A stretch of DNA of 32,000 nt from an uncultured delta proteobacterium (GTDB taxonomy: Bacteria > Desulfobacterota > BSN033 > UBA1163), in NCBI GenBank assembly GCA_963708295.1, contig CAVPSJ010000008.1, forward strand, positions 90,661 through 122,660, in the 5' to 3' direction. The notes under the pieces were generated by a model. That model ran no database searches. It was given only the letters and a program-made list of their open reading frames with translations, and was not told the DNA's origin. Shown in pieces: positions 1 to 32,000 of the stretch (within the stretch, counting starts at the first letter, position 1; each line of letters opens with the position of its first letter). The translations under genes were made by a program, and so were the position numbers.

Positions 1-531
1 CATTTCGGGGAGGTCTTTTTGCGGATCTCGCCCAACGGACGCGGAAAGGGAATTGAATTTCATTCGGAGGTGCCGGAGAGATCGCTGTTCGCCGAAGGGC
101 TTCTTGCAGTGGAGGAAGGCATTCGAGAGTCTTCCACCGTGGGAGTGATTTTGGGTTATCCCATGGATGACCTGCGGGTCACTTTGCTAAAAGCCAATAT
201 TGATCCCGTCCATCCCTCTCCGCTCGCGCTCAAGATTGCTTCCTCCAATGCGGTGCGAGAAGGATGTCGGAGGGCTCAACCGGTGCTCATGGAACCGATG
301 ATGGAAGTCAGTGTGATCGTTCCTGAAGAGTTCATGGGAGAAGTGGTAGGAGATCTGAAGGCGCGGAAGAGCTCCGTCGAAGCGATTACCCCCAAGGGAA
401 AAGTCACGATGATCAGCGCCCTCTCCCCCCTCACCCGGATGTTTGGTTATTCGACCGATTTGCGATCCCTCACCCAGGGACGGGGAACCTTCTCCATGCA
501 GTTTTCCCGCTATGACAAAATGATCTCGTAA
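1..531 (+). CDS. Elongation factor G family GTPase, C-terminal part (5' end outside window)
   Basis: The frame is open from base 1; the track ORF 19..531 starts at an internal TTG. Translation ...PVLMEPMMEVSVIVPEEFMGEVVGDLKARK...MFGYSTDLRSLTQGRGTFSMQFSRYD matches EF-G domains IV/V. It is followed by birA rather than tuf, so it is probably an EF-G paralogue. Confidence 0.8.
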   Translation, partial: HFGEVFLRISPNGRGKGIEFHSEVPERSLFAEGLLAVEEGIRESSTVGVILGYPMDDLRVTLLKANIDPVHPSPLALKIASSNAVREGCRRAQPVLMEPMMEVSVIVPEEFMGEVVGDLKARKSSVEAITPKGKVTMISALSPLTRMFGYSTDLRSLTQGRGTFSMQFSRYDKMIS

Positions 532-615
532 AAGGGGATGGATGAAGCGGGGTCAAGGGTTCTAGGTTTGAAGGTGGAAGTGGATGGGACCTCTTGAAAT
601 CGTGAGGGATCAGCC

Positions 616-1635
616 ATGGATGAAGAGATCCTCCAACTCCTGAGGGATCACTCATCGGAGTTTCTTTCCGGAGAACAGATCAGCCGTCATTTGAGGGTGA
701 GCCGGACGGCGGTATGGAAGAGAATCCAAAAGCTCAGGGCGCTGGGGTATGAGATTGAGGCTTCGACCCGTTCCGGGTACCGTTTGCTTGGATCGCCAGA
801 TCTCCTCACCCCAGCTGAAATCAAACCCTATCTGAAAACAACGTGGATCGGGAAAACAATCCATCATTTCGATACCCTTGACTCAACGAATGCGAAAGCC
901 TATCAGCTGGCTCTCGATGGTGCAGAGGAAGGGGAGGTGGTGATTGCGGAGTCGCAGGAGAAGGGGAAGGGGAGATTGGGAAGACAGTGGGTTTCTCCGC
1001 CTTTTCTAAACCTTTATCTTTCCGTCATCCTCCGGCCGAAAATACCCCCTCATCAAGCCTCCCTCATCACGCTCATGGCGGCCGTCGCTACAGCAGACGC
1101 CATCCGGGGGTTCTCCGGACTCGCTCCATTGATCAAATGGCCCAACGATATTCTTCTCCAGGATCGAAAGGTAGCCGGACTCCTGAATGAGATCCACTCA
1201 GAAATCGACCGCATCCATTTCGTGATTCTTGGGCTTGGAGTAAACCTCAATGCCGGCGAGAAAACGCTTCCAAAAGAGATCCGGGGCATCGCCACCTCGC
1301 TCAAAATAGAAATGGGACAGACGATTTCGAGAAAAGCCTTTCTCCCTTTGTTGTTACAGGAACTGGAAAAGTGGTATTCGATCTTCATCCATAGAGGCAG
1401 TGCCGTCATCCTGGACGCCTGGAGAGGTCGAGCTCATCTTCAAGGGAGACGGGTCAGGATCGTTTCCTTCGGGGAGACACTCACCGGCACCGCGATTGAT
1501 GTGGATTCAGATGGAGCCTTGATCTTGGAGACAGCAGATGGAGAACGAAAAAGAGTGGTGGCAGGAGACGTGGAGTATTCAACGAAGATTGAAGCACCAA
1601 ATCTCAAGCACCAAGGTCCAAACAAATCCCAATGA
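616..1635 (+). CDS. birA: Bifunctional biotin-protein ligase / biotin operon repressor BirA
   Basis: ATG 616 follows GAGGGA. N-terminal winged HTH (SGEQISRHLRVSRTAVWKRIQKLRALGYEI), biotin-ligase motif GKGRLGRQW, and KWPNDIL. The last ~13 codons (APNLKHQGPNKSQ) lie inside the palindromic repeat 1599-1727. Confidence 0.9.
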   Translation: MDEEILQLLRDHSSEFLSGEQISRHLRVSRTAVWKRIQKLRALGYEIEASTRSGYRLLGSPDLLTPAEIKPYLKTTWIGKTIHHFDTLDSTNAKAYQLALDGAEEGEVVIAESQEKGKGRLGRQWVSPPFLNLYLSVILRPKIPPHQASLITLMAAVATADAIRGFSGLAPLIKWPNDILLQDRKVAGLLNEIHSEIDRIHFVILGLGVNLNAGEKTLPKEIRGIATSLKIEMGQTISRKAFLPLLLQELEKWYSIFIHRGSAVILDAWRGRAHLQGRRVRIVSFGETLTGTAIDVDSDGALILETADGERKRVVAGDVEYSTKIEAPNLKHQGPNKSQ

Positions 1636-1727
1636 CCAAAATTCTAAACTCTAGATAGAATTGTTCTGGTCATTGGAAATTGAAATTTGGAATTTAATTG
1701 GGGTTTGGAATTTGGGATTTGAGATTT
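1599..1727. repeat. Long imperfect palindrome built of AAATC/GGAATTT-type k-mers (locus L1 of a family)
   Basis: AAATCTCAA (1599-1607) pairs with TTGAGATTT (1719-1727). CCAATGACCA (1629-1638) pairs perfectly with TGGTCATTGG (1667-1676). AATTCTA (1640-1646) pairs with TAGAATT (1656-1662). It shares CCAATGACC..AAAATTCTAAAC and TTGGAAATTG..AAATTT with 31601-31730. Confidence 0.7.
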
Positions 1728-1757
1728 CCCCCAGCCACGCTGGGAGGAGGGGGTTCT

Positions 1758-2540
1758 ATGCTGCTGGTTCTTGATGTGGGAAACACGAATACGGTTCTGG
1801 GAGTTTATGATGGAGGGGTCCTGGTGGATCATTGGCGGATCGCTACCGAAAAGGGAAAGACGGCGGATGAATGGGGGATCCTGTTTCGAGACCTGTTCCT
1901 GTTTGATCGGATCGATACCGAAGATTTTGAGGGGTTGATCATCTCCTCCGTGGTTCCTCCTGTCCTGGATATGTTGCAGGGAATGGCTGAAAAGTATTTT
2001 CATGCCAAGCCGCTCATCGTCGGGCCAGAACTCGATACGGGAATCGTGGTCGCCTATGATAACCCTGCCGAGGTGGGAGCGGACAGAATCGTCAATGCCG
2101 TTGCTGCCTATGCGCGATATAAGAGGAGCCTGATCGTCGTCGACTTTGGAACAGCCACCACCTTCGATTATGTCTCTTCCAGGGGTGAATATCGTGGGGG
2201 CGCGATTGCACCGGGGATCGGGATTTCCGCGGAAGCCCTGTTCCAGAAGACTTCCAAACTTCCCAGGGTAGAGATCGTAAAACCGAAACACGTGATCGGA
2301 AAAAATACCATTCACAGTATGCAGTCGGGTATCTTTTTCGGATACGTCGGATTGGTCGATGAAATCGTGAGGAGAATGAAGAAGGAGGTGAAATCGAAAC
2401 CCAAGGTGATTGCGACGGGCGGACTGGCAGGCCTCATCGCGATGGAGTCGGAAACCATCGAGGAGGTGAATGAATTTCTCACCCTTGAAGGGCTAAGGAT
2501 CATCTACGAGAGGAACCAGAGGAAAAGGAAGAAAAGGTGA
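1758..2540 (+). CDS. coaX: Type III pantothenate kinase
   Basis: ATG 1758 follows GGAGGAGGGGG; the track ORF starts further upstream at 1698, inside the repeat. Motifs [32 protein letters not shown] and GGAIAPGI are present. birA-coaX adjacency is a common arrangement. Confidence 0.9.
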
Positions 2541-3402
2541 GCAGGAGCCGTTTCAGTTCTTCCTCAGTGTTTTTATCCGGTCTTTTTAAGGGAGGCCGTG
2601 GATTTCCGCCGAAGTATCCGGCCAGATCCATCGCCATTTTGAGGCCGCCGATGCCGTACTTTGTCGTCACTGCGCCAGCCAACGGAGTCAATTGACCCTG
2701 TAATATCCGCGCCTCATCAAACTTTTTCTCCTCAAACAGATTCTGGATCCGGACGCATTCCTGAGGCACCACATTGGCCACGGCCAATATTCCACCCACG
2801 GCCCCTACACAAAGGGCAGGGAAGAATACGGGTGCTGAACCGACGAAAACAGCAAATCCTTTTCGAGAAAGACGAATCACTTCACTCAATTGGCCAATAT
2901 TCCCTGAGCTGTCCTTGACGCCGATGATATTCGAGTGTTCAGAGAGCCTGGCCACCCATTCTGGCTCTAAATTGATTCCGGTAAACTGGGGGACGTTGTA
3001 GATCAGAATTCCGATGCGGGAAGATTCCGCCACGGCCACAAAATGATCGTATAAAATCTGGGGCTTCATCGATCCCTTAAAATAAGAGGGAGTGACGACG
3101 AGGGCGCAATCTGCACCCATTTTCGCGACTTGATTCGTAAACCGGATGGTCTCCTCCGTCGATTCCATTCCCGTTCCAACAAGCATGATTTTCGAGGCGG
3201 GGATAGATTCCCTTGAGATTTCGACCGTTTTTGTTTTTTCCTTCTCGTTTAAATAGACCGCTTCGCCGTTCGATCCCAGGACGAGGTAGCCGGAGAGATC
3301 TGTCTTGTTCCATCTCTTAAAATTTTCCTTGAGTTTCTCCGGAGCCAGTTTCCCATCTTGGAAAGGTGTGGCCATGGGTGGCATGACACCGCTCAGTTTC
3401 AT
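2500..3402 (-). CDS. Dihydrodipicolinate synthase/N-acetylneuraminate lyase family (class I pyruvate aldolase)
   Basis: ATG at 3402 follows AAGGAGGA; the track ORF extends to 3501. Motifs [15 protein letters not shown] and the Schiff-base lysine context IIGVKDSSG are present. The 3' end overlaps coaX convergently (2500-2540). Confidence 0.75.
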
Positions 3403-3602
3403 CAAACCGTCCTCCTTATTCCTCTTTTCTTGCGTAAAGATTCCAAAAGAAATATGGAATCCCGGGTCCTTGTTTTGGCAATCGGTTTTGAAATTCACCA
3501 CTTAGAATTTCGTCTAAAATAACATGTTACTCAAGGTGCGGTCAAATGATTTTCCGGCGTTTCCGAAAGTCTGTCCGAGGAAAAATGTTGATAGGGTTTT
3601 GT

Positions 3603-3632
3603 TTGACAAATACGAAGATGAATGGGTAGAAT
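3603..3632 (+). promoter_or_regulatory. Sigma70-like promoter upstream of the aldolase gene
   Basis: TTGACA (3603-3608), an 18-nt spacer, then TAGAAT (3627-3632), about 75 nt upstream of ATG 3707. Confidence 0.4.
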
Positions 3633-3706
3633 TTCTACAAAGTGAACCTTTCTCGCCCCGTCAGGACGAGCACGGCAGCGAGGCTTCGCGGACAAGGAGG
3701 AGAATC

Positions 3707-4497
3707 ATGACGGAGGGTTTTTCCCGGGACTCCATGATGGCTGGGAACCCGGCGGAAAAGGTCCCCAAAAGGGCACCGGAGGCAATTCAGCAAGTGGTGA
3801 TGGCGAACAGGATCCTGAGCAATGAGGGCATCCTCGATGCCCTCGGGCATGTGAGCGTGAGGAACCCAGTGAACGCAGCACCTTCTTTCAGGCGCGCTCC
3901 ATTTCTCCTTTCGAAGTCACCCCGGAGGATATCCTGGAGATCGACCTCGACGGGGATGTCGTCACTCAGACGACGATGAAACCTTACGGAGAGCGCATCA
4001 TCCATGGGGCGATTCTCAAAGCCCGTCCCGAAATGAATGCTGTCTTTCATGGCCATTTCGCTGCCGTCATACCGTTTTCGGTCACGAACACCCCTATCCG
4101 TCCGATCACCCATGTGGGAAGTTTCCTCTATCAGGGAGTCCCGATTTACGACGATTACGAACCGGATGGAGGCATGCTGATCAGGACGAAGCAAGAAGGA
4201 GAGCGAATCGCCAGGCATCTCGGCCAGCACAGGGTCCATCTGCTTCGCGGGCATGGATGTAATATCGTTGCCGAGAACCTTCCGCGGCTCGTTGCCTCTG
4301 CCATCCACCTGAGGGAAAATGCGACCATTCAGTGGCAGACGCTTCTGAGCGGCAAGGAGGCGAAATACCTTTCCCCTGAAGAAGCGGAAGCGGCCATGGA
4401 AATCGCCCTCTTTGGCGCCAGCCCGATCGACCGGATGTGGCGGTACTGGGTCGCAAGGGTGAAGAGGAACATGCCCGATATGAAAGATTGGAAATAA
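3707..4497 (+). pseudogene. Class II aldolase/adducin family protein, interrupted by an apparent -1 frameshift near 3878-3880
   Basis: ATG 3707 follows AAGGAGG. The N-terminal part ...ANRILSNEGILDALGHVSVRNPVNA reads in one frame. The continuation TFFQARSISPFEVTPEDILEIDLDGDVVTQTTMKPYGERIIHGAILKARPEMNAVFHGH... reads in the frame of track ORF 3976..4497. Confidence 0.75.
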
Positions 4498-4588
4498 GCC
4501 GCATCAATGAAAACCTCAGAGAGCAGTTTGCCCACACCCTTTGCGAGGAGAGGTAAAAAACTGGGGGAGCGCGAGGGTCGTTTTCCTG

Positions 4589-4617
4589 TTGACATACCCC
4601 CCCTTGTTATGTATATT
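4589..4617 (+). promoter_or_regulatory. Sigma70-like promoter upstream of tctC
   Basis: TTGACA (4589-4594), a 17-nt spacer, then TATATT (4612-4617). It is followed by a ~150-nt leader containing CCTGCC...GGCAGG. Confidence 0.45.
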
Positions 4618-4765
4618 CCACCCATTCATCCGTCCAAGAGTGAATTCTTGTCATCTGTCGGAACAGCAAAAAGATTGAGTTCCATGCCCCCGTATCCGTC
4701 AAGCGGCCTGCCTGGGCCGCCCGCCCAAACGGTGTTGGCAGGAAAGAAACCCTAAGGAGGTGTCA

Positions 4766-5794
4766 ATGATGAAACGATGGATCTCTGTGATATCCGTGCT
4801 CGGTGTCGCTCACGCTGTTTGCAGCCACTGATCTGTATGCGGCCCCGTTTTACGAGGGCAAGATCGTGCGCGTCACCGTCGGCTTTTCTGCCGGGGGAGG
4901 CTTCGACCTGTGGGCGCGCGTCGTCGCTCGCCATTTGGGAAGGAACATTCCCGGGCAATCCCACGGTCATCGTGGAGAACATCACCGGAGCGGGCGGCCT
5001 CATCCAGACGAACAAGCTCTTCAAGGCGACCAAGCCGGACGGACTGACCATCGGCCACATCAACGGCGGACTTATCCTGAGCCAGATGATGGGCCAGCCG
5101 GGGTACGACTTCGACAGCCAGAAGTTCATCTACATCGGCGCCGCCAACAAGGAGAACACCGTATTCGTCTTCGGCAAGAAGAGCGGCATGACCTCGGCCG
5201 ACAAGTGGCGGACCTCGTCCGTCGCCTGTCAAGATCGGCGGCCTTGTGACCGGGAATTTTATCGACAACTGCGACCGGGTGATGAAAGACGTGCTCGGCT
5301 TTCCCACGCAGATCATCACCGGCTACAAGGGCACGGCCGACATCCTCATCGCCACGGAGAGCGGTGAATTGGCCGGTGGCGCCGCATCCTGGGACGGCGT
5401 GAAGACCAACCGGAAGAGAGCCATCGAGGCGGGCGATATGATTGTCGTCCTCCAGTGCGTGCCGAAGCCCCTCAAGGAACTCCCGAACGTTCCCAAGATG
5501 ATCGACTTTGCAAAGACCGACGAGCAGAAGAAGTTTGTCCAGATCGTGATCCATGACGCAAACGACTACTCGAGGCCCTTTGCCGTCCCTCCGGGAACGC
5601 CGAAGGATCGTGTTGAGATTCTGCGCAAGGCCTTCCAGGAGACGATGAAGGATAAGGAGTTCCTGGCTGAGATAGACAAAATGCAGTTGACCCTCGATCC
5701 GACGACCGGCGAAGAACTGACGGCCGCGGTGGCAGGCTCCTCCAAGCTGGATCAGGCCACGCTGGCCAAGCTCAAAGATATCCTCTTCAAATAG
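4766..5794 (+). pseudogene. tctC: Tripartite tricarboxylate transporter substrate-binding protein (Bug/TctC family), spread over frames by three apparent +1 shifts
   Basis: ATG 4766 follows TAAGGAGG and gives a signal-peptide-like MMKRWISVISVLG. The protein continues as VSLTLFAATDLYAAPFYEGKIVRVTVGFSAGGGFDLWARVVARHLGRNIPG. It continues next as NPTVIVENITGAGGLIQTNKL...KWRTSS, and finally as PVKIGGLVTGNFIDN...ITGYKGTADILIA...ILFK*. The shifts lie near 4800-4806, 4950-4955 (CCCGGG) and 5218-5228. Confidence 0.75.
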
Positions 5795-5845
5795 GACAGG
5801 GACCGATAGGCGGCCGGCAAAACCCGTCGGCATGGGAGGCAGGTC

Positions 5846-7346
5846 ATGTTAGAGACTGCGCAGTCGTTTCTTCTCGGTTTGACGCAGATCTTTACGGTGA
5901 CGACCTTCGGGCTCATGCTCTTCGGTATCGCGATCGGTTTTGCGGTCGGGATCCTGCCGGGACTGGGAGGACCGACGGCGATGGCACTGATGCTGCCCTT
6001 CGTCGTGAAGATGACCCCGGTCGAAGCCTTCGCGTTCCTGCTCGGTATGGCCTGCGTCGTCAACACGACCGGAGACATCACGTCCGTGCTGTTCGGCATT
6101 CCGGGTGAGCCGACGACTGCCGCCACCATTGTGGACGGCCATCCGATGGCGAAAAAGGGCGAGGCCGGCCGCGCCCTCGGCGCAGTCCTGATGGCCGCGC
6201 TGATCGGCTCCATCTTCGGCGCCTTTATGCTTGCGATCGCCGTTCCCATCGTGCGGCCCCTCGTGCTCTCCTTCGGATCACCCGAGTTCTTCATGCTCGC
6301 TCTTCTCGGCATCACGTTCGTGGCATCGCTGAGCGGCGCCGACGTCATCAAGGGTCTCTATCTCGGGAGGATTGGGCCTTTTTGTTGCGACGGTGGGCCT
6401 CGACCCTGTCTCCGGCATTCAGCGCTTCACCTTCGGCCAGACGTTCCTGTGGGACGGCATCGGGCTGGTGCCGATCACCATCGGTTTTTTCGCGATCCCG
6501 GAGATCATCGATCTTGCGGTGACGGGTTCGAGCATCGCCGGCGGACGGACCGGAGCGCTGGGCGGGGTCAAGGAGGGCATCCGCGACGTATTCCGTCACA
6601 TCTGGCTCGTTCTCCGCTGCGCGGCTATCGGCACGTTCTGCGCGATCATACCCGGCATGGGAGGCGCGACGACCCAGTGGCTTTCTTACGCCCACGCCGT
6701 CCAGAGCTCTCCCGACAAGGAGCGCTTCGGCAAAGGGGCCATCGAAGGGGTGCTGGGTCCGGGGGCGTCCAACAACTCGACGCTCGGTGGCAGCCTGATC
6801 ACGACCATCTCTTTCGGGATTCCGGCCAGCGTCTTCATGGCGATTCTCATCGGGGCCTTCATCATGCACGGCGTCGTCCCCGGCCCGGACATGCTCCGGC
6901 CGGAATCGCAGGGAGGACACCTCGGCCTCACTTACTCCTTCGTCTGGATCGTGGTCATCTCGAACCTCATCACCGTGGGCATGATCTTTCTCCTCCTGAA
7001 ACAGATCGTCAAGGTGACGTACATACGCGGCAGCCTGCTCATCCCCTTCATCCTGATGCTCATCTACCTCGGCGCCTTCGCCGAGAAGAATGCCTTCCCG
7101 GATCTGATTCTGGTCCTGATCTTCGGCGGACTGGGCTGGGTACTGGAAAAGCTCAAATGGCCGCGACCGCCCTTGATCCTCGGGCTGGTGCTCGGAGGAC
7201 TGGCGGAGAGCAGGCTCTTTCTTTCCGTGGGCAATTATGGCTTGAGCTGGATCTGGCGTCCCATGGTCCTTGTGCTCATCGCGGTCACCCTGTTCGGCGC
7301 CCTTTACTCCGTTCTTAAAGGAAGGAAGGAGAAGAGAAGACATCGG
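5846..7346 (+). pseudogene. tctA: Tripartite tricarboxylate transporter large permease (TctA family), one apparent +1 shift near 6356-6370, no in-frame stop before tctB
   Basis: ATG 5846 follows GGGAGG. The first part reads MLETAQSFLLGL...GILPGLGGPTAMALMLPF...SGADVIKGL. The continuation GGLGLFVATVGLDPVSGIQRFTFGQTFLWDGIGLVPITIGFFAIPEII... lies in the frame of track ORF 6372..7886. Total length is about 500 aa, as expected for TctA; the 3' end is approximate. Confidence 0.75.
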
Positions 7347-7886
7347 ATGGTGGAAGCCGTTGAGAGTGGTTCAGGGGCCAGGGTGAGGGCAAAGGGCGAC
7401 GATCAACAAGTGGTCAGCGATTTTTGCTCTTGGCCTCGTCGATCATCCTTGCCCTTGCGCTCTGGCAGAGCAGGAACTTCAACGTCCGGGCCGGACTCTT
7501 TCCCTGGGCGATCGGTTTCCCGCTCCTTGGACTTTTGCTCCTGCAATTCGTCCGAGAGCTCATGGGCAAAGCCGGTGTTCGGTCGCGGGGACGATACCGT
7601 CGAAGAGGAGGACCAGGGGGTGCCCGCTGATGTGGCGAACCGCCGGACGAGAAACATGTTCGGCTGGATTATCGTCTACTTCCTGGCTATCTGGCTCCTC
7701 GGCTTCACCATAGGGGCCACCCTGTGCTGTTTCATCCAGCTCAAATTTGCATCCAAGGAGAAGTGGCTGATCACCCTGATCCTGACTGCGGGTCTTTGGG
7801 CCTTCGTCTACCTGTTGTTTGACCGCACGCTCCACGTGCCATTCCCGGCGGGATATCTCTTTGAGGTACTGGGGATGGCGGAATAA
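7347..7886 (+). pseudogene. tctB: TctB-like small membrane subunit, apparently spread over two frames
   Basis: A candidate ATG at 7347 follows GGAGAAGAG. The N-terminal TM segments (LLLASSIILALALWQSRNF..AGLFPWAIGFPLLGLLLLQF) are in the frame of track ORF 7424..7630, entered at a T5 run (7421-7425). The C-terminal TM segments (MFGWIIVYFLAIWLLGFTIGATLCCF..WLITLILTAGLWAFVYLLF) are back in the frame of ORF 6372..7886. Boundaries are uncertain. Confidence 0.5.
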
Positions 7887-7926
7887 GGGAGATAACTTTT
7901 TTGCCCAAGAATAGGAGGGCCCAAGA

Positions 7927-8920
7927 ATGTCGAAGCTCAGACTGACACTCGCTTGCTGGAACTACGACCGGACCCGGGGCCTGGCCGATGGCTCTGTTCA
8001 GCCGGATGGCATTGATCTGACCTACTTGAATCTTCCGGTTGAAGAGACATTCTTCCGAATGCTGCGATACCGGGAGTTTGAAGTAGCGGAGATGTCCCTG
8101 TCCTCGTACACGGTCTCGCTGTTCCGGGAGGATCCGCCTTTTATCGCCATCCCGGTCTTTCCCGTCACGGTCCTTTCGCCACAATGCAATCTTTGTTTCG
8201 ACAAAAAGCGGTGTACGGGAGCCGAAGGACCTGATTGGCAAGCGGGTGGGCAATCCCGAGTACCAGTTGACGGCGCAGGTGTGGATCCGTGGAATCCTCT
8301 CCGATGAATACGGTGTCGCACCCGCCTCTGTCGAGTACTGGACCGGAGGCGAAGAAGAACCCGGCCGTGAAGAGAAGATCGCTCTTGACTTGCCGCCGGA
8401 ATTCAAGATCCGGCGGATCGGGCCGCATCAGACGCTCTCACAGATGCTCGCCGACGGAGATCTGGACGCACTCTACGCCCCCCGGATCCCGTCGACTCTC
8501 GCATCGAGACCGAAGGACGTGCGCCGGCTCTTCGAAAATTATGCGGAGGTCGAACACGCTTACTTTTCAAAAACGAGGATCTTTCCCATCATGCACGCTG
8601 TCGTCATTCGCCGAGACGTCTACCGCGCTTATCCATGGGTCGCCCAGTCGTTGTATAAAGCGTTTGCCGAATCCCAGCGCCTCATCTATAAAGACCTCGA
8701 AGAGACTGCGGCGCTCAAGGCCATGCTCCCTTGGCTCTCCGTGCACGTCGAAGAACTGAAGCGAACGATGGGGGCGGACTGGTGGCCCTACGGATTCGAA
8801 TCCAACCGGCACGTGATCGAAACGTTTCTGCGCTACCACCATGAGCAGGGGCTCTCCAAGCGAAGGCTTCAGCCCGAGGAGTTATTTGCCCCCGAAACGC
8901 TGGCAGCCTACAAAATCTGA
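7927..8920 (+). pseudogene. 4,5-dihydroxyphthalate decarboxylase-like protein (NMT1/THI5-type binding-protein fold), one +1 shift in TTTCCC at 8158-8163
   Basis: ATG 7927 follows AGGAGGG. MSKLRLTLACWNYDRTRGLADGSVQPDGIDLTYLNLPVEETFFRMLRYREFEVAEMSLSSY...IAIPVFP continues in the next frame. That frame reads SRSFRHNAIFVSTKSGVREPKDLIGKRVGNPEYQLTAQVWIRGIL... (track ORF 8246..8920). Confidence 0.65.
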
Positions 8921-9074
8921 AGGTTCTTCGCGTCCCAAGGCGCTATTCGCCCGCAAAACCTAAACGTTGCCGTTCCTGCGAGCTGGCATTACCTCCGGCG
9001 GTTCAGCCGAAATCACCCCGGAAAACTTGATGAAGATGGGGGCAAAGATGCTTTTTTTTCAGCTCCTCTCACGC

Positions 9075-9103
9075 TTGACATTGAAACCTAGGTTTGTTAA
9101 GAA
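9075..9103 (+). promoter_or_regulatory. Possible promoter with a perfect 12-bp palindrome in the spacer
   Basis: TTGACA (9075-9080), a 17-nt spacer, then a weak TAAGAA (9098-9103). AAACCTAGGTTT (9084-9095) is its own reverse complement. Confidence 0.3.
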
Positions 9104-9159
9104 CTCAATATTTGAGGCATTTTAAGAGCACACTTGAGGAAAGAAAAGGAGAAATTCTT

Positions 9160-10353
9160 ATGGAGGATCCAAAAGAGAGACTGACGACGAGTATTTCGAC
9201 TGCCGAGCTTGAGCGGAGATGGAAAGCTGCACGAGAGATGATGCGTGCAAAGAAGATTGATTTCTTGGTGATGAGGCAGGATGAAGAATTCCTGGGCGGT
9301 TATGTGAAGTGGTTTAGCGATTTTTCTGCCCGTCACAGCTATCCGTTTACGGTCATCTTTCCCGTGGACGAGGAGATGACCTTTATCACCTGCGGAGGGT
9401 TTCCTCCGGCCGAGCCCGGGTTCCCTCCCCAGTGGGCCGTGCGTGGGGTAAAGAAGAGATTGGGAGCTCCTTACTTTGAGTCGGTTCACTACACCAGCAC
9501 TTATGACGCAGAATTAGCCGTGGGAGTGTTGAAAGAGAAGAAGCAGGCAACGGTCGGATGGCTGGGAAAGTCGTATATCCCCATTACTTTTTATGAATAT
9601 TTGAGAAAGCATCTGCCGGGGCGGAAGTTTGTGGACGCCACGGATGAGATCGATCAGATCAAGGTCATTAAGAGCGCAGAGGAGATTGAGCTGATTAAAG
9701 GCACCGCGGCGCTTCAAGATGTGGCCATGGAGCACGTGCGAAAGTCCATCCGTCCGGGACGGAGAACTTTTGAGATGTTGGCGGAAGCCCAGTATTCCTG
9801 CGTGATGCAGGGGAGTGAACGCCAGCTGATCTTAGTCAATTCCGGCCCTCCCGGGATGCCGGTCCCGTTTGTTTTCCGTCGTTTTCAAAACAGGGTCATC
9901 AGAGAGGGAGATCAGTTTTCAATCCTGCTCGAGGTGAATGGGCCTGGAGGTTTTTATACAGAATTAGGTCGTATTTTTTCGCTCGGAAAGCCTCCGCAAG
10001 CCTTGCAGGATGCGTATGGGGTCGCTCGCGAAGCTCAGGAAGTAACGCTTAAATTGTTAAAACCCGGGGCGAGCCCGAAAGATATCTCGGATGCCAATAA
10101 TGATTTTCTGGAGAAGAGGGGATATTTGCCCGAGAAGCGACTTTATGCGCACGGCCAGGGGTACGACCTGGTAGAGAGGCCCCTGATTCGGCATGACGAG
10201 CCGATGAAGATTCAAGCGGGGATGAATTTAACCATTCACCCGGGGGCGACGAATTCGACGGTATGGGCCACGGTTTGTGACAACTACCTGGTTACCGAGA
10301 CAGGGGTGAGCCCGTGCCTTCATAAGACCCCGAAAGAAATAATCGTAGTCTAG
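9160..10353 (+). CDS. M24 family metallopeptidase (Xaa-Pro dipeptidase/creatinase-like)
   Basis: ATG 9160 follows AAAGGAG; the track ORF starts at 9094. The layout is a creatinase/prolidase-type N-terminal domain followed by a pita-bread domain (IKSAEEIELIKGTAALQDVAMEHV..., LYAHGQGYDLVERP, NLTIHPG). Confidence 0.75.
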   Translation: MEDPKERLTTSISTAELERRWKAAREMMRAKKIDFLVMRQDEEFLGGYVKWFSDFSARHSYPFTVIFPVDEEMTFITCGGFPPAEPGFPPQWAVRGVKKRLGAPYFESVHYTSTYDAELAVGVLKEKKQATVGWLGKSYIPITFYEYLRKHLPGRKFVDATDEIDQIKVIKSAEEIELIKGTAALQDVAMEHVRKSIRPGRRTFEMLAEAQYSCVMQGSERQLILVNSGPPGMPVPFVFRRFQNRVIREGDQFSILLEVNGPGGFYTELGRIFSLGKPPQALQDAYGVAREAQEVTLKLLKPGASPKDISDANNDFLEKRGYLPEKRLYAHGQGYDLVERPLIRHDEPMKIQAGMNLTIHPGATNSTVWATVCDNYLVTETGVSPCLHKTPKEIIVV

Positions 10354-10359
10354 CAGGCC

Positions 10360-10499
10360 GCTGAAAAACGCCCATCTGCGGCGTCTCCCTCATCCTTCGT
10401 CGTTGCGGCGTACCGCGAAGTACGCCTCACTTCTCAGGATTTCGGGCGCCTTGCATCTGGGCATTTTTGAGCAGCCTTCGAAAAGTGATTTTTTTCAGC
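10360..10499 (+). repeat. MITE-like intergenic element, copy 1 (140 nt)
   Basis: Terminal inverted repeats GCTGAAAAA (10360-10368) and TTTTTCAGC (10491-10499). Internal hairpin GGCGTAC-cgcgaa-GTACGCC. It aligns along its whole length with 26807-27002. Confidence 0.8.
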
Positions 10500-10530
10500 A
10501 GGTTGGTAAAATTACGGGAGGAGATCGCAC

Positions 10531-11463
10531 ATGAAATTGGTGATACTGGAACAGAGAGCCGAGGCATACAAGAAGGCGTTGAGCCCCAAGTTTCCTGAGG
10601 TGACCATTCACGCAGCCGCCCAGGAGGCTGAGGTTGGAAAATTTATCGAGGAGACGGATGTTTTGTTGACGATACGCATTTCGGACGATCTCCTCAAGAA
10701 GGCCACAAAACTCAAATGGATTCATGCCCTCACGACGGGGGTCGACTATCTTGTCAATCTCCCTTCGCTGAGGAAAGAGGTTATCCTCACTTCTACCCGG
10801 GGTATTCACGGTCCCCAGGTTTCGGAAATGGCCTTCCTTCTGATGCTTGCTTTAAGCAGGAATTTTCCTGAAGTCGTTCGCAACCAGGATAAGGGCCTAT
10901 GGGAGCGTTGGGCCGGAAAACTTCTTTGGAAGAAAAAGGTAGGAATCCTTGGGGTAGGAGTGATCGGGGAGGAGATTGCTCGGAAGTGTAAGGTCTTTGG
11001 GATGGAGGTCTTCGGGATCGATATCATCAAGAGAAAACTGGACTGCATCGATGCTTTCTATGGGCCTGAGGATATGGTCAAGGTGGCAAAAGAGGTGGAC
11101 TATCTGGTAATCGTGGCTCCCAATACACCTGAGACGGAAAAGATCATAGACTCGAAAGTCCTTTCGGCCATGAAACCGACTGCCTTTTTGCTCAACCTGG
11201 GGAGAGGAGAACTCGTGGACGAGGAAGCATTGATTCGTGTCCTGAAGTCAGGGAAGATCGCCGGTGCAGGTCTGGATACCTACTGGAAGGAACCGCTGCC
11301 CAAAGAGCATCCGTTCTGGGGAATGAAGAATGTGATCGTCAGCCCCCACGTGGCGGGAATGAGCGATATCTACGTGGAACAGGCTCTGACGATTTTCGAA
11401 GAGAACCTTCGCCGGTTCATCAAAGGGGAAAAGCAAAACTTGCTTAATGTTGTGAAGGGGTAA
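10531..11463 (+). CDS. D-isomer-specific 2-hydroxyacid dehydrogenase family, NAD-binding
   Basis: ATG follows GGGAGGAG. Motifs GILGVGVIGEEIARK (GxGxxG), LLNLGRGELVDEEAL and SPHVAGMS are present. Confidence 0.85.
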   Translation: MKLVILEQRAEAYKKALSPKFPEVTIHAAAQEAEVGKFIEETDVLLTIRISDDLLKKATKLKWIHALTTGVDYLVNLPSLRKEVILTSTRGIHGPQVSEMAFLLMLALSRNFPEVVRNQDKGLWERWAGKLLWKKKVGILGVGVIGEEIARKCKVFGMEVFGIDIIKRKLDCIDAFYGPEDMVKVAKEVDYLVIVAPNTPETEKIIDSKVLSAMKPTAFLLNLGRGELVDEEALIRVLKSGKIAGAGLDTYWKEPLPKEHPFWGMKNVIVSPHVAGMSDIYVEQALTIFEENLRRFIKGEKQNLLNVVKG

Positions 11464-11480
11464 AGGGAGGGAGAGAAGAG

Positions 11481-11939
11481 TTGGTTGAGGAGAGGATTAA
11501 GGACGCGACAAAGATTCTGAATCTTCTAAGGTCCATGGCGGGCTACAAACCCCATTTTGAGATCCTCGGAAATTACCGTCTGATTGACGATGGCGTCCGA
11601 CCCGAGGCGACCATTATGCTCCGGGCCAACGGGAAGGAGATGCACGAGGCAGAGACAGGGGTGGGGCCGGTCGATGCCCTCGCGAAGGTGTTGAAGAAAT
11701 CGTTGAAATCGATTTTCCCTGAGATTGATCAGGTGAAACTGATCGACTTCAGCTCCAGAATCTTCGACCCAGGGGCTGGAACCGCAGCAGGAGTGGAGGT
11801 CGAGATTTTGTTCAGCAACAGTCAGGACGCATGGAGAGTGAAGGCTTTTTCAGAGAATATTAATAAGGCCTCTTTTCTGGCGTTAGTGGATGGGTTTGAG
11901 TATGGAATCTATGTCTCAAGAGAGAAGAAGGACGGGTAA
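11481..11939 (+). CDS. Stand-alone LeuA-type allosteric/dimerisation domain protein
   Basis: TTG start 17 nt after the dehydrogenase stop, preceded by GGGAGGGAGAG. The context ...EAETGVGPVDALAKVLKKSL... resembles the GNGPVDA core of the isopropylmalate/citramalate synthase C-terminal regulatory domain. No catalytic TIM-barrel part is present. Confidence 0.55.
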   Translation: MVEERIKDATKILNLLRSMAGYKPHFEILGNYRLIDDGVRPEATIMLRANGKEMHEAETGVGPVDALAKVLKKSLKSIFPEIDQVKLIDFSSRIFDPGAGTAAGVEVEILFSNSQDAWRVKAFSENINKASFLALVDGFEYGIYVSREKKDG

Positions 11940-11940
11940 C

Positions 11941-12085
11941 GCAATTTCAAATGTCAAAATCCCTGCCTTCGCCGAAGCGGCTTCGCGCAGGCAGGCAAAT
12001 GCCAAATTAGATCCAAAGCCCCCAAATGACAAGCAAACCAAATTTCTTGAACTTTAAACTTTGACATCTGGCATTCGGCCAAATA
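11941..12085. repeat. Imperfect palindrome / k-mer element (locus L6) with a central GC hairpin
   Basis: CCTGCC..CGAAG-cgg-CTTCG..GGCAGG hairpin at about 11962-11997. It is flanked by CAAATGTCAAAA / CAAATGCCAAAT on the left and TTTGACATCTGGCATT on the right. Confidence 0.45.
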
Positions 12086-12099
12086 ATCGGAGGAATAGG

Positions 12100-12276
12100 A
12101 TGGATCGTAAGAGCATAGAGGAGGCCATTAAGGAAAAGGCCAAGGATGGAAAACTTCCTTGTGCCGTGTGCTTCAAAATAGCTGAAGAATTTGGCATTTC
12201 GAATAAGGAAATGGGAAAGATCCTGAATGAGATGAAGGTTAAAATCGGCCACTGTCAGTTGGGCTGCTTTGAATGA
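12100..12276 (+). CDS. Small (58 aa) protein with CxxC ... CxxxC motifs, unknown function
   Basis: ATG 12100 lies 7 nt after GGAGG. Sequence: MDRKSIEEAIKEKAKDGKLPCAVCFKIAEEFGISNKEMGKILNEMKVKIGHCQLGCFE. Confidence 0.6.
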   Translation: MDRKSIEEAIKEKAKDGKLPCAVCFKIAEEFGISNKEMGKILNEMKVKIGHCQLGCFE

Positions 12277-12285
12277 TTTTTCTGC

Positions 12286-12313
12286 TTGACATGGGTAATC
12301 ATTTGAATATAAT
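12286..12313 (+). promoter_or_regulatory. Near-consensus sigma70 promoter of cstA
   Basis: TTGACA (12286-12291), a 16-nt spacer, then TATAAT (12308-12313). It is followed by a ~130-nt leader. Confidence 0.6.
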
Positions 12314-12448
12314 GATCGGGACTTAGAATGAATAATTCACTCAGAGCAAAAATAAAAGGAGGTGAATGGTTCATTATTGAAGCGAAAAGGGTGGGGGGAA
12401 TTCATTACTATCTCGTAGGTGATTTTATCACCACAAGGAGGTAACATT

Positions 12449-14134
12449 ATGAATTCAGTTGTTGTTTTGATCATCGGGTTTCTCGTTTTTTTCATCGGTT
12501 ATCGTTTCTATTCGAAGTACGTTGATACGAAAATTGTTAAATCTGACCCGAAGAGGGCCACTCCGGCCAAGATGTATATGGATGGAGTCGAATTCATGCC
12601 CACCAGCAAGAACATCCTCTTCGGCTACCAGTTCAAATCGATTGCTGGCGCAGCCCCGGTGATCGGACCCATCCTTGCGATCCAATGGGGATGGCTCCCT
12701 TGTTTGTTATGGCTCTGCCTTGGCGCGTTGTTCATTGGATGGGTTCATGATTACTCGAGCGCTGTCGTAGCCATGCGAAATGAAGGAGCTTCCTTCGGGG
12801 GGTTGAGTTACAAATTAATCTCGCCGAGAGCTCGGGTTATTCTCCTCTCCTTTATCTATTTCTTTCTGCTTCTCATCGCCGGCGCCTTTGGAGCGATCGT
12901 TGTCAACGCAGCCACCGGGCAGAAAAGTGCTCCCATGGCCTGGCTCCTTCTCACCATCGGTGGCGTTCTTGCTGGACAGATGATCTATCGATGGAAGAAA
13001 GACATCGTTCTGACTACCATTATCTGTGTCGTTATTGCGTTGCTGGGGATCTATCTTGGAACAGTTGCTCCTTCTAACAGTATCCTTGGAAGTGCAATTG
13101 CCGGCGACAAATATGTATGGGGCATTGTTGCGCTTGTCTTCTGCTACTTCGCTGCGGTCTTACCGATCTGGAGATTTGCCCTTCCCATTAACTATGTCGC
13201 CTCCTATATCGTTTTCCTCGGTCTCTTATTCGGGATCATTGGAGTATTTGTCCTCCATCCCGATTTTACACTGCCTGCTTATACAGGTTTCAATATCAAA
13301 ATCGGACCTCTCTGGCCGATCCTGTTTGTGACGATCGCTTGCGGAGCAATCTCTGGATGGCACAGTATCGTTTCCAGTTCGGGAACAGCCAGGCAATTAG
13401 AGTTCGAACCGGATGCCCGTCCAGTAGGGGGCGGTGTGATGTTTGTGGAAATGATGCTGGGTTTGTTCGCCCTGGTCATTGCCGGAACGATTTTTGCTTC
13501 GCCTTCCGAATATTCAGCAGCGATAGTAAAAGGGCCCATTCCCGTATTCGCAGCGGGAGTGTCCAAATTCTTAGGTGCGTTGGGGATGCCTGCTGCAATA
13601 GGAAGTTCCTACGGCGCAGTCATGTTAATCATCCTGGCAGTCACCATCCTTCAACTGGTTATCCGGTTTATGCGAGTGGCCACATCAGAGATTTTGGGGG
13701 ATATTAGCCCCATCTTTAAGAATGTCCATGTCGGAACCACTATCGCCAGCGTTCTCACACTGCTCCTGATCTGGACAGGATGGTGGCAATATCTCTGGGT
13801 CCTTTTTGGAGGAGCCAACCAGTTGATGGCCTCCCTGGCTCTGATGCTGATGACCCTGTGGTTGATGTCGCAGGGGAAATCCTACAAATGGACCTTTTAC
13901 CCGATGATTTTTATGTTTGTTACGACAATCGCCGCCCTGGTGGTTACCTCTTATAGACTTTTCACCGCTGTGTTTACAGGTGCGGTGAAGGGAGAGGCGT
14001 ATGTCGGGAACATACTGATGGGCTTGGTTGGGATCTTCCTCATCATTGCTGCACTCATTCTGGGAGCGGAAGGATTAAAGGCTTTTGGTCGTTATAAGGC
14101 TGTAAGGGCGGAAGGAGCCCCTGCCAAAGCATGA
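12449..14134 (+). CDS. cstA: Carbon starvation protein A (CstA family peptide/pyruvate transporter)
   Basis: ATG 12449 follows AAGGAGG. Polytopic membrane protein with the hallmark FGYQFKSIAGAAPVIGPILAIQWGWLPCLLWLCLGALFIGWVHDY. Confidence 0.9.
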   Translation: MNSVVVLIIGFLVFFIGYRFYSKYVDTKIVKSDPKRATPAKMYMDGVEFMPTSKNILFGYQFKSIAGAAPVIGPILAIQWGWLPCLLWLCLGALFIGWVHDYSSAVVAMRNEGASFGGLSYKLISPRARVILLSFIYFFLLLIAGAFGAIVVNAATGQKSAPMAWLLLTIGGVLAGQMIYRWKKDIVLTTIICVVIALLGIYLGTVAPSNSILGSAIAGDKYVWGIVALVFCYFAAVLPIWRFALPINYVASYIVFLGLLFGIIGVFVLHPDFTLPAYTGFNIKIGPLWPILFVTIACGAISGWHSIVSSSGTARQLEFEPDARPVGGGVMFVEMMLGLFALVIAGTIFASPSEYSAAIVKGPIPVFAAGVSKFLGALGMPAAIGSSYGAVMLIILAVTILQLVIRFMRVATSEILGDISPIFKNVHVGTTIASVLTLLLIWTGWWQYLWVLFGGANQLMASLALMLMTLWLMSQGKSYKWTFYPMIFMFVTTIAALVVTSYRLFTAVFTGAVKGEAYVGNILMGLVGIFLIIAALILGAEGLKAFGRYKAVRAEGAPAKA

Positions 14135-14237
14135 GTTTTAGGCCCCGGGAGTAGGAGGAGGCGACTCCCCAATTCCAAGTGAATACCCTCCCGCTGGATG
14201 CCTGCCTGCCGGTAGGGCGGGTGAGGGTGGCTTTCAA

Positions 14238-14289
14238 ATCCCCCCATCCCCCCTTTTTCTAAAGGGGGGTGAGGGGGGATTAATTTTTT
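14238..14289 (+). terminator. G6/C6 hairpin plus T-run (intrinsic-terminator-like) after cstA
   Basis: ATCCCCCCATCCCCCCTTT (14238-14256), a loop, then AAAGGGGGGTGAGGGGGGAT (14261-14280), followed by TAATTTTTT. Confidence 0.55.
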
Positions 14290-14308
14290 CATAAGGAGAG
14301 ATTTCTTT

Positions 14309-14581
14309 ATGGCAAAAGAGGAGAAGAAGAAAGGGGGGCTTCTGCAAGCGGTTAGAGAGTTTGTTTACGGGGTGGCGGCTCACGATTCAGCACGATTTGC
14401 TATGAAGACAAGGGCGAGCATGGAGCATCTCTTCATCCTCATCACTATGGGAGATATGCTGGGTGTTCCAATCCTGCCACCTTACTACTCCCTGCGGCTA
14501 TTACCTTATGTGGTTCCTCAGATCTCCACCTGGAAACGGAGGATGCTGAGGGAAAAAGATTTTACGGATGCGCTGGCCTAA
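14309..14581 (+). CDS. 90-aa hypothetical protein, first gene of the ArsA-like module
   Basis: ATG follows AAGGAGAG. The sequence starts MAKEEKKKGG.... The middle is a Pro/Leu-rich hydrophobic stretch, HLFILITMGDMLGVPILPPYYSLRLLPYVVPQI. The tail WKRRMLREKDFTDALA is charged. Confidence 0.6.
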   Translation: MAKEEKKKGGLLQAVREFVYGVAAHDSARFAMKTRASMEHLFILITMGDMLGVPILPPYYSLRLLPYVVPQISTWKRRMLREKDFTDALA

Positions 14582-14584
14582 GAA

Positions 14585-14716
14585 GGCAAATTCGAGATTC
14601 GAAATCCGAAGCACGAAACAAATTCAAATTTCGAAATATCGAAGACGGTTTAGATCATTTGAATTCTAGCCGACTGAGTTTGTTTCGGGTTTCGAGATTC
14701 GATATTCGGATTTTTA
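14585..14716. repeat. Imperfect palindrome of CGAAAT/TTCGAG k-mers (locus L2)
   Basis: AAATCCGAA (14602-14610) pairs with TTCGGATTT (14706-14714). CGAAACAAA (14614-14622) pairs with TTTGTTTCG (14679-14687). The centre TCATTTGAATTCTAG (14655-14669) resembles the centre of L3. Confidence 0.6.
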
Positions 14717-14732
14717 GTTTTTAAAGAAAGGG

Positions 14733-15714
14733 GTGATTGACATTCCATTAGCTGACATATTTGATAAATTTCCGGATCGACGATACATCATGTTTGGCGG
14801 AAAAGGAGGACTTGGGAAAACCACCTTTTCAGCAGCGACAGCCTATTATTTGGCCAAAAAAGGGAAAAAGGTCCTGGTCTTTTCTGTTGACCCGCAGGCC
14901 TCGCTTACCGATATCTTCAAAAAGGATATTTTCGGAAAGGGGCCCACGGAGATCATGCCCAACCTTTATGCCCAGGAGATCGATGCCGACCGCCGGGTAA
15001 AGGAATATCAACAGGAAATTCGGCGTAAGATTCTGGACATGTACGGAATGGAAAAGATTCCCGGAGGAGATTGAGAGTTACATCCAGGCTGCGGCGGCCG
15101 AACCCGCCATGGAAGAAAGCGCCATTTTTGATGAGGTGGTGGATATTGTCATCAAGGGCGGCTACGACTACTATATTTATGACCTGGTTCCGTTGGGTCA
15201 TGCCCTTTACTATCTCAGCATGGCCTCCGTCTACGATGCCTGGATCAGTAAGATTACGGGCCTCCGGGAGCAGATGCGAGAATATGATCAGGCGGCGGCG
15301 GTGATGAAGCGGGAGAAAGAGTTGGATGAAGATGCGATCTTGAACGAACTGCTGTACATTAAAGATCGTATCAACAAGTCCTCAAGCATCCTGACCGATA
15401 AGCAGAAGACAGCCTTCTTTTTTGTTTTGACGGCCGAGGAGATGATCATCAAGGACACTTTAAAAGCAGCGGAACTTTTTGCCAAATTTGATGTTCCCTT
15501 GAGCGGTTACATCATCAACCGGGTCTTGCCTGTCGGTTTGGCGAGCCAGAATATTCCAGAATATTTGAAAAACCGTCTGACCATGCAGGAACATTATCTG
15601 AAGGTGATTGATACGACCTTTGGAAAAGAGATTATGGCATCCGTTCCTGAAATGGAGCGAGATGTGACCGGTCTACCCATGATCGAAAAGATGGCGAAGG
15701 CCATGTTTGGATGA
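14733..15714 (+). CDS. ArsA/Get3 (TRC40)-family P-loop ATPase, half-size, copy 1; reading frame broken by one extra base in CCC 15060-15062
   Basis: GTG 14733. Deviant Walker A FGGKGGLGKTT. ...MYGMEKIP continues as EEIESYIQAAAAEPAMEESAIFDEVV... in the +1 frame (track ORFs 14733..15074 and 15109..15714). The switch II signature is degenerate (YDLVPLGHALYYL). The protein has no cysteine. Confidence 0.8.
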
Positions 15715-15768
15715 ATCGGCGGATCACTGAAAGTTGAACGCTTAAAACTGGATACAAGGAGCACTCAC

Positions 15769-16753
15769 GTGAATCAAATAACGACCAGCATGGAAAAATT
15801 CATGAGGGAGCACCCCCGGTTGAAGTATATCTTTTTTGGGGGGAAGGGAGGGGTCGGAAAAACCGTTATGGCGGGGGCAGCTGCGTTGTGGTCGGCCAAA
15901 CAAGGAAGAAAGACACTGCTCGCCTCGACCAACCCGGTTCATAGCCTTTCCACCCTGTTAGAAAAGGATGTCTTTGGAAAAGCGGCCGTCGTCTGCAACG
16001 AAGACAAGTGTTACGCCTTTGAAATTGACACGCGAGATACGATCGAACGCTCAAAACAAGAAATCCGTGAAAAGATCAATTGGTTTCTCAAATTTGCGGA
16101 CATCACGACGAAGGCAGAAGATTTTATCGAATCCGCCACCATGAATCCTGCCTTTGAAGAGTCGGCTATGTTTGAAAATATGGTGGATCTCATGTTCAAG
16201 GATGAATATGATTTTTACGTCTTCGATACTGCTCCTACAGCGAATGCAAGACGCTTGCTCGGGATGTCGAAGGTCTATTCCCTCTGGGTGGAGAAGATGC
16301 TGAAGAGTCGGGAGGAAGCGAAATCGCTAAGAGAGATACTTTCCTTCTCGAAAAAAGAAAAAAAAGGATCCCCTCCTGGACTACCTCCTAAGTTTCAAGG
16401 ATCGAATGTCCCATGCGAAAGACCTCCTGACCGATGAGGCCCTCACCGCTTTCTTTTTTGTCACCCTCCCCGAAAGCCTCCCGATCGCTGTCATCACCCG
16501 CTTCATCAACTGGTTCCACGAATTTGGCATTCCCGTCGGCGGTGTGGTCGTCAATGGAGTCATCCAGAAGGATCAAGTGGGAAAAGATGCTGCCGAGTTC
16601 GTCCGCAACCGAGTCCAGATGCAAGATGAACATATGGGAGAGATCTGGAAGATATTCGGAGACAGGGTGAGGGCAATCGTTCCCCTTTTTGAAACGGAGG
16701 TGAAGGGGGCGAAGATGCTAAATCGAACGGTTGAACATCTTTTTACGCCCTGA
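15769..16753 (+). CDS. ArsA/Get3 (TRC40)-family P-loop ATPase, half-size, copy 2; reading frame broken in the A8 run 16358-16365
   Basis: GTG 15769 lies 7 nt after AAGGAG. Walker A FGGKGGVGKTV. Signature FDTAPTANARRLL. ...LSFSKKEKK continues as DPLLDYLLSFKDRMSHAKDLLTDEALTAFFFVTLPE... in the +1 frame (track ORFs 15769..16437 and 16406..16753). Confidence 0.8.
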
Positions 16754-17004
16754 TCCCATCAGGATTTCGACCAAAAATAATTCCTCTTCCGCTCACACAT
16801 TGCTGCCTTTCCTCATCAAAACCTCGGACTTTTTTGTTCACATGCTGAACTATTTTCATATCTAAACGAATCTTCTAGCTCCGAGGTAACTGACTAATCC
16901 TTTGAAATCATAAGTAGTTTTCGATTCTTAGCCTATTTATGAAAATTGGCATAAGAATTGCTGAGTTATAAGATAGTGTTATTACTTTGCTTTTAGGAGG
17001 AATA

Positions 17005-17763
17005 ATGTTAGGTCTGCTCCAGTTATTGCTCGCCGTCATTGCGATCTACGGCGCCCTCAAATTCTCTGAAGATCTGAAACTTGTCGTTCCTCTGGGATGT
17101 CTGATCGCCATGTTTGTCGTGAGCAGAATTGAAAAAGGAAATTCCGAAAAGAAGATCTCAAGGAAGAATTTCTTGCAATCAGAAATGGACAAGGTCTCGA
17201 AGAAGGAGTCTATGGCAATTAAAGATCAGGATTATTCGACCGTTGAGTCACTTCTGTGGCCCAAAAGTGAACTGCTCTTAATCGATACCGTTCATTCCAT
17301 CTTCAAGGACTTGGGGTTCAGGATTTCTACCGGGATTAACTACCAATCCGTGGATCGCATCATGAAGATCCCGGAAACCCGGATGGTCTTTGGAGTACAG
17401 GTTCTGATCAGTGAAGGAGAAGTAGAGGGAAACCATCCCAAAATCAATCGGGCCTTACAGTTTGATAAAGAGAAGAGGGAGAATGAGAAATCCCTGATTA
17501 TTGCGGCCACTCATATTCGTCTCCCCCTTTCTGAAATGGGCCAAGTGCCCCATCTCTCCAAAGAGCTGAGCCATTTCTTAAGTCGGCACAATATGAGTTT
17601 GATTACCACCCGCCACCTTTACGAACTTTGGCAGAAGGCCAGGGGGGGGGAGATTGATATTCTTGGTTTTTTTGAGCACGTCTATTCTCACTCCAATGGG
17701 GCCGCACTATTAAACGGGGCTGTAAATTCTCACTCACCCATGTCGAACCTGCCCGTCCAGTAG
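17005..17763 (+). CDS. Hypothetical membrane-anchored protein (two N-terminal TM helices, ~200-aa soluble C-terminal domain)
   Basis: ATG 17005 follows TAGGAGGAATA. It starts MLGLLQLLLAVIAIYGAL...VVPLGCLIAMFVVS, then has a charged linker and a C-terminal domain. It is preceded by 250 nt of A+T-rich non-coding DNA. No family recognised. Confidence 0.55.
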   Translation: MLGLLQLLLAVIAIYGALKFSEDLKLVVPLGCLIAMFVVSRIEKGNSEKKISRKNFLQSEMDKVSKKESMAIKDQDYSTVESLLWPKSELLLIDTVHSIFKDLGFRISTGINYQSVDRIMKIPETRMVFGVQVLISEGEVEGNHPKINRALQFDKEKRENEKSLIIAATHIRLPLSEMGQVPHLSKELSHFLSRHNMSLITTRHLYELWQKARGGEIDILGFFEHVYSHSNGAALLNGAVNSHSPMSNLPVQ

Positions 17764-17935
17764 TAAACAAAAGGGGCCGAGAGGCCCAGCGCCATTAAAA
17801 TCCTCGATCTCCAATACTTCTCCTTACAGAATTTCTATTTTGTTGTGGTTTTATCGTTTCGCTTGAACCCTTAATCCCAAAAGCCTTGAACCCAAAAATT
17901 GTGAGATCTTTCGATTTATTCATCTCCTCGTTATA

Positions 17936-18700
17936 ATGGAAGTGATGAAAGTCAAAGAGATCTTCGCCAAGACCGTTCTGACCAAGACAGCCATCTCCGG
18001 TTTTGATTACTGTATCAACCCTTATGTCGGGTGTGGACATGGTTGCCGGTACTGTTATGCCAGCTTCATGAAGCGTTTCACCGGTCATCTGGAGCCCTGG
18101 GGGGAGTTCATCGATGTGAAGGTCAATGCCCCTGTTCTGCTGAAGAAGCAGTTAAAGCGAGCGAAGCAAGGGTTGGTGGCCCTCAGTACGGTGACCGACC
18201 CCTATCAGCCGGTCGAGAAAAAATATCAACTGACTCGAAAATGTTTAGAAGCCCTTCTGGAAGCTGAATTTTCTGTCAATCTCCTGACCCGGTCACCTCT
18301 TTGCATGAGAGATATTGATTTGTTGAAGCAGTTTGGAAATATTGAAGTAGGCTTCTCTATTGCGACTCATGATGAGGGGATCAAGAAGCTTTTTGAGCCC
18401 CATTCTCCTTCGATCGACTCCCGGGTGAAAGCTCTGCGAGCCCTCCATCGAGAAAAGATTCGGACTTACGCTTTTGTCGGTCCGATGCTTCCTTTGGACC
18501 CGAAGCCGCTTGTGGCGATGCTGGAAGGGGTGATTGATGAGGTTTTGATCGATCGAATGAATTACCCGAATAAGGTGAAAGCGATTTATCGCAAAGCCAA
18601 ACTGGATCGGTATTTGGAAGAAAGCTATTTTCATCTGGTCGGAATCGAGTTGAAGGAGCGTTTTGAAGAAAAAGGAATTCCTGTTTCGATGATATTTTAG
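17936..18700 (+). CDS. Radical SAM protein, SPL / DNA-repair-photolyase-like (COG1533-type)
   Basis: EIFAKTVLTKTAISGFDYCINPYVGCGHGCRYCYA carries a CxxxCxxC cluster motif in the typical SplB-like N-terminal context. An alternative start is ATG 17945. Confidence 0.75.
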   Translation: MEVMKVKEIFAKTVLTKTAISGFDYCINPYVGCGHGCRYCYASFMKRFTGHLEPWGEFIDVKVNAPVLLKKQLKRAKQGLVALSTVTDPYQPVEKKYQLTRKCLEALLEAEFSVNLLTRSPLCMRDIDLLKQFGNIEVGFSIATHDEGIKKLFEPHSPSIDSRVKALRALHREKIRTYAFVGPMLPLDPKPLVAMLEGVIDEVLIDRMNYPNKVKAIYRKAKLDRYLEESYFHLVGIELKERFEEKGIPVSMIF

Positions 18701-18702
18701 GA

Positions 18703-18843
18703 AAGTGACTAAAATTCAAAATGGGCGAAAGTGAACTAAAGTGACTAAAGTGAAAAGTGACTAAAGTTAAGAGATCGGAAAAACTTCAACTTCATTTGAA
18801 TTCAACTCTAGGCATTTTAGGCACTTCTAACTTTAGGCACTCA
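18703..18843. repeat. Imperfect palindrome with tandem GTGACTAAA units versus TTTAGGCAC units (locus L3)
   Basis: GTGACTAAA at 18705, 18741 and 18757, plus GTGAACTAAA at 18731. The right arm has TTTTAGGCAC (18815-18824) and CTTTAGGCAC (18831-18840). The centre is TTCATTTGAATTCAACTCTAGG (18791-18812). Confidence 0.65.
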
Positions 18844-18856
18844 ATGGAGGTATTCT

Positions 18857-19780
18857 ATGACCCTCGGTAGATTCGGATTGAGAAGAAGAGAATATGATTT
18901 TCCACCCTTCCGGCCGCCCAGCGAGGCGAACAGTCTCCTTCTGAGAGTGACCCGGGGATGTCCGTGGAACCGATGTACCTTCTGCTCAATGTACAAAGGG
19001 ACGAAGTTCGAGATCAGACCCGTCGAGGAAGTCCTGGGAGATATCGAATCCGCAAGAGATCTTTATGGGGATAGAGTCAGGACCGTTTTTATCGGAGACT
19101 CCAATAGCCTTGTGGTGAAAACCGAAATGCTGGTCAAAATTATGAACGCCCTTCTTTCATCCTTCCCTCACGTCGAACGGGTGACCAGTTATGCCCGAGC
19201 CAAGACCATTGCCAAGAAACCCCTGGAGGATTTAATAAGAATTCGGGAAGCGGGCTTAAACCGGCTTCACGTAGGTCTTGAAACCGGAGACCGTGATCTT
19301 CTCAAGGAGATTGCGAAGGGGGCGACCCCGGAAGAGATGGTCGAGGCGGGAAGAAAAGCGAAGGAAGCCGGGTTTGAATATTCTCTCTATGTCTTGCTGG
19401 GGATTGGCGGTGAGGAAAAATGGGAACAGCATGCCAAAGGGACGGCTGAGGTGTTAAATCAAATCGATCCCCATTTCATCCGTGTTCGAACCTTTATCCC
19501 CCAACCCAATTCTTCGGTTTATGATGCTATTACAGAAGGCCGTTTTCAACCGCCCCGGCCGGAAACGATACTAAAGGAAACAAAACTGCTTTTGGAGAAG
19601 CTTCAGGTGACTTCCCAGTTCTTAAGCGACCATATTTCTAACCTTCTTCCCCTCCACGGAAAGCTTCCCGAAGATAAGGGGAAAATGATTCAGATGATCG
19701 AAGAGGTCCTCAAAGGGTTGAAAGAAAATGATGGGTTGAGAGAAGAGATGGAGATGAGAAGACACCTCACCAATCTGTAA
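18857..19780 (+). CDS. Radical SAM domain protein (Elp3/MiaB-like core, function unknown)
   Basis: ATG follows GGAGG. LLLRVTRGCPWNRCTFCSMY carries CxxxCxxC. A GDSNSL and LHVGLETGD TIM-barrel-type core follows. Confidence 0.75.
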   Translation: MTLGRFGLRRREYDFPPFRPPSEANSLLLRVTRGCPWNRCTFCSMYKGTKFEIRPVEEVLGDIESARDLYGDRVRTVFIGDSNSLVVKTEMLVKIMNALLSSFPHVERVTSYARAKTIAKKPLEDLIRIREAGLNRLHVGLETGDRDLLKEIAKGATPEEMVEAGRKAKEAGFEYSLYVLLGIGGEEKWEQHAKGTAEVLNQIDPHFIRVRTFIPQPNSSVYDAITEGRFQPPRPETILKETKLLLEKLQVTSQFLSDHISNLLPLHGKLPEDKGKMIQMIEEVLKGLKENDGLREEMEMRRHLTNL

Positions 19781-19799
19781 TTAACACTTAGGGAACCCC

Positions 19800-20560
19800 G
19801 GCCCGGATGGCGGATACTTACCCTCCTCACCCATTGTTGCCAGTAATTCTGCCCAACCAGAGGGTTTTGATTTCACCTACAAAGCGTCGAAGTTAGTCTT
19901 TATCGAGATTGTTGATTTCTGATTGAAAGACAGTATGAGGAGCCGTTTCTGCCTTTTGGTTTCTGATATATTCTTGAACGACTTCAGCTGTAATTCCATC
20001 TGCGACACTAGCAATGTAATAGCCCGCTGCCCAAAACGTTCCCTCTTTCCAGATGTGTTGTTGAATAACGTCGAGGAATTCTTCCCTGATCTTTCTTGAG
20101 GATATACTTTTTAAAATCTGAACAATCCTCATAGGTGTGTCTGTAGGTCGTGCCTCAATCAACATATGAACGTGGTCAGGCATCACTTCATGAGCGATGA
20201 TCTTGAACCCGTACTCATAGGCAATGTCGGCTAAGATGCGTTTTAACCGGACCGCCAAATTACCAATTAGAAAGCTTCGACGGTATTTTGTTATCCAGAC
20301 AAGATGATATTTCAAGTTGTATCTTGAGTGCGAGCCTGACCTCGTATTGTCTTGATAGAAATAATCCAAGACTGCTTTTAATGTCTCTTGTCGTTTTGTT
20401 TCTTCATACATGTTCTTTTGCCTTTCAGGGGAGCTTTCGGAAGGGGTGTTTCAAATACTGATTATAGAAAGTAATCTAGAGCTTTCATAGCCAGCTGTCA
20501 ATCAACGACTTCAGAAAGAAACATTGCATCTCTTCCCCTCGTTTGCCCAAGAAATGGGCA
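19800..20560 (-). mobile_element. IS200-like insertion sequence (ends not determinable by eye)
   Basis: tnpA plus flanking non-coding DNA. There is a subterminal hairpin candidate, TGCCCA-agaaa-TGGGCA, at 20544-20560. The boundaries are guesses. Confidence 0.3.
19893..20411 (-). CDS. tnpA: IS200/IS605-family Y1 (HUH) transposase TnpA
   Basis: YNLKYHLVWITKYRR, HUH motif PDHVHMLI, and catalytic-Tyr context FWAAGYYIASV. No tnpB is adjacent. Confidence 0.85.
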   Translation of the reverse strand: MYEETKRQETLKAVLDYFYQDNTRSGSHSRYNLKYHLVWITKYRRSFLIGNLAVRLKRILADIAYEYGFKIIAHEVMPDHVHMLIEARPTDTPMRIVQILKSISSRKIREEFLDVIQQHIWKEGTFWAAGYYIASVADGITAEVVQEYIRNQKAETAPHTVFQSEINNLDKD

Positions 20561-20816
20561 GTCAGACCGGCAACGGATTAACAGGAGATACCCCAAAGAA
20601 TGAAGATTTCTTTTGAAAGTCATTGGATCGTTTCTTCTTCCACCCATGCAGACGAACTTCCCACAAAATGTTTCCTGAAGACTTCATCCCGAAATTAGCA
20701 GAGGTCTCTCGGAAAATAAGAGGAATCCCAATTATGAGAGACAGGCCCTTCGGTCTAATAAAAAGGTGAAAGACAGGATGGAAAACTTAATCGCAATCCC
20801 CTGTCTCACTACTTGG

Positions 20817-21080
20817 CTAATTTAGCTTGTGGCAGATCAGGCATTGTTCCTTCGGTGGGTGTTTAGTAGGTAAAGGGATAGCCTGAGAGTTGTGGCAGGT
20901 TATGCAGCCTCTTTCAACCTCAATCCTGTCCCCGCCTTTCTTCATGGCCTCATGAAAGGCTCGGTGCTTCTTGTCAGCAGGTACTCGCTTGGCTTTTTCA
21001 TGGCCAGTAATCATAATGAGCACAACGATCACGACCGCAACAGCTGCAATTGTTAACAAGTCTCTCTTGGTCACCTTCAT
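20817..21080 (-). CDS. Small membrane-anchored dihaem c-type cytochrome (87 aa)
   Basis: N-terminal TM helix LLTIAAVAVVIVVLIMI and two CxxCH motifs (CITCH, CLICH). Confidence 0.65.
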   Translation of the reverse strand: MKVTKRDLLTIAAVAVVIVVLIMITGHEKAKRVPADKKHRAFHEAMKKGGDRIEVERGCITCHNSQAIPLPTKHPPKEQCLICHKLN

Positions 21081-21232
21081 GAAATCACCCTGCTTTTACT
21101 GTCCAGCCTCAGAGAAACGGTTTTTTCAAATTCGATAGCTTGACCTCATCCTTTGGACAGACTCGTAGCGCAATTACACCTATCAATCCGTAAGGTGAGC
21201 TAATCTGAGCGTTGATGATTACCGATGGAAAT

Positions 21233-21270
21233 AAACAAAAAAGGGCAAGACCATTTCTAATCCTGCCCTT
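21233..21270 (-). terminator. Rho-independent terminator downstream of the DJ-1/PfpI-like gene
   Basis: On the minus strand: AAGGGCA (complement of 21264-21270), a 16-nt loop, TGCCCTT (21241-21247), then TTTTTTGTTT. Confidence 0.6.
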
Positions 21271-21344
21271 GTGATGTTGTGATTGACACGGAACTCTTGC
21301 TTCAGATCATTTTTATGGGAATTTTAACTGAGCCTATAATGTTT

Positions 21345-22034
21345 TCATTTAGGCCCAATTGCTGCAATGAATTTCTGTGTCAATTCGACAGTCCCATTTT
21401 GCAGGCCTAACGCTCTTTCCAACATGGGGCAAGCTCCAGAAGTGATGATTTTGCCATCCTGGACGACTCCCGTCCCACTATAAATTGCCCCTTCGAATCT
21501 TGGATCCGTTATCGACCGTGTTTTCGTCGTCTTAAGAGGATCCCCGACGTAGGCGTATCTCTTTCCCTTCAAGAGGCCTGCTTCCGCCAAGATAATAGCC
21601 GAGTTTGCAGCAGCAGCAACAGGTTTCCCGTCTGCGAGACACTTCTTTGCTGCCTCCATTGCCAGAGGAGCCACTGGCGGGCCTGGAAACATCCCGACAG
21701 CCATGCACGGCATAATTATACCCGCATAGTCGTTCAATTTGATTTCTGATAGCCTCAAAACTTTTTCAATTTTTTGCGTAGGACCTATGCAGGGGTAGCC
21801 TGATGTGGTAGCGATGTCCACATCAAAGCCTGCATTTTTAAGAAGAAGGGTCATCACACCCACTTCCATTTTGATCATCAGGTCTGCATCTTGTGAGTAT
21901 CCTTCACGAGGAATCATGAGAACTTTGCGAACGCTCTGTCCCAAGGCCTCCGTAGGCCCCATGATGGAATGTGATGAAAATGAAACTACCCCAATAACAA
22001 AAATTAGTGAAGCAAGGATGACAATTTTTCTCAT
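21345..22034 (-). CDS. Secreted DJ-1/PfpI (class I glutamine amidotransferase-like) family protein lacking the nucleophile cysteine
   Basis: ATG follows GGAAGGAGG. Signal peptide MRKIVILASLIFVIGVVSFS. The nucleophile-elbow region reads GKPVAAAANSAIILAEAGLLKGKR where the family has ...AAIC(H/A)G.... Confidence 0.65.
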   Translation of the reverse strand: MRKIVILASLIFVIGVVSFSSHSIMGPTEALGQSVRKVLMIPREGYSQDADLMIKMEVGVMTLLLKNAGFDVDIATTSGYPCIGPTQKIEKVLRLSEIKLNDYAGIIMPCMAVGMFPGPPVAPLAMEAAKKCLADGKPVAAAANSAIILAEAGLLKGKRYAYVGDPLKTTKTRSITDPRFEGAIYSGTGVVQDGKIITSGACPMLERALGLQNGTVELTQKFIAAIGPK

Positions 22035-22450
22035 TTTCGTCCTCCTTCCGCATTACTGTTTTTTTATCATTAGGAGAGTATTCTGGAGTTTGCCCTTACA
22101 GGTTTCTGTCATTTTGAGTGCCTCCAAAGGGATAATCAATTCCCTTGGAGGCTTCAACTCGGGACCTCTGAAAGTTCCTTTTCATAACTCTCTCCAAAAG
22201 GTTACGGTTAAGTTGAGAAGTTGGCTTTTAAAGGCGATGTAAGTTGGTAAGAAAGTACTAATTCTAATTGAAAAAGTCAACAAGAATTATCGATTACCAC
22301 TTCAAAAGTTGTATGAGTGGAGGATTCCAGAAGATCACGAGTACAGGAAGTTATCCACGATGCGGCAGGGAATCGGATTACGCTGACGAACGAGTAGTAT
22401 TCGTCCGCGAATCAGACAGGCTACCGAGGAAAGCAAATAAACCCCTTAAC

Positions 22451-22741
22451 TTACGTGTCCCGATCTTCCCGGAGGAATTCCTGAGCCACGCCCTCGCGTG
22501 CAGGAAACTGCGGCGGTAATCGCATTGCCCTTCCTTTCCGCACCGGTCCAAGCAGACCTTGCTCCTCCATTTTCTTGATTCGCTCGGCCAGCGAGAAATG
22601 ATCTTTCGGCACCGGCACAATTTTCCCCACCGGTTTACCCCGATCAGTAATAATAACTTCCTGAACTTGCGTCACCATTTTTAATAGCTTACTTAGATTG
22701 ATTTTTGCCTCTCTAACGCCAACACTAATCATCTTCGTCAT
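22451..22741 (-). CDS. Phd/YefM-family type II antitoxin (no intact partner toxin)
   Basis: MTKMISVGVREAKINLSKLLKMVTQVQEVIITDRGKPVGKIVPV is the typical Phd/YefM N-terminal fold signature. There is no ORF of 60 aa or more downstream on this strand before 22034. Confidence 0.7.
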   Translation of the reverse strand: MTKMISVGVREAKINLSKLLKMVTQVQEVIITDRGKPVGKIVPVPKDHFSLAERIKKMEEQGLLGPVRKGRAMRLPPQFPAREGVAQEFLREDRDT

Positions 22742-22753
22742 CCGTAATATAGT

Positions 22754-22809
22754 TCAAATAGTTCCGATCTCTTTGGGGATTTCCACCAGCATCTTCGTTC
22801 CGAATCTCA
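22754..22809 (-). repeat. Displaced duplicate of the 3' end of the M20 peptidase gene
   Basis: 22778-22809 matches 23587-23618 at 30 of 32 nt. On the minus strand it reads VRFGTKMLVEIPKEIGTI*, versus the peptidase C-terminus LRFGTKMLVEIIKEVAT*. Confidence 0.75.
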
Positions 22810-22817
22810 CACATTTT

Positions 22818-23243
22818 CTAAGGACTGACTATGTCTACTTCTTCTGCATCCCTAAAATGCTTTTTATCGAATGTATAGATTTTCTTAGCGCCTTTGACTT
22901 TTGCAAATTCAATGATCCAGCCATCGATCAGGTCAATTTTCTTGCTGTGATAGAGTTTCAGGGCTGCCTTTATCACCGGTTTGTCTTGGGTGTCAATCCC
23001 GGGTGTGTTAAGGATAGCCTCGACCAACCCCGTGATATCATCCGCTGTCATTTTATAAAAACTCTCTAAAACCCAGACAAGCTCTGCAATGACAATTGAA
23101 GGAATCAATATCTTTATCTCCCCTTTTCGAGCGCTGTTCAAAAGGGAATCGACCGCTTTCGCCTTTTGCGGTTCGTCATCCGTCAAATAGCGAACAAGAA
23201 GATTCGTATCAATCACAACGTCTTCTTTGTTATTTTCTAACAC
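22818..23243 (-). CDS. vapC: PIN-domain toxin VapC
   Basis: The four acidic PIN positions are present: VVIDTNLL, SIVIAELVWVL, IDLIDGWII and YTFDKKHF. It overlaps vapB by 14 nt. Confidence 0.85.
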   Translation of the reverse strand: MLENNKEDVVIDTNLLVRYLTDDEPQKAKAVDSLLNSARKGEIKILIPSIVIAELVWVLESFYKMTADDITGLVEAILNTPGIDTQDKPVIKAALKLYHSKKIDLIDGWIIEFAKVKGAKKIYTFDKKHFRDAEEVDIVSP

Positions 23244-23484
23244 GGCCTAATTTATCCCCAAGATGTTTTTTTGCCACATTCCTCATGACATCAAAGTCTG
23301 CGGGTGCTCTTTTTCCTTTTAGGAATCCCTTGAATTCGCGAAGTGTTTTAGCCGTTCTTACGATGACCTTATCATCTTCTTTTTCAAAAACGACCACCGC
23401 TCCTGTATCGACCTTGAGAAGCCTTCTGACTTCCTTGGGCAATGTAATTTGGCCCTTTGATGTGATCTTAGCGGTTAATGCCAT
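23230..23484 (-). CDS. vapB: AbrB/SpoVT/MazE-fold antitoxin VapB
   Basis: MALTAKITSKGQITLPKEVRRLL is the classic swapped-hairpin AbrB-type N-terminus. Confidence 0.85.
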   Translation of the reverse strand: MALTAKITSKGQITLPKEVRRLLKVDTGAVVVFEKEDDKVIVRTAKTLREFKGFLKGKRAPADFDVMRNVAKKHLGDKLGRVRK

Positions 23485-23565
23485 CGGACAACTCCTTACA
23501 ATAAATAAGTTCCTTACTTTTATACTATATCTTACCTACCCTCTTGTCAAGGGGAATTATAAAAA

Positions 23566-24882
23566 TCAGGTGGCAACTTCCTTAATGATTTCTACCAGCA
23601 TCTTCGTTCCGAACCTCAGATTCTCTAAAGCGATCCGTTCGTCGTTGCCGTGGATGATCATCATTTCTTTCTCCGTTACCCGGAAGGGACAAAAATCATA
23701 GGTGATGATTCCTCTTTCCCTGAGCAGGCGGCTGTCCGTGGCTCCGGCAAGAAGATGAGGCACAACCGGACAGCCTGGGTCGGTCTTTGCGGCAAATCTT
23801 TGAATAGCCCGGAAGAGATCCGTATCGAAGGGCGAGGGAGGAAGAGAATGACTCTCCGAGATCACCTCCACCTCAATTTCGTCTCCCAATCTCTTCTTAA
23901 TCTCTTTCAGGAAATCTTCTTTTGACGACCCCGGGATGAGGCGGCAATCGAGGGCCCCAGTGGATTCCGAAGGGATGACATTGACTTTGCTCCCGCCCTG
24001 AAGGATCGTGAGTGAAATCGTATTCCGTATCATGGCATTGTAGATCGGGTTAGAAGTTAGCCGTTTGGCAAAGGCAGTGTCCCTGAGGCCTTTCTCAATG
24101 TCCTCAAAAAATGGTTTTTGGTCAGGGGGCTGTTTCGGGGCCATCTTTGAAAAATATTCCTTCACCATGGGAAGAAGGTTGTAAGGGGTTTCCCATTTTG
24201 TAACCCTGCCCAGGGCCTGGACAAGTTTCACATTGGGATTATCCGGCCGGGGCATTGAGCCATGGCCGGAGATTCCCCTGGTCTTCAACTGGAGCTGGAA
24301 AAGGACCTTCTGTCCGCTGGAGATTTCGTATCGATCCGCGCCACCCTGCTCGTTGAGAACGACATATCCTCCTTCGTTAAGGGCGTATTCGGCTTCTTTT
24401 AAGGAGGGAATGTTCTCAATGGCCCACTCGACCCCCCAATTCCCTCCGGTCTCCTCGTCTGCCGTAGCAAAAAAGAGGATGTCTCTCTCCAAAGGAACTT
24501 TCTCCCGTTTCAGAATCAGGAGGGCCATCATCTCTACGATGCCCATGGATTTATCGTCGAGGGCCCCGCGGCCATAAAGATATCCGTCCCGGATAACCCC
24601 TGCAAAAGGATCGACTGACCATCGCTCCTTTTCAACAGGAACAACGTCCATATGGCTGAGAAGAAGGATGGGTTTTTTCTTCCCATTTCCCTTCAGGGTA
24701 GCCAGGAGATTGCCACGGCCCGGAGATGGTTCAAAGATCTGGCAGGGAATCGTTTCCGCATCGAGGATTTTCTTGAAAAATTTTACTCCCTCGATTTCAT
24801 TTCCGGGAGGGTTAACTGTATCGATCCGAAGATATTCCTGAAGATGATGGATTCCTTCATCTAATAAGTGATCCCAGTCCAT
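23566..24882 (-). CDS. M20 family metallopeptidase (ArgE/DapE/ACY1/CPG2-like)
   Basis: ATG 24882 lies 8 nt after GAAAGGA; the track ORF extends to 24948. Metal-ligand contexts LLLSHMDVVP, GRGALDDKS and ATADEETGG are present. Confidence 0.85.
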   Translation of the reverse strand: MDWDHLLDEGIHHLQEYLRIDTVNPPGNEIEGVKFFKKILDAETIPCQIFEPSPGRGNLLATLKGNGKKKPILLLSHMDVVPVEKERWSVDPFAGVIRDGYLYGRGALDDKSMGIVEMMALLILKREKVPLERDILFFATADEETGGNWGVEWAIENIPSLKEAEYALNEGGYVVLNEQGGADRYEISSGQKVLFQLQLKTRGISGHGSMPRPDNPNVKLVQALGRVTKWETPYNLLPMVKEYFSKMAPKQPPDQKPFFEDIEKGLRDTAFAKRLTSNPIYNAMIRNTISLTILQGGSKVNVIPSESTGALDCRLIPGSSKEDFLKEIKKRLGDEIEVEVISESHSLPPSPFDTDLFRAIQRFAAKTDPGCPVVPHLLAGATDSRLLRERGIITYDFCPFRVTEKEMMIIHGNDERIALENLRFGTKMLVEIIKEVAT

Positions 24883-24898
24883 ATTAAGCATCCTTTCA

Positions 24899-25001
24899 GA
24901 AGGCAGTAGGCACAAAGCAGAAGGCAGAACGCGGTAGGCACAAGTCAAACTAATAAAATCGTTTTGTTGTGTCTGTATAGTGCGTACTGCTTACTTCCTT
25001 C
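24899..25001. repeat. Imperfect palindrome of GCAGTAGGCA-type k-mers (locus L4)
   Basis: GCAGTAGGCAC (24903-24913) pairs with GTGCGTACTGC (24981-24991) at 10 of 11 positions. The left arm is GAAGGCAGTAGGCACAAAGCAGAAGGCAGAACGCGGTAGGCACAAG. The right arm is TTGTGTCTGTATAGTGCGTACTGCTTACTTCCTTC. Confidence 0.55.
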
Positions 25002-25010
25002 GGCTTCGCA

Positions 25011-26729
25011 TCAATCTTCCCCGAACAAAGGAACAAATTTAAACTGGTTGACATCGACCAGGCCCTTATCGGTCAGTTTCAATTCCGGAATGACCGGGAG
25101 CGATAAGAAGGAGAGGGTCATAAAAGGGTCGGGGATTTTACAGCCCAAGTTTTTTGCTGCACGTTGGACAGCTTCTAGCTGGGTGTTGACCTCGGCAACG
25201 GAGGCTTCTGACATCAGCCCCGCGATGGGCAAGGGGAGAGAAGCCAACACTTTTCCATCCGAGACAGCCGCCAACCCGCCCTTCATGGTTTGAAGGACTT
25301 CTACGGCTTTCAACATATCCGCATCGTTCGTTCCTACCAGCACGATGTTATGGGAGTCGTGAGCCACTGACGAGCCAATGGCTCCCTTCTTTAAGCCAAA
25401 ACCTTGAACAAAACCAATTCCGATATTCCCTGTGGCCTTGTGCCGCTCCACCACGGCGATCTTTAGGATGTCCTCTTTGACATTGGGATGGGCGACGCCG
25501 TCTTTCAAAGGAACCCTCTGCATTGCTTTTTTTGTAACGATTTGTTCCGGTATCAGCTGGATAACCTTGACAAGAGACTGGACACTTCGGAGTAAAAGGG
25601 CATCCTTTTTGAAAGGCTTCACTCGAAAAGACCCTAAATGTTTGGGACCCTTTTTCCGTTGGATAGGGCGGGAGAGCATGTTTCCGTTTTCCGCCACCAA
25701 TTTTCCATCCTTGAAGACTCTCTTTATTTGAAATCGTCCAAGATGATCGAAACTGATGATATCGGCCCGGTAACCCGGAGCAATCGCGCCGAGATCATCC
25801 AGCCTGAAATATTCGGCGGCATTCAGTGTTGCCATTTGGATCGCAAGGATGGGGTCGAGTCCCCATCGAACGGCCTGTCTGACCATGGAATCAATATGGC
25901 CCTCTTCGAGAAGCTCTTTGGGATGGCGATCGTCCGTCACAAAGAAGAAGCGTCTCGAATTCTTGGGGTGGACGAGGGGGATGAGACTTCTGAGATTTCT
26001 TGCCGTCGTTCCCTCTCTGATCATAATCCGCATCCCGTTTTTTAATTTCTCCTTGGCCTCTTTCGGAGTGGTGCATTCATGGTCGGATCGAATTCCTGCC
26101 GTGAGATAAGCATAAAGCTCCTTTCCCGAGAGTAGGGGGGCATGGCCGTCGATTCGCTTTCCCTCGGCCATGTCGATCTTCCTGAGGACTTCCGGATCCC
26201 TGAAAATGACGCCCGGGAAGTTCATCATTTCTGCCAATCCAATGGCCCAGGGTTCTTTGAGCAGGGGTTTCAAATCCGCTGCCTGGAGCGTGGCCCCGGA
26301 TGTTTCCATATGAGTCGCAGGCACGCAGGATGGAACCATGATGAAGACATTCAAAGGGATCCCTTTTGCCGACTCTGCCATGAAGTGAATACCCTCCCGG
26401 CCCAGGACATTGGCGATTTCATGGGGGTCGATGACGACACTGGTCGTTCCATTCGGAAGGACAGATCGGGCGAACTCCGGGATGGTCACCATGCTCGATT
26501 CAATGTGGACATGGCCGTCGATTAAACCAGGGCAGAGGAAGTCGCCTTTCACATCGATGATCTCTCTGGCTCGATAATCCCCGAAACCGACGATCACCCC
26601 CCCGAAGACGGCCACATCTCTCTTTTCAATCTCACCCGAGAAGACATCTACCACCCTTCCGTTCTTGATCAGGAGATCAGCCATCCCATCTCCCGAGGCG
26701 ACCCGGATTTTTGCTTTTAGCGATGCCAT
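25011..26729 (-). CDS. ade: Adenine deaminase
   Basis: LIKNGRVVDVFSGEI...GLIDGHVHIESSMV...VIDPHEIANV... is an amidohydrolase-fold adenine deaminase over the full length. The start is taken as ATG 26729, after AAGGAGG; alternatives are 26759 and 26789. Confidence 0.85.
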   Translation of the reverse strand: MASLKAKIRVASGDGMADLLIKNGRVVDVFSGEIEKRDVAVFGGVIVGFGDYRAREIIDVKGDFLCPGLIDGHVHIESSMVTIPEFARSVLPNGTTSVVIDPHEIANVLGREGIHFMAESAKGIPLNVFIMVPSCVPATHMETSGATLQAADLKPLLKEPWAIGLAEMMNFPGVIFRDPEVLRKIDMAEGKRIDGHAPLLSGKELYAYLTAGIRSDHECTTPKEAKEKLKNGMRIMIREGTTARNLRSLIPLVHPKNSRRFFFVTDDRHPKELLEEGHIDSMVRQAVRWGLDPILAIQMATLNAAEYFRLDDLGAIAPGYRADIISFDHLGRFQIKRVFKDGKLVAENGNMLSRPIQRKKGPKHLGSFRVKPFKKDALLLRSVQSLVKVIQLIPEQIVTKKAMQRVPLKDGVAHPNVKEDILKIAVVERHKATGNIGIGFVQGFGLKKGAIGSSVAHDSHNIVLVGTNDADMLKAVEVLQTMKGGLAAVSDGKVLASLPLPIAGLMSEASVAEVNTQLEAVQRAAKNLGCKIPDPFMTLSFLSLPVIPELKLTDKGLVDVNQFKFVPLFGED

Positions 26730-26806
26730 TTCGTACTCATTCCTCCTTACCCATTTCATAGCAAATCTTTTATCTTCGATCAAGTCCATTCAGAAATTGG
26801 CGGGCT

Positions 26807-27002
26807 GCTGAAAAACGCTCATCTGCGGCGTCGCCCTCATCTTTCGTCGTTGCAGCGTACATCCAAGTACGCCTCTCGCCGACTCACCAACCCGCCGGCG
26901 TGGCAAGAAGTCACTCCTTATTCGTCGTGACGTCACTCTCAGGATTTCGGGCTCCTTGTATCTGGGCATCTTTGAACAACCTGACAAAGATTACTTTTCA
27001 GC
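26807..27002 (+). repeat. MITE-like intergenic element, copy 2 (196 nt, with a ~56-nt internal insertion)
   Basis: GCTGAAAAA (26807-26815) ... TTTTCAGC (26995-27002), collinear with 10360-10499. The extra block tcgccgactcaccaacccgccggcgtggcaagaagtcactccttattcgtcgtgacgtcac follows AAGTACGCCTC. Confidence 0.8.
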
Positions 27003-27134
27003 AAGCTGCTAGAGGCTCCCTGTCGCTGACACTGTACCGCAATCATGATGAGGAATAGATACAGACGGGATCCCCTCCGACGCCTGCGCGGAACAAAGAA
27101 CGAGCGGATGCTCATTGAAGCGAAGTGATCATCG

Positions 27135-27164
27135 TTGACAGACACGTTTTATGTAAGGTATGGT
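27135..27164 (+). promoter_or_regulatory. Possible promoter of the HAD hydrolase/ridA pair
   Basis: TTGACA (27135-27140), an 18-nt spacer, then TATGGT (27159-27164). Confidence 0.3.
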
Positions 27165-27216
27165 TGTTTAACCACACGTCGCGTTAGTTCGAATTGCGAC
27201 GATCTGTCACGTAATT

Positions 27217-27882
27217 ATGCCTCCACTTCACGCGATCAAAGCTGTCGTCTTCGATTTCGACGGGACTCTCGTCGTCCTCAATATCGATTTCTCTTCGATG
27301 AAGGAGCGGGTCTTCGATTTGATGAGCCGCTATGGGATTAATAATGAGATCATTCAGGAAAAGTATGTGCTGGAGATTATTGACGAGGTTTATGAAATGT
27401 TGTGGAGGAAAAGTCCTTCAGGGGCGGAGACATTCTACCAGCAGTCCCACGATATCTTGCATGAAATAGAAATGAGGGCTGCAGAAAAAGGGAGACTGAT
27501 TCCGGAAGTGGTGGAAACATTAAAAGGGTTAAGAGAGAAGGGGGTCAAGGTAGGGATTGTTACACGGAACTGTGAGGAGGCCGTGCGGAAGATTTTCCCT
27601 AACATTAACGACTTTTGTGATGTTCTCGTTTCGAGAAACTCAGTCAAGAAGGTCAAACCCCATCCGGATCATTTGACGCATGTGATGAAGTCGTTGAAGA
27701 TTTCAGGTGAAGAGGCGGTAATGGTTGGAGACCATAGGATTGATATCGAGGCAGGGAAGAGGGTGGGCATGAGGACCGTTGGGGTATTGACCGGGAGGAC
27801 GAAGCAGGAAGAGTTTGAGAAGGAAGGGGCGGACTATGTTTTGAGAGATGCCTCAGAGATCTATAAGTTAATGGAGGGTTGA
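27217..27882 (+). CDS. HAD-superfamily hydrolase (phosphoglycolate-phosphatase-like)
   Basis: Motif [10 protein letters not shown], motif II IVTRN, motif III K (KKVKPHPD), motif [14 protein letters not shown]. There is no obvious SD before ATG 27217. Confidence 0.8.
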
Positions 27883-27886
27883 AAAC

Positions 27887-28264
27887 ATGAAAAAGGTGAT
27901 CCAAACGGATAGGGCTCCCAAAGCCATTGGTCCCTACTCCCAGGCCATTCAAGCAGGAAATTTTGTATTTCTCTCCGGGCAGATACCTCTGGATGCAAGA
28001 ACAGGGGAATTGGTGATGGGAGATATTCGACGACAGACTCAGCAGGTCTTGGAAAATATAAAAGGGATACTGGAATCTCAAAAGCTAGGAATGGAAAACG
28101 TGGTCAAAACGACTATTTTCTTAAAAGAAATCGGGAATTTTAATCAAGTGAATGAGGTCTACAGTACTTTTTTTCCATCCTCCCCGCCTGCAAGGTCAAC
28201 CGTTGAAGTGGCGAGACTGCCAAAGGACGTTGAGATTGAGATCGAAGCCATTGCTCTTATTTAA
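27887..28264 (+). CDS. ridA: RidA/YjgF-family reactive enamine/imine deaminase
   Basis: [27 protein letters not shown]...VKTTIFL...[22 protein letters not shown]. Confidence 0.9.
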
Positions 28265-28743
28265 TTCCCGCCGCCCTGCCACGTCGCCGTCTTTTTTTCA
28301 CCGTCCGGAGGGTTCACTTGAATATCGAAAGTCATGGATTCAGGGATCTTTTCCGGAAGAGAAAAACCAAAAGTCACTATCCGGCCGGCGCGAGGGGGCA
28401 AAGGGACGGAAATCATCGTCTCCTGCTGGCCTGGGGAAAATTCAGTCCCGGAAACTCCTTCTGGGTATTTTATCTCTTTTGGAACCCAAACCAATTTGAT
28501 CGAGTTGGGGGGAGCCGTTGCCTGCCGACTCTTGTTATAGATTTCGATGTTGATTTCTAATATTTTAACAGGAGACGGCGTGGATGGAACTTCTCTTACC
28601 TGGAACCGTATTTCTCTCAATCTGATATCCGGACCGCTCTCTTCTACAGCCTTGATCTGGGAGAAGCCTGCCCCCGTGACCAGGCATTGAAAAAAAAAGA
28701 GAGCAGAAGAGTAAACGATGGCTTTCCTGATCCATTTGCACAT
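28261..28743 (-). CDS. Secreted hypothetical protein (160 aa)
   Basis: ATG 28743 gives [28 protein letters not shown] (signal peptide). No recognisable family. Its stop codon overlaps the ridA stop (TTAA at 28261-28264). Confidence 0.5.
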
Positions 28744-28848
28744 GTTATCACCTATGAAGGTTTGAACCACCCACGAAATAAGAGTCTTTCCTCAAACCAA
28801 TTTACCACATTTAGACTCAAATGGGAAGGTTCTGAAGGATAACGGCGA

Positions 28849-28877
28849 TTGTATAGGTTTCAAAGGCGTATTATAAT
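28849..28877 (+). promoter_or_regulatory. Promoter of der
   Basis: TTGTAT (28849-28854), a 17-nt spacer, then TATAAT (28872-28877). The der ATG (28889) lies only 11 nt after the -10 box and has no SD. Confidence 0.45.
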
Positions 28878-28888
28878 GATAAACTAAT

Positions 28889-30208
28889 ATGAAACCTATC
28901 CTTGCCATTGTCGGAAGACCGAACGTCGGGAAGTCTACCCTTTTTAATCGCATCGCCGGAGGGAAGAAGGCCATCGTTTGGGATGAGCCGGGCGTGACTC
29001 GGGATCGAAATTATGCCGATGTGGAGCGGGATGAGAGTTCGTTCACTTTGATTGACACGGGGGGATTTGAGCCGGTTTCAAAGGATCGGATCTTTATCCA
29101 GATGCGTGAGCAATGCCAGCTGGCCATGGACGAAGCAGATGGGATCCTCTTCATGATGGACGGAAAGGAAGGCCTAACCCCTTCGGATAGGGAGATTGCA
29201 GATATTCTTAGAAAATTGAATAAACCGGTGTTTTACATCGTCAATAAGATTGACGGGCCAAAGCATGAGGAGAAGGCCCTTGAATTCTATGGGTTGGGTA
29301 TGGACCCGATTTATTCGATTTCAGCAGAACATGGATATGGGGTGAATGACTTGATGGATGAGGTCATCAAGGCCCTCCCGGGTTCGACTGAGAAAAAATG
29401 GGATCAAGATATAACGAGGGTGGCCGTATTGGGACGGCCGAATGTTGGAAAATCTTCATTGGTTAACCGATTATTAGGATACAAGAGGGTGCTTGTGGAT
29501 GAGGTTCCGGGCACCACGCGGGATGCCATTGATACCCTTTTTGAAAGGGACGGAAGGAGATACGTTCTCGTTGATACCGCCGGTATCCGGAGGAAGAGCC
29601 GGATTAGCCTGAGGCTGGAAAAGTACAGTATTGTGGAGGCCCTTCGAACCATTGATCGATCGGATGTTGCTCTTCTCTTATTGGATTCAAAAGAAGGTGT
29701 GACCGATCAGGATGCCCGTATCGGGGGGTTCGTCCACGAAAAGGGAAAAGGATGCATTCTCGTCGTGAACAAATGGGATTTGGTTGAAAAGGATTCTCAA
29801 ACCATGGTCCGGTATGAAAGGGAGGTACGCGAGGGCCTCAAGTACCTCTCTTACGCCCCCATGCTTTTTATTTCTTCCTTGACCGGGCAAAGAGTTAAGA
29901 AAGTTCTGGACGCCGTAGACCATGTGTCAGGGCAGACGAAGAAGCGAATTTCGACTTCCCCGCTGAATAATCACTTTAGAAGATGGGTTGAAAAATTTCC
30001 TCCTCCCCTTTATAAAAACCGGAGTGTGAAGATGAACTATATCACTCAGGTTTCGACGGCTCCTCCCACCTTTGTGATCTATACCAATATTCCAGAGGGA
30101 ATTCATTTTTCTTATGAACGTCATCTCCTCAACCAGATGAGAGAAGCCTTCGGTTTCGAAGGCGTTGCGGTTCGGCTCCTGTTTAGAAAGAAAGGGAAGG
30201 AAAAATAG
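28889..30208 (+). CDS. der: Ribosome-biogenesis GTPase Der (EngA), two GTPase domains plus a KH-like domain
   Basis: First domain: GRPNVGKSTLFNR / DTGG / NKID. Second domain: GRPNVGKSSLVNR / DTAG / NKWD. Confidence 0.95.
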   Translation: MKPILAIVGRPNVGKSTLFNRIAGGKKAIVWDEPGVTRDRNYADVERDESSFTLIDTGGFEPVSKDRIFIQMREQCQLAMDEADGILFMMDGKEGLTPSDREIADILRKLNKPVFYIVNKIDGPKHEEKALEFYGLGMDPIYSISAEHGYGVNDLMDEVIKALPGSTEKKWDQDITRVAVLGRPNVGKSSLVNRLLGYKRVLVDEVPGTTRDAIDTLFERDGRRYVLVDTAGIRRKSRISLRLEKYSIVEALRTIDRSDVALLLLDSKEGVTDQDARIGGFVHEKGKGCILVVNKWDLVEKDSQTMVRYEREVREGLKYLSYAPMLFISSLTGQRVKKVLDAVDHVSGQTKKRISTSPLNNHFRRWVEKFPPPLYKNRSVKMNYITQVSTAPPTFVIYTNIPEGIHFSYERHLLNQMREAFGFEGVAVRLLFRKKGKEK

Positions 30209-30209
30209 G

Positions 30210-31545
30210 ATGGCAAACAAAAGGAAGAAATATCTGATAGGCATGGTGATCATCATCCTTATTTTGGCCGGCGGAATCCTTTTGCGTCAATTGAGCGGCC
30301 AGAACGGATCGAATCAGAAATTTCGCTTGGCGAAGGTCGAAAGGGGAGAGGTCAGTCTGGCGGTGACCGCCACCGGGACGATCAATCCGGTCATTAATGT
30401 CTTAGTGGGGAGCCAGGTTTCGGGGACGATCAAAGCCCTCTATGCCGATTTTAATTCCCAAGTCAAGGAAGGGCAGGTGATTGCTCAGATCGACCCGGCC
30501 ATCTTCCAGGCCCAGGTGGAGCAAGGAAGGGCAAATGTCCTGAACGCCCAGGCCAATCTCCTAAACGCCCAGGCCAATCTTGAAAACGCCAAAGCCAACT
30601 TCACAAAAGCAGACGTGGCCGTTTTGGATGCAGAGAGAACCCTGGACCGGAACCGGATGCTCGTAGAAAAAAACGTCATCGCTCAGGCAACGATGGATAC
30701 TGCCCAGACGAATTATGATACAGCGGTGGCCCAGAAGGATGTGGCCAAAGCCCAGGTGGAATCGGCCAAGTCACAGATCGAATCCTTCAAGGCTCAGGTG
30801 GAACAGACAAAGGCCGCTTTAAGAGTGGCAGAGACCAATTTAAGATATGCGACGATTCGGTCTCCGGTCAATGGGACGGTCATTTCGAGGAATGTCGATG
30901 TCGGTCAAACCGTCGCAGCCAGTCTCCAGGCTCCCACTCTTTTTACCATTGCCAAAAACCTGGCCGAGATGCAGGTTGACTCTAACGTGAGTGAGGCAGA
31001 TGTCGGCCGAATTGCCGTGGGGCAGGATGCGACCTTTACCGTGGATGCATACCCCGAGAGGATTTTTCGCGGAAAAGTCTCAGAGATTCGCAATGCTCCT
31101 ATCATCGTTCAGAATGTGGTTACGTATGATGTCGTGGTTCTGGTGAGTAATAAGGACTTGAAGTTAAAACCGGGGATGACCGCCAACGTTTCCGTTATGA
31201 TTGCCCATCGAGAGGGGGTACTAAAGATACCCAACGCTGCACTCAGGTTTCGACCCGAGTCCGCAACGAAGGAAAGTGGAAAGGGTGGCCCGCCGCAGAA
31301 AACGGGTGAGCGGGTGAAAACCGGGAGAAGGGGATCAGGGAAGACCGGGGAGGGTGTGGGTCCTGTCCGCCGAGGGGAAACTGACCCCGGTCTCCATTAC
31401 CGTCGGAATTACCGACGGTACTTCAAGTGAGGTGATTGGAGGGAATCTGCAGGAGGGTGGAGAGGTGATTGTTGAAGGGAACTCGAACAAGAAAGGTCAG
31501 AGCCAAAGTGGCAGTGTTCCTTTCATGCCCAGAATGCGAAAATAA
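30210..31545 (+). CDS. HlyD/MacA-like periplasmic adaptor of a tripartite efflux pump; apparent +1 shift between 31318 and 31353
   Basis: ATG 30210 overlaps the der stop. It has a TM anchor, a coiled-coil hairpin and ...VLKIPNAALRFRP. The C-terminal beta-domain RVWVLSAEGKLTPVSITVGITDGTSSEVIGGNLQEGGEVIV is in the next frame (track ORF 31354..31545). Confidence 0.8.
30540..30602 (+). repeat. 21-bp tandem repeat (3 units) inside the adaptor coiled-coil
   Basis: CTGAACGCCCAGGCCAATCTC / CTAAACGCCCAGGCCAATCTT / GAAAACGCCAAAGCCAACTTC. These encode LNAQANL-LNAQANL-ENAKANF. Units 1 and 2 match at 19 of 21 nt. Confidence 0.8.
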
Positions 31546-31600
31546 GAATAGCACATGGCGCAGAGAGCATAGCGCATAGGGGACGGGGATATTGAGCAGC

Positions 31601-31730
31601 ACCAAATCCAAAATACCAATGACCGAAATCCAAAATTCTAAACAACCGTTTTGGGTGCGTTGGAAATTGGAGTTTGAAATTTTTACGGGATTTGCATTTG
31701 GAACTCGGAAATTTGGGCCTTAGGGTCTTT
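31601..31730. repeat. Imperfect palindrome / k-mer element related to 1599-1727 (locus L5)
   Basis: It shares CCAATGACC(GAAATCC)AAAATTCTAAAC and TTGGAAATTGGAGTTTGAAATTT with L1, in the same orientation. The arms are made of CCAAAT / ATTTGG units. Confidence 0.65.
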
Positions 31731-31745
31731 GCGGTTTAGGAGAAT

Positions 31746-32000
31746 ATGGATTCAGTCATTCAAGTTCAGGATCTGGTAAAGGTCTATGACTTAGGAGAGG
31801 TGGAGGTGACTGCCCTTCGAGGAGTTTCCCTTCCGGTCGATCGCGGTGAATTCGTGGCCATCATGGGGGCCTCGGGCTCCGGAAAATCGACCTTTATGAA
31901 TATCTTAGGCTTTTTGGATCGACCCACGAGCGGTCAATATCTTTTGGAAGGTATCAACGGTGAAAATCTTTCGAGAGATGAACTGGCAGACATCCGGAAT
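31746..32000 (+). CDS. MacB/LolD-type ABC transporter ATP-binding domain, 5' part (continues beyond the window)
   Basis: ATG 31746 follows AGGAGAAT. MDSVIQVQDLVKVYDLGEVEVTALRGVSLPVDRGEFVAIMGASGSGKSTFMNILGFLDRPTSGQYLL contains Walker A. The frame is open to base 32000; it is not in the ORF track because there is no stop. Confidence 0.85.
   Translation, partial: MDSVIQVQDLVKVYDLGEVEVTALRGVSLPVDRGEFVAIMGASGSGKSTFMNILGFLDRPTSGQYLLEGINGENLSRDELADIRN

Follow-up and report, generated by a model that had tools for sequence, protein, structure and literature searches.

We identified a four-gene operon, cstA-cstX-arsA1-arsA2, on the + strand of the analysed stretch of DNA (32,000 nt, hereafter the window), encoding a CstA-family permease, a 90-aa protein of the DUF7990 family and two Get3/ArsA-type ATPases (A1 and A2). 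This operon type was already described in 2010 by comparative genomics, and the present locus is a further copy, located in an assembly with homopolymer errors. The first-pass annotation had proposed a three-gene module, i.e. a 90-aa ORF with two tandem ArsA/Get3 paralogues (about 325 aa each) behind it. While this succession was indeed recovered at positions 14309-16753, the module has to be extended to four genes, given the CstA-family permease gene that precedes the small ORF here and in nearly all related loci.

The cstA gene (12419-14134, + strand) was assigned by PF02554 (E 2.4e-138). Its ORF, as read from GTG 12419, comprises 571 aa, with ATG 12449 being the likely start codon, giving a protein of 561 aa that matches the orthologues. 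The relation to the E. coli pyruvate/H+ symporter CstA is distant, i.e. the corresponding profile NF011590 matched with an E value of 2e-56, far under its cut-off. A sigma-70-type promoter-like site (TTGACA-16 nt-TATAAT, 12286-12313, + strand; 12 of 12 positions, a consensus match only) lies about 135 nt 5' of the probable cstA start codon. The first-pass annotation had overlooked cstA as well as two features described below, i.e. a hairpin at 14588-14713 and the replacement of the switch-I Asp by Asn in A2.

Our genome scan was seeded with a 14-sequence DUF7990 alignment and yielded close relatives only. The order cstA, DUF7990, ATPase 1, ATPase 2 on one strand was found in 90 of 97 related loci, originating from Thermodesulfobacteriota, Nitrospirota, Spirochaetes, Leptospirales, Phycisphaerae and Ca. 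Hakubella; in six others the flank was too short to tell, and in the remaining one (L092) another ORF, of 249 aa, is located within 0.9 kb upstream of cstX. The two ATPase genes lie side by side in all loci with a sufficiently long contig and have the small protein as their constant companion, in agreement with the partner role previously suggested for it. The core genes were also found in the more divergent operons L098, L100 and L104, and cstA is again located upstream in L098, L102 and L104, whereby the cstA gene of L104 is flanked on both sides by a DUF7990 gene. In addition, one database protein (P0158) represents a fusion of a CstA C-terminus with DUF7990. For P0246 and P0237, two distant members, the contigs were too short for the gene context to be visible. 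At the protein level, 5629 CstX homologues (protein clusters) were matched, the best 120 of which share 82-98% identity and all carry a precomputed PF25952 assignment, and at least 597 species-level genomes match the CstX patterns; a tblastn search of plasmids with CstX gave no match. Across the related loci, identity to the window amounts to 82-98% for CstX, 63-99% for A1, 65-96% for A2 and 55-96% for CstA, so that the conservation of CstX and A1 tends to exceed that of CstA, with all four genes being under purifying selection.

These data bear directly on the original proposal of a stand-alone three-gene ArsA/Get3 machine to which the neighbouring transporter would be unrelated. In favour of such a machine one could cite the L092 locus and the strong hairpin between cstA and the small ORF. 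The latter is a G/C-rich (G6/C6) structure (14237-14281, + strand; -39 kcal/mol, z -2.5) followed by AUUAAUUUUUU within the 175 nt separating cstA from cstX on the same strand, and it had been regarded as one of two brackets of the module. The hairpin is real; with cstA located upstream, however, it is an internal intergenic feature and not a module boundary. Moreover, the closest relatives do not share its sequence, and the corresponding spacer of L013 folds no better than shuffled sequences. Considering also the position of cstA directly upstream on the same strand in nearly all loci and in L098, L102 and L104, the two DUF7990 genes around cstA in L104 and the fusion protein, a stand-alone machine appears extremely unlikely and is largely refuted by the synteny census. 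The second proposed bracket, an A+T-rich gap after position 16753, is present as well, with unremarkable folding (z -1.5).

A long imperfect inverted repeat with 39-nt arms occupies the cstX-arsA1 spacer (14588-14713, + strand; -46.9 kcal/mol, z -4.7). Stable folds were likewise predicted for the corresponding spacers of L013, L015 and L024 (z -4.0, -4.4 and -2.4, respectively), which differ in sequence; the L008 spacer measures only about 20 nt. Since no further copies of this repeat or of the G6/C6 hairpin occur in the window, we rejected the idea that they are copies of dispersed elements. Rfam and tRNA scans of the window gave no hits.

Downstream of arsA2, a 258-aa protein with a hydrophobic N-terminus is encoded (16987-17763, + strand), which belongs to no Pfam or NCBIfam family. 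As it was found 3' of arsA2 in 15 of the 97 loci (55-84% identity), it is a lineage-specific neighbour outside the universal core. An IS200-type transposase is encoded nearby (19893-20411).

Both ATPase genes are frameshifted as the sequence stands, i.e. arsA1 (14733-15714, + strand) is split into 14733-15074 and 15109-15714, and arsA2 (15769-16753, + strand), located 54 nt further downstream, into 15769-16437 and 16406-16753. Removal of one base at CCCGG 15060-15064 in arsA1 and of one base in the A8GG run at 16358-16367 in arsA2 restored continuous proteins of 326 aa (A1) and 327 aa (A2) with one PF02374 domain each. This family (ArsA_ATPase) matched end to end (E 1.8e-69 for A1 and 4e-63 for A2), and TIGR00345 was matched as well. 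In comparison with all aligned relatives, each shift is an insertion of 1 nt. Programmed frameshifting at the A8 run was rejected, since neither the run nor the shift occurs in any relative.

The frameshifts could in principle reflect a decaying pseudogene pair, leaving the module dead in the organism from which the window originates, as the first-pass annotation had considered. The disruption of both ATPase genes and the IS200-type transposase close by would be in line with such a decay. However, each gene carries a lone 1-nt homopolymer insertion and no further stops, the catalytic motifs are all intact, and the same type of defect, located at a G run, is found in tctA, an unrelated gene of the same window. 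Furthermore, the genes are intact in syntenic relatives of 86-89% nucleotide identity, and codon differences to L013 are mostly synonymous, with synonymous/nonsynonymous counts of 84/13 for A1 and 76/14 for A2 resembling those of cstA (131/25). Therefore, both frameshifts are most likely sequencing or assembly errors, and a dead module seems very improbable.

The repaired proteins show the deviant Walker A motif previously noted, and both P-loops are intact (A1 GGKGGLGKT, A2 GGKGGVGKT). The switch II regions read YDLVPLGHALYYL in A1 and FDTAPTANARRLL in A2, a difference that had been interpreted as reciprocal degeneracy of the two copies. The divergence of the motifs is real and fixed, but is better described as one more complete and one degenerate site: A1 retains the switch-I Asp (SVDPQAS) and the D..P.GH core of switch II (DLVPLGH(A)), while in A2 the catalytic Asp of switch I is replaced by Asn (STNPVHS) and the GH of switch II is lost (DTAPTAN(A)). 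As these motifs are invariant in 77 of 77 (A1) and 76 of 76 (A2) distinct orthologues, they represent fixed features instead of decay, and the asymmetry is identical in operons whose ATPases are about 70% identical. A1 and A2 share 33-36% identity with each other and 63-99% with their own respective orthologues. Judging from their sequences, A1 and A2 are ancient paralogues and kin to archaeal Get3. Taken together, the adjacency of the pair, the low mutual identity compared with that among orthologues and the fixed unequal motifs fit an obligate asymmetric heterodimer, as initially suggested, which would combine one competent and one degenerate site.

The data support the earlier view that the ATPases are unrelated to arsenic. 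No ars genes (arsR, arsB, acr3, arsC or arsD) were detected among the 30 window ORFs scanned against Pfam or in the gene tables of the related loci. A1 is free of cysteine, as noted before, and A2 contains only C76 and C81, neither of which is retained by the distant orthologues L098 and L100; the metalloid cysteine triad of ArsA can therefore not be present. The CxxC motif is missing too.

The small protein CstX (14309-14581, + strand; DUF7990, PF25952, shared by its homologues) is encoded by a 90-aa ORF with the ribosome-binding site AAGGAGAG located 9 nt 5'. The AlphaFold2 model (pLDDT 79) comprises a helix of residues 9-47, a loop of residues 48-57 and a second helix of residues 58-89, so that CstX is predicted to form a two-helix hairpin whose tip is hydrophobic and whose C-terminal helix is basic. 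There is one hydrophobic maximum (Kyte-Doolittle 1.49 over 19 residues, residues 41-59). A Gly-Asp pair is invariant in the tip (about residues 41-72), which also contains several Pro and an Arg that is almost invariant; this tip may lie in a groove of a protein instead of in lipid. A Foldseek search of the model against the PDB gave no match. The conserved core (residues 32-83) aligned with the NCBIfam profile NF041419, cory-CC-star (E 2.6e-9), yet CstX lacks the terminal Cys-Cys and, scoring 37 bits where the cut-off is 80 bits, is not a member of that family. Small proteins are also encoded directly after the CstA-family genes cstA and btsT of E. coli, i.e. YbdD/YjiX.

From the description given by Castillo and Saier (2010, Int J Microbiol 2010:187373; PMC2963123), we infer that DUF7990 corresponds to their CstX. 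These authors described cstA-cstX-arsA operons with or without cstY, the latter gene being absent from the window locus. Based on 26 operons, they independently proposed that the ATPase energizes CstA with CstX acting as a linker, and their phylogenetic trees were read as evidence for co-evolution of CstA, CstX and ArsA (PMC2963123). The window locus and its relatives agree with these operons in several respects: the operon unites a CstA permease with a protein of about 90 aa that shows one predicted hydrophobic segment and with single-domain ArsA homologues about 330 aa long, ars genes including arsR are lacking, a second CstX paralogue is occasionally found, and CstX changes at a lower rate than ArsA. 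Adjacent ATPase pairs were reported for Pyrobaculum arsenaticum and Symbiobacterium thermophilum, with each bacterial protein clustering with an archaeal one; homodimers were assumed, and the D of the ArsA-family SXD motif was found to be replaced only by N (PMC2963123). In contrast, the locus described here belongs to a Thermodesulfobacteriota lineage outside the 2010 study, and the fixed asymmetry of the paired ATPases is not in that paper. In the literature we found no experiments on any member of this operon type and nothing on 'DUF7990' or 'cory-CC-star', while 'CstX' was used in the operon sense in the 2010 paper only.

The closest solved structures are those of archaeal Get3 from M. jannaschii (3UG6/3UG7) and M. 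thermautotrophicus (3ZQ6), which share the deviant Walker A and the helical subdomain, and to which (3UG6, 3ZQ6) both A1 and A2 align over their full length (E 1e-54 to 8e-52). Archaeal Get3 proteins are homo-oligomers with the canonical DTAPTGHT, the switch-I Asp and CxxC, whereas A1 and A2 are paralogues with unequal motifs that are encoded together with a permease. Opposite the archaeal CDFC/CEFC in the alignments, A1 has QNIPEYL and A2 has KDAAEFV. However, CxxC is not universal in the Get3 family, and Bodensohn et al. thought that binding of hydrophobic sequences was likely for bacterial homologues that bear the insert and lack CxxC (PMC6593721).

It is conceivable that A1 and A2 act as a Get3-type chaperone, the composite hydrophobic groove of which would take up the hydrophobic segment near the C-terminus of CstX, or segments of CstA, for delivery to the membrane. 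CstX would then be a client and not a coupling subunit, and ATP would be spent on biogenesis and not on transport. Besides the relation to archaeal Get3, the alignment spans the TRC40-insert region (from switch II to the C-terminal half), being only 4-7 residues shorter than in MjGet3, and bacterial single-domain homologues with the insert and without CxxC are found near archaeal Get3 (PMC6593721). The sole hydrophobic stretch of CstX, which covers residues 41-72 of the 90-aa chain and leaves a short tail behind it, loosely resembles a tail anchor, and a single TMS had been predicted for it (PMC2963123). On the other hand, a two-subunit ATPase of 650 aa dedicated to one client of 90 aa would be unusual, the stretch is marginal as a transmembrane helix (1.49) in view of its GD, PP and conserved Arg, it is modelled as a hairpin turn, and the basic WKRR tail suggests a cytoplasmic C-terminus. 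In addition, the occurrence of such homologues does not correlate with the number of tail-anchored proteins in bacteria (PMC6593721), and targeting alone does not explain the strict linkage to cstA. Overall, we consider this targeting function rather unlikely. More specifically, one may speculate on a hard-wired prokaryotic GET-like system, in which an asymmetric Get3 heterodimer would hold the CstX hairpin in its groove and hand it to CstA, or in which CstX itself would serve the heterodimer as a Get1-like wedge-type receptor helix; this version seems quite improbable.

A functional tie between an ATPase of this family and a secondary carrier is known from E. coli ArsA-ArsB (ArsA structure 1F48), where ArsA turns the ArsB carrier into an ATP-driven pump. 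Like the A1/A2 pair, ArsA consists of two non-equivalent halves; these are, however, fused into a protein of about 580 aa, while A1 and A2 are encoded by separate genes. The window further differs by its extra small subunit, a CstA carrier of an unrelated family and the lack of an ars operon. A1 and A2 matched E. coli ArsA with E values of 5e-30 and 5e-27, with poor similarity past switch II, and TIGR04291 gave only 94 and 99 bits, its cut-off being 650. M. tuberculosis likewise has two Get3/ArsA-like ATPases encoded by separate genes, i.e. BagA/BagB (Rv3679/Rv3680), both contained in one PDB entry (6BS3), to which the similarity is weak (E 8e-9 and 1e-6). Orthology was rejected, as A1 and A2 reached only 49.7 and 43.4 bits with the BagA profile (cut-off 400) and 40.3 and 41.8 bits with that of BagB (cut-off 521), and BagA/BagB are not known to be linked to CstA or DUF7990.

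In the reading that we favour, the heterodimeric ATPase would be coupled via the CstX hairpin to transport by CstA or to its gating, a mechanism to which we assign an even chance. In this model, A1 and A2 would occur only as a heterodimer, one site of which is hydrolytic while the other binds ATP and hydrolyses it slowly or not at all. The hydrophobic tip of CstX (about residues 41-72) would sit at the membrane or against CstA, with its N-terminal helix and the basic WKRRxLRE helix on the cytoplasmic side, where they would bind the ATPase dimer. The dimer would thereby couple its binding and hydrolysis of ATP to transport or gating by the CstA permease, for which pyruvate, peptides or a related carbon source are possible substrates. 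The model entails putative contacts between A1 and A2, between CstX and the ATPases, and between CstX and CstA. The analogy with ArsA is imperfect, as ArsA docks on ArsB without an adaptor. Other points also speak against coupling: the closest solved relatives, archaeal Get3, bind tail-anchored proteins and energize no transporter, the CstA-family carriers of E. coli run as proton symporters and need no ATPase, and the Gly-Asp, Pro and Arg residues of the CstX tip would suit a protein groove instead of lipid.

The self-sufficiency of these symporters would be in line with an energy-state sensor or regulator. Here the degenerate A2 site would be the main place of ATP binding, and the heterodimer would open or close CstA via CstX according to cellular ATP/ADP, without powering transport. 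A fixed, non-catalytic-looking site (Asn, no GH) beside an intact P-loop is typical of regulatory nucleotide sites, and the family is tied to carbon starvation (PMC2963123). Nevertheless, the residues for hydrolysis are kept in A1, and sequence data cannot tell a regulator from transport coupling; we regard a pure sensor as distinctly unlikely.

Regardless of the mechanism, the operon is widespread and unusually conserved, with CstX being 82-98% identical across several phyla and still classified as a domain of unknown function, and the fixed pairing of a competent with a degenerate site offers clear mutants. If the CstX hairpin were handled by a hard-wired GET-like system, a co-encoded client or receptor would be identified for the first time for a bacterial Get3 homologue, and the origins of ArsA-type pump energization and Get3-type targeting would be linked. 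If, instead, the ATPase pair drives or gates CstA, this would provide the first demonstration that an ATPase of the ArsA/Get3 type serves a transporter not concerned with arsenic, with a bearing on energy-limited carbon acquisition in syntrophic and sulfate-reducing bacteria.

The 90-aa ORF (cstX, 14309–14581, + strand), with a good ribosome-binding site in front, is followed by two Get3/ArsA-type ATPase genes, arsA1 (A1) and arsA2 (A2), and all motifs quoted for them in the first-pass annotation are present. However, the three-gene delimitation made there does not hold, as a CstA-family permease gene (cstA, 12419–14134, + strand, probable start ATG 12449; PF02554, E 2.4e-138) lies directly 5′ of cstX, an arrangement known from the literature. 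A perfect sigma-70 consensus, TTGACA-16-TATAAT, at 12286–12313 is a predicted promoter around 135 nt 5′ of the probable cstA start. In a tblastn synteny census, 90 of 97 related loci showed cstA, the small gene and A1 in this order on one strand, and A2 came after A1 in every locus with sufficient contig. Six loci, with an upstream flank below 310 nt, were uninformative for cstA, and a single one (L092) showed a different 249-aa ORF within the 0.9 kb between the contig end and cstX. Considering these 90 loci, a stand-alone three-gene unit without the permease is unlikely; the unit consists of four genes, i.e. cstA, cstX, arsA1 and arsA2.

CstX has 5629 protein homologues, the best 120 of which share 82–98 % identity and all carry a precomputed PF25952 (DUF7990) assignment; each contig looked up showed the order CstA, DUF7990, ArsA-like, ArsA-like. 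A pattern scan with one genome per species found a relative in at least 597 genomes and returned 80 loci. Most hosts belong to Thermodesulfobacteriota (Syntrophaceae, Syntrophorhabdaceae, Desulfomonilaceae, Syntrophobacteraceae, Desulfarculaceae and Desulfobacca), with a few assigned to Nitrospirota, Spirochaetes, Leptospirales, Phycisphaerae and Ca. Hakubella. Flanking genes vary by lineage; therefore, the conserved part is the four-gene core only. Further downstream in the window, an IS200-type (Y1) transposase (19893–20411, − strand, E 7e-38) takes a position occupied by a 114-aa gene without assignment in relative L012/L013 and by no gene in L015.

Single-domain ArsA homologues of around 330 aa were described as clusters 14–18, encoded with cstA and ‘cstX’, the product of the latter having around 90 aa and one predicted TMS, and at times, in archaea, with a ‘cstY’ gene (Castillo and Saier 2010, PMC2963123). 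None of their 26 instances of ArsA with cstA-cstX was accompanied by ars genes or arsR, and every CstX co-occurred with CstA; it was duplicated at times and evolved more slowly than ArsA, and adjoining ATPase pairs were noted in Pyrobaculum arsenaticum and Symbiobacterium thermophilum. All these descriptors fit the locus in the window, and from the matching description we infer that CstX is DUF7990. Our literature search found no later paper using the name CstX in this sense. A Pfam scan of 30 ORFs of the window likewise found no ars genes, supporting the earlier view that the module is not arsenic-related. A protein of 258 aa (16987–17763), hydrophobic at its N-terminus and without family assignment, comes next after arsA2 and recurs 3′ of it in 15 related loci (55–84 % identity); it could be an accessory subunit specific to the lineage, in a position comparable to that of the archaeal CstY of Castillo and Saier.

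Both ATPase genes are split between frames, i.e. arsA1 (14733–15714, + strand) into ORFs 14733–15074 and 15109–15714, and arsA2 (15769–16753, + strand) into ORFs 15769–16437 and 16406–16753. Three-frame translation placed the shifts at CCCGG (15060–15064) and the run GAAAAAAGAAAAAAAAGG, and deleting one base per site yields unbroken proteins of 326 and 327 aa, which match the complete PF02374 model (E 1.8e-69 and 4e-63, respectively) and both exceed the cut-off of TIGR00345 (GET3_arsA_TRC40). In an alignment with five relatives, the shifts are window-specific single-base insertions in homopolymer contexts, such as the A8 run of the window versus AGTAGAGAA in the closest relative. The unrelated tctA, fused with tctB (5846–7886), is also split at a G run (around 6365–6375), with Pfam TctA positions 3–157 in one ORF and 156–423 in the overlapping next one, which suggests that homopolymer errors occur throughout the assembly. 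Other frameshifted genes may lie at 4777–5794, where overlapping ORFs hold a weak TctC fragment (E 8e-4), and at 3524–4497, where a class II aldolase match begins at model position 67 directly behind a 151-aa ORF without assignment. Compared with L013, the closest syntenic relative (86–89 % nucleotide identity), codon differences were mostly synonymous (synonymous/nonsynonymous: 84/13 in A1, 76/14 in A2, 131/25 in cstA and 27/5 in cstX), and the ATPase genes were unbroken in all relatives examined. Therefore, the frameshifts most likely arose in assembly or sequencing, a very recent inactivation of the two genes being the less likely alternative; this evidence makes a dead module, the earlier refuting scenario, unlikely.

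A1 and A2 share 33–36 % identity, whereas each is 68–76 % identical to its own counterpart in the divergent operons L098 and L100, so the duplication is older than the split of these operons. Their motifs, invariant across 77 distinct orthologues, read GGKGGLGKT and GGKGGVGKT in the P-loop, SVDPQAS and STNPVHS in switch I, and YDLVPLGHALYYL and FDTAPTANARRLL in switch II of A1 and A2, respectively. In Get3/ArsA proteins, activation of the attacking water is the task of the switch-I Asp (Asp57 in yeast Get3), and the DTAPTGHT segment passes the nucleotide state on to the helical subdomain. A1 retains the Asp and the D..P.GH core, while A2 has Asn in the catalytic switch-I position and has lost GH. 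Given these known roles, our reading of the motifs is a hydrolytically competent site in A1 and a degenerate, ATP-binding one in A2, in preference to the reciprocal half-damage of both sites proposed before. Among solved structures, archaeal Get3 of M. jannaschii and M. thermautotrophicus comes closest (end-to-end alignment, E 1e-54 to 8e-52), followed by E. coli ArsA, whereas similarity to M. tuberculosis BagA/BagB is far weaker. In contrast to archaeal Get3, the segments of A1 and A2 aligned with its CxxC are free of cysteine, and both probably belong to the bacterial single-domain homologues with TRC40-insert and without CxxC that are close to archaeal Get3 (Bodensohn et al., PMC6593721). 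Copy 1 has no cysteine at all, as stated earlier, and copy 2 has two; a pair at arsA2 residues 76 and 81 (CNEDKC, around 15994–16011) occurs in 67–69 of 77 close orthologues and is absent from L098 and L100.

The AlphaFold2 model of CstX (66-sequence alignment, mean pLDDT 79), for which Foldseek found no similar PDB structure, consists of two long helices (residues 9–47 and 58–89) joined by the loop GDMLGVPILP. G21, G48, G52, P54, Y60, R63, L64, L65, P66, W75 and R81 are invariant or nearly so in this alignment, and the NCBIfam ‘cory-CC-star protein’ profile aligns with the core (E 2.6e-9, score under cut-off). Hydropathy peaks at 1.49 (residues 41–59), marginal for a membrane helix. The predicted shape, i.e. 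a hydrophobic hairpin tip, an amphipathic N-terminal helix and a basic WKRRxLRE helix, would suit a re-entrant or interface-buried adaptor with both ends cytoplasmic.

Castillo and Saier proposed that CstA is energised by ArsA with CstX as linker, and suggested the ATPases to be homodimers. The best-supported reading extends this by analogy with ArsA-ArsB: A1 and A2 would form an obligate heterodimer, catalytic at one site and degenerate at the other, which CstX would couple to CstA-mediated transport or gating. Of the first-pass interpretation, the probable asymmetric heterodimer and the small protein as partner are supported, the omission of the permease is not. As the main alternative, the ATPases would be a targeting machine of Get3 type with CstX or segments of CstA as client, in line with the closeness to archaeal Get3; however, the hydrophobic segment of CstX is atypical, and targeting alone does not explain the strict permease linkage. 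A purely regulatory, ATP-sensing role of the ATPases would look the same as coupling to CstA in sequence data.

The cstX-arsA1 spacer holds a long imperfect hairpin (14588–14713, z −4.7), and hairpins of differing sequence occur in L013 (10400–10520, z −4.0), L015 (10349–10470, z −4.4) and L024 (2601–2706, z −2.4), with none in the spacer of only around 20 nt in L008. Such a structure may act in mRNA processing or stability and thereby set CstX and the ATPases at different levels. In a Syntrophobacterales subgroup (L091–L093, L095), a toxin-antitoxin-like gene pair is inserted here (L091 8396–9363; L092 1300–1868), so the operon tolerates insertions at this spacer.

DUF7990 comprises around 390 clusters at 50 % identity. 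The window has one such gene, whereas many operons encode a second, divergent paralogue (40–62 % identity) with a distinctive C-terminus (EHDYHLHGL or LTDLCDxEIT), either between cstA and cstX or 3′ on the opposite strand, e.g. L004 10538–10840 (− strand), L040 6870–7127, L056 8267–8530, L098 4971–5342 and L100 1613–1936, among others; the two CstX types might pair with the two ATPase subunits. Two database proteins taken for distant subfamilies, P0156 and P0170, proved to be such second paralogues adjoining window-type CstX in operons with cstA and A1/A2, and a high-GC contig showed the order DUF7990, CstA, DUF7990, A1-like ATPase. Other database proteins are a CstA C-terminus fused to DUF7990 (P0158), a tandem DUF7990 (P0121) and DUF7990 with an extra N-terminal domain (P0128, P0169, P0204). 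The latter domain (around 125 aa, motif RIQIWDPRS..GL..SLRH.VRRYPTF), fused in these three, lies just 5′ of DUF7990 in other operons (L100 1239–1616), and has no Pfam family in the contig gene tables and no NCBIfam match.

While this operon type has been known since 2010 and is experimentally uncharacterised, our data add a large Thermodesulfobacteriota clade that carries it, the invariant A1/A2 motif asymmetry, with Asn in place of the switch-I Asp in A2, a hairpin model of a highly conserved CstX, and frameshifts that are likely artefactual.
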